Below are positions 1 through 64,000 of a stretch of 64,000 nucleotides of DNA, piece by piece. Below the pieces are notes generated by a model. The model searched no databases, was not told where the DNA came from, and was given only the letters and a program-made list of their open reading frames with translations. Every line of letters begins with the position of its first letter. Positions within the stretch are counted from its first letter, which is position 1. The position numbers and the translations under genes are program-made. Source of the stretch: a virus (Duplodnaviria > Caudoviricetes); IMG/VR virus record IMGVR_UViG_3300009648_000003, positions 1 to 64,000 of that record; one strand, given 5' to 3'.

Positions 1-2775
1 AATCATATTATCTACTATATCACCTATACTATTTTTCAACTCAACTAAATGTTCACTATCTACATCAATTTCACTCACTAGTTGATTACCATAAGCTGTT
101 ATTTGCTTAGCTTTCTCATTAACAATTTTTTGGATTAAATTATTTATATTATTTTGAAGTCTTTTAGTTCTAATATTTAACTCAACTTCCTCTATTTCCA
201 GATCTTCTACAGAAGCTATTGCATAATTAGTGACTTCATTTATAACCTTCTTTATTTTATTTAATGCTTTTTTAACAGGTTTATTTAAATCTAATTTAAA
301 TCCTTCTGAATCAATTTGTTCCAAAGATATTTTTTCTACTCTATTTAATACAGCTTCTTTAATCAAAGAATCAATTCGGTTCATTATATCTGTAACATTT
401 ACTGATAATACACCATTGTCTAAACTATTTGTCTCCTGAATTAAACTATTTATTTGTCTTTGCAAAGCACCTTCTATACCTGTCATTATATCATCTAATA
501 ATTTAGTAATATTTAATTTTTCTCTTCCACCAACAGCATCTAGCCCAGAATCGTCATATTTTATATTATTAACCCAGTTTTCAATCTTATACTCTAACAT
601 TTCATTTATCATTTCTGTGAGCCTCTGAGATATTTTACTACCATCTATTGATTCATTTATTTCTATATTAGGATTCCAATAATTTATAGATTCTGCTATT
701 TCACTAGTAATTTGGCTTAATATAAGTCTATAAATCTTATCTAATTTTACTGTAGTTTCAGTTTCATCTACTTCAATCTTCGACACCTTTATGCTCTCAG
801 CTATTTGGTCAGCTATCTGATCATGTACCTGTGATAAACTTTCTTCAGTTAATATAATAGTATTAATAGAATCCTCCAATACTTTTATATAAGATTTTGT
901 TAAAGATTCTACATTTCTATCAAAGACCTTTTTTAAATTTTTTGTACTCTCCGCCCACCTATCATCTGAATGTAAAAATTCTTTTCGTATATCTGTAAGA
1001 GTCTGATTGACTTCTCTCATAACTGCATTTACTAACATTGTAGCATGCTTATTTAACTTCTCTACTGTTTCTTCAATACCTTCCCCACCAAATTCCTCAG
1101 ATTTATAACTATCAACTATTTTTCTTGAATATTCACGAATACTTTTGTCCACGATCTGTTTTATATCCCTCTGGAATGACTTAGGTAGTTTAAATTCTAT
1201 ATCCAAAGTACCTATATTCTGCAATGTTACATTCGTCAAAGTATCTATAATATAGTTATAAATTTCACGTTCTAAAACCATTAGTACATCTTCTAAATCT
1301 CCAGCATCAATCAAAGGCTGAGCAGTACCAAAAATTTCACTTATACTTTGTTCTATATTATTTCTTGTGTTATCTAATTCAACAAATATCTGTTCAAAAA
1401 CATCTGCTATATCTTTTGATATAGAATCTGTTAACGTTTTTAAATCCTCACTTAATGCTATATTAAAATCTAATATCCACTGACCCAAAACATCATCAAT
1501 TAATCCCATGTCAATATCTACTATAAAATCTGAATCCATTAAATTTTCTGAGATAACATCTATAATTAATTGGGTAATATCAATCTTCTTTCCTTTTAAT
1601 GTATCCTTCTTATCTTCCTCAGACTTAATATTTCCCAATACTTTCTCTATATCGCTCTGAAGTAATTGTATCTGTTGTTGAAATACACTATCAAAATAAT
1701 TATTTAAATTATTAATACTTTCCTTAAAAGAATCCAAACTAGGTCTTAAATCCAAATTATAATCAACAATTAAAACAATATCTTTTACCCACTCATCTAA
1801 TTTAACCAATACGTTACCTTTCAAGTTATTAATAGACTCTATTGCTTGTTGAAAATCATCTTCTGTAATTTTACCCATTGACAATGACTCTAATTGCTCT
1901 GCTAGAATGTTTATCTCCTTTATTATCTCAGACAAGTTATCCCTAAAACCAATCAATTTATCTTCTATATTTGGTAAATCATCTAAAGCCTCTACTTCGA
2001 CACCTAATAAGCTATCAATATCCCCGATACTTTCTTGTATTTTCTGTACAGCCTTATTTAATTCGGAAGATTTTATATTTAATTTTGGAATATTCTCTAA
2101 AACAATATTATCAGGGTCAGATAATACTTTAATAAACTCTTCCTCTATAGCACTAATTATTTGATCTACAGCTTTCTCATCTAATTTAAACTTTCTTTTA
2201 TACTTAAACTTCTTTTTATCAACACCTGGATCCTTAGTGTACAAACTAAATACTTCCTCATCTTTAATTAATTCAACAATTTGCTCATTGAATTTTTTCT
2301 GAAACTCAGCCAGAATTTCTCTACTATCCAATGGAGGAATATCACTAACATCAACCTCCAAATTAGTAAAAGATTCTGCTAAAGCTTCTGTAATATTCTT
2401 TTGGTTCTTCTTCCAAAAATCTGCACCTAACTTAACTTTAAATGGGTATCTTTCACTACCCTCGTCACCTATAAACTCAATTTTTGATTTAGTTATAGCT
2501 CTTGCTATTTTATTTTCTAATACTTTTCTCAAGTCACTAGCATCCACCGCCACCGAATCTAATGAGAAATTCTCCAAAGTCCTAACTAAGTCTTTAACAG
2601 GACTTGCATTTAGTTCCTTAAATGCATCTGTTAGTTGCCTCACTGGCTCTGTTAAATTATAAACCCGATCTGATATATCCTCTATGTCTCCTACTAAATC
2701 TAAAGCACCTTCAGATTTAAACAACATTTCAATTTCAGTACGCAATGAATGTGTAGCTTCTTTTTTATCTGCCAT
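1..2775 (-). CDS. tail tape measure protein, N-terminal part (runs off window start)
   Basis: Open minus-strand frame from ATG 2775 (MADKKEATHSLRTEIEMLFKSEG...) with GAGGTG RBS; about 925 helical, acidic codons; directly downstream of the tail chaperone genes. Absent from the ORF track because no stop lies in the window. Confidence 0.8.
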   Translation of the reverse strand, partial: MADKKEATHSLRTEIEMLFKSEGALDLVGDIEDISDRVYNLTEPVRQLTDAFKELNASPVKDLVRTLENFSLDSVAVDASDLRKVLENKIARAITKSKIEFIGDEGSERYPFKVKLGADFWKKNQKNITEALAESFTNLEVDVSDIPPLDSREILAEFQKKFNEQIVELIKDEEVFSLYTKDPGVDKKKFKYKRKFKLDEKAVDQIISAIEEEFIKVLSDPDNIVLENIPKLNIKSSELNKAVQKIQESIGDIDSLLGVEVEALDDLPNIEDKLIGFRDNLSEIIKEINILAEQLESLSMGKITEDDFQQAIESINNLKGNVLVKLDEWVKDIVLIVDYNLDLRPSLDSFKESINNLNNYFDSVFQQQIQLLQSDIEKVLGNIKSEEDKKDTLKGKKIDITQLIIDVISENLMDSDFIVDIDMGLIDDVLGQWILDFNIALSEDLKTLTDSISKDIADVFEQIFVELDNTRNNIEQSISEIFGTAQPLIDAGDLEDVLMVLEREIYNYIIDTLTNVTLQNIGTLDIEFKLPKSFQRDIKQIVDKSIREYSRKIVDSYKSEEFGGEGIEETVEKLNKHATMLVNAVMREVNQTLTDIRKEFLHSDDRWAESTKNLKKVFDRNVESLTKSYIKVLEDSINTIILTEESLSQVHDQIADQIAESIKVSKIEVDETETTVKLDKIYRLILSQITSEIAESINYWNPNIEINESIDGSKISQRLTEMINEMLEYKIENWVNNIKYDDSGLDAVGGREKLNITKLLDDIMTGIEGALQRQINSLIQETNSLDNGVLSVNVTDIMNRIDSLIKEAVLNRVEKISLEQIDSEGFKLDLNKPVKKALNKIKKVINEVTNYAIASVEDLEIEEVELNIRTKRLQNNINNLIQKIVNEKAKQITAYGNQLVSEIDVDSEHLVELKNSIGDIVDNMI

Positions 2776-2829
2776 AAAATCACCTCACAATTAAAGTCCG
2801 CCCCACCTTACCTACAGATAGAACGGACT

Positions 2830-3183
2830 TTACAATCCTCCTCCTAAAAATTGTGCAAATAAATCAATATCTTCTTCTGTGGCGACCTTGTAACCATCTT
2901 CTGTAGTGTTACCAGTCTCACTACCATCTTCGCCATCTACAAATGCCCCAAATACTTCGAGAGGTAGAGAGTTTATTTTTACCTCATACTCTATATATTT
3001 ATTTGTCTGTTTTATGAGTTCTGTTATCTGAGGTAGAGTATATTCCCATATCTCCCATTTATTTAAATTACAGTGTTTATGGAGAAGGAAAAATATCTCA
3101 CCCCAATGAACTTCTGCACCTGTATCACCATCTTTTATCTCAACATCTTGTTCCTCACCCTCTACATCGTTAGTGACTTTTTT
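2830..3183 (-). CDS. tail assembly chaperone 'T' moiety reached by -1 frameshift
   Basis: -1 frame after A-AAA-AAG (3177-3183) is open: KVTNDVEGEEQ...VHWGEIFFLLHKHCNLNKWEIWEYTLPQITELIKQ...FLGGGL*, stop at 2830-2832. Confidence 0.85.
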   Translation of the reverse strand, partial: KKVTNDVEGEEQDVEIKDGDTGAEVHWGEIFFLLHKHCNLNKWEIWEYTLPQITELIKQTNKYIEYEVKINSLPLEVFGAFVDGEDGSETGNTTEDGYKVATEEDIDLFAQFLGGGL

Positions 3184-3578
3184 ATCCCATTGAGCCCTAT
3201 CATAATTTCGATAATTCGTCTTGCCAACTCCAAATCTACATAATTATCTATATACTCTTTATCCACATGAGGATACCCCTTAAATGCTAGTAATAAAATA
3301 TCAAATAAATCTTCTTCAGCTCCAGTCCCACCATCATCAGGTGGTAAAAAGTTTAATATTATTGCCTCTATCTGTACAGTTTTTAATAACTGCATAAGCT
3401 TTCTTGCGTCCTTTAATGTACATGGGTGTAACTTGTAAGTTTTCCCATCTCTTAACATTATTTCATCATCATCTTCAAAGAAAACACTTTCAACACGATC
3501 TGCCTCTTCTTTTGTTACTTTTTCTACATCCTTTTCAGATTTTACTTCTTCTTTTTTCTTGTTATCTTCAGCCACCAT
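3162..3578 (-). CDS. tail assembly chaperone (lambda gpG-like position)
   Basis: 138 aa between major tail protein and tape measure; ends ...GIKKSLTM with a slippery heptamer. Confidence 0.8.
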   Translation of the reverse strand: MVAEDNKKKEEVKSEKDVEKVTKEEADRVESVFFEDDDEIMLRDGKTYKLHPCTLKDARKLMQLLKTVQIEAIILNFLPPDDGGTGAEEDLFDILLLAFKGYPHVDKEYIDNYVDLELARRIIEIMIGLNGIKKSLTM

Positions 3579-3597
3579 AAAACCCTCCTCTTATTTT

Positions 3598-3625
3598 AAA
3601 ATAGGGGGAAACTAATCCCCCTAAT
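3598..3625 (-). terminator. intrinsic terminator after the major tail protein extension
   Basis: TAGGGGGA-loop-TCCCCCTA hairpin followed by TTTT on the minus strand. Confidence 0.65.
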
Positions 3626-3656
3626 ATACTCACTGGTTTTACCCACACCCGATTAC

Positions 3657-3899
3657 CTAAATTTCTTCTTCTAAAACTACAGTTATTGTTATAGGCTCCT
3701 CCCCTATAATAAAAGTATCTTCCTTTGTTATAAATCCTTCTTTACTCACTGTATAAGTGTAAAACCCACTATTTAGTGCATATACACCCTGTTCTTCTGG
3801 TGGAACTAAATTATCATTTACATCTTTGACTATTACATCAGCATCTTCTGGGGTTACATCAAATACCACAATACTTTTTAGGTTATCAGGTGGTGCTGT
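3657..3899 (-). CDS. PEGA/Ig-like beta domain, probable C-terminal readthrough extension of the major tail protein
   Basis: In frame with the MTP directly after its TGA; TAPPDN linker, then VVFDVTPEDADVIV...GFYTYTVSKEGF; no SD before GTG 3869. Confidence 0.65.
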   Translation of the reverse strand, partial: TAPPDNLKSIVVFDVTPEDADVIVKDVNDNLVPPEEQGVYALNSGFYTYTVSKEGFITKEDTFIIGEEPITITVVLEEEI

Positions 3900-4724
3900 T
3901 CAACCTAACTCATCAACCTTACAATCTGTTATGGATTCCCCTGATTGGTATCTCTTTATAGATCCTATTTTCCCATCTGGTCTTTCTGGGTCTAAAATCT
4001 GTAGCTCTATTGCAGATGTTGAAGCAGTAGCTCTTTGAGCATCTATAGAGAAAGTACCTCTTGCCTGACACGCATAAAGTTCTGTTTCAATATCTTGCTT
4101 GGTACCATCTTTCTGTTGGAAAGAACCATGATGAATTACATGAACTGGGAAAGGTACCTCATCTGCTAGTATATCTGCCACACTCATATTATCAACTTTG
4201 TACTGATATGCAGCTATTACCACATCCCCAATCTTTACATCACTATGATCTATAGTGACAGTAGTAATATCCCCACTAGTTTCTACAGTAAAGGAATCAC
4301 GAGGAATTACTTTGTTATTTCTCTCCAATCTTAATGTGATACTATCTTCAGGGTGTAATTCATAAGGTAATTGTAAATCTGATATTGGGTGTTTTAATAC
4401 TATTGTCTTATTTGATTGAACAGTATGTTTTTCATTTAAAGACCACGCATTACCTTCACCACTAGTAATATTAGAACCCATCATTAAAGATATAGCATTT
4501 AAATCAAATTTAGCATCTGTACCAGTTATAGTAATTGATTTTGATGTCACTATACTATCTATAGCAAATAAACCATCCCCACCAAATACATCATCTATCT
4601 CAGTTGTTAAATCTATTCTTAAATCCTGCAACGTACCCAGAGTGATTAATTCTTTTTCACCATCGGGGCATATTCTCTTTGCTAAAAGAGTTCCCACCCC
4701 TTTTATAACCATCTTACGATTCAT
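3900..4724 (-). CDS. major tail (tube) protein
   Basis: 274 aa, beta-rich, between head-tail genes and tail chaperone. Confidence 0.75.
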   Translation of the reverse strand: MNRKMVIKGVGTLLAKRICPDGEKELITLGTLQDLRIDLTTEIDDVFGGDGLFAIDSIVTSKSITITGTDAKFDLNAISLMMGSNITSGEGNAWSLNEKHTVQSNKTIVLKHPISDLQLPYELHPEDSITLRLERNNKVIPRDSFTVETSGDITTVTIDHSDVKIGDVVIAAYQYKVDNMSVADILADEVPFPVHVIHHGSFQQKDGTKQDIETELYACQARGTFSIDAQRATASTSAIELQILDPERPDGKIGSIKRYQSGESITDCKVDELG

Positions 4725-4736
4725 AATAAAACCTCC

Positions 4737-5168
4737 TTATATTAATATAGAAAATTCAAATACAACAGTAAAACAATATATATTTTCCTCATCTACACTA
4801 CTCTCATGAGCAGTAATAAATCTTGATTCTAAATTCTCCATTCCACAGAATGGAAGGAGTTTTTTATCAAACATTGATGCTAATTCTTCCGCAATCCTAT
4901 GAGCACAATCTACATCATCAAATGTAAATATATTAAATACAAAAGGAGCTACATACACTGTATCGTTATTCCTATCTAAATTGCCAGGGGGAGCATAAAA
5001 TGCTATTAAAGGAACATTATCCACTAAATTCTGTGGTTTTGCTCTTTTTTGTATTTTTTTAGCCTTTTCAAGATTGTTAGAATCACTACCCATTCCTAAA
5101 TAGTATAGGATATTGTTATTGCTAACTATCAAAGTATAAATATTATTGTATAAATTAACTACCTGCAC
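4737..5168 (-). CDS. putative tail terminator/completion protein
   Basis: 143 aa immediately upstream of the MTP; size and synteny. Confidence 0.55.
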   Translation of the reverse strand: MQVVNLYNNIYTLIVSNNNILYYLGMGSDSNNLEKAKKIQKRAKPQNLVDNVPLIAFYAPPGNLDRNNDTVYVAPFVFNIFTFDDVDCAHRIAEELASMFDKKLLPFCGMENLESRFITAHESSVDEENIYCFTVVFEFSILI

Positions 5169-5180
5169 CTATCCACCCCC

Positions 5181-5975
5181 CTAACCAACCTTATATCTTT
5201 CACCTATAGTTATTTTCTTATTTATGTGAAAAATCTTTAACTTTGGGTCAAATATATCAACCTTCATAACAGCTTCTTTATAAATATCCAACATTTCATT
5301 ACTAACTTCTTCAACAGCTTCTTCAAACCAATAATATGCCTTTATATCCTCACCTATATAATCCCTAAATTTCTTCACCAACTCAGCATATTTATTAGCA
5401 TCCATTGGCACAGGGGGTTTAACATTACCTATACCGCCCAATCTAGATGTAGTTTCTCTTAAATTTCCGCCTAAGTCTCGCCAATAACCATCATATTTAT
5501 TTCTACTTACTATTGGAGCTCCAACATGAGGTAACCGATAAGGATTCACATCTCCCATACTTGGGGGCATATTATATTTAGAATAACCTTCAGGGTCTGA
5601 CTCCTCACCAGTACCAATTTCATAGTACCAACCAACGTGAGAATCTTCAAAATTGGAAGCCATAGCTGAAACAGATGCTGTAATTACAACCTTGCCGTAA
5701 TAACTAGCAAAATTATCCACATGCATACGTGCATGTCCTTCTTTATCGACAGAATTCAACAATGCTGCTTTTCTATCAGCATCACTAGTAACAGTACCAT
5801 CTGCCATATGCACTGGGTTGTCCTTAAATGGCAATACTTCTATGTTACGAATAATAGTATCATATAGTAATTGTCTTATTTCCCTTGTAGCATCCATTAA
5901 AGCCTTTTTCATTTCCGCCTCATATTTATCTAAATCAAAATACATTACATAGTCGGTATTCTTCAATCTTGCCAT
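5181..5975 (-). CDS. putative neck/tail-completion protein
   Basis: Synteny; ...YYEIGTG... and C-terminal AYYWFEEAVEE resemble the HK97 gp10-like pattern. Confidence 0.45.
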   Translation of the reverse strand: MARLKNTDYVMYFDLDKYEAEMKKALMDATREIRQLLYDTIIRNIEVLPFKDNPVHMADGTVTSDADRKAALLNSVDKEGHARMHVDNFASYYGKVVITASVSAMASNFEDSHVGWYYEIGTGEESDPEGYSKYNMPPSMGDVNPYRLPHVGAPIVSRNKYDGYWRDLGGNLRETTSRLGGIGNVKPPVPMDANKYAELVKKFRDYIGEDIKAYYWFEEAVEEVSNEMLDIYKEAVMKVDIFDPKLKIFHINKKITIGERYKVG

Positions 5976-5976
5976 T

Positions 5977-6600
5977 CTATCTCCTCGTTTCTGTTACTGC
6001 ATCAATAATGGTTAAACCTTTAAAAGTAGAATAATCATATCCCATTAACTTTAGAGGTTGCATCCCAATCCCCACATCAATCTGTATTTGGTCTTCAATA
6101 TCTAAAGTAATATTAGGAGCATATATTTTATAAGTTACATTAAGAACTTTTCCTGGGTCAGTTTGTTTTACAATACTATCTATTCTCTCTATATACACAC
6201 TCAAATTAGAATAAATTTCCTTAAACTCTCTTTTTATATTTCCAAACCTATCAGCGTCCTCAACTAATCTACTAACGTTTAATTTTGAATTACACACAAT
6301 CATCCTTGTTATTGTTGCACTCTTTTGTTGCTCTATAACTTCAGGGTAATTAGCAACAACAATATATTCCTCTTCTGTTACTTTGTTTTTTACAATTAAT
6401 CCATTAACTACAGATAACTCAGGTAAAAACTGTCCTTGCCGATGAGACTCAAGAGATATTTCACTGAAAAACTGTCTTGTAGCCTTCCCGATTAATGCAG
6501 TAGTTTCATCCAATAAATTCATTTCTGCATCATATATTTCCACAGGAACTCCTTCTTCTAGTATAATCTCTCTTTTTACATCTATCACACTACTCACCAC
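5977..6600 (-). CDS. putative head closure protein
   Basis: Synteny in the head-tail joining cluster. Confidence 0.45.
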   Translation of the reverse strand: MVSSVIDVKREIILEEGVPVEIYDAEMNLLDETTALIGKATRQFFSEISLESHRQGQFLPELSVVNGLIVKNKVTEEEYIVVANYPEVIEQQKSATITRMIVCNSKLNVSRLVEDADRFGNIKREFKEIYSNLSVYIERIDSIVKQTDPGKVLNVTYKIYAPNITLDIEDQIQIDVGIGMQPLKLMGYDYSTFKGLTIIDAVTETRR

Positions 6601-7012
6601 CCCGAGTCATTTTAGCAATCCTAAATATCTCTGACTGAGTAGTAACTACACTAACAGTTTCTATCTGACTCAATGCCTCTTCATATGAAATTAAGAACTC
6701 TTCTGCCCTTTTCTCCCAATCAGTTTTTAGCTTTTCCCATTTAACTTCAATTGTTGAAACTTTATACTTTATCTTATTTGGCATTGTGGGGGCGAGTAAG
6801 TAACAAGTATAGTAAATAACAGCACTCTCTAAAAACATCAAATCTTTCTCATCTGTTATTTTTTCATACTCTGGTACACGTTTAATAGTTACAGTTTCAG
6901 CTAAACCTGCTATAAACTTATCATTTATATCTTCATCAGGTAATTCTGATTCTTTTACCCCCATCCGTGTTCTTACACTTTTTTCAAAACCATCTTTTAG
7001 TATTTTATACAC
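6590..7012 (-). CDS. putative head-tail adaptor
   Basis: 140-aa helical protein downstream of the capsid gene. Confidence 0.5.
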   Translation of the reverse strand: MYKILKDGFEKSVRTRMGVKESELPDEDINDKFIAGLAETVTIKRVPEYEKITDEKDLMFLESAVIYYTCYLLAPTMPNKIKYKVSTIEVKWEKLKTDWEKRAEEFLISYEEALSQIETVSVVTTQSEIFRIAKMTRGGE

Positions 7013-7025
7013 TCACCCCGCCCCC

Positions 7026-7499
7026 TTAATAAGTTATACGAATTATAGGTCTTGAGGCTGAAGTTATATATAAAACACTTGCGTTGGGTATTTCCACACT
7101 CTGTCCAGGAATTATTTTATTCTGCTCTTGAATAAGGTTTTCTTTAGTTTCACCTACAAACACATCCCCCACCCCTAAGTTTTCGATTCTCAAATCTTTG
7201 GGTGGCTCAAATCTACGAATAATTGTCTCATATATATTTAATTGAACTTCAGATACCACACCTTTTTTCTTATCATCTGATGTTTCTTCTGAAACCTCGC
7301 CACTTTTTTCAGCTACTTCTTCTGTTGAAGACTCAAACCCAATATCACTAACTTCTGACTTACTTGCTTTACCCTCCTTAACTTTTCTCTCCTCATCTTT
7401 TAACATCTCTTCCAACTCTTTTACAGTTTTTTTCATTAGCCCTTTGTCTTCTACGCCATATTTATCAGTTAAAATTTCTATAATTTCTTTCTTAGTCAT
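7026..7499 (-). CDS. hypothetical virion-associated protein
   Basis: Small helical N-terminus, acidic linker, beta-rich C-terminus; follows the MCP. Confidence 0.45.
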   Translation of the reverse strand: MTKKEIIEILTDKYGVEDKGLMKKTVKELEEMLKDEERKVKEGKASKSEVSDIGFESSTEEVAEKSGEVSEETSDDKKKGVVSEVQLNIYETIIRRFEPPKDLRIENLGVGDVFVGETKENLIQEQNKIIPGQSVEIPNASVLYITSASRPIIRITY

Positions 7500-7569
7500 T
7501 TAATCACTCCTTAAAAAACCGCTACTGCGGGGCAGTAGCCTACAGTAACGGTTATTATTTTTATCAGTA

Positions 7570-8553
7570 TTAATCAAATGTTCCTAGCGGATCTACTACA
7601 TCTGCAAATAAAAACCCTGCAACATTAGATATAATTTTTTGATCATACCATCTTTCTGCTTCAACTATTGTAGCTCTTTTTCCCACTTCATACCATTTCC
7701 TTACTTGAACTGGTCCGTTACCATCTTTATTCCACATAAAGCTGTAACCTAAAGCAGGAGTTTTCTTCCCTGGTCTTGAAGGTACATAAGCAAGCACAGC
7801 AGAATTTCCCCAAATGTAGTTTAATGGTTCTATTTGACCAGGTTCTACCTGACCTGCGTTAGTTACACTTGATTTTAACGCAGAACCTACTAATATTTTA
7901 TCTACTCCAAATGCAGCAGCCATTAAATCAGTAGTAACTATACCTCTTTGTACATATTTAATAACCTCAAGTAGCCTTGGGTGTAGTTCTAAAACATTCT
8001 TCACTGGTTCTGAAATTATTAAAACATTAGGTCTTAACCCAGATTTTCTATGAATAGCTTCTTTAGCTTTCTTTATATCTAATATAGGGTCTGAATTCTC
8101 ATAATCACTCCATTTTGCAGGAGCACCAGTAGAACCTAAAGTAATTCTTAAATCTGGGTGATAACTATTTGTATCTAATACCTTATTTGCAGCATCAACT
8201 TCTTTGTTTAATAGAATACCTTCTGTCACTAACTCAGTTCCATCCGCCTCAAGATCAAATACATCATCAGCATTTTGAACTTCCTCATCAGCTATTGGAT
8301 GTCTTAAAGCATGACCTTCTGCAAAATAAGAATCATCTGATAGTGTCCAGCTAATTTCATTAGCTTCTGTACCAGGTGCTCTATAATCATCATGCTGCCT
8401 AAATCTCTCCATCCCATATACATAATATCTGTCACTTTGTTTCCCAACTGACACTGGTCTAAAAATTTCATCAGCTATATATTGCTCATTCTTATAACCA
8501 ATAGATATATTGGTTAATGCCTTATCTATGTGAACCTTTTGTACTGTAGGCAT
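7570..8553 (-). CDS. major capsid protein
   Basis: 327 aa; MPTVQKVHIDKALTNISIGYKN start and WSDYENSDPILDI motif typical of phage MCPs; follows protease and decoration genes. Confidence 0.88.
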   Translation of the reverse strand: MPTVQKVHIDKALTNISIGYKNEQYIADEIFRPVSVGKQSDRYYVYGMERFRQHDDYRAPGTEANEISWTLSDDSYFAEGHALRHPIADEEVQNADDVFDLEADGTELVTEGILLNKEVDAANKVLDTNSYHPDLRITLGSTGAPAKWSDYENSDPILDIKKAKEAIHRKSGLRPNVLIISEPVKNVLELHPRLLEVIKYVQRGIVTTDLMAAAFGVDKILVGSALKSSVTNAGQVEPGQIEPLNYIWGNSAVLAYVPSRPGKKTPALGYSFMWNKDGNGPVQVRKWYEVGKRATIVEAERWYDQKIISNVAGFLFADVVDPLGTFD

Positions 8554-8582
8554 ATAATCTCACTCTCCTTTATAAATTCCAA

Positions 8583-8993
8583 TTATATAGTAATTACATG
8601 GTATGCCATTCTAACAGGTATAACATCCCCATCTTCACCATTTTTTTCAGCAAAACCAAGAACATTGTAAGTTCCTGCATCTTCTGGCATTTTCTTTGCT
8701 AGCCCCCCAGTTGCTAAAATTACCCTGTCACCTGCTTGAATAGAACCAGTTAATTTTATTTCAGCAATACCTTCGAGCTTCACAGCAACTTGTCTTCCTG
8801 TCTGGTCCCCACCAGCTCTTATAGGGTCATCTATCCTCTCGTCGCTATCCACCACACCTAGAGGTATTTCATTATCAGCTTCAGGTTTTTTACATTGATT
8901 TTCACCAGCCATAACCACGCCAGTATATAGAGCTACCCCATCAGCATCCATTATTTTATAAGTTTTCTGCAACCTAGTAAATTTACCTGCCAT
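8583..8993 (-). CDS. capsid decoration/cement protein (DUF2190-like)
   Basis: 136 aa, Gly-rich beta protein (GDRVILATGGLA...LGFAEKNGEDGDVIPV) just upstream of the MCP. Confidence 0.7.
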   Translation of the reverse strand: MAGKFTRLQKTYKIMDADGVALYTGVVMAGENQCKKPEADNEIPLGVVDSDERIDDPIRAGGDQTGRQVAVKLEGIAEIKLTGSIQAGDRVILATGGLAKKMPEDAGTYNVLGFAEKNGEDGDVIPVRMAYHVITI

Positions 8994-10408
8994 TACTCCT
9001 CACCTCTCTCACTGTATTTATCATACATAATTCTTGTAGCGTCTATTAAAGACACCCCTTTTTCTTCTGAATATTTTTGAGCCAACCCAGCAATATATTC
9101 TCTAAATTCTACCTCTGTTTCAAAATCATCTCTATAGAGTTCCCCAGTATTCTTCTTTTCTCTAACTTTAGTCTGAGTAGTTCTCACATTAGAAAATTTA
9201 TTTAGTACCTCTTCATTAAACCCTTCTCTTACTTCTTTCAATTCCTCAATACTTAATGTATTTAAAAATTTCTCAAACAAAGTTTTATTAAAAGCATTCC
9301 CCTGGGATCTAATACCAAGTTCTATAATTTCCTTCTTTAAATCCTCCATGTATGTTTCAACTAATTCTTTGTTAACTTTTAGTTCTTCATTTAACTGAGT
9401 TAAATTTTTTACATTTTCTTTTAATTCTTCTACTTCCTTATCTCTTAGAGTTAAATCCTCTTTTAATTTTGTAATTTGTTCATTTAACTTATTTATTTCT
9501 GTTAATTTTTCAGATAACTCAACATCTTTCTTTTCTATTTCTTCTGATTTAATGTTATTTTCCTCTAATTTCAATCTTAGTTCATCTTCAGATTGAATTT
9601 TAAACTCATCCAGGATAACTTTATACTTATCCATCCTATTATCACTCCTTTTTTTATTGCTATCTGTCATTAATACCAACCCCCCAGCAGTATAAAATTG
9701 ATATACAGATGCATCAATAGATATGTCTTTTAACTCCCCGACTACCTGTAGTTTAGGCATATTTGTCCTAACATTATCATTTACCTCAGAATATTCATTG
9801 ACTATAGTTGCTCTATCACATGCTCCTGCATAAACTAAAGAGTTCTCGATAAGTTCTCCCTCACCATCTTCACCTATAATCACATAACATGTTACTGTTT
9901 CACCAACACCATCCTCATTCTCAATAATGTACTCATTACCCGGATAATGCCAACAATCCCAACTACGTATATCATGACCACATATACTACACTTCATTGT
10001 TTTTGCTTTAAAACCTATAGAAGTATCAAAAATAGTTCCTGAATCAATTCCTTTTGCTATATCGTCTGTTGTCATCCCACTTCCTGTATTTCTACCTAAT
10101 GCTATATAAAAATCACCATATAATGATTTCAATATATTGCCTGTTGCTTCATCCCATTCTTCTACTAAAGTTGAATCGAAAGATCTACCAACAGGTAACT
10201 TACTAGAATCGTGAGCCAATAATAATCCAATGCCTTTTTTTACATCAGAACTAAACTTCCTTAATAAATTTTCATGAACAATAGTGTAGTAAGAAGTTAC
10301 TGCATTATCAATCATCATACTGGGAAATACATACACATCATCTTCAGTTAATTCTGTGTGTGTAAATTTATTAATTTTTTCTAACTGACTTTTTGTTGGT
10401 TTTCCCAT
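8993..10408 (-). CDS. prohead protease with C-terminal scaffold
   Basis: LLLAHD...LPVGR, DTSIGF and ENSLVYAGA protease motifs; long C-terminal coiled coil. Confidence 0.75.
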   Translation of the reverse strand: MGKPTKSQLEKINKFTHTELTEDDVYVFPSMMIDNAVTSYYTIVHENLLRKFSSDVKKGIGLLLAHDSSKLPVGRSFDSTLVEEWDEATGNILKSLYGDFYIALGRNTGSGMTTDDIAKGIDSGTIFDTSIGFKAKTMKCSICGHDIRSWDCWHYPGNEYIIENEDGVGETVTCYVIIGEDGEGELIENSLVYAGACDRATIVNEYSEVNDNVRTNMPKLQVVGELKDISIDASVYQFYTAGGLVLMTDSNKKRSDNRMDKYKVILDEFKIQSEDELRLKLEENNIKSEEIEKKDVELSEKLTEINKLNEQITKLKEDLTLRDKEVEELKENVKNLTQLNEELKVNKELVETYMEDLKKEIIELGIRSQGNAFNKTLFEKFLNTLSIEELKEVREGFNEEVLNKFSNVRTTQTKVREKKNTGELYRDDFETEVEFREYIAGLAQKYSEEKGVSLIDATRIMYDKYSERGEE

Positions 10409-10457
10409 TTTTACTCATCTCCTTTTTACAACCTAAATATTATATAGGTATAATTAT

Positions 10458-11924
10458 TTAGTCACCTTCAACATCTGTAGCATCTGTGGTTTTCTCATCA
10501 GGTGTACCCCTTATCTCCCCACCATCAGCATTTGTTGGTGTTTCATTATTAATTGGTGTTTCAGATACTGGACTATGTCCTACAGCTATCATTGAAGCTT
10601 CTTCCTGACTAATCCAACCCTGATCACGTTTGAATTGACAATTCATAAGATGTATTTGTTCAAATTGTGCTGTTTCCATACTAGTTCTAATTTCAATAGG
10701 GTTAAATCTAAAATAAACAACACCCTGCATACCTTTTACATTTAAAGCAAGTGTCAAAGCTCTGCTCATTAATCTCTCTACTGTTCTTTGTATTGCTTCA
10801 ACGCCTTTTATATATAGCTTAATCTCCATTTTTGCAAAAGATTCAGTATTTCCAGTAGATCTCCTACCAAGAATAGTTGACAATGTTTTTAAACCAGACA
10901 TTATTTGATGATCTATTACATTCATTAATTTTTCGGGGTCTATTAACACCCCCCCGTTCTGTCCACCACCAGCAGTGTTAATTGAAACAGAATCATAATG
11001 AACAAAACTATCATCTGGGTCTAAGTTATTATACATGTCAATTATTTCTTGTAATTTAGCGTTTAACCACTTCTGCTTCTTCTCTTCGTTATTTCTGATA
11101 GTTATAGGCATTCTTTTTAATAAAACTTCCTCAAGAATAGTTATATCAAATCTTGGATAACCTTGATTGTGTACTACCTGTTTCAGGTCATTTAAAACTT
11201 GCAACTGAAAGATAACAGTGTTTACTGCTCCTAGTATAGGTGATCTACCATATGGACTATCAATTAACTCATCCAACCCATCATATAAAAATGTAGGTAT
11301 ATCTAAAGATATAGTTTCTTCATCTTGATATGGTATATATCTATCATTTTCAAATTTAAAATCTATTGTGGCAGGATCTACTGGGGCTAAAAAAGCTACA
11401 TCATCATAACCTGGTGTCAAAACTAGCTCTAATGCACATGCACCCCTTGTTATAGTAGATAAAAATAATTGTTGTATGACTTTATCAAAATCCCTTGACA
11501 CTTCAAAATGCTCTGTATTAGGTTGAGATAGTCTTTTTATTAATTGATTTATCTCTTCTAGCCCCTCCTCATAAGTCTCGGTATCATCTAAATTCTCAAC
11601 TCTTATGGTATAACCACTATCACCAATACGCATAAAATTCCATATTGCGAAAGATACATCAGGATGAGCATCTATTAATGTATCTATTAAATCATCAACA
11701 CCCATAGTGGATAATGTAAAATCATCTAATTCTAAATCTCGTTGGGTTTTTTTAGGTAATGCACCAAATACTCCTCCACCACCTTGAACAAATTTAGGTA
11801 ATGTAGTTCTAGTACCACCAAAATCACTAACAGAATCATAGTCAGGTGTGTTTGTTGTGTCAATGGTACCCCTTTTATATCTAAAAACATTAAATGTTTT
11901 TTTCAAGTTATCTAAAAAACTCAT
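10458..11924 (-). CDS. portal protein
   Basis: 488 aa; SPYGRSPILGA motif; lies between terminase and protease. Confidence 0.8.
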   Translation of the reverse strand: MSFLDNLKKTFNVFRYKRGTIDTTNTPDYDSVSDFGGTRTTLPKFVQGGGGVFGALPKKTQRDLELDDFTLSTMGVDDLIDTLIDAHPDVSFAIWNFMRIGDSGYTIRVENLDDTETYEEGLEEINQLIKRLSQPNTEHFEVSRDFDKVIQQLFLSTITRGACALELVLTPGYDDVAFLAPVDPATIDFKFENDRYIPYQDEETISLDIPTFLYDGLDELIDSPYGRSPILGAVNTVIFQLQVLNDLKQVVHNQGYPRFDITILEEVLLKRMPITIRNNEEKKQKWLNAKLQEIIDMYNNLDPDDSFVHYDSVSINTAGGGQNGGVLIDPEKLMNVIDHQIMSGLKTLSTILGRRSTGNTESFAKMEIKLYIKGVEAIQRTVERLMSRALTLALNVKGMQGVVYFRFNPIEIRTSMETAQFEQIHLMNCQFKRDQGWISQEEASMIAVGHSPVSETPINNETPTNADGGEIRGTPDEKTTDATDVEGD

Positions 11925-11936
11925 TTAGTCACCCCC

Positions 11937-12905
11937 TCAAAATATATTATCATATTGATTATGATAATCATTATCATTAGCCTCACCATCATTCTCACAA
12001 TAACCCCATCCTAAACCTATCAATTGTTTATCCCATTCATCTAAAATTTCAGGTTCATTGGAAGACTTATTAAGTCTATTATGTTTTTTCTTCTTTTCTA
12101 TACCTCTAAAAGTATTTTTCCATGTGTTATCTAAAAAGCTAAAATACACTCCTTTTGAAAAATAATTTTCTGGATAATGATATTTATTTTCTCCTTTTAA
12201 ATCTTTAAACTGATTGTATCTATCTACAGATCTAAATATTTCATCTTTAGAATATTTCTGTCTAACTTTGTAGTATTCTAAAAAATAACTTTTTTGTTCA
12301 ATACATACTTCTTTCATTTTTCCTAACAGTTGTTGAGCTTCTAATAAAATATCTGAAGGTATATTATTTATATCTAAAGAATTATCATTTGTATCTAAAG
12401 GTGGAGATTTATAATCTAAAGTAATTTCTTCTTTTTCAGATTTAATTTCTTCTTTAGTTTTATCTTCATTTAGAACATTTGTTCTATCTTCGCCTATATA
12501 TATAGATTCTTTAGTTAGATCATTATTAGTTATATTATTATTAGTAGTGTTAGGTTTGCCATTGTTGGGATCACCGATATTGGATTTTCTGATCTCGGTT
12601 GAAACCTCGTAAACATAATATTCATAGCCCTTGAATTGTCCTTTTTCATTTCTAACTTGTTCTCTAATGATATATCCGAATTCTATCAATTCTTTTATCC
12701 CACTTTTTAGACTTGTTATTCCATCTTTGCTATGTTTTACTAATTCATTTTCATATATTTGCCAATCATCTGGCATACTAAGAAGGTATGTTAATATCCC
12801 TTTAGCTTTCCAACTTAATCTTTCATCATTTAGAAATTGTTTATTAATCATTACATAAGGATTTTCTTTATCCTTTATAATTCTATATATGGTTTTTTCA
12901 CTCAT
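11937..12905 (-). CDS. replication initiator-like winged-HTH protein
   Basis: N-terminus NPYVMINKQFLNDERLSWKAKGILTYLLSMPDDW...SGIKELIEFGYI typical of phage/plasmid Rep proteins; Asn-rich linker. Confidence 0.7.
   Translation of the reverse strand: MSEKTIYRIIKDKENPYVMINKQFLNDERLSWKAKGILTYLLSMPDDWQIYENELVKHSKDGITSLKSGIKELIEFGYIIREQVRNEKGQFKGYEYYVYEVSTEIRKSNIGDPNNGKPNTTNNNITNNDLTKESIYIGEDRTNVLNEDKTKEEIKSEKEEITLDYKSPPLDTNDNSLDINNIPSDILLEAQQLLGKMKEVCIEQKSYFLEYYKVRQKYSKDEIFRSVDRYNQFKDLKGENKYHYPENYFSKGVYFSFLDNTWKNTFRGIEKKKKHNRLNKSSNEPEILDEWDKQLIGLGWGYCENDGEANDNDYHNQYDNIF
12351..12421. repeat. iteron-like repeats inside the Rep-like gene
   Basis: ATCT(G/A)AAG at 12351, 12372, 12393 and 12414, an exact 21-bp period. 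Confidence 0.55.
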
Positions 12906-13000
12906 TCTTTACTCTCCTCCCGCATATTTAGTTGGTGGGTAATCCTTACTCATGCGGGATTTTTTCAGGAAAGGGTAGCTATCCCCTGTCCCCACCAAGA
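12906..13000 (-). promoter_or_regulatory. structured 5' leader able to occlude the RBS of the Rep-like gene
   Basis: Complementary pairs 12932-12939/12991-12998 (TTGGTGGG/CCCACCAA) and 12918-12925/12952-12959; the second overlaps the SD. Confidence 0.55.
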
Positions 13001-13145
13001 TTTTATATTAAACTATATCTATATAGTTTAAAACTATAGGAATGTATTGCCTTTCCAATATAGTATTGGTATATTAGTCTTAGATACTATCTACCATATA
13101 TAACATACGAATTAAATTAGAAAAATGATAAGTTAATTTATTATT

Positions 13146-14138
13146 TTATATCGAAATTTTATATTTTGTGTTTTCATTTGGTAATTCTCCTAAAAAGTAA
13201 GTTTCTATATTATTGTAATCAATAGTCTCATGATCGTTGTATTTCACTATGGTATAGCAGTATGCTTGTGGAGTATAGTTTAGTTTTCCGTTATCTGCAT
13301 ATGATTGTGGTTGACATAGACATCCATTTTCAACCACAAATTTACCCTGGTGTCTATCTACTATACCATTACTAAATTTGTGGGTGTGTCCAAGTATTAG
13401 TAAATCAAAAATTTCACCTCTATTTACAAAGTGTTGGGCACCATTTTCTAGCATTTTACCTTTTACCATAGAAAAGTTTTTAGGGTGGGAAACTATTATT
13501 TTTTCATCTATATTTACAAACCAGTGAGGTATATAAATTATATTGTCTATACCTTTGAACTTTCTTTTAGTGTTACATTCGTATAGGGTGAATCCTTCAA
13601 CAATCATATCTAGCAAGTTTGGATTAATAAATTTTTGTATATTCTTTTCACGAAGATTACAAATATCTTTATACCATCTTTCTTCATGATTTCCATTTAT
13701 GATAATTATATCTTGGTTGTTATTAAGAATTTTTCTGACTTTTGTAAGGAAATTATATGTGTAAATTAATTCTTCTTCTACAGTTAAGGTTTCTATTTTA
13801 GGGAATTTCGAGATGGATTTACAGTCCATTAAATCCCCACCTATTACAAGAGTGGTAATTTCATTTTTATGTTTATTGATTATTTCAAGAATATCCTTTC
13901 TTTCAAAAGGTAGATGTAAGTCATTTATAATCATTATAGACTTGTCAAATTTATGTTCTTTTTCTTGATCCACTCTCCGCAAGTAACCATAGCTTGCTTT
14001 TCGTGTTGAATCTGGGTGTTGTTTAATATTTAAAAGTTTATTTATCTTTTTCCATGATAAACCATAACTAGATTGGTTTCGATAGAGTCGTTCTTCATAG
14101 TCCATTAAACTTTCATTTTCTCTTCTTTCGTATATCAT
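13146..14138 (-). CDS. metallophosphoesterase (calcineurin-like)
   Basis: DLH, GGDLMD, NGNHE and GHTH motifs. Confidence 0.85.
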   Translation of the reverse strand: MIYERRENESLMDYEERLYRNQSSYGLSWKKINKLLNIKQHPDSTRKASYGYLRRVDQEKEHKFDKSIMIINDLHLPFERKDILEIINKHKNEITTLVIGGDLMDCKSISKFPKIETLTVEEELIYTYNFLTKVRKILNNNQDIIIINGNHEERWYKDICNLREKNIQKFINPNLLDMIVEGFTLYECNTKRKFKGIDNIIYIPHWFVNIDEKIIVSHPKNFSMVKGKMLENGAQHFVNRGEIFDLLILGHTHKFSNGIVDRHQGKFVVENGCLCQPQSYADNGKLNYTPQAYCYTIVKYNDHETIDYNNIETYFLGELPNENTKYKISI

Positions 14139-15844
14139 CTTCTTCCCCCCGCTCCAAATATTAATGGGATAGCAAAGTGCTCTGTTTGTTCGGGGTCATC
14201 CATAGAACAAATCCAAGCTGCTGCTGCTCTAGCGTCACTAAAGTCCTTTGATTTATCTCTATCGTGGTCAATTTTATTGCCATTTAATAGTTTTATTGCT
14301 TTTAGCTCTTCATTTGCGTTTAGTCGGTTTTCATCCATTCCATTATCTATTTCATGGTCTAAGAGGGCTATATTCCCTGTATAAATCAATCCTTTTAAGT
14401 TTTGGTATATTTGTACTTGAAATGGATTAGAGAAGTTCTTATCTTCAGCTTCAACCCCATATGACATTAATCTTTGAACTACTTCGGCTGAATTAAATTT
14501 ATCAAACATAGCTTTTTTAACATGTACTTGCTGGCATATTTGTTCCAAAACATCTGCTACATTCAATAAATCAACTGGTAACCTATCCTTTTTTGATGGT
14601 TGCCACTCTAAAAGTAAATCTTCAACAGGTTTGTTTACCCACTTTTGTATTTTTTCACCATTTTCAACTATTTCTATAAGGGTGGGCTCAGCATGCATTA
14701 AACAAATTACATAACTATCAGACTTCACACCACCGTCTCCACCTATATAATAAGTGTATGATGGGTCTAATACTAGGTTGTGAAGTTCTAATCCAATAAA
14801 ATGTCGTTCTTCCCCATTAGATAATGTCCTTGTTGAAATAGTTTCTTGGACAATTAAACTATTATTTTGTGCTTTTTTACCTAACATAATCACTTCATCA
14901 ATTTTTTCAGGAAATTGAAATAACCCTTGTGAATATAGCGGTGGTTCACATTCGTATAACATTTTTGCTCTTTCAGGATCTCTGTCATACTCCATTTGTA
15001 AACTTTCTCTGGTTATTGTAGGGTTAACCTCCCATGATTTTCCTTTTATTGCATATACTTGTGGATTAGTCTCGGCTTCTTTAAACTTTTTCATCATAAA
15101 CCCATCAGAACTTCTAGGGAAGCTAATAAATATTAGTAATACTTTCTCACCAAATCTTGTAACTGCTGAAGATCTTAGTGTAGTATATGCACTTTCAGCA
15201 GCTACAGGGTCAAAACCATCAATCTCATCAAATATAACCACTAGTGGATTAAATCCTTCGTATGAATCAGCTTCTGAGTGTGCAGAGTGAGCTGTAATAT
15301 TTTTATAAAATCTTACTTGGTTTTTTGTTAATTGAAAATCTCTGTGGGTGGCATTACGAGTTTGAGATGGGTTATAATTCACTCTTTTAAACCACTTACA
15401 GTTACTTAGTTTTGCTTTAAATTCGGAAAAGAACACATTATTCGCTTGATAAGCATTGATAGCCATATTTATTAAATCAATTGGTGTATCTTTCCCAAAT
15501 CCAAAATAACCATGAGGATCATTCAGGCATAGTACTACATAGCACATATAAGCCAGAATAGAAGATGCTAGGAAGTCTTTTCCACTTCCTTTTCCAAATA
15601 ATGTGCATAGTTCAGTTACTCTTCTTAAATTTTTAGGGCATGCATTTTCATTTCCAATTATTTTATATTGTACTATGCTATCAACTATTTTTATTAACTC
15701 TGTTTGTTTACCTGGGTAGGGTTTTTCTCCTAAAAAATTGGGAGAGGTAAAGAAGGTCATAAAATCTACTGGTTCTTCTTTCCATACCCCTCCTGCATCT
15801 ATTTTACTTTCCGCAATACTTATAAATTCTTCTAATAAATCCAT
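14135..15844 (-). CDS. terminase large subunit
   Basis: Walker A GKGSGKD, Walker B VVIFDE, C-terminal nuclease (GGDGGVKSDS...KIDHDRDKSKDFSDA). Confidence 0.9.
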   Translation of the reverse strand: MDLLEEFISIAESKIDAGGVWKEEPVDFMTFFTSPNFLGEKPYPGKQTELIKIVDSIVQYKIIGNENACPKNLRRVTELCTLFGKGSGKDFLASSILAYMCYVVLCLNDPHGYFGFGKDTPIDLINMAINAYQANNVFFSEFKAKLSNCKWFKRVNYNPSQTRNATHRDFQLTKNQVRFYKNITAHSAHSEADSYEGFNPLVVIFDEIDGFDPVAAESAYTTLRSSAVTRFGEKVLLIFISFPRSSDGFMMKKFKEAETNPQVYAIKGKSWEVNPTITRESLQMEYDRDPERAKMLYECEPPLYSQGLFQFPEKIDEVIMLGKKAQNNSLIVQETISTRTLSNGEERHFIGLELHNLVLDPSYTYYIGGDGGVKSDSYVICLMHAEPTLIEIVENGEKIQKWVNKPVEDLLLEWQPSKKDRLPVDLLNVADVLEQICQQVHVKKAMFDKFNSAEVVQRLMSYGVEAEDKNFSNPFQVQIYQNLKGLIYTGNIALLDHEIDNGMDENRLNANEELKAIKLLNGNKIDHDRDKSKDFSDARAAAAWICSMDDPEQTEHFAIPLIFGAGGRR

Positions 15845-15855
15845 ATTATCAACTC

Positions 15856-16422
15856 CTACTTTCTGCTAAACACTTGCCCAATCCATTTAGTTTCTTGGGA
15901 CATTTTTAATTTTTCAATAATAATAGGTATGGATTGAGGACACTCTTCAGCTACTGTTTCTAATACAATTTCCATAAATTTTCTTGTATTTTCATAATCA
16001 TTTAGTTCTTTTTGAATTTCAATCATCATTTTTAACATTTCTCTCATTTCAGATGAGAGTGCTTTAAATTTATGGGGATCTAACGTTCTACCTTCTTCAT
16101 AAGCTTCACTCTCTAGTGCTTCTAGTAGAGTTGCAGTTTTCCCATAAAGTGTAGTCATTTCAGCTATAATATCCATGCTATTATTGACAACTGCCAACAT
16201 CTTTTTTTTATCTCTTTTTACCAATTCTCGATTTATTTCAGGTATTTGGTCTAAGAATCTTTGTACATTAGTAGCACTAATAGCATCTTTTGCTGGAACT
16301 TTTCCTGAAGCATTTAATTCGTCTGCAATAGCTTGGTATGATAACCCAGCATGTCTTAAATTAACAACATCTTGTTCTAGATTGTATTTAACTATTTTTG
16401 AGACATTTTTATTATATTCCAT
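15856..16422 (-). CDS. putative terminase small subunit
   Basis: N-terminal HTH (GLSYQAIADELN), directly upstream of the large subunit. Confidence 0.6.
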   Translation of the reverse strand: MEYNKNVSKIVKYNLEQDVVNLRHAGLSYQAIADELNASGKVPAKDAISATNVQRFLDQIPEINRELVKRDKKKMLAVVNNSMDIIAEMTTLYGKTATLLEALESEAYEEGRTLDPHKFKALSSEMREMLKMMIEIQKELNDYENTRKFMEIVLETVAEECPQSIPIIIEKLKMSQETKWIGQVFSRK

Positions 16423-16476
16423 TTTATCACACCCCTTCCATCCTGTAGTTTAGGGATTTTGCAAAAGTTGCATAAC

Positions 16477-16594
16477 AAATTATTCATATTTTGTAATTGT
16501 CCGTATATTAAAAACGAAACATAAAATATAAATTTCCTAAAAAATTATTCATATTTTGTAATTGTTCGTATATTAAAAGTGAAGCATTAAATAT
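16477..16594 (+). promoter_or_regulatory. tandemly duplicated phage-type promoter (TTATTCA-N15-CGTATATT x2)
   Basis: ~53-bp near-identical direct repeat with 65-bp period; motif halves at 16480/16502 and 16545/16567. Confidence 0.7.
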
Positions 16595-16651
16595 GAATGT
16601 TTTATAATTACACATGTTTGATATTAGTTATTTTGTGGAAGGGGGGATACT

Positions 16652-17269
16652 ATGAAAATGAGTATTCATAGAGCATTGGCAGAATTAAAACTACTTGATA
16701 AAAGAGTTAATAAGTATATTGCAGAGTCTTTACTATATTGCACACCTAAAAGAAAAGATGAAAAGAACATAGGCTCAGATACATTAGATGAGTATAAAAG
16801 AAAAGTTCAAAGCAATTTTGACTCAATAATGGCGTTAATAAATAGAAAAGAACAAATCAAAGCTAAGATTATGTACTCTAATGCTGTTACTAAAGTAGTA
16901 ATTGCTGGGGAGGAAATGACAGTAGCAGAAGCAATTGAAAAGAAAAATAATATAAAATATAAACAAAAACTATTAGAAAGATTAAAAAGAGATTTTTATC
17001 TGGCAAATAACCAGATAGAGACTGCAAATTCAGAGTTGCCTGACCGATTAGAATCTTTTTTAAAGGCTACTTTAGGGGATAACCCTTCAACTAAGGAAAT
17101 AGAAGCGATTTCAAAAATGTTTTATGATAAAAATGAACTTACATTGTATGATCCAATAGATATTGAAAAGAAAATTAATGATTTAGAGAAAGAAATAGAT
17201 AAATTTCTTACTGAAGTAGACTTTGTATTATCAGAAAGTAATTCAAGAGTCACTATAGAAGTAGATTAA
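16652..17269 (+). CDS. conserved coiled-coil hypothetical protein, possibly related to the DIP1984/DUF6847-like family
   Basis: 205 aa; internal pseudo-repeat MSIHRALAELK / MTVAEAIEKK; ends EVDFVLSESNSRVTIEVD. Family link is from recollection only. Confidence 0.6.
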   Translation: MKMSIHRALAELKLLDKRVNKYIAESLLYCTPKRKDEKNIGSDTLDEYKRKVQSNFDSIMALINRKEQIKAKIMYSNAVTKVVIAGEEMTVAEAIEKKNNIKYKQKLLERLKRDFYLANNQIETANSELPDRLESFLKATLGDNPSTKEIEAISKMFYDKNELTLYDPIDIEKKINDLEKEIDKFLTEVDFVLSESNSRVTIEVD

Positions 17270-17312
17270 TTTGTTATATTATGTGAACTAAGGGCTTTTA
17301 GCCCTTTACATA

Positions 17313-17576
17313 GTGGTTATCCGAAAACTAAAAACTTTAACCCCCTTGATAGTTTGGGTTATAACTATCATGCCAAGGTGAGTAGACCTGAAATCTACTT
17401 TGATTTAGAATAATATATTTAAAGGTTAAATCTTAAATTTTAAACTTTAAGGATTAAAATTTAAAGTTCAAGTTATCAAAGATTAAAATTTAAAGTGTAA
17501 AGTTAGATAAAATCCTTGATTAGGGTTTAGTGTTGGTTAAATCGACTATTAGTTCACCCCAAGGCTGGATAACCAC
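17313..17576 (+). ncRNA. putative structured ncRNA with 12 heptameric repeats
   Basis: 10-bp closing stem GTGGTTATCC/GGATAACCAC, several internal hairpins, AAANNTT-type repeats at 17421-17505; no ORF in the track. Confidence 0.7.
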
Positions 17577-17625
17577 AACACCCCACCTATTTTTTTATCC
17601 CCCTTTGTGGGTGGGGTGTATATAT

Positions 17626-17699
17626 GGAGAGTTAGCTCAACCAGGCAGAGCTATGGGTCATTAATCCCAATGTTGTAGGTTCAAATCCTACACTCTCCG
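17626..17699 (+). tRNA. tRNA-like gene with aberrant anticodon arm (identity undetermined)
   Basis: GGAGAGT/ACTCTCC acceptor stem, GCTC/GAGC D-stem, GTAGG-TTCAAAT-CCTAC T-arm; anticodon arm TGGG-TCATTAAT-CCCA; 3' end G-TCA. Confidence 0.75.
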
Positions 17700-17743
17700 T
17701 CACATTGTAAAATAATCCCTCTATGTTCTCAAAAACATATTAG

Positions 17744-17775
17744 TAAACCCCCTTATTACAGGGGGTTTATTTTTT
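17744..17775 (+). terminator. intrinsic terminator after the tRNA
   Basis: TAAACCCCCT...AGGGGGTTTA followed by a T-run. Confidence 0.75.
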
Positions 17776-17804
17776 GTTCAATTACATTGAACTTAACATT
17801 GACC

Positions 17805-17957
17805 TCACCCACGAACAAAAGAATGAAAATAAGCTGTTTCATCCAGTGTGTAGGGAGTTTTTTCTATCATTTTTTGTTTTGTTTCTTTAATGTGTTTTTT
17901 AAACATACCTTTTTCTTTTAATTCTTTGGTTCTATCATTACCATATTTAATTTCCAA
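17805..17957 (-). CDS. small basic hypothetical protein (50 aa, not in ORF track)
   Basis: AGGAGG SD, TTG start, MEIKYGNDRTKELKEKGMFKKHIKETKQKMIEKTPYTLDETAYFHSFVRG*. Confidence 0.55.
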   Translation of the reverse strand: MEIKYGNDRTKELKEKGMFKKHIKETKQKMIEKTPYTLDETAYFHSFVRG

Positions 17958-18021
17958 ATAAATGCCTCCTTTCTATGATATTATATTGTAAATAATGTAA
18001 TATTAATTTAGATTATAGGGA

Positions 18022-18912
18022 TTAAATTATTTTAGGTTTTATATTAGATAACATTATTTCAACAACTTCTTTTGTACCTTGTCTGCCTTGCCCAGTTAAA
18101 GTTTTTGTACTTATTTTATCCATATAAAGTGGGGGGTAGTGACGAATGAAATATAATAATTTCTTATTATAATATTCTCCACTTTGAAGATAATTAAAGT
18201 AAATAAAGGTACCACTAGTATTGGCTAAAAAGTTAAAGATGAAATCATCATCATGTTCTGAGAAATTAGTATCATACATATCTGTTCTTAGGATATATGG
18301 GGGATCTAGTATAATTAAATCATTTTTTGATGTATTATTTAAAATTCTTTTAAAATCTTCAGTAAAAAACTCATAATTTTTTTGTTTAAGTCTATTTGAT
18401 AGGGTGTTTAATTGTTCTATAATATTGATTTTCATTGTGTCACTAAAAAATTTTGTTTTGCCTTTAGCAAGCCCTCTAAAACCTTGATTAAATTCTCCTT
18501 TTCTATTAAACCTTACCATAGAATTGCTACACATTTTCAGTAATAGTGCAGTTTCATATATAAAATCTTTGTCATATACGTTATTAGAGTATTTACTATT
18601 CCAATAATTTCTAAATACATAGTAATCATCTTTATCTGAAAAATAATTCCATGATTCTATAATGACTTCTAAATCGTTAAAACTGTAGTTAAAATCATTA
18701 TCTCTCATAAAAGAGTAAAGTTTTGGTACTAGAGGAATATTATCATTCCCTATATATAATTCTGCGGGGGTACTGATGTTGAGAAGTATATTTCCAGTAC
18801 CCATAAAAGGTTCAATAACTCTTTCATACTCTCTCCCACGCACTATTTCGTTGATTTTATCTAAGTGTTTGTATTTATTTCCAACCCAATTAAATGGTGA
18901 TTTAATGTACAT
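18022..18912 (-). CDS. DNA adenine methyltransferase (Dam/D12 class)
   Basis: SPFNWVGNK start, EPFMGTG motif I, DPPY motif IV. Confidence 0.88.
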   Translation of the reverse strand: MYIKSPFNWVGNKYKHLDKINEIVRGREYERVIEPFMGTGNILLNISTPAELYIGNDNIPLVPKLYSFMRDNDFNYSFNDLEVIIESWNYFSDKDDYYVFRNYWNSKYSNNVYDKDFIYETALLLKMCSNSMVRFNRKGEFNQGFRGLAKGKTKFFSDTMKINIIEQLNTLSNRLKQKNYEFFTEDFKRILNNTSKNDLIILDPPYILRTDMYDTNFSEHDDDFIFNFLANTSGTFIYFNYLQSGEYYNKKLLYFIRHYPPLYMDKISTKTLTGQGRQGTKEVVEIMLSNIKPKII

Positions 18913-19013
18913 AAAAATCCCTCCTCACTATAAATATACGGGGGAAGTTGGTTGAAGAATTAATCATGGAATCAATACTATCTATTGAAAACAATAAAGC
19001 TAATTATATGGTT

Positions 19014-19160
19014 TTAATGTCTGCAATCTGGACAATCATCGTAACTATATCCATGGGGACAAGTACTCTCTAGAGTAGAAACTCTTCTTTCTAAATTTTT
19101 TAAACGCTTCTCTGTATTTAAAATATGTGTTATTAAAACAATTACTATTATATAGATCAT
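19014..19160 (-). CDS. small membrane-anchored Cys-rich protein (48 aa)
   Basis: GAGGAGGG SD before ATG 19160; hydrophobic N-terminus, C-terminal CPHG...CPDCRH. Confidence 0.55.
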   Translation of the reverse strand: MIYIIVIVLITHILNTEKRLKNLERRVSTLESTCPHGYSYDDCPDCRH

Positions 19161-19230
19161 AAAAATCCCTCCTCGTATTAAATATACGAAGGAGGGTATA
19201 AAATGAATAAAAGCACCTAAATTAGGTGCT

Positions 19231-19557
19231 TTAGAAGTCAAATGAGTCTACTGCATTTAATATTGCATTGTTTAAATCATTATCTTGTTGTTTTATTGTA
19301 GATTGGTCTACATCATTATCATGAGATTGAGGCGGTGGGGTTTGGTATTCAGATAAAATTTCTTTTACTATTTCTCTTATTTTTTTCTCCAAATTATTCC
19401 CTTTTACCTCTTTATCTCTTATCATTTTTTCTCTCACAGCTTCTCTAACATATTCAGATGCTTTACCAGATTTTTTTAACTTCTCTAGGTATTCTATTAT
19501 ATCTTTATCATTTTCTGTGAAACTAAAAGTCATTCTGACATAGTTATTATCGCTCAT
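19231..19557 (-). CDS. ParR-like ribbon-helix-helix adaptor
   Basis: RMTFSF...ASEYVREAVREKM; directly downstream of the ParM-like gene. Confidence 0.7.
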   Translation of the reverse strand: MSDNNYVRMTFSFTENDKDIIEYLEKLKKSGKASEYVREAVREKMIRDKEVKGNNLEKKIREIVKEILSEYQTPPPQSHDNDVDQSTIKQQDNDLNNAILNAVDSFDF

Positions 19558-19573
19558 ATCTATCTCCTCTGCT

Positions 19574-20530
19574 TTATTGATTGTATTTTATTAATCCTAC
19601 TTTATAGAATCCTTCCACATTAGCCCAAATTGCATTATCTACAATAACAGAGTGTGGAAGATACTCTAATAATTTATCATGTATTAATAAACTAGTACCA
19701 CCTATAAATACAACATCCATCATATCTAGATTAAAATTGTTTTTCTTTGTTTCCTGAATTAATTTTAACACATATTGGTCAATAATGCTATCTATTACGT
19801 GTGAACTTTTAGGGTCAATAACACCTTTTACTTTTACACCACCTTGTCTTATTATATTTTGTATATCATTTGTTGTAAATGAAACCCCATACATACTATT
19901 CAGTTCGTTAATTAGCCTTATTTCTATTTCTGCATACCCATGATTTAAAGTAAACATTGAACTAGGTTGGGGGATTAGGTTGTCATAAATAGTAAAATTC
20001 ATATTTAATCCACCTAAATCTATAACTGCTACTCTTTTATCCTTGAATAATTCAGGTTTAGTATAAACTATCCCGCTACCTTCAGGTAATATTAAAATGT
20101 TTTCTATAAGGAATGAATAATGTTTATTATTTACTGTAATTTTTACATGACCATTATTCCAAATATAATTTTTATAATCATTCCTAAGCTCTTTATTACG
20201 GTATATACTCGTAGGACATCCTAATACTAGTCTAACAGCTTGATAGTTCTCTAAAAGTTGTGTGGTGGCGGTGTAAGTGGCTAACTTATGGTTTATATTA
20301 GCTTTATCTACTCTATAATCTATCTCTTCCCCTTGATCGCCTATAATATAATTATCTCCATCTAGTGTTACATTAAAACTTTTTCCTTGTGCTTCAATAT
20401 CAATGTTATTATTTAGTTTGAAAATCTTGGTCCTAAAATAAGTTTTGTCAAATGTTTTATTATTGTTTAATGTAATACCTTTAGTTGCAAATTTCCCTGG
20501 GTCAATACTAATTAATTTACTCTCTATCAT
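19574..20530 (-). CDS. parM: ParM/StbA-family actin-like partition ATPase
   Basis: IDPGKFATK, LPEG, VIDLGGLNMN and FIGGTS actin-fold motifs. Confidence 0.88.
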   Translation of the reverse strand: MIESKLISIDPGKFATKGITLNNNKTFDKTYFRTKIFKLNNNIDIEAQGKSFNVTLDGDNYIIGDQGEEIDYRVDKANINHKLATYTATTQLLENYQAVRLVLGCPTSIYRNKELRNDYKNYIWNNGHVKITVNNKHYSFLIENILILPEGSGIVYTKPELFKDKRVAVIDLGGLNMNFTIYDNLIPQPSSMFTLNHGYAEIEIRLINELNSMYGVSFTTNDIQNIIRQGGVKVKGVIDPKSSHVIDSIIDQYVLKLIQETKKNNFNLDMMDVVFIGGTSLLIHDKLLEYLPHSVIVDNAIWANVEGFYKVGLIKYNQ

Positions 20531-20543
20531 TATAATCCTCCTT

Positions 20544-20689
20544 ATTAATTTATATTAATTTATTGTATAATTTATACTTAACTATTCATAAATTATATTA
20601 ATTTGTATTAAATATTGCTATTGTATATATGATATTATATTAATTTGTATTAAATGTCAATATAATTTTCATATTTTATATTAATTTAT
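20544..20689. repeat. parC-like centromere repeats overlapping the parMR promoter
   Basis: ATTAATTTRT at 20544, 20554, 20597, 20639, 20680; 22-bp direct repeat at 20592/20634; minus-strand TTGACA at 20655-20660. Confidence 0.6.
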
Positions 20690-20700
20690 ATGATATTATA

Positions 20701-21753
20701 TTAAGATATTTGATCTAATAATTCATCCATATGGCTGTAATTTTTACCCTTTTTAGTTGCTGAATATACGTCGTAGATAATAAATTCAATACCATTTTTT
20801 GAATAATATTTATCTACTATTTTTATTATGTTGACTATTTTATCTAATATTTGATAAGGATAATGTTTGTCTTCAACAATAAATTCCAATGCCATCCTCA
20901 GTGTACTCATGCCCCATGTATTTATTTCTTCTTCTATTTCATCAAAAAAACTTTCTATATAATTTTTTCTTGCAATACATTCCAATACAAAATCTAAATA
21001 ACATTTTATAATTAATCTTATATTACGATCTCGTTCTATAAAATTCATGCATAATTCCCCAAAAGCAATATCCCCATTTATATAATCTTTAAATAATGGG
21101 AAAATAGTCCTTTCTATTTTCACTGTACGTTTACTTACAGAGGATTGAGATTTATTAAGCTTCCTGCATATTTCCACTTGGGGGGTGCCTTGGTAGTAGT
21201 TTTTGAGAATATAAATATCTTCTTCTGTTAAGAATATTTTACATAATACTTTTGCTATTTTTAAACTTTCTATTGTTTCATAATGTAATTCCACGTTAAG
21301 ATTGTCTTGTATCATATCTTTTATTTTTAGTTCATTACCATTACAGTCTTTTTTTACAACTCTTTCGAGATAATCAACATTATACGCATTTATTACTTCT
21401 AAAAGTTCTTCCTTGGTTACCTCAAGTTTTTCCACTATTTTGTCAAAACTGTACCCATTTTCAGTGTATTGTTTAAATTTTATATGTGTTTCATTAGCAG
21501 TTCTTGAAATACTCATATCAGCATTAGTTTCATACATACCTCTATAGATTGATCTTTGGATAGATGGGTAAGCATATGTTGAAAATTGGTACCCTTTTGT
21601 TGGGTCAAATTTTTTTATTGCTTTCAATAATCCAATGCTCCCTTCTTGGAATGCATCTTCATACTCTAAAGTTCCTACTAAATGTGGGTAATGTCTTTGT
21701 ATGATATGATGAACAAGATTTTTATTTTCTTGGTACATCTCTAAAGTATCCAT
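20701..21753 (-). CDS. sigma-70 family sigma factor with long C-terminal extension
   Basis: EDAFQEGSIGLLKAIKKFDPTKGYQFSTYA region 2; region-4 HTH (PQVEICRKLNKSQSSVSK); likely start ATG 21753 after GAGGAG. Confidence 0.85.
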   Translation of the reverse strand: MDTLEMYQENKNLVHHIIQRHYPHLVGTLEYEDAFQEGSIGLLKAIKKFDPTKGYQFSTYAYPSIQRSIYRGMYETNADMSISRTANETHIKFKQYTENGYSFDKIVEKLEVTKEELLEVINAYNVDYLERVVKKDCNGNELKIKDMIQDNLNVELHYETIESLKIAKVLCKIFLTEEDIYILKNYYQGTPQVEICRKLNKSQSSVSKRTVKIERTIFPLFKDYINGDIAFGELCMNFIERDRNIRLIIKCYLDFVLECIARKNYIESFFDEIEEEINTWGMSTLRMALEFIVEDKHYPYQILDKIVNIIKIVDKYYSKNGIEFIIYDVYSATKKGKNYSHMDELLDQIS

Positions 21754-22152
21754 AGTATCACTCCTCGTAATAAACATACGATTAAACCTATAAAAATAAA
21801 TAAAAATAGAGCCAAAAGGCTCCATTTAATTCACATGCCCCTAATTTTTATGGGGTATATTTTTAATTCTAACCCGCAGTAAAATTGTGATATTTTAACA
21901 AAATTTTTGGTGGGTGGGGAGTTCATAAGGAAGTTTTCTTACCTCTATTATAATACTCCTCCCCCATCTAGCTTCTCTAAATAATACTTTTTAGATTCTT
22001 CTACATTATTAGCAACTACTTTAAAGTAGTCATCCATTTGATATGCTCTCATTGATACCTCCTTTAGGTTTAATCCCATAGAATTTGTTTTAAATATCCC
22101 ATCATAAAGAATATATGAATTCTTTGTATTTGTTAGATAAATATACCTATTA

Positions 22153-22243
22153 TGCAAGTTATAAAAGCCAAACTTGCAGAAAGGCTATGTTTTCCCTATG
22201 TGTTTTAGTGCCATTTCTGCAAGTTTTGACTATGCAACTTGCA
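22153..22243. repeat. two TGCAAGTT-N10-AACTTGCA palindromes forming a larger inverted repeat
   Basis: Copies at 22153-22178 and 22218-22243. Confidence 0.7.
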
Positions 22244-22626
22244 AAATGACCTTTAAATCATTAATTATTTACTTATATTTTACTGAAATCTGCTATACAC
22301 ATCAATTATTCGCTTTATATCCCACTAAATCTACTGTATATTTACCAGTTTTTTACTTTTCGATTTATCAAAAAATCTCCTGTAGATAATATGGAGCACC
22401 CCCCGCCCGCAACCTCCAACTGCTAAAACCTAGCCACCGGGTGGGTTACAGCTGTTGGAAGAACTTGGCAGGAAATAACTTCCATCTGGAACTACTGGAG
22501 CAGGGGTTGCAACGAAATAGAATTTTGATAGCATAGTAGTTGAATTCGCTGGAGGTTCCGGCGAATACCAATTCAATCCCTACCTATTACATAGGAGGGA
22601 CAACAATAATACAAGGAGGTAATACA

Positions 22627-22953
22627 ATGATTAAGTACAAATTTAATAAGGATAGTAAAGTCCTAGAAGTATCAAGGTATTTAGAAGATACTAATTGGGA
22701 GGATCTACCACTTAGTGGTTCTAAGAAATCCTACTCTGTAAGTTATGATCGTATTGAGTTTGTGACCAAAGATGGGATCACCGTTAAGGGACAGTTAACA
22801 TTGTACGCACCAAAAGCCGACTATGAAGAGTGGCAGATGCTAAAAGGTAAACAGGTTAGTCCCGACCTTAACCAAATGGGACTAACAAAAGATGACTGGC
22901 AGTTATTCCAACAATTCATTGAGTTCAAGAGGAAGTTAAGGAACAATGACTAG
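22627..22953 (+). CDS. hypothetical protein (first rightward gene)
   Basis: AGGAGG SD before ATG 22627; followed by a GACTGGGG/CCCCAGTT hairpin and T-run. Confidence 0.7.
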   Translation: MIKYKFNKDSKVLEVSRYLEDTNWEDLPLSGSKKSYSVSYDRIEFVTKDGITVKGQLTLYAPKADYEEWQMLKGKQVSPDLNQMGLTKDDWQLFQQFIEFKRKLRNND

Positions 22954-23024
22954 GACTGGGGTACCTACCCCAGTTCTTTTTTATTGTCTTTTTTAGTACC
23001 ACCACCCACAGGTGCAGCTGTGAG

Positions 23025-23132
23025 ACATATATCGGTTTTCCATTTTACCTTTGGAAAACCGTTCACATAATAAGCATTATGGGAACAGCTAAGCTGGGGG
23101 ACATATATCGGTTTTCAATTTTACCTTTGGAA
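23025..23132 (+). repeat. conserved hairpin element, copies 1 and 2 (ACATATATCGGTTTTC-A-TTTACCTTTGGAAA)
   Basis: Copies at 23025-23057 and 23101-23132; related copies at 23824-23848 and 25356-25392. Confidence 0.75.
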
Positions 23133-23240
23133 ATTGATGGTTGTTCCCCCTGCTATCATGGGTGCCCAAAATTAGGCACTTGAGGACAAGGCAGGACGAT
23201 GCTTAGTAAAATGTGTACCCATCAACATATTCCCAATTAT

Positions 23241-23345
23241 GTGGGTTAATATGTACTATGCGAATTGACATTAGCAAAATACTGTCTCTAAAGCAAAATA
23301 TGTACTACTGTGTGGGTTAGTATGTACTATCTCTAGTATGTACTA
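23241..23345. repeat. clustered TATGTACTA repeats
   Basis: Copies at 23250, 23299, 23321, 23337; two are preceded by GTGGGTTA. Confidence 0.65.
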
Positions 23346-23491
23346 TGTAGGTTAACATTTATCTACTCCCCTATCCCCCCGCCATTGGGTTTAGGGGTTG
23401 ATGTTATTAAGTGTATGGGTACACTTGGTGGTCTGAGTATTTAATGAAAACTTGAGAGAGTTTCTTGCACCGTCTGTAAGGAGGTATATGT

Positions 23492-23587
23492 ATGAATTAT
23501 TGGGGAATATTTTTCAGCTTCATCCTAGCCCCCGCCCTTATCCTGGGGGCTATGGTTGTAGCTTACAAAACAGAAAGGAGGGAGTAG
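23492..23587 (+). CDS. small single-pass membrane peptide (31 aa, not in ORF track)
   Basis: AAGGAGGT SD; MNYWGIFFSFILAPALILGAMVVAYKTERRE*. Confidence 0.65.
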   Translation: MNYWGIFFSFILAPALILGAMVVAYKTERRE

Positions 23588-23588
23588 G

Positions 23589-23798
23589 ATGGCTAGAATA
23601 GCTCCTAGTAGGAAACGAACTCATAGTATTATGTCCAACGCTGGATTTGGTGAGTTGGTTATGTACACTGGGGACAAGAAGATAGTAGTCCCTCAGAAGT
23701 ACATAACCAAAGAGGGACTTGTTTACAAGAGAGTGAACAAGCACATAGTCGAGGGGAACCTCGAGAAGCTGGAGGAATTGGGAGTAGTTGTCATGTAG
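23589..23798 (+). CDS. hypothetical protein
   Basis: Strong SD, starts 1 nt after the upstream peptide stop. Confidence 0.65.
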   Translation: MARIAPSRKRTHSIMSNAGFGELVMYTGDKKIVVPQKYITKEGLVYKRVNKHIVEGNLEKLEELGVVVM

Positions 23799-23857
23799 AC
23801 TACTCCTTTTTCTGTGTCTTCACTTTTCTGATTTAGCTTTGAAAAAAACGAGGAGGG

Positions 23858-25312
23858 GTGGAAATGAACGAAATGATGGAGAAGAGAAAAAGAGTGCTTG
23901 AGGTAAGGAGGTATTATAACACGGTTATAAAGCCAAGTTTGGGACTTGATGATGCTCATACGGACATTGAAGATCCACGGGTAGCTGAGATGATTATGGA
24001 TCGCTTTGGGGTAGAAATTCCCCCAGATACCCTACACAATATGCTAATAGGTGATTTTACTGTTAGTATTGAAAGAGCCCTAGAGGATTTAAAAACTTCT
24101 GGGCTCTTCCATTTGCAGTACAGAGCGTTGAAGGTTCTTTTAGAGGACGAAACACCAGAAGTATTCTTCTGTGCAGGATGCGGAGTGTATTTTAGCACAG
24201 AAGTGGAACACTCAGAGTATGATGGACACACCTTCTGTTCCGAGTGTATGGAAACAGAATTCTCCACATGCAGTGAATGTGGGGAACTATTCCACAACAG
24301 TGACATTATTGTAGCTCAGAACGGTGAAAACTACTGTCATGAGTGTGCAGAACAGTTCCTGTACTACTGTAATGAATGTGGTGAATACACCACAGAAGAT
24401 GACATGGTATGGGATGAGAACGGGTATCACCACATTTGTAGTAGTTGTTTTGGAGCCTACTATTACAGATGTGAAGAGTGTGGTAGCTTCATCCACTACA
24501 ATGATGACTACTATGAAGAGGACGGTTATTACTACTGTGAGAACTGCTATGAGGATGCTGTAGTTATCCACAGTTACAACTACCAGCCCGCCCACCTCAA
24601 TTTCCATGGGGATGGGAATAGGTTTTTAGGGGTGGAGTTAGAGGTGGATGATGGGGGTGAGTGTACGTACAATGCACGTGAGATCATAGATCTCATTGGT
24701 AGCCATCATGCATACATAAAACATGATGGCTCACTGAATGATGGATTTGAAATCGTCTCTCACCCTGCCACCCTTGATTATCATATGAGGGAGATAGATT
24801 GGGAGGGTGTGTTGCAAGAATTGAAACACTTAGACTATGTATCGCACGATGCAGGTACATGTGGACTGCACGTGCATTTAAACAGAGGGGGCTTTGGTGA
24901 TACTGAGGAAGAACAGGATTTAGGTATCGCCAAAGTCCTCTACTTCTTTGAGAGACACTGGAGTAAGATAGTGAAGTTCTCTCGAAGAACTCGTAGTCAG
25001 CTAGATGAGTGGGCTGCAAGGTATCTTGATGATGACCCAACACACCCAGAAGATGTTTTGGAATATGCAAAGGACGATGCAAGTAGGTACAGATGTGTGA
25101 ACCTTTGCAATCGTTCTACTGTAGAGCTTAGGGTGTTTAGAGGCACCCTTGTTTATGAGACATTTATGGCTACCTTGCAGTTTGCAGACCTTATGTATGA
25201 TATAGCAGAGTTATCCCTGGAGGAAGTGATGGATCTCACCTGGGATAGTTTCAAGGAAATGGGATCCAAATACAAGGAATTCACCAGTTACATGGAAAAA
25301 AGAGGACTGTAA
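23858..25312 (+). CDS. amidoligase (COOH-NH2 ligase) with N-terminal CxxC zinc-ribbon repeats
   Basis: GVELEVD, KHDGSL, GFEIVSHP, TCGLHVH and TVELRVFRGT motifs; eight CxxC pairs. Confidence 0.85.
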   Translation: MEMNEMMEKRKRVLEVRRYYNTVIKPSLGLDDAHTDIEDPRVAEMIMDRFGVEIPPDTLHNMLIGDFTVSIERALEDLKTSGLFHLQYRALKVLLEDETPEVFFCAGCGVYFSTEVEHSEYDGHTFCSECMETEFSTCSECGELFHNSDIIVAQNGENYCHECAEQFLYYCNECGEYTTEDDMVWDENGYHHICSSCFGAYYYRCEECGSFIHYNDDYYEEDGYYYCENCYEDAVVIHSYNYQPAHLNFHGDGNRFLGVELEVDDGGECTYNAREIIDLIGSHHAYIKHDGSLNDGFEIVSHPATLDYHMREIDWEGVLQELKHLDYVSHDAGTCGLHVHLNRGGFGDTEEEQDLGIAKVLYFFERHWSKIVKFSRRTRSQLDEWAARYLDDDPTHPEDVLEYAKDDASRYRCVNLCNRSTVELRVFRGTLVYETFMATLQFADLMYDIAELSLEEVMDLTWDSFKEMGSKYKEFTSYMEKRGL

Positions 25313-25410
25313 GAAGTCCTCTTTCGCTCTTCCCCACCTAAGAAAGAGGAGCAAAACATGTATCGGTTTTCTGATTTAGCTTTGAAAAAAAATACAAGGA
25401 GGTATGTAAA

Positions 25411-26379
25411 ATGTGTGGATTATTTGGATTTGTATACTATGGGAAAAAAGAGTTGAAGGGTGTTGAGAGATTGTTAGAAAGTTTAGCTTGTGAAGCAGCA
25501 GTTAGAGGAACTGATGCTACTGGATATGCCTTTGTTCATAAAGGCAGGATTCAGATAGATAAAGCTCCTAAACCTGCTTATGAAATGAAATATTTATTAC
25601 CTAAAGGTGTTCGCACTGTTATGGGGCACACACGTGCCACCACACAAGGCAGTGCTAAAAATAACTATAACAATCACCCATTTAGGGGCAAACAGGGTAA
25701 AAGGGAATTTGCCTTTGCCCATAATGGTGTGATTGACAATGAATTTGAGATTAGAGAGGATTTTGGAATTGTCCCTAATCATATTCAGACGGATTCATAT
25801 GTGGCATGTCAACTTATGGAGAAGATGAAGGATTTCTCCATAGATAGTCTTAAAACTGTAGGTGAAACTGTAGAGGGCATGTTTACTTTCACTTACATGG
25901 ATGATAGAGAGAACTTATATATCATAAAGAATGATAGTCCTCTTACTATCCTCCACTTCCCCGCCCTTCATCTGTATGTATATGCAAGTACAGATGAAAT
26001 CCTCTTTAATGCTCTCTCTCAGTTCAAGAAAACAAAGGATGAAATAATGGATATGGTTATATATGGGGATTTTACAGTAGAAAATATCCCCATTGAAGAA
26101 GGGGATATTCTAATAATTACCCCAAATGGGAAAATCCAAAGGGGTAAATTTAAACCCAGGGAAAGATATTCCAAATGGATTTACTGGGATTACACTAGTT
26201 ATTGGCTTGATGATGAAGAAGATGAAATGTATAAAGAGTTATTGTTAGAGGAAGCCAAGGAGATGGGGGTTACAGAGAAGGAATTTGAAAAATTAGCTGA
26301 ATTATTCCCCCTGTCTGATTTAGAGTACTACATTTACACAGGAAAAATATACGAAATTATGATTAGCATGGGGATATAG
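25411..26379 (+). CDS. class II (Ntn) glutamine amidotransferase
   Basis: MCGLFG start, RGTDATG, GHTRATTQG, NNHPF, AHNGVI, TDS. Confidence 0.9.
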   Translation: MCGLFGFVYYGKKELKGVERLLESLACEAAVRGTDATGYAFVHKGRIQIDKAPKPAYEMKYLLPKGVRTVMGHTRATTQGSAKNNYNNHPFRGKQGKREFAFAHNGVIDNEFEIREDFGIVPNHIQTDSYVACQLMEKMKDFSIDSLKTVGETVEGMFTFTYMDDRENLYIIKNDSPLTILHFPALHLYVYASTDEILFNALSQFKKTKDEIMDMVIYGDFTVENIPIEEGDILIITPNGKIQRGKFKPRERYSKWIYWDYTSYWLDDEEDEMYKELLLEEAKEMGVTEKEFEKLAELFPLSDLEYYIYTGKIYEIMISMGI

Positions 26380-26436
26380 GGTGATACCTATATTCCCTTT
26401 TGTTTGTATTTCGTATATTAAGAAGGGAGTGATTGG

Positions 26437-26697
26437 ATGTTTGAGTATGGGGATATTTTTATAACTCCCAATGCCCTTGAATCTATTCCACGTTCTGAGA
26501 TTATAAGAGCGTTGGGAAGGCATATATCAGGTGACTGGGGTGATGTATGCCTAGAAGATTGGGAACTCAATAACGAAGCAGTAGAAATGGGATATAGGAT
26601 ACTATCCCAGTATACCGCTTCTAATGGTACAGTTTTTTGGATTATTACTGAAGCAGATAGAAGTACTACAACTGTACTTCTACCTGAAGATTACTAA
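26437..26697 (+). CDS. conserved small mobile-element protein
   Basis: RHISGDWGDVC...FWIITEADRSTTTVLLPEDY, a pattern common in plasmids and phages. Confidence 0.65.
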   Translation: MFEYGDIFITPNALESIPRSEIIRALGRHISGDWGDVCLEDWELNNEAVEMGYRILSQYTASNGTVFWIITEADRSTTTVLLPEDY

Positions 26698-26710
26698 GGG
26701 GGTGAAGTTG

Positions 26711-26968
26711 ATGAAAGCATATATAGAAGAAAGAGTGTATGATGTGGCTTATTATCTTATTGAAAAAGAAGCTACTATTAGGGACACTGCAAAAAGATTT
26801 GGAGTGTCTAAAAGTACTGTTCATAAAGACTTGAGGGAAAGATTGCCAAAATTAGATAGAGCATTATATGGGAAAGTGGATGAAGTACTAAACAACAACT
26901 TAGCTGAGAGACATATGAGAGGAGGCATGGCGTTAAGAAAAAAATTTAAGGAGGGGGAAGTTGATTAA
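26711..26968 (+). CDS. spoIIID: sporulation transcription regulator SpoIIID homologue
   Basis: MKAYIEERV...ATIRDTAKRFGVSKSTVHKDLRERLP...ERHMRGGMA closely matches SpoIIID; likely start ATG 26711. Confidence 0.9.
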   Translation: MKAYIEERVYDVAYYLIEKEATIRDTAKRFGVSKSTVHKDLRERLPKLDRALYGKVDEVLNNNLAERHMRGGMALRKKFKEGEVD

Positions 26969-27167
26969 TATATCGGATTTGGAAAAAACCTTAGAAATTG
27001 GACAACACCTTGAGGTGGGTGGTGTTGTTCTTGATATAGAGACAATAAGTGTATTACTTTTAATTTATTATACACTTACTGCTCCCCACCTCAAGGAAAA
27101 ATTTGTAAGGATGTTAAATAATGAAGCAGAGCGATTAATAGAGTTCTGTTATAGCCAGTTAATTTAG
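26961..27167 (+). CDS. hypothetical protein
   Basis: SD and overlap with the upstream gene. Confidence 0.5.
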   Translation: MINISDLEKTLEIGQHLEVGGVVLDIETISVLLLIYYTLTAPHLKEKFVRMLNNEAERLIEFCYSQLI

Positions 27168-27180
27168 AGGAGGGATAGGT

Positions 27181-27423
27181 TTGTTAAAAATGTCATTCTA
27201 TGACGGGACATTAAATAGAGAAGAGCTGAAGAAATTCATACAGGAAACAGAAAAGCCAATAAGGTATACTTATGGGCTAAAGTTTAGAAATCCAACTACA
27301 AGAGATGTTCCAGTAAGTAAGGAAGAAGCCTTGAAGATAGTTGATAGAGAGAATCTCTTAGATGCTACTGAATACAGAGATTATTTAGATTTGAACGCTT
27401 ATAGCGGAAATGATATGTGGTAA
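27181..27423 (+). CDS. hypothetical protein
   Basis: GAGGAGG SD; in operon. Confidence 0.6.
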   Translation: MLKMSFYDGTLNREELKKFIQETEKPIRYTYGLKFRNPTTRDVPVSKEEALKIVDRENLLDATEYRDYLDLNAYSGNDMW

Positions 27424-28235
27424 GGAGGGATTTTATGGATAATCTTGTTAAGAGGGTTGAAAATGAGAAAGTTGTGTTGAGTATTTATTTCGACTCCTGT
27501 CCCACTAATCCTAGAGAGTGGGATAATTTAGGGACTATGGTATGTGGACACAGAAGATATGATTTAGGTGATGAACAAGCCCAAAACATTGGATTGTATA
27601 ATAGTTGGGATGAATGGCTAGAGAATGAGATTATTAAACCTAACGGTGGCCATGATAATGTAGTAGTATTACCACTCTATCTATACGATCATAGTGGAAT
27701 TACAATGAATACTACTGGATTTAGCTGTCCTTGGGATTCTGGTCAAGTTGGTTGGATATATGCAACAAAAGACAGGTTTAGAGAAGAAACTGGCTATACA
27801 GATGATGAATTATTTAACCAAGACAAACACCGAATCCCTAAAGTTGGTGAAAGAGTTAAAGTCAAAGGTTATGAAGATTGGGGGCAGATAAAAGCGATAG
27901 ACGAAGAAACCATAACAGTAGATTTAGACTGGAACAAAATACCTAATGCTAGGAAACCTGAAAACATACTTGTGGTTACCACTAACGATATTGAAGAAGT
28001 AATGGCAGATAAGGCTAAAGAAATATTAGTAAATGAGGTTAGGATTTATGATGATTATTTAAGAGGTGAAGTATACGGATTTATACTTGAGGAAAGAAAA
28101 ACATGCGATTGTTGTGGACATGTAGAGTATGAAGAGATTGATAGTTGTTGGGGTTTTTATGGGGATGATCTAATTAATAGTATAAAAGAATATGTTCCTT
28201 GGGAGTATCGTGATTTATTTGAGGAGGTGCTATAA
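27417..28235 (+). CDS. conserved phage hypothetical protein with an inserted SH3-like segment
   Basis: NPREWDNLGTM, LYLYDHSGI, WDSGQVG, DSCWGFYG; inserted PKVGERVKVKG...WGQIKAI. Confidence 0.6.
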   Translation: MVRRDFMDNLVKRVENEKVVLSIYFDSCPTNPREWDNLGTMVCGHRRYDLGDEQAQNIGLYNSWDEWLENEIIKPNGGHDNVVVLPLYLYDHSGITMNTTGFSCPWDSGQVGWIYATKDRFREETGYTDDELFNQDKHRIPKVGERVKVKGYEDWGQIKAIDEETITVDLDWNKIPNARKPENILVVTTNDIEEVMADKAKEILVNEVRIYDDYLRGEVYGFILEERKTCDCCGHVEYEEIDSCWGFYGDDLINSIKEYVPWEYRDLFEEVL

Positions 28236-28724
28236 GTGATTAATGTATTTATTACTAATTTAGCTAAGTATAACGAGGGGGAGTTGGTGGGTCAATGGGT
28301 TACTATCCCCCTCCCACCAGAAGAATTAGATGAGGTTATAGCAGAAATATTGGGGGATGATGAGGAGTATTTTATTAGTGACTATGAAACAGATTTACCA
28401 ATAGATATAAATGAATATACAAATGTGTATGAATTAAATAAATTAGCAGATAAATTAAACACGTTAGATGAACATGAGTTGAAAAAGATAAAAGCACTGC
28501 TTGAATGGGGTGCTTATGATTTAGAAGATGCTATCGATAATAAAGATAAGTATGTGTTATATGAGGACATAAAAACAGAAAAGGATTTAGCTTATCGTTA
28601 CCTAGATGAGGTTATAGGTGAGGAAGGAAAGTTTCTAGTTTTCTATGTAGATGTTGAATTGCTGGGGCATGATTTAGCAATGGATGGTTATATCAGTGAG
28701 TATGGCTATGTAGAAGAATGTTAG
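28236..28724 (+). CDS. ardA: antirestriction protein ArdA
   Basis: FITNLAKYNEGELVGQWV...EEYFISDYE; highly acidic. Confidence 0.85.
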   Translation: MINVFITNLAKYNEGELVGQWVTIPLPPEELDEVIAEILGDDEEYFISDYETDLPIDINEYTNVYELNKLADKLNTLDEHELKKIKALLEWGAYDLEDAIDNKDKYVLYEDIKTEKDLAYRYLDEVIGEEGKFLVFYVDVELLGHDLAMDGYISEYGYVEEC

Positions 28725-28734
28725 GAGGGATATT

Positions 28735-30951
28735 ATGAAGATAGTTAAGTTTAAAAATGGGAATTTAAATTTAAAGTTAGAGCCAGATTATGACAAATCA
28801 GGGGATGAATACACCCTTGATGAAATATTGAATAATGACGATATGTTTATGAATAATCTATACTTTAAGGTGGATATGAGTGGGGCTTTATGGGTTATAG
28901 ATTATGGAGCGGACTTAGCATATGACATACCAATGTACATGTTTAATCCAAACTACTGGAAATCCTATAATTTTTTCAAAGATTTATTGGATGGTAAAAC
29001 AGTAAAGTTAGTCCCATATGGTACTATAGACGAAGTCAAAGAATTCTTTCATGAAGATGAACTCTAACAGGAGTGGTAACATGATAGATTATTTTTTAAA
29101 GAGATTAAAATAGATTTTAGTTACACTGAAGAATATATGTGAAGAAAAGAAAGGAGGGATATTATGACCAAAATAGATAGACATCAATTATCAGCGTTAC
29201 TAGCTTTAGAAAGTGCATTAGAAACTTTAAGATGCAGTATGGAAAAATCTAATGATTTTAAGCAGTACGTAGAAGATATGTTTATATTTAATTTTGATGA
29301 ATATAGTATGGAGGAAATTATAGGTGTGGTACAAGACCATATTTATTCACTATATTAAAGGGGTGGATATAAATGAAATACAATGAAAAGTATAAGATCA
29401 AATTTGCGTTTAATCCAGTTGCCCAATGTTTACTTGGGCAATGTTTTGGATGGTTAATGATACTAGAGCTATATTATGAAAGTAGAGATTATAGAGAAGG
29501 AGATGAAGTTGGGTTTACTTACCATAAAAGTAATGCTGACAAATGTGTAAATTATATAAACAACTTTAAAAAGCAGTCTTAAAAAAATTTAAGATAGAGT
29601 TTAGGAGGTGGATTAATGTTGGATAAGCAACTTTTATTTGAATGTTTGTATGATTTTTATGGGTTGTTACACTATGCGGAACCATCAGAGAAAGAAATAA
29701 TACTTAAAAATATGGATAATATTGTAAACGAATTTAATTTAAAAAAAGAATTTATTTACTATTTAAACCATAAGTTATATGAAGCAGATGTTATAACCTA
29801 TATGTCTAATGTAACTTTTGTTGAGTTTGCTGAGGGGAGTAACCATATAGAAGTATGGATTAGCACCAGTTTATTAGACGACACAATAGGAAGTGCTTAT
29901 TTAGTAGATATTGACAAAGGTGCTTTACTCAAGAAAGATAAAGTTGTAAAACAGAACGAACCTTTTATATATGCGGACTTTAATGCACCAATATTTTCTT
30001 GTGAACTAGCGTTAATCGAGGAGATTTTATCATGTATTAGTAGGGATTTATTTGTTCAAGCCAAGACTTCCTTCCCCCGCCCCGCTATTGTTTTAGGGGT
30101 AGACATAGGATTTAGATATACTGAGGAATATATAGAAAATATGAGAAGAGGTGTTATGTGATGGATTATTTTCTAGAAGCCATTAAAATAGGTCTTTCTA
30201 TTAGTCAAGCATATGAGTATGAAAAAATATGCAAAAAACGTGATGAAGCGATAATTATGTATAATGAAGCAGTAAAAAACAAAGATAAAGAGTTAGAAGA
30301 AAAATATGGGGATATTATTTTAAAATGTCAAGCTGAGACTCAGAAGTTAATTTATAGGAGGTGATTGGTATGTTTAATTATACGCCTGAGGAGGTTATGG
30401 TTAAGTATCCTAAGATTACAGCACATCTTATAGCAGAGAGTTTGGGGTATTTTACTCCACACTCTGCTGCTATAGCAATAATAAAAGCTAAACAGAATGA
30501 ACCTTATTATTGTGAATGGTATACATTTTGTGCCAGGGCATACGGGGATATGTGGGATGAGGAAAATGTTAAGAAAGTTACTAAAAAAACATTAACCCGA
30601 GCAATTAAGAATAGACATGCTCATAAAAGTGGGATGTCCAACTATAAACGAGCTTTAGAAATAGTATACAAGGCAATAGAAGGGAACCATCCCACATTAG
30701 GTAGTTGGTTTTAACAAGGGAGGGGAAATTTTATGGATAAATTTATATGTTCTGAGTGTAAACAGGAATTTACATGGGGAGGCGGGAACGATTTTAGAGG
30801 AAATATCTATGTATGTGAACGTTGTGGTAAGCCCATATGTGTTAGTTGCATGTTAAAAAATGACGTATATAGAGAAGAGATTAGTTCTAATATAGATGGT
30901 ATTTGTGGATTAGATGAAATTCTTTGTTTAGATTGTTATAAAAACATATAG
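28735..30951 (+). other. cluster of seven small co-oriented hypothetical CDSs (28735, 29164, 29373, 29616, 30158, 30361, 30733)
   Basis: Most have clear SDs; tightly packed; the last contains CxxC pairs. Confidence 0.6.
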
Positions 30952-31009
30952 GATCATTAGAGAGGATTTCATATGCTCCTCTCTCCATTTTCATTTTGGA
31001 GGTGATAAA

Positions 31010-31669
31010 ATGGACAAATGTATTATATGCGGAAAAGAATTCATACGTATAGGTCATCAAAAAACATGTTCTCCTGAATGCAGAAAAAAATGGCAGACAA
31101 AGTATATGCAGAAGTGGTGGGATAAACACTATGGAAATAGAACTATTGCATGTGTTATATGCGGAAAAGAATTTGAATCCAGATATGGAAGGATTACTTG
31201 TAGTACTGAATGTCAGGAGAAGAGATCAAAGCAAATAGACAGTAGTTGGTATACAAAAAATTATCATCTAAAAATAAAAACTTGCGTTATATGTGGGAAA
31301 AAATTTAGTGGGCGGGGAAGATCAAAGGTTTGTTCAGATGAATGTTTAGAAAAATATAAAAAACAAAAAAGTAAAGAAGAATGGGAAGCCTATAGTCAAG
31401 CAAAGTACGGGGAAATAATCACTAGATATTTAATAGACAAATTAAAAAAATTAAATAAGAAGTTTGTTTATAAAAATGAGCAATATACTATATATAAAAA
31501 TAATTATAGCAGTGATATTTATGAAATTTATTGGAAAAGTACTAGTAGCAAAAAGATGTTAAAACTAAGTTACGTAAGTGATCAACAAGGGGGTGTAAAG
31601 AAGATAAAAAGTGTTACTTTTTGGGATGATTATGAAAAAGACAGTATTTTAGAGGAATTAACTTATTAA
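31010..31669 (+). CDS. protein with three zinc-finger repeats
   Basis: Three CxxCGK(E/K)F...CSxEC units. Confidence 0.7.
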   Translation: MDKCIICGKEFIRIGHQKTCSPECRKKWQTKYMQKWWDKHYGNRTIACVICGKEFESRYGRITCSTECQEKRSKQIDSSWYTKNYHLKIKTCVICGKKFSGRGRSKVCSDECLEKYKKQKSKEEWEAYSQAKYGEIITRYLIDKLKKLNKKFVYKNEQYTIYKNNYSSDIYEIYWKSTSSKKMLKLSYVSDQQGGVKKIKSVTFWDDYEKDSILEELTY

Positions 31670-31670
31670 T

Positions 31671-32266
31671 GTGGAGGTGGTTGATTTGTGTAAAGAAAAA
31701 CAATTTTTTATTCCAATTGAATGGGTAGTTCGTAGTTCTGTATTAGTTGAAGCTTCATCATTAGATGAAGCTATTCAATTACTAAAAGAAAATTTTGAAT
31801 TTTATATACCAGACATATATGAACATGATTTTGACAGTGTTCAGGTAGATGAATCTGGTTGTTATGAATATAAATAAAGATTAATGGGGAGGTGGCTAAT
31901 TTGTTTAGATTTGTATTTGATATAGAAGATATGAAGTTTGATGAAAAATATAATTTTATACTTAGAGATTTAGAATATCTGAGTTTTTTTATAGAACTAG
32001 ATGAGAATGGTTTGTATAATATGGTTGTATACAACAAGCCTTTAGATCTTGTATGGACAATAGGATACTATGATTATGATAGACGACCAGTAGATTTTTG
32101 GTTGGATATACTTGAAAGAAAAGTTGATGATAGAGAATATTCGGAGAAGCAAAGGGAGATATACATCGATTTTCAAAGAGAATTTGAAGATCAATGTGTA
32201 GAAAAAGCAATTGAATTTGAACAAGAAATTCAAGGGTATATAAAAGAGGAACTCAGTTATGAATAA
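31671..32266 (+). other. two acidic hypothetical CDSs (31671-31877, 31892-32266)
   Basis: ORF track; co-oriented; followed by a GC-rich hairpin at about 32286-32332. Confidence 0.55.
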
Positions 32267-32406
32267 GCATTGATATAATATTTAACTGCCCCCCTCCCCC
32301 ACTCTTTGGCAGGAGTGGTGGGTTTAGGGCAGAAGAATAAAAAGTAAGTTTTATTTTACTTTTTATTTAGTTAATTCGTATATTAACTTAAAGAGGAGAT
32401 GATATA

Positions 32407-32772
32407 ATGATTAGAGGAGACATTTGTTATGTTAGAATTGGTAATGAGGGGGTGGGATGTGAGCAAAAAGGGGATAGATATGCAGTTATAATACAAAACA
32501 ATAAAGGTAATAAGTATAGCTCCACTGTTATAGTTGCACTAATAACCTCAGCAATACATAAAGCAAAATTACCTACTCATGTTGAGATAAATTACAGTAA
32601 CTCTGGGATACCTGAACCTTCTATTATTTTATGCGAACAAATTAGAACTGTAGACAAACAAAGGTTGGAAAGAATTGTTGGACATCTTAGTGAGAATAAA
32701 AAACAAGAACTAAATAAAGCTCTAAGCATAAGTTTAGGGTTAGTAGATAATACAACAACTATTGCTATATAG
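32407..32772 (+). CDS. PemK/MazF-family endoribonuclease without an adjacent upstream antitoxin
   Basis: RGDI...GCEQKGDRYAVIIQNNKGN...TVIVALITS...LPTHV...ILCEQIRTVDKQRL. Confidence 0.9.
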   Translation: MIRGDICYVRIGNEGVGCEQKGDRYAVIIQNNKGNKYSSTVIVALITSAIHKAKLPTHVEINYSNSGIPEPSIILCEQIRTVDKQRLERIVGHLSENKKQELNKALSISLGLVDNTTTIAI

Positions 32773-32786
32773 AGGAGGATGATAGT

Positions 32787-34388
32787 ATGTGTAATGATTT
32801 AGTGGATAACAAAATTTTAGCACTTTTTGATTATTTTAATAAGCAATTTGATGAAACAAATGAAGAAGATGCTATATTATATGCGGAATTAAGAGATTTT
32901 GCAGAAAATCATGGAAATTTATTATACTTTTTTGGGGATGATTATTATTTGATAATTGAATTTATAGGTGAAAAGAACTATTTAATTATTCATACGGATT
33001 ATTCTTATTAAATAGTAGATTATTTGTGGTGTTACCTGTATAATTAACTATATACAATAAATAATATTTGTGTGTATATAGTTAATTAGGGGGGATAAGA
33101 GTGGAAAATTTAAAAGAGTATTTTAGAAGGAAATTTATTGAAGGTTATGAAGGTTACGAGATTGTTATAACTCTGTTAGCTCTGATCAAAGATGGAAAAA
33201 TTACAGAAGACGATATATTGCCAATTATGAATTATGTCTATATGGGAAATGTTACAGGTGTATACAATGCCCTTAATAAAGCAAGAACACTTGTTGATGA
33301 CAAGCTAATAGATGATATTATTGAGGAGGTTGAGAAGAATAACTAAATTATTCTGGTGTGTTGTTTTCTTCTTCATATTATGCCCTTTGGGGCTATTTTT
33401 TCTAATGGTAGTCCCAGGGTTTATAGTTGAAGATATAACCCTGGGGCTTAATCTTATAAAACAATTTAATATACTGCATGGGTTGGGTATATTATTACGA
33501 CCTATATGGGCTACTATATTAATAGTTGGAAGTATATTTCTTATATTGTGTGCAGATGATTTAGTAAGGGGGTGGTTCGGTGATTAATAGAGAATCTTTA
33601 TCATTCTGTATAAAAAATAATGTATTATCTATAAGAGATTTAACTCGGTTCAATCCCCCACTATCTGTTTATATTCTTAATAATATAGGATTAATTGAAG
33701 AGAGATTAGATGTTGAGGTTTTAGATGATACTGTAGCAATAAGGGGTTTTAATAACATTAGAATGTACCTTTTGTACCATTATGGGGATACCGTAAATTT
33801 AACAAAGTTAAGAGAAGAAAATATTGTAGTTTATAATAATATATGTGCATTAGGTGTCCCAGAGAAAGTAATAAAAAGTATGGGGTTGAAAGTTGCGTAT
33901 GATTCAAAAATATCGTATGATGAACTCATAGAAGAATTGAAAGCTATTGCAAATGAAGATGGGGTGATAGAGAAATTAGATAAAAGATTAGATAACAAAG
34001 TTAGATATGAAGCCAATAAAGTCAACATGACAGTTAGAGAATATATTGAAAAGTTAGGTTTTACACTAGATTATAGAGGAAAACTTAGTGGGAAGGAGGG
34101 ATAATTGTGAAGAAAACAGATTTAATAAATAAATTAGAGAATATGGGATATGAAGTTGTTTCAACTAAATATGAATATTGGGATGTAGCAGGAGTTGTAT
34201 TAAAGAATAAAAAAATCTTAAAATTAGCAAGTTTAATAAGAAAACCTAATCAATTAGGTGTTAATGAAAATTTTAATATAGAAGATGTATTAGATGCTAT
34301 AAAATTAGCAGAAAGAAATGAAGAATACAGAGAAGATTCTCGAATTTATTCTATGGAGGATTATTACCATAGAAAAATGTATGGATAA
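32787..34388 (+). other. five hypothetical CDSs (32787, 33101, 33312 membrane protein, 33580, 34107)
   Basis: ORF track; co-oriented and tightly packed. Confidence 0.55.
33041..33088. repeat. perfect 16-bp inverted repeat with a 16-nt centre
   Basis: TAATTAACTATATACA-N16-TGTATATAGTTAATTA. Confidence 0.75.
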
Positions 34389-34391
34389 GAG

Positions 34392-36296
34392 GTGACTACA
34401 ATGATTAAAGCAGAAAAAATATTGGGAAAGGATAACAATATTTGGATAAAAGTTTCATTTAAGAAAAATCCTCTTATATTTGACACTATAGCCACTATAA
34501 GAGGAGCACTATATGATTATAAAAGGAACATATGGGCTGTTCCTTACTATAAAAGGCAAGAATTTGAAGAAAAACTAGGTGGGTTCATCATAGATTGGGT
34601 TGATGAACCTACTCCTTATAATGGAGGAATTCCTGAAACAGAATTTTCTAAATACCCCATTGTTCCTGGATATTCAGTCACATACAACGATAAAAATGAA
34701 ATAGTTGATTTTACTGGATTTAAAACTGCTCCTTGGGCTGATTTTCAAGTTAGAGGATTTAATGCTATTGTGGAAAGGGATTTTCTTATATTAGCAGATG
34801 AAATGGGGACTGGGAAAACATTCCAAACTGTCACTGCCATTGAAGCTAAAAAGAAATTGGGGCAATTAAATAGGTGTCTCGTTTTGGCTAAAGCTTCTTT
34901 ATTATACATGTGGCGGGATGAGATAGAGAAATTTACAAATTGCAAAGCAGTAGTGTTTGCAGGAACTCCAAAACAAAGAATGAAAATTTCTAATTATTTG
35001 CACGAAAGTGATGAATGGACTTTCTTAATAATGTCCTATGAAATGTATAGACGGAGTATCGGTACTATTACTAACATAGATAATGACAAACCTATTGAAT
35101 GTATTGTTTTAGATGAGGCTCATAAAATTAAAAACCCTACAAGTAAAATAGGACAAAGAATTCATTATTTACCATTTAAATATAAATATGTATTGACAGG
35201 CACCCCCCTCCCCAATTCCCCTATTGAATCATTTAATTACTTGAAATTAGGTAATAAATTACCCCCTAAATCTATAGAATATAATCCATTTAAGAAAAAT
35301 AATCAGGTAAACACTATTATAGATGAATGGTGGGCATTTAAGCATAGATACTGTATTTATGGGGGCTATAGGAATAGAGAAATAGTAGGGTATAAAAATA
35401 TAAATGAACTAAGAACTGCTATACAAGAAAATATGTTAAGGAGAACTAAAGAAGATAAATTAAGTGATTTACCTGAAGTCACATTTAAAAATATCAACTT
35501 AGAAATGCTACCAAAACAAAAACGAATATATGAAGCGGTTAGAAAAGAAATTTTGGAAGAATTAGCTGAAACAGATATACACAAAGTGCCATCAATGCTA
35601 GCAAAAATCACAAGGTTACAACAAGTAACTGATTCCCTACAACTAGTGGGGGTGGAGCCAAGTAAGGATCAAAGTATAAAGTTAAAAGCTTTAGATGACT
35701 TAATAGAGGAATTAGTATTAGATGCTGATGAAAAAGTAATTATATTTACTAAGTTTAGAACAATGTTAGATATTATTGCTGAAAAATATAAAAAATATAA
35801 TCCTGCTATTATTCATGGTGACATAAGTTCTAGTGCTTTGCCAAAACGAGAAGCATTAGAAAAATGTAAACGTAAATATAGTAATTGGGATAGTATGTCT
35901 AAAAAAGAACAGGAGTCTATTTTATTAGATCTTACTACCTCCCCACGTCAACAAGAGGTATACCGATTTCAAGATGATGAGGATTGTAGAATATTTATAG
36001 GTACTACTGAAGCTTGTAAAGAAGGTTTAACACTTACAGCAGCTTCGAATGTTATATTCATAGATTATCCATGGAATTGGGCTTCATATAGTCAAGCATA
36101 TTCAAGAGCCCATAGAATTGGGCAAAAAAATGCAGTAACAGTTTACAATCTAATTTGTACCAATACTGTAGATGAGAAGATATTTAATACAATAATAAAT
36201 AAAAAGTCAATGTCAGAGATTATGCTTGATACCAAGGTGGGGGACAATGAGGTAAAAACTCAAAAAGCGTATGAATTCGTACGAAGTATCATATAG
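34392..36296 (+). CDS. SNF2-family helicase
   Basis: ILADEMGTGKT, LDEAHKIKN, LTGTP, QAYSRAHRIGQ. Confidence 0.92.
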   Translation: MTTMIKAEKILGKDNNIWIKVSFKKNPLIFDTIATIRGALYDYKRNIWAVPYYKRQEFEEKLGGFIIDWVDEPTPYNGGIPETEFSKYPIVPGYSVTYNDKNEIVDFTGFKTAPWADFQVRGFNAIVERDFLILADEMGTGKTFQTVTAIEAKKKLGQLNRCLVLAKASLLYMWRDEIEKFTNCKAVVFAGTPKQRMKISNYLHESDEWTFLIMSYEMYRRSIGTITNIDNDKPIECIVLDEAHKIKNPTSKIGQRIHYLPFKYKYVLTGTPLPNSPIESFNYLKLGNKLPPKSIEYNPFKKNNQVNTIIDEWWAFKHRYCIYGGYRNREIVGYKNINELRTAIQENMLRRTKEDKLSDLPEVTFKNINLEMLPKQKRIYEAVRKEILEELAETDIHKVPSMLAKITRLQQVTDSLQLVGVEPSKDQSIKLKALDDLIEELVLDADEKVIIFTKFRTMLDIIAEKYKKYNPAIIHGDISSSALPKREALEKCKRKYSNWDSMSKKEQESILLDLTTSPRQQEVYRFQDDEDCRIFIGTTEACKEGLTLTAASNVIFIDYPWNWASYSQAYSRAHRIGQKNAVTVYNLICTNTVDEKIFNTIINKKSMSEIMLDTKVGDNEVKTQKAYEFVRSII

Positions 36297-36307
36297 GAGG
36301 TGCAAAA

Positions 36308-36765
36308 TGAATAGAGATTACTGCTATAGCGATGACGATTTATTAAATATCCTTGTAGAATTTTATGAAAAAACAGGAAAACTCCCTGCAAAAAGAGATA
36401 TACCTCAGTTCACACCTATTTATAGAAGATTTGGTAGTTGGGGCAATGCTCTTTTTGAAGCAGGTCTTATACCATACCCCATGGATAGAAACGAATTAGT
36501 AGATTACAGACGTGAATTAAGGCGTAGAGAGTATTTGGAGATATTAAAGGGAATATATAAGGAACACAGAGAAAACCCCGATTGGAAAGGGGTAGCCGGG
36601 CAAAAAGGGAGATTAAGTCAAAAGGAATATATGGAATATTATAAAAAAACAAATAAGAACATACCTCATGTATCAAATTTATATAAAGCATTTAAGACAT
36701 ACGTTATAGATGATATATGGGAAATAGTAGAAAAAGAATTATTAAAAGAGGGCTACTTTGGGTAG
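36308..36765 (+). CDS. homing-endonuclease-associated repeat DNA-binding protein
   Basis: YSDDDLL...GKLP...IYRRFGSWGNALFEAGL; no nuclease motif seen; SD before ATG 36308. Confidence 0.6.
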
Positions 36766-36905
36766 CCCTCTTTTCCCTTATAGATAAACTATAAGGATAA
36801 GTTATTTTGATTTTATCAAGTATATTTTTTTATAGATAGACTATAAACTAATGAATTATAAAATATAAAATTTCAATTCTTTTAAAGTTTCTATCTTTCT
36901 AACTA
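36744..36905 (-). ncRNA. putative small RNA resembling a degenerate CRISPR mini-array
   Basis: TTGACA-17-TATACT promoter (36939-36911); no ORF/SD; repeat-like units with ~51-nt period; ends in the terminator at 36744-36774. Confidence 0.5.
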
Positions 36906-37102
36906 CATATAGTATATATCATATTAACAATAATGTCAACTCTTTTTTTAATTTTTTTTTTAAAAAAAAATTATTTTACTTGAAAAGTAAAAAATATATT
37001 CGTTTTTATAAATACATCTGATTTTTAAATAATTTCTTCCTTTCATTATTATTCACTATTGTAATCTTTTCGTATATTTAGTATGAAAGGAGGAGATTAT
37101 TT

Positions 37103-37898
37103 ATGGGTTTTATCAATAAAACTAAACAAGTAGATCAAGAATTAATTGAAGAATATTTTAGAAGAAATGAGCGTAAAAAAGAAGATGAGAAGTGGTTAAA
37201 AGAACACAGAAAATTAATTGTGGAAGAATTAAAGAAACAGAATAAAGATATTGTAGATTATGGAAATATTAGAGTATCAGTTATTGTACCAAACACTTCT
37301 TATTTTGATAAGAAAAAAGTAATGGAATTTGTAGAGATGAGAGGAATAAAATCAGAGGTTACAAAAGAAGAATTAGATGAAGACAGATTAGTGCTATTGA
37401 TTGAGCAAGGGGTTATAGATGTGGAAGAATTAAAGGAATATGCTTGGGTGGAATCTACAGGTACACCTAGAGTAATAATAAAGGAGTTGGATAGATGATT
37501 AAGAAAGGTGATATTGTTACCATCTCCCCCGCCCACAGTATAAAATTTGCAGGATGGGTGGGCGTAGTTAAAGATATAGTTCCTGAAGATGGGTTATATT
37601 TAAAAATACAATTCCATGATGAGAATCAAACATATGGATTTACAGAAGAAGAAATAGAAATGGAGGGGTTAGAATGGCTGTAATAACTAAAATAAACGTT
37701 GAATGTTCTTATTTAAAGTCATTGCCAAATTTTGAAAATATAAGATTTACAGCTGGAGTTGAGATAGATGTTAAACCAGGTGAGGATGCAAAAGATGTTT
37801 ATGATAAAGGATGGGATATTGTTGGCGAAGAAATTGAAAAACAGTTAGCTCTTTTTGAAGAAACAGATACTTCAAAAGCTAAAAAAGGTCTAAAATAA
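37103..37898 (+). other. three hypothetical CDSs (37103-37498, 37495-37683 KOW-like, 37674-37898)
   Basis: Preceded by the phage promoter motif at 37049-37078 and strong SDs. Confidence 0.6.
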
Positions 37899-37934
37899 TC
37901 TCTCTTTCATATAATGTACTGGGAGGGGGGCAAA

Positions 37935-38078
37935 ATGGTAGAAGAAAAAGAATTAGTAATTGATAATAAAGAAATAAAGAAGAAAGTACAACTATCTATG
38001 CTTTATAGTTTATATAAAAAACAAATGATAGATATAAATATATATAAAAAAGTAAAAGCTGAGATCGAAAGATCTTAG
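37935..38078 (+). CDS. small SHOCT-like protein, candidate recombination directionality factor (47 aa, not in ORF track)
   Basis: GGGAGG SD; MVEEKELV...LSMLYSLYKKQMIDINIYKKVKAEIERS*; convergent with the recombinase. Confidence 0.5.
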   Translation: MVEEKELVIDNKEIKKKVQLSMLYSLYKKQMIDINIYKKVKAEIERS

Positions 38079-38083
38079 CTTTT

Positions 38084-39838
38084 TTATACTGCTATATTCA
38101 ATCTTATGTCTACTACCCTAATTCGCACAGGATCTACCTTACGATTATTTTTAGTTCTTGGAAATTCAAACATCATTTTGTGTCTATCTATATGTGTTGC
38201 TAGACACAAACTAATGTCCTTTCTAAAATAAACAGGGATCTTTTGTCCTGTTTTTAAATATACTTCAAAATTAATTAAATCATCTATTTTTTCATCCTTT
38301 TCTACATATATTTTATCAAGAAATGTATCAATTAGTTCATCTGGCATATTTTTATCTAAATCATACTCTTTGTTTAGAAATTCTTCCATTAATTTTAATT
38401 GTTCTTTTGAACTTCTTTTAGCTTTCCTTAAATGTTCATACTTTTCAAGTTCTTTTTCTAAAACATCTATCTCTTGATTAAATTCATCGTTTCTCTGTCT
38501 GAATTCTTTTTCAGTTATGAGATCATTTAAAACTAAGTCTAATAATTTATCTTTTCTTTCCTTAATTTTTTCGATTTTGTTTATTGTTCTGGTAATATCC
38601 TTTGAAAAATCATCCCCTTGTAAATGTTTTTCTATCATAGTTAAAAGTTCATCAATGAAGTTATCTTTATTTTTAAATATTGTTTTAAAAATACAAGCCA
38701 TAATAGCATCTAATTCGGTTGTATATATAGTAGGAGAGTCACAGACTTTTTTACCATGGAGTCTATAAATACTACATTGATATACTTCTTTATCAGGCAT
38801 TGTTTTATACCTATATAAACTTCTATGAAAAGCAGCATCATGTTTTTTACAGTAAATTTTCCCAGAGTATTTGTATTTATTTTGGTATGAAGTTTCGTGT
38901 TTAATATGCACTCTTTTTCGTTTTTCTTCTAATATTTCATTTGCTCTATCCCATACTTCTTCTGATACAATAGGTGGTATTATATCAGGGGCTGGATACA
39001 TAACCCAATCTTCAGGATCTTTTTCTATTACTTTTTTAGTAATATGGTCTACTGTCTCATACCTCCCACCTGTATAATAGCCTTTGTACCTAGGGTTAGT
39101 TATAATTTTTCTTAATGTAGATATTCCATACTCATTTCCCCCGCCATTTAGGTATCCTTCTTTTGCTAGTTGTCTCCCTATTAATCTGAACCCTAAACCT
39201 TGACAGTATAATTCAAACACTCTCCTTACCATCTCTGCTTCTTCCTCTACTATTTCTACCTTGCCATCTACTTTTCGATAGCCATGCATATTAGGAGGAA
39301 GAAAAATTTCCCCTTGTTCAATTGCTCTTCTTTTTGCCCATTTTACTCTTTGTGATGTTTTTCTACTTTCTTCTTGGGCGAGGGAGGCGATGATAGTAAG
39401 TTTAAATTCACTATCAGGGTATAAAGTATTAATATTGTCATTTTCAAAATAAACAGCTACCCCATTTTTTAATAGCTCTCTAGTATAGAAAATACTATCT
39501 AAAGTATTTCTAGCAAACCTTGATACTTCTTTGGTAAGAATGAGGTCAAATTTTCCATTTAAACCGTCTTCTATCATACGGTTAAATTCTTCCCTTTTAA
39601 CTGTGGAAGTTCCCGATACACCATCATCTGTGTACCCATCAATATATTCCCAATTAGGGGTATTTTTTATGAGTTCTTTATAATAATATTCTTGGTTTTT
39701 TAGTGATGTTTCTTGTGCTTTAAACTCTGTAGATACTCTCGAATAATGAGTTACTTTTAGTGGTAAATCATAAATTGTTTTTCCTTGATTTAATAACAAA
39801 TCCCGCATTTCAAGGATATTCATATTAACACTCCTCAC
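38084..39838 (-). CDS. large serine recombinase (integrase/resolvase)
   Basis: YSRVST catalytic Ser, DDGVSGT, KEVSRFARN, recombinase and zinc-ribbon domains; upstream TTGCAT-17-TATAAT promoter. Confidence 0.93.
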   Translation of the reverse strand: MRSVNMNILEMRDLLLNQGKTIYDLPLKVTHYSRVSTEFKAQETSLKNQEYYYKELIKNTPNWEYIDGYTDDGVSGTSTVKREEFNRMIEDGLNGKFDLILTKEVSRFARNTLDSIFYTRELLKNGVAVYFENDNINTLYPDSEFKLTIIASLAQEESRKTSQRVKWAKRRAIEQGEIFLPPNMHGYRKVDGKVEIVEEEAEMVRRVFELYCQGLGFRLIGRQLAKEGYLNGGGNEYGISTLRKIITNPRYKGYYTGGRYETVDHITKKVIEKDPEDWVMYPAPDIIPPIVSEEVWDRANEILEEKRKRVHIKHETSYQNKYKYSGKIYCKKHDAAFHRSLYRYKTMPDKEVYQCSIYRLHGKKVCDSPTIYTTELDAIMACIFKTIFKNKDNFIDELLTMIEKHLQGDDFSKDITRTINKIEKIKERKDKLLDLVLNDLITEKEFRQRNDEFNQEIDVLEKELEKYEHLRKAKRSSKEQLKLMEEFLNKEYDLDKNMPDELIDTFLDKIYVEKDEKIDDLINFEVYLKTGQKIPVYFRKDISLCLATHIDRHKMMFEFPRTKNNRKVDPVRIRVVDIRLNIAV

Positions 39839-39908
39839 ATCATTTTGTATTACACTTATTATATAACATTACTTATGTTAATGCAAGAAAAAAGAGGGTA
39901 TTACCCTC

Positions 39909-40217
39909 TTATGTTGATAGTTTATTGTTTTCAATATTTTTTAACCTATTCAATTCTTCAACCCCTGCTTCTATAAGAATATCTAATTCCTCATCAGATA
40001 TTTTGAATTTCTCTAAAACTTTTTGTCTCACATAATCTTTTCGTTCATTGAAGTCTATTATTCCTACTTCTGCTAATTGTTCAGCTGCTCTTATACAAAA
40101 TTCTACCCATTTTTCGAGGTTATACTGTTTTATAATTTCAATTATATATGCACCTATAACTAATACAACAACTCTTACACCATATTCCACAATAGTCATT
40201 AAAATTTCTTTTGTCAT
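39909..40217 (-). CDS. holin (LL-H-like)
   Basis: One N-terminal TM segment; AAEQL and LDILIEAGVEEL motifs. Confidence 0.75.
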   Translation of the reverse strand: MTKEILMTIVEYGVRVVVLVIGAYIIEIIKQYNLEKWVEFCIRAAEQLAEVGIIDFNERKDYVRQKVLEKFKISDEELDILIEAGVEELNRLKNIENNKLST

Positions 40218-40229
40218 TTCCCCACCTCC

Positions 40230-41015
40230 TTAATCTGTTATACGATCAACAATAGCCCAAAATAGCCATTGTGGGGTATCTTCACCCAGAGATTTCTTCC
40301 ACATTTCTGGGCTATCCACTATTGGATTACCTTTATTATCTTTTTTCTTACTTAATGAAGAAATAGCGTCTTTACCCATTTCTTCTTGCCATTTTGCTAA
40401 TTTCACTTGAATCACCTCATCTACTTTTTGATTAATCTTTTCATCATATCTTTTTTGTACATCACTAATCAATTTATCCCATTCTTTTGGATTTTGAACA
40501 TAATATCGTGGACAATCCTTGCCTGTTACATCATAGTGTCTCCAAATTGTATCCTTACTGGGGGTTAAATTAAAGTCTATAAGCAAATCTGCGACTCGGT
40601 TTATAACTGTTCTATACGTGGTATTAGAATATTTACCATTCCAATCTGGGTGGCATACCTCTATACCATAGAGATAGTAATTAGGAGAATTATTTAATAA
40701 CTCCCTAACTCTTGGTTTGTAACTTTTTGCTCCCACATGGTAAGCTATTTCAGTCTTTGGTATACAAAGTACTACTTCCCCTTGCAACCCTATTATTTCA
40801 TGAGAAGAGGCATATCTATCTCCATTTTTACCTTGATTTTTTAAATTATTAAAATAGTTTCTATTAGCCCTTGCTGTTGAACCTGGATTAGCCACCCAAT
40901 GTAATGCAATTCCTTTTATAGCTTTCATCTTTTTTTGTGGGCGGGAATATGGATTAGGTTCTAAATAAGATTTAATAATCTCATATTCTTTCGTCATCAT
41001 CATCCACCTCCTCAT
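40230..41015 (-). CDS. endolysin, N-acetylmuramoyl-L-alanine amidase (Amidase_2)
   Basis: IALHWVAN, ASSH, AYHVG, GIEVC, RHYDVTGKDCP. Confidence 0.9.
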   Translation of the reverse strand: MRRWMMMTKEYEIIKSYLEPNPYSRPQKKMKAIKGIALHWVANPGSTARANRNYFNNLKNQGKNGDRYASSHEIIGLQGEVVLCIPKTEIAYHVGAKSYKPRVRELLNNSPNYYLYGIEVCHPDWNGKYSNTTYRTVINRVADLLIDFNLTPSKDTIWRHYDVTGKDCPRYYVQNPKEWDKLISDVQKRYDEKINQKVDEVIQVKLAKWQEEMGKDAISSLSKKKDNKGNPIVDSPEMWKKSLGEDTPQWLFWAIVDRITD

Positions 41016-41502
41016 CTTTTAGTATTTCTTTCTCTTTCCTTTTTGTGAAAAGTAATAACCATTCTATATCAGCACCTGCATCCCCAAAGTTTTCTAGCAT
41101 ACTCTGAAATTCTCTAAGAAATAAAACTGTATATACTACAGTAGCCATAAACTTACTCACAGAAGCAAAAGCATTTGGCAAAGCATTTAATTGGTAGCTT
41201 GCTCCTACCATAATGGAAATAGAAAGATAGGTAATTAATTTTACTTTTGTACCCTCCCATAAAGTTTTTGAAAATATTTTTCCATTTTTAAATGCTTTGA
41301 TAAATCCCCCATTATTGTAAGCTATTGCTGTGTATTTACTAAAAATATCCATTAAAACTGCGATACCTAAAGCTATAGCTGCATTTTTATATGCTTGCTC
41401 AGGAAACATAACATAATTTAGAAACGTGAGTATAAATCCAAAAACAATTTTTAAACTTGATATAGCTTTGTTTAAGTAGTTTTTTAATTGTTCTATAAAC
41501 AA
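40981..41502 (-). CDS. holin
   Basis: Multiple TM segments, REFQSMLEN motif, overlaps the endolysin. Confidence 0.75.
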   Translation of the reverse strand: MFIEQLKNYLNKAISSLKIVFGFILTFLNYVMFPEQAYKNAAIALGIAVLMDIFSKYTAIAYNNGGFIKAFKNGKIFSKTLWEGTKVKLITYLSISIMVGASYQLNALPNAFASVSKFMATVVYTVLFLREFQSMLENFGDAGADIEWLLLFTKRKEKEILKDEEVDDDDERI

Positions 41503-41561
41503 ATTAGTCCCTCCCTCTATTACCCCATATAGTAGCTTAGGTATATATAGAGAGAAGGTAT

Positions 41562-42332
41562 CTAATCTTTTATTTCTTTTAATATTTTTCTTACTTTGTT
41601 CATTGTTCTAGTTATTGTTATTTTTGAGATGTCTTCTTTTTTGGCTATTTCTTCATGTGTTTCACCATTTAGTTTTGCTTTAAAAATTCTTTTATCTCTG
41701 TCATTTAACTGCGATTTAACAGCCTCTAATAGTTGATCTAAATATATTTTTTCAACAATTTCTTCTTCAACATTAATATTTACATCTTTGAGTTCGTATT
41801 TATAATTAGGTATTTCATTGTTTTCATATTTATTTTTCTTACAGAATGGGATAAATTCAGGCAAGCTTCCCACAGTTAAAATTTTCTGTACTTTATCTAT
41901 ATCTTCTTCTATTTCCTCTGCAATTTTTTGTACAGGTATAAATTTATCGTAGTATAAATTCTCTGTACAATTCATGATTTTTACATTCAAGTCATGTGCT
42001 GATCTAGGAAGTTTAATTAACCTTCCTTTTGTTCTTATATAGTCTTTTACCTCCCCCGCAATAATTGCGGGGGCATAGGTTGTGAATAATACACCTTTTG
42101 TACAATCAAAATTATCAACAGCCTTTATAAAACCAATTCTACCTATTTGTTGTACATCATCTTTCTCCATACCATTGTATTTTGCTAATTTAACTGGGTC
42201 ACCTACATAGTTTCTAATTGAAAACCAAATTAAATCTTCATTGTGTATTATTAATTCTCCTAAGTATTCTCTATCTGTTTTAGCTCTTTCAATATTTTCA
42301 TTATCATGTAACGAATACTTTTTTTCTGCCAT
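41562..42332 (-). CDS. SigF/SigG-like sigma factor
   Basis: DDVQQIGRIGFIKAVDNFD...FTTYA...GEVKDYIR...IKLPRS; C-terminal HTH. Confidence 0.88.
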   Translation of the reverse strand: MAEKKYSLHDNENIERAKTDREYLGELIIHNEDLIWFSIRNYVGDPVKLAKYNGMEKDDVQQIGRIGFIKAVDNFDCTKGVLFTTYAPAIIAGEVKDYIRTKGRLIKLPRSAHDLNVKIMNCTENLYYDKFIPVQKIAEEIEEDIDKVQKILTVGSLPEFIPFCKKNKYENNEIPNYKYELKDVNINVEEEIVEKIYLDQLLEAVKSQLNDRDKRIFKAKLNGETHEEIAKKEDISKITITRTMNKVRKILKEIKD

Positions 42333-42366
42333 TTTAAAATCTCCTTAAATGAATAAAAGGCAAGAT

Positions 42367-42651
42367 TTACTCACCTTTTATTCTTCTTTTTGTAGACGAA
42401 GACATCTGAACTACAACCGTTTTTGTAGCTGGTATTATTGTAGGTTTTCCTGTGTGTAAATCTTTAGCTCTTTTAGCTTTTCTTTCTCTTACCTTAAAGT
42501 TGAAAAAGTTATTTAACATAACATCATTCCCAGCTTCTAATTGAGAAACAATAACTTCTGCTACCTGGTCTAATCTTTCCTTAGCTTCAGCTGTGGATAT
42601 ATTATAGGTATCAGCATAAATTTTGGTTAATTCGGCTTTATTTATTTTCAT
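42367..42651 (-). CDS. HU/IHF-family DNA-binding protein
   Basis: NKAEL...FFNFKVRERKAKRAKDLHTGKPTIIPA. Confidence 0.88.
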   Translation of the reverse strand: MKINKAELTKIYADTYNISTAEAKERLDQVAEVIVSQLEAGNDVMLNNFFNFKVRERKAKRAKDLHTGKPTIIPATKTVVVQMSSSTKRRIKGE

Positions 42652-43349
42652 TTTAATTCCTCCTCAATTCTTTCTTTTTCTTTTTGTACTCTGTTATAAA
42701 CAGATTTTACTTTTTCGTAGTATTTTGTATTATAAGTGCCTCTGTTTACATTACCTTGACCTTGATTGTATGCTATAGTGGCTATTTTTCTATCACCATA
42801 TTCATTTTTTAAATAGGTGTAGTATTTAAATCCTGCTTCAACATTTTTAGATGGTTCATGTAATTGTTCTTTAGAAACTCCGTATATTTTAGCCGTACTA
42901 GGTATAATTTGCATTAATCCTCTTGCCCCTTTTTTTGAAATAGCATTTGTATCAAATCTACTTTCTGTGTACATCATAGATAACATCCAATATGGGTCTA
43001 GTTCTTCTTTTTTAGAGTTTGTAACAATTAATTTTGAAATATTTCTTGCCTCTTGATTAGATATTTTTGGCTGTAATTTTTTTATAATTAAAGAAATTAT
43101 TGATTCATCTGTTAAAGATTCCGAAGATGAATTTTCTTTTTTTGTGAAGACTTTGGCAGGTAAAAATTCTTCTTTATATGGTTTCTTTTTGTTTTCTTTT
43201 CCTATGCTATTTAAACTTTCTTCTTTTTCCATGTTGTGTGAGTTTTCTTCTTTTATTTCATCTTTAGATGGGGCTGGAGGAGCAAAACTAGTGGTACACA
43301 ATACTACCATAAAAAGTCCTACTATTAGTATAGTAGACTTAAACTTCAT
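42648..43349 (-). CDS. secreted lytic transglycosylase (SLT domain)
   Basis: Signal-peptide-like N-terminus; TESRF, GARGLMQI, AYNQG. Confidence 0.88.
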   Translation of the reverse strand: MKFKSTILIVGLFMVVLCTTSFAPPAPSKDEIKEENSHNMEKEESLNSIGKENKKKPYKEEFLPAKVFTKKENSSSESLTDESIISLIIKKLQPKISNQEARNISKLIVTNSKKEELDPYWMLSMMYTESRFDTNAISKKGARGLMQIIPSTAKIYGVSKEQLHEPSKNVEAGFKYYTYLKNEYGDRKIATIAYNQGQGNVNRGTYNTKYYEKVKSVYNRVQKEKERIEEELK

Positions 43350-43350
43350 T

Positions 43351-43944
43351 TTATATGAACTCCTTTCTTTGCAAATAATAAATTATTGCTTCATGTAATT
43401 GCTCTGGATTCGCCTTTCCCACATGAATAGGTATTATAGTTGGATTATTCTTTGCTAGGAGTGTATAAACTCTTCTGGCTCTATTAAGAAATTCTAAATC
43501 TTTTTCAAAAAGATCTTCTCGTTGTTCTTTTCTTTTTATAGATTCTTCTACAGATATATCCAATAAAAAAACTATATCAGGTTTTCTAACATACTCTTGC
43601 AATATATTTAACCAATTATAACTTAGGTTGTTAGCAACACCAAAGGCTATATTTGAATGGGTGTATCGGTCTAATATTAAAAAATCACACCCTGATTTTT
43701 CTAGATCTTCTATTGTTTTCATAAAATCTATTCTATCTACTTCATACAGCATATGGTGAGCTTCTGGTGTTAAAGTTACTTTACCTTCTAAGGACTTTTT
43801 TATTAACTTCCCCAATTCTGTATCATATCTTGGAAAAGATTCAAAAGCTGTATTATACCCTTTTTCTTTTAAGTAACTATTGAGTAGTCTTGCTTGTGTT
43901 TCTTTACCAGATGCATCTATACCTTCAAATGAGATAATTTTCAT
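43351..43944 (-). CDS. tmk: thymidylate kinase
   Basis: FEGIDASGKETQ P-loop, LILDRY. Confidence 0.9.
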   Translation of the reverse strand: MKIISFEGIDASGKETQARLLNSYLKEKGYNTAFESFPRYDTELGKLIKKSLEGKVTLTPEAHHMLYEVDRIDFMKTIEDLEKSGCDFLILDRYTHSNIAFGVANNLSYNWLNILQEYVRKPDIVFLLDISVEESIKRKEQREDLFEKDLEFLNRARRVYTLLAKNNPTIIPIHVGKANPEQLHEAIIYYLQRKEFI

Positions 43945-44426
43945 CTTTTCAACTCCTTAGCATTATCAAAACTTGTTCCAAACCCACCCCTGTCTTTGTT
44001 ACCTAAATATTTTACTTCTTTGAGTTCAACATCAGGTAAGCTCAGAAAAATTGCTTGACAAACTTTATCTCCTGGGTTTAGTGTCACAACTTTTTCTGAT
44101 TCATTTTTAAATTCTGCTCCCCATATATCTTTATCTCCTCTGTATAGGGAGTCTATGACCCCGACTCCATTAGTTAATTTTAATCCCCATTTGCGATAAG
44201 TGGAGCTTCGTTGGAACACTAATCCAACCATTCCTTCTGGAATTTCAGTTGCTACATTTAAACTTACAAACACTACCTCCCCAGGTTTTATCTCCATAGG
44301 GGCGGGAATGTTGGCGAATAAATCAAATCCTGCATTTAAAGGATTATCTCTATGAAGGGCGGGAAGCTCTTTATTCTCCCTCTTGTATTTAATAACTTTA
44401 GGCAACTTACATCTACAATTACTCAT
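43941..44426 (-). CDS. dut: trimeric dUTPase
   Basis: AGFDL, RSS, GVIDSLYRG, RGGFGTS. Confidence 0.9.
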   Translation of the reverse strand: MSNCRCKLPKVIKYKRENKELPALHRDNPLNAGFDLFANIPAPMEIKPGEVVFVSLNVATEIPEGMVGLVFQRSSTYRKWGLKLTNGVGVIDSLYRGDKDIWGAEFKNESEKVVTLNPGDKVCQAIFLSLPDVELKEVKYLGNKDRGGFGTSFDNAKELKR

Positions 44427-44427
44427 A

Positions 44428-44868
44428 TTAGATTCCTCCTCTTTCCTTTAACAATTCTAGATTCTCATAAATATTACCAATAACCTCAACCAATTCCCAA
44501 GTAACATCGTCTATATAATACTTGTGCTTTATTTCTTGCAAAACATATCTATCTTTCGCCCAAACCACTTTGAATTTTGCTATATCTATATCTTTGTGAA
44601 CATTTCTATCGTATAAAACTATATCTGCTTCATAAATTTCTTTTCCGTTTTTATCATGAGACCCTATAAAAAGCATAAGTTCGTATTCGTCCTCTGGCAC
44701 TATACCATGCCAATGCCAATTTTTATAAGTATCCATAACTCCTAAATTCCCGTTAAAGTCAAGCACAGGTATAATTGTTGCAAATTTTCTAGGCATAATC
44801 ATTCTGTTATTTCTCTTATCCCATATCCTAAATTTAATTTTCATTTTCCAATCCCTCCAAATACTCAT
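44428..44868 (-). CDS. YopX-family protein
   Basis: KFRIWDK...DKNGKEIYEADIV...EVIGNIYEN. Confidence 0.88.
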   Translation of the reverse strand: MSIWRDWKMKIKFRIWDKRNNRMIMPRKFATIIPVLDFNGNLGVMDTYKNWHWHGIVPEDEYELMLFIGSHDKNGKEIYEADIVLYDRNVHKDIDIAKFKVVWAKDRYVLQEIKHKYYIDDVTWELVEVIGNIYENLELLKERGGI

Positions 44869-44874
44869 TGTGTA

Positions 44875-46629
44875 TTACTTCTCTTCCAGTTCTTTTAATG
44901 TTATTAATGAAGTATCCACCCTGTATCTTTGTCCGTTGCAAAATAGCTCTATCAAGCATAGCTTTTCATCATACCATTTAATCAATTCGCCTCTGGCATA
45001 ATGACCACTTGGTTGCCCTTTATAATTAAATTCAAAGTCTTTATGAATTATCTCTACACAAGTTCCTTCTTCCAAAATGCTTACCTCCTTAACATAGGCA
45101 TTGGTGCTATGCCAAAATCCCAAACACTTTCATGTCCACACCAACTGCATCTATAAGTCACTACCCCATCTTCATTTGATATAAAACTATCTCTAACTAA
45201 ATCATTGTTACACTTGGGACACCAACAGTATGTTCTATTAACTAACTTAGAGAATATATATTTTTTATTTTTACTATGAAATTCAGTCTTCCCACACTTT
45301 CTACATTGCACTAATACCACTTTGTCTGGTTTTTTCTTATATTCCCATTCATGCCTACATAGGATTTTCATTTTAGCCCTCCTTTCATATAATAAATATT
45401 AAATACACTTAATACGTGTAATGTTTAGCTAATCTTTAAACGTACTTAATACATTGAGAATACCTTTCTGAATTTCATCTACAACATCTTCTATTATGTT
45501 ATCTAAATCTATTTCATCAATTACTCCTTCTTTGTTCCATTCTTTAAACCTTTGTATTGATACTTTTTTAGCTGCGTCTAATAAGCAATCTTTATAATCT
45601 ACAAACCAATCGCTAATATCATCTATTACTGTATTTTCAAGGAACGCTTGTTTTTCTAACGCTTCTATAGCTTCTGATATTGCTTCAAACGCTATTTTCT
45701 CACTTTCTTCATCTGTTAATCCTCTATTTCTACTTTCTACATAATCAGGTATTACACTACTTATTAAATCCAGATTATCAACAATTTCTTTAATATCCAT
45801 AAATATTCTCTCCTTTCCTTCTTTCACATAAATAACACTAATCGCAATTAAAACCTTTTAATAGTTCGGGTATTTCCATAAGCAATTCGCAGTAGGTGGT
45901 TTCATCTTTTTCTGCCTTATCAAGATATTCTCGTAGTTCTTTTATTAATTGTTTTTTACTTGCTTCCATCTTTAATCCTCCCATCTATTACACATAATAA
46001 TCATGATGTATATTAGATTTTTAATACTCTCTAATCCTATTCTAAAGGCATCTCATAGTAATCTACTTGAAACATTTCTCTTAATACTTCTTCTGCTCTT
46101 TCTCTACTTTTGTATTTTCCTATACAAACACTTCCTTTATCCCCCTCCCACATTCTTGCAAAAATGAACCCATCCTCATATATTTCTACATATTGAGGAT
46201 TAACAAGGTACCATCCATTTTGGCTCAAAATGGTTTTCACTATTAACACCCCTCCCACTATTTAGGCAGAATAATTTTACTTATTTTATCAGCATCATGT
46301 TCTGCTAACATTTTCATATATTCTTTTTCAGTTAATTCTTTTAGTAAACTTTTTTCTTCAGATATTACATAAGCCATTCCATCACACAAAAGAATTTTAA
46401 AGATAGTTTTTGGTTTTTCAAAAAATTCGTCTGTTTTATAGTTGTAAGCAAAACATGATTTTTCATACCCAGCAATTTTTCCTGCAAACCAAGCATTTAC
46501 TATTACATAATCTTTTTCCATTGGATCATAAGTTAAATGTTCGTTTGTTGGTGCATAGATATATTTTCCTATTAAATCTTTTAATAATGTTTCAGTTAAA
46601 GGTTCATTTTCTTTTTTTATAATTTTCAT
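44875..46629 (-). other. cluster of small hypothetical CDSs (44875, 45081 Zn-ribbon, 45429, 45838-45969, 46037, 46258)
   Basis: ORF track plus a 43-aa ORF with SD; downstream of the phage promoter motif at 46658-46687. Confidence 0.55.
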
Positions 46630-46880
46630 TTAGTCCCCTCCTCTTTTCTTCACTCTTAATATACGATTAAAATTAATTTATGAATAATAAAAACCCCTAA
46701 TTAGGGGTTTTTTATCAAAAATTCTATTTTTGTACACAAATTTTTATAAATTAGTCTTAGACGCTTGTATAGCTTATTAGAGCGATTTTGCACCTTTACT
46801 ATACTTAGTATATTGGGCACTTAATAATCTTTCAATGTAGCTTGATTAAACAAGTGATTTTTTAGAGAGATGAATTTTTT

Positions 46881-49800
46881 TTAATTATTTTTTGATTTTT
46901 TATCAATATTTAGAATCTGTGTGTCTCTACTTCCATCTACATAAACAGTTATACCTTTTAGCCCTTTTTTATATGCTAGTTCGTAAAGTTTTTTATTATC
47001 TTCAACTGTAAAAGTGGCGGGGGCATTGACAGTTTTAGAAATACTACTATCTATCCATTTCTGAGCAGCTGCTTGGACTAATACATGTTCTTCAGGAGTT
47101 AATTCCATAGCACTAACATAGTAATCAGGAAGTTCGGTAGCGTTAGGGTTCTCTTCAAAATACTTTTGTGCTATAGGAGCATTAATTTCTATAAACTCTC
47201 CCATCCTCCCACTTCTATAATATTTAAAAGCAAAATAAGGTTCTATACCATTACCAACTCCAATCATACTGCCTGTACTTCCTACAGGTGCTATAGTTAA
47301 ACTGGTTACATTTCTTATACCATATTTTCGTATTTTTTCTCTTATACTTCTTGGCATTTGTTTCATATATCCTGATTCTAAAAATTTATCTTTATCAAAA
47401 TAATAGAAAGATCCTTTTTCTTTTGCTAAATTAACTGATTCATCATAAGAGACTAAAGCAATGAATTTTAATAATTTTTCTGTTAATTCTATCATTTCAG
47501 GACTGCCATATCTTAATTTTTGGTTAATCATTAAATCAGCTAATCCTGTTATTCCTTTCCCAACTCTTCTCTCTCTTTTTGACATTTTTTCATTTTCATC
47601 TATGAAGTAATAACTAGCATCAATAACATCATCACTAAATCTTTGGGATATTCTTGTAATTTTTTCTAACAATTCATAGTCTATTTTTCCATCCTTACTT
47701 ATTTCAGCTAAATTTATTGCACCTAAATTACAAACCCCGTATTTAGGGAGCCCCTGCTCCGCACAGTTATGAACGATAAGACCATTGGTATTGTAATGAT
47801 GCATTGTATCAACAGTAATGTCATATACATCCTCTATTCCGTCAAATTTTATAGATTTAATCTTTAGTATTTTTTTCTTTTTTTCTATAACTGAAGAGTT
47901 CTTTGTTTTTCTTTCCATCATAGTTTTATTTTTGTATTCAGTTAAAAACCCTATTTTCTTAAAAGTAACATCGTAAACCATTATTTTATAAGTTGTATCA
48001 TTATTTCTTATCTTACCATCAGAGGATTTGTATTTTCTTGCATTATTATGAACTGATATACTAGAGTACACCCCAAATTCTTTTAAAATTCTTTGGATAT
48101 GAAGTAAAAACTGTTTATTATTTGAATATAAAGTTGCTATTCCCTCACATCTAGAACTACCATCACAAGTAAACAGTGCTCGTAATAAGCCTAGTTTCAT
48201 ATCTTTTGTTAATTTATCATAATCAATATCAAATTTATTTGTTTCACTATTTATTTTTAAGTCCTTTAAAAGTTTTTGTCTATACTCATACTTACATATT
48301 CGACCTTCATAACAAGTATTTGGTTTACTTGCATGGGGTTTAAATTCAAAGTTTGGATCATATTTTCTTAACATCTGCTCAAGTCTGTCTCTGTATTCAA
48401 ACTCATTTTCACCTACTGCAATAGCAATCCATCCTCTTTTACTTATTTCATCTTGTTTGTATAACGCCCCATCCGCTAGTAACCAACCTAATAGTATACC
48501 TTTCTCGTATTCTTCTTGATTTGTAACTACAGGTTCAAAAACAGGGGTATAGTCTACTAATACTTTAGAACCTTCCTTTAAATATCTTAATTCTATATCA
48601 CCCTCAGGTGTTGTTACTCTATGATTATCTGTCATTCTAATTTCAGTACCGTTTTCTAAAGTTACCTTATAAACTTCTTTAGTTCCTGTTTTAAACATTG
48701 GAGTAGATTTATATTTCTTTCCTCCTAAAACAATATGGTCAACAATATTTTCAATCTTCTTAAATCCATCTTCTGTTAGAATATATTCTCCTTTAGGTTG
48801 ACATGGATTTGTAATCATAATAGTTGTGTAATAATATGAATTAGCTTCTTTATTATATCTATCAATAAAGATAACTCCGGGCTCTGCTGAGTATCTAGCA
48901 CATATATTTATTAAATCCCATAAATCTCTAGCAGGTATTGTTTCATATACTTTTGTAGGTAGTCCTCTTCTTTCCCATTCTTCTATTAATCCATTCATAT
49001 TAACCCACTCTGTATCATATATTTCTTTCTGTTCTTTAGTTAAATTTTCTAGATCAGGGTATTTTAATTCCCACATATCCCCCGCCTTCACTTTTTCCAT
49101 GAAGTCATCTGTAATTAATACAGATATATTAGCACCACTCATGAATTCCTTATCAACCACATCTACAGGGTTTCCGTTCTCGTCTCTTATAAGATACATT
49201 TCAGCTATTTCAGCAATACGTGGGTTGGTGTGGTTGCTCAATAGATCTAATAGATAAGGATTTTGTATTTTACACATAGTAAATTCGAGTATATCTGGGT
49301 GCCATATATGCTGTCCTATCATTTGGGCTCCACGGCGGGAACCTGCTTGAGATATTAAATGAGTAAGTTCAGATAGATAATTAGCCCACGAAATACTACC
49401 ACTGGAAAATCCATTTACTCCTTTTACAACCGCATTTCTAGGTCTTAATGTTGATATACAACTGCCAACACCACCACCTCTACTCATGATTTCTGTAGCA
49501 GTTTTAATATGATCTATTATACCGCCCCTGCTATCAGGAACATTCCCCAATGAAAAACAATTAAACAGAGTTACATCAGCAGGGTTCCCAGCACCATATA
49601 ATATTCTACCCCCTGGAATATAGTATTTATTAGAAATCATCCAATAAAAATCTTTAAACACTTCATCTTGTTTATCGGGGTTTTCTACCCCTGCTATAGC
49701 TTTAGCAACTCTATAAGCAATCTGTTCCCAATAAATTTCTAATGGTTTAGTTATTTCTCCTTTAGATTTTTCTAAATTCTTTAAATCAACACCTTCTACG

Positions 49801-50072
49801 TATTGTGGGTATTCTATGTCAACAGTTACCCTGTCACCTTGAATTTGTTTTATTTCCCCATAACCTATTATTGGATAGTTAGAGTTATTTTTTATTGATG
49901 TTAGAACTAGATCTCCTTGTTTTAAAGTTTCTAGTAAAGTATCTTTCAAGGAGTACCTATCTAACATAATTAACCGCTGAAAACCATCAAAAGTGGTTAA
50001 TTTTTCCCCTTCTTCTGGAATCCAAATAAAGGGGAATTTCTCATATTCATTCTTTTTCAATTGTTTATACAT
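46881..50072 (-). CDS. nrdJ: class II (B12-dependent) ribonucleotide reductase containing an intein
   Basis: PGGRIL, TLFNC, GSRRGAQM, EPGVIF, TNP|CAEQ, CNLG, TIAPVGS; no small-subunit gene nearby. Confidence 0.9.
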   Translation of the reverse strand: MYKQLKKNEYEKFPFIWIPEEGEKLTTFDGFQRLIMLDRYSLKDTLLETLKQGDLVLTSIKNNSNYPIIGYGEIKQIQGDRVTVDIEYPQYVEGVDLKNLEKSKGEITKPLEIYWEQIAYRVAKAIAGVENPDKQDEVFKDFYWMISNKYYIPGGRILYGAGNPADVTLFNCFSLGNVPDSRGGIIDHIKTATEIMSRGGGVGSCISTLRPRNAVVKGVNGFSSGSISWANYLSELTHLISQAGSRRGAQMIGQHIWHPDILEFTMCKIQNPYLLDLLSNHTNPRIAEIAEMYLIRDENGNPVDVVDKEFMSGANISVLITDDFMEKVKAGDMWELKYPDLENLTKEQKEIYDTEWVNMNGLIEEWERRGLPTKVYETIPARDLWDLINICARYSAEPGVIFIDRYNKEANSYYYTTIMITNPCQPKGEYILTEDGFKKIENIVDHIVLGGKKYKSTPMFKTGTKEVYKVTLENGTEIRMTDNHRVTTPEGDIELRYLKEGSKVLVDYTPVFEPVVTNQEEYEKGILLGWLLADGALYKQDEISKRGWIAIAVGENEFEYRDRLEQMLRKYDPNFEFKPHASKPNTCYEGRICKYEYRQKLLKDLKINSETNKFDIDYDKLTKDMKLGLLRALFTCDGSSRCEGIATLYSNNKQFLLHIQRILKEFGVYSSISVHNNARKYKSSDGKIRNNDTTYKIMVYDVTFKKIGFLTEYKNKTMMERKTKNSSVIEKKKKILKIKSIKFDGIEDVYDITVDTMHHYNTNGLIVHNCAEQGLPKYGVCNLGAINLAEISKDGKIDYELLEKITRISQRFSDDVIDASYYFIDENEKMSKRERRVGKGITGLADLMINQKLRYGSPEMIELTEKLLKFIALVSYDESVNLAKEKGSFYYFDKDKFLESGYMKQMPRSIREKIRKYGIRNVTSLTIAPVGSTGSMIGVGNGIEPYFAFKYYRSGRMGEFIEINAPIAQKYFEENPNATELPDYYVSAMELTPEEHVLVQAAAQKWIDSSISKTVNAPATFTVEDNKKLYELAYKKGLKGITVYVDGSRDTQILNIDKKSKNN
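47766..48803 (-). mobile_element. intein with LAGLIDADG endonuclease (346 aa)
   Basis: Begins CQPKGEYILT, ends GLIVHN followed by Cys; LLGWLLADG and LRALFTCDG motifs. Confidence 0.92.
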
Positions 50073-50082
50073 AACAATCCTC

Positions 50083-50433
50083 CTAATAATTATTTTTTAT
50101 GTGTGTTATTGCGTCGTTTAAAAAGTCAAATTTATTAGAAACTACTACATATAGTAGATAATTCCTAATCTTTTCACCGACCCCCACAATGGGTATACTT
50201 TTAGTATATGCCTCTATAAGTATGAAACTCTCATCAAATGTTAAACTTTTTTTATCTAAATTTAATAATACTATAGAAGTATTGTTAACAATTTTTTTAC
50301 AGAGAAGTTCGTATTCTTTTGGACTCATACCCCCCTCAGTTTCCTTGAAGGGGGTATGGTGTATAGTAGAATATCCACCTATTTTTATATTAATATCAGG
50401 GATAAATCCAACCATCAATAAATTATTCATCAT
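50083..50433 (-). CDS. nucleoside 2-deoxyribosyltransferase-like protein (divergent)
   Basis: SIVLLNLD...EAYTKSIPIVG...LNDAITHI pattern; adjacent to the RNR. Confidence 0.4.
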   Translation of the reverse strand: MMNNLLMVGFIPDINIKIGGYSTIHHTPFKETEGGMSPKEYELLCKKIVNNTSIVLLNLDKKSLTFDESFILIEAYTKSIPIVGVGEKIRNYLLYVVVSNKFDFLNDAITHIKNNY

Positions 50434-50773
50434 TATCCCCCCATGTGTGAATTTTTTCTACTATGGAATAAAAATCTCTGTCTGTTAAAATAAAATAATC
50501 TTTTCCATCTCCAAAAGAAAAAACAAGGGCGGGGGTTTTACCTGTCAAAAAAGCTTCATTTTCTATTTTATCTAACCACTCTTTCTTTATAGTAATAGAT
50601 TTTGAAGGTTTAACTTTTGTTTTAGCTTCTATTCTAAAATTTTTACTTACTACATCAGATTTATTAAACCATATAGCACCAGAATTCATTGTTTGTTTTG
50701 CTTCTTCTTTAATCTCTTTGAGACTCTTTGTTATTCTCTGTTCTTGTTTTTGGGATTGTTTCTTTATTGACAT
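50423..50773 (-). CDS. PD-(D/E)XK Holliday junction resolvase-like nuclease
   Basis: SGA...SDV...IEAK. Confidence 0.7.
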   Translation of the reverse strand: MSIKKQSQKQEQRITKSLKEIKEEAKQTMNSGAIWFNKSDVVSKNFRIEAKTKVKPSKSITIKKEWLDKIENEAFLTGKTPALVFSFGDGKDYFILTDRDFYSIVEKIHTWGDNDE

Positions 50774-51020
50774 CCGTTATCACCTCATTTATTGCACTTA
50801 ACATCCCTATCCTTGCTAAAATTTCATGATTTTCAAGAAACATTTGTGTTATATTTGTTGTAACTTCTTCAGTAATAACAGGTAATAGTTCATTTCCATA
50901 CATTCTCATAAAATTATCCACAGCTTCTTCGTTGATTTTGTTCATGAGTTTTACTTCTAAATAACTAAATATTGCATATATGGCAATACACACGCCTAAA
51001 AACATTGCAACTTTTATCAT
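50709..51020 (-). CDS. hypothetical membrane-anchored protein
   Basis: N-terminal TM segment. Confidence 0.5.
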   Translation of the reverse strand: MIKVAMFLGVCIAIYAIFSYLEVKLMNKINEEAVDNFMRMYGNELLPVITEEVTTNITQMFLENHEILARIGMLSAINEVITDVNKETIPKTRTENNKESQRD

Positions 51021-51025
51021 CTAAT

Positions 51026-52084
51026 TTACCCCCTTATTATCTCTTGCACTATAGTAAACATTTGGGTATATAGTTTTCCTTCATTTTCTTTTATATCTTT
51101 TATTAGTGCTTCTTGTGTTCTCTTTGTTCCATTCCATTTTAATTCTTTGCCTTCTTCATCCACCATTATTTCTCCTGTACGAGGATCTGTAAATGTGAGC
51201 CAACTAGTCCCCTGTAAAACACCTATTTCTTTGCATACCGCTACAAGTTCAGCTATTTTATCTACTCCATGCTCATAGTATAAGTCTATTGTTGCTTGTC
51301 TGAATGGTGGGGCTATTTTGTTTTTTATTACTTTTACTCTAATTTGTTGACCAAAATATTTTTTATCTTTACCTGTACCTTTGGTAAAATAGTCTCCTAT
51401 AGCCACTTCAAGAGTGTGAGTACTTGCATGTTTTAAACTTCTGCCTCCCGATGTAGTTGTCGGAGTTCCATATAATGAGAAACCACCTATCTTATCTCTC
51501 AGTTGCTGAATAAATATTAATGAAGTTCCTGATTCTCTTAATAATCCTGAATTAACTAATTTCCTCATTGCCTTAGAATTTATTTTAGCAGTACCCCCAA
51601 CTCTTGATTCTTTATCCCAATCTGTTTCCTGCAATTCTTCCTTAGGTATTAAGCCATCAACAGAATCTAATGTAATAATACTAAATTTCTTACTTCTTAG
51701 CATGTATTCAATCATATCATATACTTTTTCTGCATGAGTATCAGGTTGTAATATCATTAACCGATCTAAATTAACCCCTAATTTTTGAGCCCAATCAGGG
51801 CTAAATCCATTCTCTAAATCTATCAGTGCAGTTTCTTTTTCAGGTTCATTTACCTGTGCTTCTGCAATAGCCATATAAGCTATAGTGGATTTTCCAGCTT
51901 TTTCAGCCCCCTGGAGGAGGGCTAGTCTGCCTTGAGCAAATCCTCCCCCCATTGCTAAATCTAATAATAAAGAACCTGAGGGTCTAACTTTTATATCAGT
52001 CAGTCTCTCATCCTCACCTAAGAGGAATATAGAATCTTCTCCAAACTCTTTTCTGAAAGAGTTTAAAAAATCTTTAGTATCCAT
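51026..52084 (-). CDS. recA: RecA recombinase
   Basis: SGSLLLDLAMGGG, GAEKAGKST, IDLEN, LDSV, TTSGGRSLKH, KNKIAPPF. Confidence 0.93.
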   Translation of the reverse strand: MDTKDFLNSFRKEFGEDSIFLLGEDERLTDIKVRPSGSLLLDLAMGGGFAQGRLALLQGAEKAGKSTIAYMAIAEAQVNEPEKETALIDLENGFSPDWAQKLGVNLDRLMILQPDTHAEKVYDMIEYMLRSKKFSIITLDSVDGLIPKEELQETDWDKESRVGGTAKINSKAMRKLVNSGLLRESGTSLIFIQQLRDKIGGFSLYGTPTTTSGGRSLKHASTHTLEVAIGDYFTKGTGKDKKYFGQQIRVKVIKNKIAPPFRQATIDLYYEHGVDKIAELVAVCKEIGVLQGTSWLTFTDPRTGEIMVDEEGKELKWNGTKRTQEALIKDIKENEGKLYTQMFTIVQEIIRG

Positions 52085-52194
52085 TTAATCTCCCCCTCCA
52101 ATGTAAAATTTTGCTTTCTATAAAATCAATAATTTTCCCTTTTTCATTTCTTACAGTTAATACGCATGAACCTAATTCTTGCATACTTCACCCT

Positions 52195-52383
52195 CTATAG
52201 GTATTCCAAATCTTTTACATTAGTTGCTTTACTGTGTGTATCTGAACCATACTGAACAAATACATATTTATCATTTTTACTAGTTATAATACCTTCTTCT
52301 TTTTGGTCTTCCCCACACCCCTTAAAGGGGGTATATACTACTTTTCTTCCTATTTCTACTTCAGATAATTTCAGCTTTTTCAC
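52195..52383 (-). CDS. hypothetical protein
   Basis: ORF track, SD. Confidence 0.5.
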   Translation of the reverse strand: MKKLKLSEVEIGRKVVYTPFKGCGEDQKEEGIITSKNDKYVFVQYGSDTHSKATNVKDLEYL

Positions 52384-52394
52384 CCCCCCCTTTT

Positions 52395-52937
52395 TTACTG
52401 TGACCCTCCTCTATTATCATTTCTTCTGTTATCTAAGACATCATTCATTCTCCTAGTTATCTCTCGAGAAATAGCATCTGCTCTTCTCTCATAACCTTCT
52501 CTTAATGCTTTTATTGCTATCATCATTGATAGGCTCTCTGTGTATTTCTGTTCCCACTCTCTGTATAAAGGTTCCACATGAACCATAGCTTCCCTTAATT
52601 CCCGTCCTCCTTCCTGTAGAGTATAGAGCTGTTTTTTGATGGTATCTCTAATCTCTCTAGCAGTTGCTTGGTCTATATCAGCTATGGCTTCCACCCATCT
52701 TGCATAGGCTATAAGAGAAGTCCATTTATCTAAATAATCTCCAAGAGCATGAAATGGAATATTAGCAATTCCACCATAATTCTTTTTCATTTGTTCCCAC
52801 TCAGCAAATATATCAATACCTTCCACTAATTCTTTAGGCTTCACAGGTATTGGCAATCCTGCTTTTGTTATTTTAGCCATAGTAATCTCTCTAACAGTAT
52901 AATTATTTATCTCTGCCTCTATCTGTTGCCTGTTCAT
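52395..52937 (-). CDS. coiled-coil protein, possibly a UvsY-like recombination mediator
   Basis: Helical; near recA; weak resemblance only. Confidence 0.35.
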   Translation of the reverse strand: MNRQQIEAEINNYTVREITMAKITKAGLPIPVKPKELVEGIDIFAEWEQMKKNYGGIANIPFHALGDYLDKWTSLIAYARWVEAIADIDQATAREIRDTIKKQLYTLQEGGRELREAMVHVEPLYREWEQKYTESLSMMIAIKALREGYERRADAISREITRRMNDVLDNRRNDNRGGSQ

Positions 52938-53496
52938 TAATAATCTCCTTCCATAAAGTGTGGTAATAAGTTAAAAACATATTTTCAAAATATTCCTCAG
53001 TATAATCATTGCAGAAATTTAGACTGGTTAATACTACAGTTTCCATTTCATCCCATATATTCCCACCAAGAAAATATCTTCCTTCAAGTACAGTTATTTC
53101 TTCATCAATAACATTTACCAAATAGAGGTCACTTACTGTTAAATCCCAATATTGAGGGTGTAATGCCATACAAATACTTGTAGTTAATTTTCCTTCTAGG
53201 CTAAGATAATCTGGTAGATATTTTTTTACGGGGGATGGGACGTCAGATAAATAAGCTTCACTGGCATCATGTAACAAACCTAATAGTTGTGTTTTATAAG
53301 AAAGCCCCATCTCTTTTAACACAGATGAAACATTTATTGAATGTTCTGCTATAGAGTAAAATCTTTTAGTATTCCCATTAAATCTACATTGCATAGACAG
53401 AGAATGTGCTATATCATATATATCTATATCTTCTTCCTTTATTTCAAATGGATTTATTAATTTTCCAGTATAAGTTTGAATGATTGAATCATTCAT
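52903..53496 (-). CDS. HD-domain 5'-deoxynucleotidase (YfbR/YfdR-like)
   Basis: DIAHSLS..CRFNG, YSIAEHS, LLHDASEAYLSD. Confidence 0.85.
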   Translation of the reverse strand: MNDSIIQTYTGKLINPFEIKEEDIDIYDIAHSLSMQCRFNGNTKRFYSIAEHSINVSSVLKEMGLSYKTQLLGLLHDASEAYLSDVPSPVKKYLPDYLSLEGKLTTSICMALHPQYWDLTVSDLYLVNVIDEEITVLEGRYFLGGNIWDEMETVVLTSLNFCNDYTEEYFENMFLTYYHTLWKEIINEQATDRGRDK

Positions 53497-53839
53497 TTTT
53501 CATTCCCTCCTCTTTCTCCCATGCTTCTTTCATCTTTACAAAATCTTCCCAATGGATTGCTACCAAAACATCTTTTGCATTTCCTTTTTCTCTCATTACT
53601 AATACAGGTAATTTTCCTGATTCCATCGCCTCTTTCTTTAATTTTTCCCACCATCTAAATATTGCTATTCTCTTATACACCTTGCATTCTATTTCGTATG
53701 TGGGATGAATTACATCACCAGTTCTAGCTTTTCCTTCATCAGTTGTGTTAACAGCACCAGATCCCATGTTTCTTTTAGCACCATCAAATAAATGTTCACC
53801 TACCCATCTTTCAAATTGTTTCCATAGTTTATCACCCAT
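53489..53839 (-). CDS. second PD-(D/E)XK resolvase-like nuclease
   Basis: WKQFER...GDVIHP..EIECK. Confidence 0.7.
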   Translation of the reverse strand: MGDKLWKQFERWVGEHLFDGAKRNMGSGAVNTTDEGKARTGDVIHPTYEIECKVYKRIAIFRWWEKLKKEAMESGKLPVLVMREKGNAKDVLVAIHWEDFVKMKEAWEKEEGMKNE

Positions 53840-53874
53840 TAAATCACTCCTCTAAAATAAATTTAATTATTCTT

Positions 53875-54465
53875 CTATAACCACCTAATAACAAGTTCAC
53901 CTTCATACCCTTGTTCCCATACAAACCATGCCAAGAATAAAGCAGTAGCCCAAGGTTTCCCTGTTTTTGGATTTACTTCCCAACCATTTCTCATAGTTGC
54001 CTGTCTCTCACTAAAACAATATACATACTTTAGTGGAGAATTTTCTAGAAACTTCCTCCGCCCACTACTCTCCAAAAACTGTATCTTCATAAGCATAATC
54101 ACCTTATCATTACTTAAATCTAATGCCCTCTGGACAAAAGGCAGTGCCAGTTTAAAAGGAGGATTAGTAATAATATTGTCAAACTTTCTTCCAAAATCAT
54201 AAGTTAAAAAATCTATTCCTGTTTTTCCATAACCATAATCATATAAATCAGTAGATATTATTTCTCTATGAGGATAGTAATGTTCCAGGATTTTAGATAT
54301 ATGCCCCATTCCACAGGCAGGTTCTAATATGCTTTCACCTTCAAGATAAACTTCATCTAGTATAGCTTTAGTTGTCTCAGAAGGAGTGGCATAAAAGTCA
54401 TGTTCTTGTCTCTTCCAATCATTACTTTTACCACCAGTAATTAAACTCACACTTTTGTTTGTCAT
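53875..54465 (-). CDS. putative DNA N6-adenine methyltransferase
   Basis: DFYATP, ILEPACGMG, IITNPPF. Confidence 0.8.
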   Translation of the reverse strand: MTNKSVSLITGGKSNDWKRQEHDFYATPSETTKAILDEVYLEGESILEPACGMGHISKILEHYYPHREIISTDLYDYGYGKTGIDFLTYDFGRKFDNIITNPPFKLALPFVQRALDLSNDKVIMLMKIQFLESSGRRKFLENSPLKYVYCFSERQATMRNGWEVNPKTGKPWATALFLAWFVWEQGYEGELVIRWL

Positions 54466-54651
54466 GATACATCCCCTTTCTATTTCTCATTTCAAACTAA
54501 ATATACGAAATAGATAATAAATTGAATAAAACTTAATTTTTAATGAGGATGATTTAGACAAGTTGGGGTCATAAATATTTTCATAAAAAAGACTAGGTTT
54601 CCCTAGTCTAATAAGTTTATTTGTACAAATCATGAATATCCACTTTTATGA

Positions 54652-55107
54652 TTAAAAATATGAATCTATAGTATTTATAAATATCTGTTTTAATTCATCA
54701 CTATACCCAAATCTCTTTTGATTAAATTCTATACTTTTGTATATATCCCCATCATTATGTCGCATTGTTGCTGCTTTCCAATCGCATATCATTTCTATTA
54801 AATCTACTAAAGTCATATCTTTAATTCCATTATTGTAATATTCGGGATGATGAGAATTATTAGCATAGTGGCTATCAAGTGCCACTTTCATTTCTTTTAA
54901 AAATTGATTATATTCATCACTACCATAAGTTGAATTAGTTAATTTAGAGGTATATTCGGTGAATATATCTATCTCTGGGTTTTTTAATTTTGAGTCGTCA
55001 TGATATATGCTTCTGATAATTAAATCATACAAAATAACACTTATACACTTACTTACATTTTGTTTATGTTTATATGTCTCACACATTGTTTCAAATTTAT
55101 CCATCAT
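54652..55107 (-). CDS. HD-like protein (DUF5662-like)
   Basis: HDDSK, HYANNSHHPE, DLIEMICDWKAA. Confidence 0.7.
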   Translation of the reverse strand: MMDKFETMCETYKHKQNVSKCISVILYDLIIRSIYHDDSKLKNPEIDIFTEYTSKLTNSTYGSDEYNQFLKEMKVALDSHYANNSHHPEYYNNGIKDMTLVDLIEMICDWKAATMRHNDGDIYKSIEFNQKRFGYSDELKQIFINTIDSYF

Positions 55108-55134
55108 ACAACACCTTTCTTTATTTTATATATT

Positions 55135-55646
55135 CTAGTCTACATACACCCACTCTACTTTTTTTATTTCTTTTTGTTCTACCTCATATGCAGTAAAATC
55201 TTGCATCCAATCTTCATAACCATAATCTTTATAGCCATACCTCGCTTGTGCTAAATTAATCATGAAGGTCTTACCATCAGACGGTCTTTTCAAGACATAA
55301 CTAAAATATCTAGCATCCTCATCTTCTTCTACCTCAAGTTCGTCAACATATTCCCACTTTTCACCATCAATTATTAAATCCTCTCCCCTGTATATAGCCT
55401 TAATATGCTCATCTGTTAATTTAATCCTCATAAGACTACCTCCTTTTGTATTTTTTATAACCCTAAAAATCATTATTCTACTTTTCTATTAAAATTTGGT
55501 CGATCCTCATATTTCATGCTATCTTCAGGATTATATGGGTAACAATTTTTACATTGTTTTGGTATATCTGTTTCATTTATTATAGCTTGGATTAATTTTT
55601 TACCGTACATACAATCAGTGCAATATACATGTGTATTTTTATTCAT
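55135..55646 (-). other. two small hypothetical CDSs (55135-55473 and a Cys-containing ~57-aa ORF starting 55646)
   Basis: ORF track and manual reading. Confidence 0.5.
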
Positions 55647-55672
55647 GTGCTGACCCCCTTTTTTACATATAA

Positions 55673-56482
55673 TTAACCTTCCTTATTACATAGAGATTTA
55701 TAAGGACAAAATCTACAGGTTATACTATTTCCATCTTTATCTGGTAATTCATTGTTCAATACTTTCCTCTCCACCCCTTGAATTTTATCCTTTACCCATT
55801 CTAATTGTTCATCAGTGTAATCTATTGTGTATGCTTTCAAGTTTTGAGTACCTTTACATAGATACAAAAACATTATTTTTCTCAACCCTATACACATTGA
55901 ATAAAGAGCACCTTGTTTTATGTGATCTGGCAATGGTTCTATTAGATATTCAAAATCCTTTGGATTAATAGTTTTAAATTCAAACAAAAATGGGTACCCA
56001 TCATATTCCATAGCACCATCTATCATTGCAGATATAGGAAATTTTTCTGTGAATCTATAATCTAAAAATTTTATTTCCATAGGGGGTGCATTGTGTTCCT
56101 CCAAAATCTCTACTCCCTCTGCCCCAAAAAAGGGTAATTCTTCTTTTGGCAAAAGTTTTATAGGATAATCTAATTTGTTCATTTCCATAAACACATCTTT
56201 TTGTATCCATTCATGAAGCTGTGTTCCTACTTGAAGTATTCTTTGACTTCTTGGGTAAATACCTTCTTTCCCTTTTATACCTTTGAAGAAATAATAAGTT
56301 TGTCTTTCACATTTAAAGTACTGAGAAGGACGAAAAGCTAATCGTCGCTCTTCTCTGTCCCTCTCTCTTTCAGCTTTCTCTACTAAAAATGTGTCTATTT
56401 CATCAATAAATCTCTCTTCAAAAGACTTATTTGCCTCTTTTTGTTCTTTTTTAATTTGATTTGCTAAACTCTTTAACCCCAT
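55673..56482 (-). CDS. Cas4-like PD-(D/E)XK exonuclease
   Basis: RPSQYFKCER, GTQLHE, IDG, FEFKT, C-terminal CRFCPYKSLC. Confidence 0.8.
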   Translation of the reverse strand: MGLKSLANQIKKEQKEANKSFEERFIDEIDTFLVEKAERERDREERRLAFRPSQYFKCERQTYYFFKGIKGKEGIYPRSQRILQVGTQLHEWIQKDVFMEMNKLDYPIKLLPKEELPFFGAEGVEILEEHNAPPMEIKFLDYRFTEKFPISAMIDGAMEYDGYPFLFEFKTINPKDFEYLIEPLPDHIKQGALYSMCIGLRKIMFLYLCKGTQNLKAYTIDYTDEQLEWVKDKIQGVERKVLNNELPDKDGNSITCRFCPYKSLCNKEG

Positions 56483-56763
56483 ATTAAAGCCCCCCTCCTA
56501 AAGTCAGAATCACGTAACCCTTCATTGCAAGCTTCTTCATAATTACTTGTAGCCATAAAATCCACACCATCTATTGTTAAATAGTAGAAATATTTATTAT
56601 CATCCTCAACTGTATAATCATAATCTAAACGTACTTTTGATGAAAAGAACTTGGATAATTTTTTAATCCTGTCAACACTGATGTGTATATAATTTGAGCC
56701 TATAGCACCCATTTCTTCTCGAATTTTTAAATATAATTTAGCATTTTCCAAAAAATTATACAT
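56473..56763 (-). CDS. hypothetical protein
   Basis: Overlaps both neighbours. Confidence 0.5.
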   Translation of the reverse strand: MYNFLENAKLYLKIREEMGAIGSNYIHISVDRIKKLSKFFSSKVRLDYDYTVEDDNKYFYYLTIDGVDFMATSNYEEACNEGLRDSDFRRGALIWG

Positions 56764-58927
56764 CTTCTTCCCCCCATAGTTCTTTTAAATCATCTTCATT
56801 CATCTTTTGACCCCATCTTTCAGATATTTCTATATCAGATTTCATTCCACATTTTAGTGGAATTGCGTTGCACATAATCTCTGCAAATTCTTTCAAGGGC
56901 TCCATACCTAAATCTTCAGGTATATCCAGTATTATCTCATCATGAACCCAGAGTAATATATTACAATCATATTTCTTGAGGGCGGGTTGTAAGTCTATAG
57001 TAGCCTTCTTAGTCATATCAGCAGCAGAGTTATGGCACATGAAATTAGATGCTATATAACTATGGTCCTCTGTAAATATCTCAATATCCATTGTAGGTCT
57101 TACACCTAAATCTTCAATACTAGTTATCTTTGTAAAACTAATAGTATCTAATAGATAAATGAACCTATTAACTTCTTCTGTTTCCTCACACATTTTTAAA
57201 TACTTTAAACAGGAGTCTTTTGTAGCACTACCTTGTTTAAACCTATAAACATGACTTCGTTCACTTGCTGTCAGTTTTTTGAATAGTTCTTTATCCTTCC
57301 TTAGTACTTTATAAACATCCATTATTAAGTCTCTTGGAACTAATGACCTAGTTTTTAAATTCAGGTACTTATTTAACCTATCTTGCTTATGCTTTATCTT
57401 AAACCCAATTAATTCATTAAATCGTTTATAAGAGTTTAAATCTACAAAAGTCCTGAACACACCTTCTTCAGTTTCTCTAAACCTAGCTCTAATTCCTAAT
57501 GATTCTAATAACAAATACACTTTAAAACTCACATCTCTACTTATAGAGGTAAACGTCAGAGTATTACTACTCCATCCACCATCTGCATTAAATAATCCTC
57601 TTAAAATCTGGCATCTTACATCAGTTGGAGCAGTTAAATACCACTCAGGTATTATCTTGTTCTTACCTGATACTTGAGTTAACCCTAATTCTTTTAACAT
57701 GTCTCTAAAGTTTTTATTATTAATTACTAATACATACGCCTCTCCCACACTACCTCTACTTCTTTCAATTTTCTGTTTTGTAAGATTATAATTAGTTCTC
57801 AAATAGCTATCTATTTCTTTTAAATATGATAGTTTTTTCCTACCTCCACTTATACTTATATCTCTGTTGTTAGTATAAGAACCGTCACCTATAATAGCAC
57901 CTAAAAACTCATGTATGGTCATATCATTATCAGTTACCGCTACTTTTGGTGTGTAATTTGCAATAGCTATAATATCTCCTACCTTCAAACTTTCTAAAGG
58001 TACAAAGATTAACTCACCTTTATCATATATTGCAAATCTGTGTTCTGCGGTAGCATCTATTGAAGTGTGTAAAGTATTTAATCTATATAGCTTCTTCTCC
58101 CCACTATTCCATACTTTGTAATCTTTTGTTGTACCTGAAAAGGTTACTAACTCATGATTAGTAATATCTTTTATAGGCACATACCCCTCTGTAGTTAATA
58201 TTGGAGTTTCAATATCTAAGCACCCTTGTATGGGTGAGTTCATTCCTACTCTATAAGCTGATTCTAGTAGCCATTGTTGCCCTGAAGTTACTTCTGGGTA
58301 CAACCTTCTTTTTCTTCCCAATAATGTCTCTACATACATTTTTTCTCTTACTTGTTTTTTAGTTTCTTCCATCCATTTTGCCACCCCAGGGTAAGTTTGC
58401 TTGTAAGATTGTATATACATCATTGCCTCTTCCTCAGTTATTTCTAAATTTTCTGCTAACCCTATAGGAGTAGTGCCATATACAATTGAAAAGTTAACTG
58501 CCTTAGCTTTACCTCTCATTTTTTCATACTCAAGACCTAGTTCTATTTCTTTTATAAGAGTATCTCTGTCTTTAGTTAAAATAATTCCTTCTTTTAATGC
58601 TCTATCTAGATGTATATCATCATCTATTTTTTTATAGTCAATATTACCATCTTTATCTCTAAAAGTTTCAGATACTTTCCTTAATCTTTGAAAAGTATCT
58701 ATATCTGTTTTTTTATCTGGGAATTTATTATTCCATATTGTTACAGCTGTAGTAGAATGTACATCTCCTCCAGTGGTAAATATTTCATACATTACCTTAT
58801 CCCCTGAGATTTCTGTTAATATTCTTAACTCTTGACTGGAAAAATCCAAACTAGCCAATAATCTTCCTTCATCTGCAATAAAAGCGTTCCTGATTAAATT
58901 TGTGTAACTTGGTATCTGTTGTAAATT
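56756..58927 (-). CDS. polA: family A DNA polymerase, exon 2 (contains an intein)
   Basis: NLQQIP, DFSSQELR (motif A), RGKAKAVNFSIVYG (motif B), VHDE (motif C). Confidence 0.92.
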   Translation of the reverse strand, partial: NLQQIPSYTNLIRNAFIADEGRLLASLDFSSQELRILTEISGDKVMYEIFTTGGDVHSTTAVTIWNNKFPDKKTDIDTFQRLRKVSETFRDKDGNIDYKKIDDDIHLDRALKEGIILTKDRDTLIKEIELGLEYEKMRGKAKAVNFSIVYGTTPIGLAENLEITEEEAMMYIQSYKQTYPGVAKWMEETKKQVREKMYVETLLGRKRRLYPEVTSGQQWLLESAYRVGMNSPIQGCLDIETPILTTEGYVPIKDITNHELVTFSGTTKDYKVWNSGEKKLYRLNTLHTSIDATAEHRFAIYDKGELIFVPLESLKVGDIIAIANYTPKVAVTDNDMTIHEFLGAIIGDGSYTNNRDISISGGRKKLSYLKEIDSYLRTNYNLTKQKIERSRGSVGEAYVLVINNKNFRDMLKELGLTQVSGKNKIIPEWYLTAPTDVRCQILRGLFNADGGWSSNTLTFTSISRDVSFKVYLLLESLGIRARFRETEEGVFRTFVDLNSYKRFNELIGFKIKHKQDRLNKYLNLKTRSLVPRDLIMDVYKVLRKDKELFKKLTASERSHVYRFKQGSATKDSCLKYLKMCEETEEVNRFIYLLDTISFTKITSIEDLGVRPTMDIEIFTEDHSYIASNFMCHNSAADMTKKATIDLQPALKKYDCNILLWVHDEIILDIPEDLGMEPLKEFAEIMCNAIPLKCGMKSDIEISERWGQKMNEDDLKELWGEEDV
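57029..58222 (-). mobile_element. intein with LAGLIDADG endonuclease (398 aa)
   Basis: NSPIQG|CLDIETPILT...SNFMCHN|SAAD; FLGAIIGDG and LRGLFNADG motifs. Confidence 0.92.
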
Positions 58928-59388
58928 CATCTCGTTGTAGAGGGTTATTTAATCCCCTCACCCTCGTTTCCGAGGGGATCGGACTATATCATTATCTTAT
59001 AATCTGTTTGTACCTGCTGTAATTATCACGCAATCTAAAGTTCTCATAACCTACATACACCCAATCATAGAACTTTAAACTAATCCCCTACAGTCATCTC
59101 TAATTTAAGGTATATGTGGTGTTTACCCCTACTGTAATTGTTTTCTTTTAATAAATAATCTCTGGCGAACTCCATCCTCTCACCTCCCCTTCTTAAATAT
59201 TCAGATTATAAGATATTGGGTGCTCGTGTTTTCCTCATCACTGGTCTAGTGGTACGAAATTAGTCTCTGAACCTTCTAGGTATCCCTACCTAGCTCGGCT
59301 GCTGATTACCCTCGACATCACTCGTTAGGGTTCCCAGCAATTCTCCCAATTTTCATTAGTAAGTCGCCTTACTATGCCCCAATCTTTT
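58928..59388 (-). mobile_element. group I intron (461 nt) in the polymerase gene, with a decayed ORF remnant
   Basis: 5' exon ends in U (AAC CCU), intron ends in G; core elements AATTGCTGGGAA, AATCAGCAG, GTTCAGAGACTA, GATATAGTCC; splicing restores SSSNP|NLQQIP in frame. Confidence 0.92.
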
Positions 59389-60741
59389 AGGGTTAGAACT
59401 ACTCATTCTACCTGTATTTTTAATAGTAGAAAAGCTAGTATGAATTCTTCCATCTATAATTTGTTCTGGCAGTTTATCTGCAAAAGCATCTGTTAATTTT
59501 TTCTTTTGTCTGTATTCCATAATCATAGGAATTACTTCATGATAATTTTTTAATTTTTTTAGTGTAGCTCTGTCTGTAGATTCAGGTTTCTTTTTATTTA
59601 CTCTTGGCAATTTTAAATCTTCATATAATGCTTTAGATAGTTGTTGAGGTGAATTTAAATTTATTTCCCCTGTGTATTTATATATTTTTTTCGTAAGTTC
59701 ATCTAATTCTTGATGAAGTTGGGGAGCTACTGTATTAACTAAATAATCCTCATCTACTCTTATTCCTCTTTCCTCCACTTTTACTACTATATTTATAAAT
59801 GGTATTTCTATATTAAAGTACAAATCATGCAATTTTTGTAACTGAGGTGATTTTAAATGTTTAATTTGAAATTCATACATTTTATATGTTAATTCTGTGT
59901 CTTTAGCAGCATAGAATGTAGCCATGTTTCCTGTTTTATTTTTAGGATTAATTAAAATAGGAACTTGGTCGAACGTTATATTACCAAATAGAGTAGAGAA
60001 AGTATCACTGGGTATCTTTAAATAGTAAGTAGCCATATCCTTTAATGCTTTTGATTGTGTTTCATCTAATATAGCCTGAGCTATCATAGTATCAAAATAA
60101 CAAACAGGTTTTGCTCCTATATATCTTCGTATTATGTGATAGTCAAAACCATAGTTATGGTATAATTGTTTTAAATCTTTCCTTTCTAATTGAGGTTTTA
60201 ATTTATTTGCTACTAAACTTAAAGGTAAACATTTTACATAATCTTCACCTAAAACCAATTTATTTCTCCCCCCGCCCTTTTTGTATTCAAGATAAGCTTC
60301 TTCATTATGTCTTATATCATCTTTGTGTTTTAAGGGTATATAATAACCTTGGTGGGGGGCATAAAAAGAAATACCTACTATCTCATCCCTATATTTATCT
60401 ACTCCTGTAGTTTCAGTATCTATTGCAACCATACTTAGCCCACTTAACCATACAATTAATTCCTCTAAATCTTGTTCAGTCCATACAGTATTATAATGAA
60501 ATGGTAATACTGTTTCATTTGACATTTTTATAATTTCTAATTCTTTCTTTTTAAAATTCTTCCTCTTAGCCCGTGCAAGAAAATTTTCTACTTCTTCGTC
60601 TGTGTTTAATGATGGAAATTTATCTTTAAACAAAGGATATACTTCATCCAAATACCACTTTTCTTTAACTCTTAGCTTTCTCTTTCTTTTCTTTTTATTA
60701 TTCTTATTTAGAATACTTTCAATCTCTTCATAAATATCCAT
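59389..60741 (-). CDS. polA: family A DNA polymerase, exon 1 (3'-5' exonuclease and thumb)
   Basis: AIDTETTG, HNYGFD, YAAKD, NLNSPQQL, TGRMSSSNP; 451 codons to the splice site. Confidence 0.92.
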
Positions 60742-60803
60742 ACAATTCCCTCCTCAGATAATAAAAAGATAGCAAAAAGCCCCTAAAAGGGGCATAGTAA
60801 TAA

Positions 60804-61373
60804 CTAAAAAGGAAAAGTATCCTCATCGTCTGATTCGATCGGTGTTACATCAGTAACTTTTTGATTTATAAGGTTCTCTATTTCTTCAGGAGACATAGGT
60901 TCTATTAAAGATTCAATATCAGGTATCTCTAAATCTGTTGTGTCAAAATCACTAGGATCCCTTGGAAAAAATTGATACACTGTCTGTAATCCTTCCCCTT
61001 GTCTTAAAACTTTAAAATTTCTTTTGGTTAGATCTCCATATTCTTCTGCTAATCCTACTAAAGTAACACCAACAGTTTTTGATGCTTTAAATATTTTTAC
61101 TCTTTCATCCTTAAAATCAAATACAGGTACATACGTCCTAAAAGAAGCATATTTTCCTGCCTTACATAAAGGACAATTCTCTTTTCCCAAACATCTTATA
61201 TTCATCCATCTACCATTTATTTTTTCAGTATGTTCATACACACTTATTAGTTCATCTAATGGTTGGATTATTCTTATTTCTGTTGATTCACCTGCTTTCA
61301 AACTTAACATAGAAGTACTATTTTTGTTCGCTTCCCTTATAGCTCCCAATCCTTTTCCTAAATATACATCCAT
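60804..61373 (-). CDS. single-stranded DNA-binding protein (gp32-like)
   Basis: YEH...CLGKENCPLC, acidic tail ending DEDTFPF; start ATG 61373 after AGGAGG. Confidence 0.7.
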   Translation of the reverse strand: MDVYLGKGLGAIREANKNSTSMLSLKAGESTEIRIIQPLDELISVYEHTEKINGRWMNIRCLGKENCPLCKAGKYASFRTYVPVFDFKDERVKIFKASKTVGVTLVGLAEEYGDLTKRNFKVLRQGEGLQTVYQFFPRDPSDFDTTDLEIPDIESLIEPMSPEEIENLINQKVTDVTPIESDDEDTFPF

Positions 61374-61464
61374 TAAAATTCCTCCTTTATCTTTTACTTT
61401 CGTTATTAATATACGAAGGAACCACCATAGTGAATAAAAAAAAGAGGAAGAAAATTTTCTTCCT

Positions 61465-62088
61465 CTAATCAAACCACTTCAAAACTATTTTTCTTACACG
61501 TAACCAATCCTTTGCTACTGTTGGTCTTGATACCCCCATCTTATCCGCTATTTCCTGATGTGTATATCCAGCATATCTTAATTTTAATATTTTCTGTTCT
61601 CTTGGAGTTAATTTATCTTCTAAATCTGCAATCATTTTGGTAAATAATTTATATTCCGAAATTTCATCAGTAAGATTATGACTTAAATGTTGTATTTCAA
61701 CTTTCTTATTTGATCGCTCAGTAGATGAACTAACTGATGTTTCACCTGTGCAGTATGTTATGATTTCAGCACAATAAGTATCATGTAAACCACTGAATCC
61801 CTGAAGTGTGGGTTGTGTCCATGAGTGTCTAATATGGTCTATTATTGTATTTTCTATAATTTGTGTAAAATAAGTATTGGCAGTAGCTTTGCATGAGTCA
61901 AATTTTTTGTATGCTTTAAACACTTTTAACATAGCATCTTGCATTACATCTTCTTCATCAATATAATTAGGCAATTTTACATTTTGAGTATGCAATTTAT
62001 GATTACATAATTTCCTTGTTGCTAATAATAATTCATCTAACTCCCCCTCCGCCACCATTTCATTGAAAGTTCTTTTTGTTTCTTTCAT
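61465..62088 (-). CDS. ECF-like sigma-70 factor
   Basis: EEDVMQDAMLKVFK region 2; LTPREQKILKLRYAGYTHQEIADKMGVSRPTV region 4. Confidence 0.85.
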   Translation of the reverse strand: MKETKRTFNEMVAEGELDELLLATRKLCNHKLHTQNVKLPNYIDEEDVMQDAMLKVFKAYKKFDSCKATANTYFTQIIENTIIDHIRHSWTQPTLQGFSGLHDTYCAEIITYCTGETSVSSSTERSNKKVEIQHLSHNLTDEISEYKLFTKMIADLEDKLTPREQKILKLRYAGYTHQEIADKMGVSRPTVAKDWLRVRKIVLKWFD

Positions 62089-63094
62089 AAAAATCCCTCC
62101 TGTAAAATTTTGAACTTATTAAATCATAGTAATAGTTCATGTATGGCACCATTGTTATGTCATTTAACTTACCCCCTAATAATAAATCATTAGGGTCTTT
62201 GAACATAGTTTTATCTACTGTGTCAATTCCCCATTGAATAGGGTATTTAACTACATCCACTCTTATGGGTGTTTTTGATATAATTTTATAAGCATCTAAA
62301 TTTCCTTTTACCCCCCACTCATCATTATCTAAAAATAACATTACTTTAGTAATTCCAGCTAATTGTAATAATTTAAGTTGATTTTTTGATAAAGTTCTTC
62401 CCATTAATCCTACAGCAGGTAGCTTAGCTTCATAACATGATAATACATCTATAGCACCTTCTACAATAAATACTTCTTTTACTTTACCATATAAGTAGTT
62501 TAATCCATATAGTGTTTTATGTTTAGGGGCACCTTTTGGAATTTGATAGAATTTAGTGTTTACATCCCTCCTTATCACAAATAATGGATTTCCATGTAAA
62601 TCCCTGACAGGAAAGACTATAGAATGATTTTTTTCATCATACCCTATCTCATATTTTTGTAGTGTATAATCTGAAATACCTCTAGTTTCTATATAACTAT
62701 GTTTCTTTTTTCGATAATTAAATATTTCTTCTTCAGTAACACCCCCCTCTTGTGAATTATTTTCTGGGGCACTAAATGATAAATTAGCTGTTGCATAATT
62801 ATTAATTATTTTTGCATACGCTTTCAAGTAATTAATTTGGAATATATCTGCTATCAAAGTTATTAATTCTCCTGATGCCCCACAACTGAAACAATTGAAT
62901 AAATAGGGATATTCTGTGCTTATTCCGAAAGAGGGTTTAGTCTCTTTGTGATATGGACAGCACATATTTATATTACTATAACCTATTTTTCTTTTAGTAA
63001 ATGCAGTAGGGTTGTATTTATATTGTGGTGATTTTACCCATTCTGATTGTAAATCGTCCAATACTTCTTCTATATCTACATAGTATCTATCCAT
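62060..63094 (-). CDS. DNA primase (CHC2 zinc finger + TOPRIM)
   Basis: CPYHKETKPS...CFSCG; IVEGAID; FLDND. Confidence 0.88.
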   Translation of the reverse strand: MDRYYVDIEEVLDDLQSEWVKSPQYKYNPTAFTKRKIGYSNINMCCPYHKETKPSFGISTEYPYLFNCFSCGASGELITLIADIFQINYLKAYAKIINNYATANLSFSAPENNSQEGGVTEEEIFNYRKKKHSYIETRGISDYTLQKYEIGYDEKNHSIVFPVRDLHGNPLFVIRRDVNTKFYQIPKGAPKHKTLYGLNYLYGKVKEVFIVEGAIDVLSCYEAKLPAVGLMGRTLSKNQLKLLQLAGITKVMLFLDNDEWGVKGNLDAYKIISKTPIRVDVVKYPIQWGIDTVDKTMFKDPNDLLLGGKLNDITMVPYMNYYYDLISSKFYRRDFYERNKKNFQ

Positions 63095-63211
63095 ATAAAA
63101 CAACCCTCTTTCTTTTCTATAATTTCTGTTCACATAACATAATAGCACAACACTTGACATTTTTCAAGTATTTAAATAAAATATTTTGTAAGAACATATG
63201 TTTATTATATA

Positions 63212-63685
63212 CTAAAACTTATGTTCTGTGAAGTCCTTTTCTTTTATTAAAATAGATATTCCTACTATAGAATTAAAATCATGACCTTGTAGACTTATAA
63301 ATTCTTGTATATAATCTAACACTTCTGAAAAATTCATCTTTTTTGGCAGATGGATTTCTGAAGTATAGATTTCTTCTTCATTTATTGTATACATAAATGA
63401 GCATTTCATTTATAATACCTCTATACTCACAGAGGAAATATCATAAGAATTGATTACATGTACTTCTTCATTTTCATCTATAAAAAATAAAGGTCTTTTT
63501 TTCTCCATATCTGTTGCAATTTTTTTAGAGTATTCAACTTGTACTTCCTTATCAGTTAAGGATATTTCTTTTCTTTCCCCTGTTTCTTTATCTACTAAAT
63601 AGCCTTTAGGATCTTTTTCTTTTACCACAATTTCTTTTTTATCTTCATTCCTCATACTAAAATTGATTTTTAATCTTACTTCCAT
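63212..63685 (-). other. two hypothetical CDSs (63212-63409, 63410-63685)
   Basis: ORF track; SD before 63685. Confidence 0.55.
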
Positions 63686-63744
63686 TTAATACTCCTCCCT
63701 TAATTTTTTTTAAAAAAATTATTTGTTTTCTATTATTTCTTCTC

Positions 63745-63999
63745 TTAAAAAGCTAATGTCTCTTCTTCTATCTCACCATAATAACCTTTATCTATATCTG
63801 CTCTTAAATACACATCTACATCTCTCTTCCCACCTCTATTCTTTTTTAAAGATAATTTAAAAATTTCATTGTTTATTAATCTTAATGTAATAACTTTTGT
63901 TGACTTTTGAGCAGGGGTATCTGACTCTTGAACCTGATATATCTCGGGTGAAGCTTTTACATCCTTTTTTGCCTCTCTAGCAGATTCCCTCCCTGCTTG
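63745..63999 (-). CDS. DnaB-like replicative helicase, C-terminal end (partial)
   Basis: QAGRES...ESDTPAQKSTKVI...KKNRGG...*; upstream of the primase. Confidence 0.7.
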   Translation of the reverse strand, partial: QAGRESAREAKKDVKASPEIYQVQESDTPAQKSTKVITLRLINNEIFKLSLKKNRGGKRDVDVYLRADIDKGYYGEIEEETLAF

Positions 64000-64000
64000 T

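Follow-up and report, generated by a model that had tools for sequence, protein, structure and literature searches.

The window analysed here is a stretch of 64,000 nucleotides from a phage genome of 103,942 bp (~104 kb). It carries, co-oriented on the plus strand, an open reading frame (ORF), a structured non-coding RNA and a tRNA gene. The RNA starts at 17313, directly 3' of the ORF, which ends at 17269. The features of the locus are the following, with positions counted from the first letter of the window.

16465-16594, plus strand: tandem duplication of 65 bp in the divergent intergenic region 5' of the ORF (copies 16465-16529 and 16530-16594, 86% identical)
16652-17269, plus strand: ORF for a 205-aa helical protein, phrog_1491, the presumed partner of the RNA
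17290-17313, plus strand: GC hairpin (17290-17306), then TACATAG (17307-17313), abutting the first base pair of the RNA
17313-17576, plus strand: whole structured RNA, 264 nt counted from the outer P1 pair (covariation; RNA-library contigs)
17313-17323, plus strand: 5' strand of P1, pairing with 17566-17576 in an 11-bp clamp
17323-17335, plus strand: conserved A-rich joiner GAAAAC..AAAC, which aligns with the consensus of RAGATH-27
17343-17369, plus strand: H-type pseudoknot, CCC 17343-17345 with GGG 17356-17358 in the P2 loop
17348-17354 / 17363-17369, plus strand: stem of the P2 hairpin, 4 of 7 pairs with compensatory changes
17382-17398, plus strand: variable hairpin P3, 5-bp stem and 7-nt loop CYUGAAA
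17419-17503, plus strand: heptad rail, twelve 7-nt units with positions 1, 3 and 4 fixed (U.AA) and positions 5-7 free
17504-17565, plus strand: 3' domain, composed of the GAUAAAAUC motif, P5, P5b and P6
17514-17518 / 17560-17564, plus strand: P5, a long-range helix enclosing P6 (comparative data)
17523-17525 / 17557-17559, plus strand: P5b
17528-17531 / 17545-17548, plus strand: P6, with a conserved 13-nt loop
17566-17576, plus strand: 3' strand of P1 (covariation)
17581-17616, plus strand: spacer hairpin CCCCACC / GGTGGGG in the gap between RNA and tRNA, kept in relatives and followed by TATATAT
17626-17699, plus strand: tRNA, homologue of the relatives' tRNA-Asn(GUU), with an aberrant anticodon loop of 8 nt
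17742-17781 (core 17742-17771), plus strand: strong intrinsic terminator that closes the ORF-RNA-tRNA unit

No intrinsic terminator was found between the ORF and the tRNA, and no terminator-like site occurs before 17742, so that ORF, RNA and tRNA constitute one plus-strand unit. An earlier note on this DNA had described precisely such a self-contained unit, with a 205-aa ORF, an RNA, a tRNA-like gene and a terminator, and our analysis confirmed it, with the terminator at 17742-17771. The tRNA-like gene is a true tRNA: it scores 50.8 bits against the Rfam tRNA model (RF00005, gathering score 29), begins 50 nt 3' of the RNA in this window and is homologous to the tRNA-Asn(GUU) of the relatives, from which it differs by a one-base shift of the anticodon stem that produces the 8-nt loop. 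The same note had also seen a duplicated phage promoter upstream of the ORF. The duplication is real, but no sigma-70-like promoter or consensus could be found within 16465-16594; the repeat may be a promoter or an operator site. On the other side of the ORF, the hairpin followed by TAYATAG is a module that relatives also carry 5' of their first tRNA, and it may be a processing or start signal. As a separate matter, TACATAG was considered as a phage-wide promoter word and rejected, since most of its 19 copies in the genome lie inside genes.

Positions 17313-17576 on the plus strand are a structured non-coding RNA. When 13 distinct close relatives were aligned, 96.6% of the cells were paired and 14 pairs showed compensatory changes, a pairing support that none of 500 shuffles matched; slid controls reached 32-43%. 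The closing stem proposed in the earlier note proved real and measures 11 bp instead of 10, a count that includes a closing G.U. This clamp, P1, is paired in 100% of the cells of the 13 close relatives, with compensatory changes in 5 of its 11 pairs, and is present in all 7 lineages compared. Seven G.U pair types are valid on the plus strand only, which identifies plus as the RNA strand. Covariation and G.U pairs thus show a closed, structured plus-strand RNA. Moreover, the six other lineages checked build P1, the pseudoknot and P5 from different letters, except that P5 could not be cleanly placed in Pseudobacteroides cellulosolvens. The pseudoknot is invariant in the close clade and reads CCC/GGG, CGC/GCG, CCUC/GAGG, AGGU/ACCU or GUCU/AGAC across lineages.

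Two of the local hairpins drawn earlier, at ~17347-17370 and ~17381-17399, were recovered as P2 (17348-17369) and P3 (17382-17398). P3 is partly compensatory, lies in a region of poor alignment and is paired in 79% of cells; two relatives (L007 and L009) lack its 5' half. For the other two, at ~17510-17528 and ~17532-17546, the comparative data favour instead a long-range P5 that encloses P6. The 3' domain, which carries an AAAAUC motif in addition to P5/P6, was followed in 51 distinct examples, with 96.5% of cells paired and compensatory changes in 7 of 8 pairs; these counts are somewhat inflated because the alignment (A7) was fitted to the model.

The element also occurs in RNA libraries. 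In one metatranscriptome run, a single contig with an entire length of 265 nt and a depth of 42.6 covers 17321-17585, and in a second run of the same study a 189-nt contig covers 17388-17576; the contigs attest presence in the libraries and do not by themselves prove transcription, ends or strand. A DNA run of that study yielded a 90.8-kb assembly spanning the site. The RNA-library contigs cover only the element and leave the ORF and the tRNA uncovered, which says nothing about the expression of either gene.

Between the two structured ends of the RNA lies the heptad rail. The 7-nt register of twelve units noticed previously is present at 17419-17503; unit 8 is 8 nt long (17468-17475), giving a total of 85 nt. 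The lag-7 autocorrelation of the rail is 0.60; across lags 2-14, not one of 20,000 shuffles attained this value, and the rail is the most 7-periodic stretch in the whole 103,942-bp genome. The second-best stretch, at ~37,940, is an A-rich small ORF unrelated to the rail. In all 13 close relatives the U.AA anchors are kept in register at a 7-nt spacing while the spacer positions vary, and no consensus helix is predicted within the rail from the comparative alignment. The rail consensus drifts by lineage, from UUAAA here to UCAAAG in T5-like and Bacillus-type loci. Among the 80 loci, excess 7-nt periodicity of at least 0.30 was found downstream of the gene in 56 and upstream in 2; a unit-count heuristic applied to the same loci could not separate downstream from upstream regions. 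Fixed anchors with variable spacers fit repeated binding sites better than slippage, as the earlier note had suggested, and the invariance of the U.AA register in the 13 close relatives supports this reading.

The downstream regions of the protein's homologues were checked, and an element with a covarying closing stem is present there, coupled to the gene across distant lineages. In Clostridium phage D-1873, Brevibacillus phage Jenst and the T5-like phage KKP_3711, the homologous gene (37-44% amino acid identity) is followed by an unannotated gap that contains this RNA, and the chromosomes of Pseudobacteroides cellulosolvens and Pseudobacillus badius also carry gene and RNA. R1, a covariance model of the 3' domain only that includes the window in its training set (88.7 bits), matches 47 of 51 loci outside that set, 40 of them at E<=0.01. 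Each matched locus has one match, on the strand of the gene and 180-650 nt past its end, with none elsewhere. The four loci missed by R1 include the T5-like one, for which homology is a matter of architecture read by script and by eye. In addition, YGAAAAC occurs within 200 nt past the stop codon in 49 of 80 loci. The 13 close relatives constitute one syntenic phage lineage and hence are not independent evidence for the coupling.

A blastn search with 16430-17800 against 50,697 phage records returned pieces of the coding part only; IMG/VR relatives did not appear with the single protein as query and were found with an alignment as query; and an exact 17-mer scan of IMG/VR gave 26 matches, of which one was real (L021) and the rest chance. 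Regarding genomic context, a tRNA gene lies within 1.5 kb in 44 of 80 loci, and all 139 tRNAs concerned are co-oriented with the gene. Only in the present clade does the pair stand beside the terminase genes (TerS/TerL); in other phages it resides in tRNA clusters.

The protein matches phrog_1491 over its full length (E 4.1e-59, residues 2-204 against profile positions 4-209 of 211). The family occurs in 745 phage records and comprises 3,483 relative clusters at E<=1e-3 (~3,500, clustered at 50% identity). PHROGs labels it 'tail fiber protein', a label that is probably wrong and has no support here. The AF2 model of the 205-aa protein has a pLDDT of 86. A homodimer prediction scored 0.63, a mark reached by 20 of 30 solved one-chain pairs and by 1 of 23 solved single-chain proteins, and the best of 3 controls scored 0.00; the runs agreed in at least 91% of contacts, with a partner pLDDT of at least 89. 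The protein therefore probably forms a symmetric (isologous) homodimer, as judged from structure prediction. The ring or filament with one subunit per heptamer that had been envisaged is disfavoured, since the sole oligomer evidence is this predicted symmetric dimer, and such a symmetric interface would not alone account for a repeated one-per-unit arrangement. No recognised RNA-binding domain was found by Pfam, Foldseek or VIA; Foldseek and both VIA searches returned generic helical bundles only (syntaxin, 14-3-3 and ABC-transporter helices). PADLOC gave no match for the protein, and NCBIfam gave noise only.

Most likely, the gene product and the RNA together make up a ribonucleoprotein that has not been described before. 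Taken as a whole, this explanation, in which the 264-nt RNA and the helical protein form one particle, seems to us probable, with binding by the protein as the part that we infer. The RNA 17313-17576 would be released from the ORF-RNA-tRNA unit by processing. Its body would be closed by the 11-bp clamp, with the 5' pseudoknot and the 3' P5/P6 domain as two structured caps and the rail unpaired between them. The dimeric helical protein would then bind the U.AA(A/G) anchors of the rail, giving a ribonucleoprotein of defined size, for instance several dimers on twelve sites. That the pair usually sits inside co-oriented tRNA operons hints, with low confidence, that during infection the particle may have tRNA or damaged RNA as its target; possible tasks are shielding tRNAs, escorting them or acting as a decoy for host RNases that attack tRNA. 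The anti-defence decoy proposed in the earlier note is likewise a conceivable role. The more specific picture of a fixed-stoichiometry particle, with dimers on a 12-site rail between two knotted caps, which large phages (T5 relatives among them) and some bacteria would use within tRNA operons to protect, escort or mimic tRNAs at times when tRNA or other RNA is being cut by host defences, has in our opinion a small chance of being right. The cellular role is a guess, and the pairing of RNA and protein is the core claim. The conserved gene order could reflect co-transcription or co-processing alone.

The alternative that we take most seriously, and to which we grant a limited chance, is that the RNA is functional without its neighbour, as a sponge or decoy for a host RNA-binding protein or RNase or as a ROOL/GOLLD-like RNA-only assembly, with the gene being a co-transcribed passenger or a chaperone. 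Several observations would suit it: the rail is AU-rich with no helix predicted in it, the element appears alone in the RNA-library contigs, the orphan RNAs skipping-rope and drum are found in the same loci as the rail RNA (phages Jenst and D-1873) without known partners, and the protein has no known RNA-binding fold. However, the order, strand and distance of gene and RNA are kept from Firmicute to T5-like phages and at chromosomal sites, and a passenger gene would be hard to maintain for so long. The drifting consensus of the rail likewise fits a co-evolving dedicated partner better than a universal host factor.

A cis-regulatory 3' UTR, through which the protein would autoregulate the stability or translation of its own mRNA or the read-through to the tRNA, appears improbable. 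The missing terminator between ORF and RNA and their constant adjacency and co-orientation are what such a UTR would look like, but a 264-nt body with clamp, pseudoknot and 3' domain exceeds the needs of autoregulation, the RNA-library contigs equal the element alone, and the hairpin-plus-TAYATAG module demarcates the element as it does tRNAs. The RNA-antitoxin module proposed in the earlier note, that is, a toxic protein neutralised by the repeat RNA in the manner of type III toxin-antitoxin systems, is very improbable. A protein gene does lie beside a repeat RNA, and the pair occurs in mobile elements and bacterial chromosomes. Known type III antitoxins consist of ~34-36-nt tandem repeats that are cut by the toxin, and their RNA is upstream of the toxin gene. 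Here, instead of long tandem repeats, 7-nt units form part of a single folded RNA that lies 3' of the gene; PADLOC does not match the protein, and lytic phages carry the pair within their tRNA operons. Least probable of all is a packaging RNA resembling phi29 pRNA or a DNA element next to the terminase genes, such as iterons, a pac site or an origin: the unit does adjoin TerS/TerL genes in this clade and twelve units recall the 12-fold portal, but that adjacency, which had inspired the idea of a packaging accessory, is peculiar to the clade, the pair lying elsewhere in tRNA clusters or at chromosomal sites, no Rfam pRNA match was obtained at E<=10, the packaging genes are here of the TerS/TerL type while phi29-type pRNA belongs to phi29-like phages with protein-primed DNA, and compensatory changes plus G.U pairs in helices 250 nt apart are the signature of an RNA rather than of sites in double-stranded DNA.

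Regarded as one conserved unit, gene and RNA turn from two orphans into a testable system, with T5-like coliphages and Bacillus phages as subjects. The family, T5 relatives included, is usually labelled 'hypothetical' or 'tail fiber', and the RNA is unannotated. A strict 7-nt rail between knotted caps is an unusual RNA architecture and could show how a helical protein reads single-stranded RNA. In addition, the steady link to co-oriented tRNA genes points towards an unexplored part of phage tRNA biology, a field now linked to escape from tRNA-cutting defences. If the picture of a fixed-stoichiometry particle that protects, escorts or mimics tRNAs is true, the pair would represent a novel class of RNA-based machine for counter-defence or for the response to RNA damage.

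The statement that the element belongs to no named system still holds: Rfam left it unmatched at the gathering score over the whole window and at E<=10 over 16000-18500. The closest entry is RAGATH-27 (RF03100), an orphan candidate sRNA of 86 positions whose consensus, ..CCGAAAACU..AAACU.UAA.. and then a hairpin, is in register with 17310-17370 (5' strand of P1, A-rich joiner and P2). The A-rich consensus (CGAAAACU..AAACU.UAA) and the hairpin are both found here, and the posterior of the alignment is high along the A-rich strand as well as the stem of P2. Yet the match at 17310-17370 reaches 16.1 bits where the gathering score is 76.1, with an E of 0.77 within the genome, in which it ranks third behind two noise matches. 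One of 20 related loci passes the threshold (L074, 92 bits, starting right after the gene); its RNA is a bona fide RAGATH-27 member that shares the 3' domain and the P1 clamp with the window RNA and carries the rail too. By the Rfam criterion our RNA is not RAGATH-27, and the Rfam family is a fragment from one lineage: its model spans under a third of the RNA and lacks the clamp partner, the pseudoknot, the rail, the 3' domain and a named protein partner.

On the protein side, DIP1984/DUF6847 (PF20935; structure 3KDQ) are likewise small helical proteins. One of 32 members of the window protein's family touched PF20935 (E 0.0012), and in the nearest named ESM-Atlas cluster (score 0.87) PF20935 occurs in 16% of members. 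The window protein itself did not match PF20935 at E<=1, nor at E<=10 in a one-genome search (gathering 27 bits). Foldseek ranked 3KDQ fifth, as a weak match (E 0.43, TM 0.25/0.32); 3KDQ was not among the VIA matches listed, and the A3 profile did not find it among PDB sequences at E<=10. This kinship is a lead, not a result. We found no literature on the function of DIP1984, DUF6847 or RAGATH-27, the mentions of 'RAGATH' in phage papers being RAGATH-18, and a 2026 preprint on mining co-evolving non-coding elements makes no mention of the gene and RNA pair.

The stable T4 species 1/2 RNAs and the orphan phage RNAs skipping-rope, drum, ROOL and GOLLD are structured non-tRNA RNAs located in or beside phage tRNA genes, like the RNA described here. 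The element has no sequence or structure match to them, and none of these RNAs is known to be accompanied by its own neighbouring protein gene or to contain a heptad rail. The sponge RNAs CsrB/RsmZ offer CsrA/RsmA many copies of a short binding motif on one RNA. In those RNAs, however, GGA is displayed by irregularly spaced hairpin loops and the gene for the protein lies at another place, whereas here the spacing is strictly periodic and the gene adjacent. Ro60 (Rsr) with Y RNA or YrlA likewise joins a dedicated protein to a stand-alone RNA whose ends meet in a long stem; bacteria and phages both have such pairs, which are associated with tRNA-like modules and RNA repair operons. Our element matches neither YrlA nor Y_RNA, its protein is not a ring of the TROVE-domain type and Y RNAs lack a heptad rail. 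This phage genome does not encode RtcB (PF01139).

The closest parallel to a possible reading of the rail comes from Bacillus, where TRAP binds the trp leader and HutP the hut leader. In both cases, an oligomer reads anchors at fixed spacing in single-stranded RNA, with triplets every 5-6 nt for TRAP and anchors every 7 nt for HutP. TRAP and HutP are beta-rich rings with no relation to the helical protein of the window, and no such family appeared in the Pfam results; they act on mRNA leaders in which a terminator is switched, whereas here the target would be a clamped stand-alone RNA. We define a heptad-rail RNA class, not in the literature, by the long-range P1 clamp between the two ends, a 5' hairpin whose loop forms a pseudoknot with the strand immediately upstream, a rail of ~8-14 7-nt units built on fixed anchors that contain AA, a 3' domain with the AAAAUC motif and P5/P6, and a co-oriented phrog_1491/DUF6847-like gene directly upstream, and the locus described here possesses every one of them.

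The heptad-rail RNA, a structured non-coding RNA of 264 nt (17313-17576, plus strand), is conserved, clamped at its ends, pseudoknotted and built around a periodic rail without predicted helix. Moreover, in very distant hosts it is strictly coupled to a single protein family. The window covers the opening 64 kb of an IMG/VR virus record of 103,942 bp that has direct terminal repeats and 32% G+C. The ORF, the RNA and a tRNA form a plus-strand unit, divergent from a TerS-like gene and the TerL gene:

16465-16594, tandem duplication of 65 bp, first part of the plus-strand unit
16652-17269, plus strand, ORF of 205 aa (the phrog_1491 protein)
355 nt, plus strand, non-coding stretch between the ORF and the tRNA
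17626-17699, plus strand, single tRNA
17742-17771, plus strand, intrinsic terminator, the sole strong one in the unit

The copies of the duplication are 86% identical, occupy the divergent region that separates the ORF from the TerS-like gene, and contain inverted-repeat pieces; a search of this 65-bp duplication for a sigma-70-like consensus found none. The duplication may serve as an operator, as a binding site of the terminase, or as a promoter read by the phage's own sigma factor. On the minus strand (19231-21825), 2-4 kb away from the unit, a 374-aa sigma factor is encoded together with an actin-like partition ATPase (phrog_691; ALP_N in relatives) and a small partner upstream. These genes suggest that the phage lives as a plasmid-like prophage and uses promoters of its own. 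RtcB is absent from the phage genome.

The earlier note had described a closing stem and a 7-nt register in the non-coding element, and both are present. Positions 17313-17323 pair with 17566-17576 (P1, the end clamp), and the rail comprises twelve units at 17419-17503, one of them of 8 nt. Its lag-7 autocorrelation of 0.60 was matched at any lag by none of 20,000 shuffles, and it is the strongest 7-nt periodicity anywhere in the genome. Folding of the single sequence beats shuffles by a small margin only (z -2.6 on the plus strand, -3.3 on the minus strand); hence, the case for an RNA depends on comparison with relatives.

Close relatives of the protein (64-79% identity) were found on metagenome contigs from digesters and fermenters. 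Every locus retrieved has the gene order TerL, TerS, divergent gene, about 700 gene-free nt, and one or two tRNAs. We aligned 13 distinct copies of the RNA over their whole length and scored them against a structure written from the window sequence, with 500 shuffles and slid structures as controls. In this alignment, 96.6% of cells are paired, with both-sided changes in 14 pairs; no shuffle was as good, and slid structures reached 32-43%. In P1, every cell pairs (100%) and 5 of 11 pairs are compensatory, as are 4 of 7 pairs in P2 (the 5' hairpin with a pseudoknotted loop) and 2 of 4 in P6 (a 3' domain helix). Several pair positions are G.U in many sequences and would be C.A on the opposite strand, indicating that the RNA is read from the plus strand. 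Within the rail units, position 1 is U and positions 3 and 4 are A in all 13 sequences, positions 5-7 vary, and the RNAalifold consensus predicts no helix.

The irregular unit follows unit 7 of the rail (17468-17475, 8 nt). The same break occurs in distant lineages, as a UCUUAU-type insert in Clostridium phage D-1873 (locus L046, about 3844-3853), Brevibacillus phage Jenst (L045, about 3900-3913) and Pseudobacillus badius (L137, about 7803-7811). The rail may therefore be bipartite, with 7 plus 4-5 units, the unit numbers outside the window's clade being by-eye readings. The loop of the variable hairpin P3 (17387-17393, CYUGAAA, 7 nt on a 5-6-bp stem) is anticodon-arm-like and kept in most close relatives; P3 is half-deleted in two of the loci (L007, L009).

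The coupling extends well beyond this clade. Searches with tblastn detected protein homologues in 745 deposited phage genomes (Salmonella/Escherichia T5-like, Pseudomonas, Vibrio, Bacillus, Lactococcus and others). All three phages opened (Jenst, D-1873 and the T5-like Enterobacter phage KKP_3711) have an unannotated gap after the homologue that contains heptads of the CAAAGUU type and a related 3' end, and the pair likewise occurs in the chromosomes of Pseudobacteroides cellulosolvens and P. badius. A script check of seven lineages, with RNAs of 242-392 nt, recovered the clamp, the hairpin and the pseudoknot between hairpin loop and upstream strand in all seven, and the 3' domain helix P5 in six, re-made with different letters from lineage to lineage. 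The pseudoknot is invariant within the close clade and covaries between lineages (CCC/GGG, CGC/GCG, CCUC/GAGG, AGGU/ACCU, GUCU/AGAC). R1, a covariance model of the 3' domain (83 positions, 15 training sequences), was run on 51 IMG/VR loci of protein relatives with 35-46% identity, none of them in training. It gave one full-length match in 47 of these loci (40 at E<=0.01), always on the gene's strand and 180-650 nt past the gene end, and none elsewhere in the 51 loci. The T5-like RNA, where R1 gives no match, was recognised by its architecture. Aligning 51 distinct 3' domains left 96.5% of cells paired and 7 of 8 pairs compensatory, in an alignment fitted to R1. An independent measure agrees with R1: excess 7-nt periodicity of at least 0.30 lies downstream of the gene in 56 of 80 loci versus upstream in 2 of 80.

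Of 80 loci, 44 have a tRNA no more than 1.5 kb away from the gene, and all 139 tRNAs share the gene's orientation. The tRNA follows the RNA in the window, as do one or two tRNAs (Trp, Asn or Ser) in relatives. The window tRNA is a homologue of the relatives' tRNA-Asn(GUU); in the anticodon stem, the 3' strand is off by one base, so that the stem has 4 bp and the loop 8 nt (UCAUUAAU), and ARAGORN reads the anticodon as 'att'. This tRNA may be in decay, or it may decode in an unusual way. A GC-rich hairpin followed by TA(C/T)ATA(G/T) stands directly 5' of the RNA (17290-17313), again at 17581-17625, and before the first tRNA in relatives (L041, 1085-1115; L043, 3060-3090), as if each stable RNA had an identical upstream processing or start module. 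Other elements share these loci. Jenst carries a skipping-rope RNA between gene and heptad RNA and BsrG after the latter (3625-3702 and 4160-4434), D-1873 has a drum RNA downstream (4398-4505), and a 96.8-kb relative (L003, 4291-5535) has an IS605-type TnpB gene (OrfB_IS605 plus a Cas12f1-like domain) directly after the tRNAs 3' of the RNA. In relative L074 (2290-2345), the variable region of the RNA has a T-arm-like piece (GGTTCGATTCC) and then a D-arm-like piece (TAGCTCAGTCGGGAGAGC), which looks like a permuted tRNA-like insert.

Public runs containing the phage are digester and sludge metagenomes, and their contigs were compared with window 15800-18300. One metatranscriptome run yielded a contig with a total length of 265 nt (depth 42.6) on 17321-17585 with zero differences; from that study, a second run gave 189 nt on 17388-17576. 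Another study contributed a run, possibly DNA, with 226 nt on 17335-17560. The first study's DNA run assembled 90.8 kb unbroken over the RNA site. Such contigs do not give ends, strand or level, and RNA libraries may hold DNA; they are a consistent hint, not proof, of a stable species of about the size of the clamped element.

The 205-aa protein is a full-length match to phrog_1491 (E 4e-59). PHROGs labels this family 'tail fiber protein', which nothing found here supports. Among 1.84 billion representatives, a profile search returned 3,483 clusters at E<=1e-3, of which 1,614 reached E<=1e-30; Pfam, NCBIfam and PADLOC searches gave nothing meaningful. The AlphaFold model, mainly helical with short strands, has high confidence (pLDDT 86); fold searches with it retrieved generic helical bundles only. 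PF20935 (DUF6847) does not match the window protein, reaches E 0.0012 in 1 of 32 relatives, and is found in 16% of members of an ESM-Atlas neighbour cluster; 3KDQ, the crystal structure of the DIP1984 family, ranks fifth in Foldseek (E 0.43). We take kinship with DIP1984/DUF6847 as a lead. Prediction of two copies scored 0.63 versus 0.00 for the best of three controls, a mark that 20 of 30 proteins solved as same-chain pairs attained, versus 1 of 23 solved single chains. Contact agreement between runs was at least 91% and partner pLDDT at least 89. The predicted interface is symmetric in that each copy contributes the same residues (19-125 and 158-174), which makes a dimer the probable base unit; the prediction favours binding without showing it. 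Among conserved polar residues, those not named as part of the interface (K13, D16, R18, R65, S76, T80, K98, D190, S194, S196, N197, T200) would be the obvious candidates for RNA contact.

On balance, we favour the view that the phrog_1491 protein and the heptad-rail RNA form a ribonucleoprotein. Protein dimers would read the U.AA(A/G) anchors of the rail and build a particle of defined size, structured caps would shield the RNA ends, and the RNA might be freed from the ORF-RNA-tRNA transcript via the hairpin-plus-TAYATAG modules 5' of the RNA and of the tRNAs. At a guess, its role may touch tRNA or damaged RNA in infection. That the RNA functions without the neighbouring protein seems unlikely to us. 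An autoregulatory 3' UTR is improbable, and a pair similar to type III toxin-antitoxin systems highly so. A packaging RNA or DNA site is more improbable still: the unit adjoins terminase genes in the window's clade only, and the DNA-site reading is effectively excluded because compensatory changes and G.U pairs occur in helices 250 nt apart.

A full-text literature search found no function for DIP1984, DUF6847 or RAGATH-27 and no mention of the gene-RNA pair. The nearest functional analogies are TRAP and HutP, oligomers that read fixed-spacing anchors, Ro/Y RNA, where a dedicated protein accompanies a stem-closed RNA, and Csr sponges, but none of them has sequence or fold kinship with the pair. 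The sole catalogued piece is RAGATH-27 (RF03100), an orphan motif of 86 positions. It aligns in register with the window RNA at 17310-17370, at 16.1 bits versus a gathering score of 76.1, within the noise of this genome. The gathering score is passed in 1 of 20 related loci, L074, and there the RAGATH-27 RNA runs on into the rail, the common 3' domain and the clamp. Thus, RAGATH-27 is a 5' fragment, from one lineage, of the larger heptad-rail RNA class.
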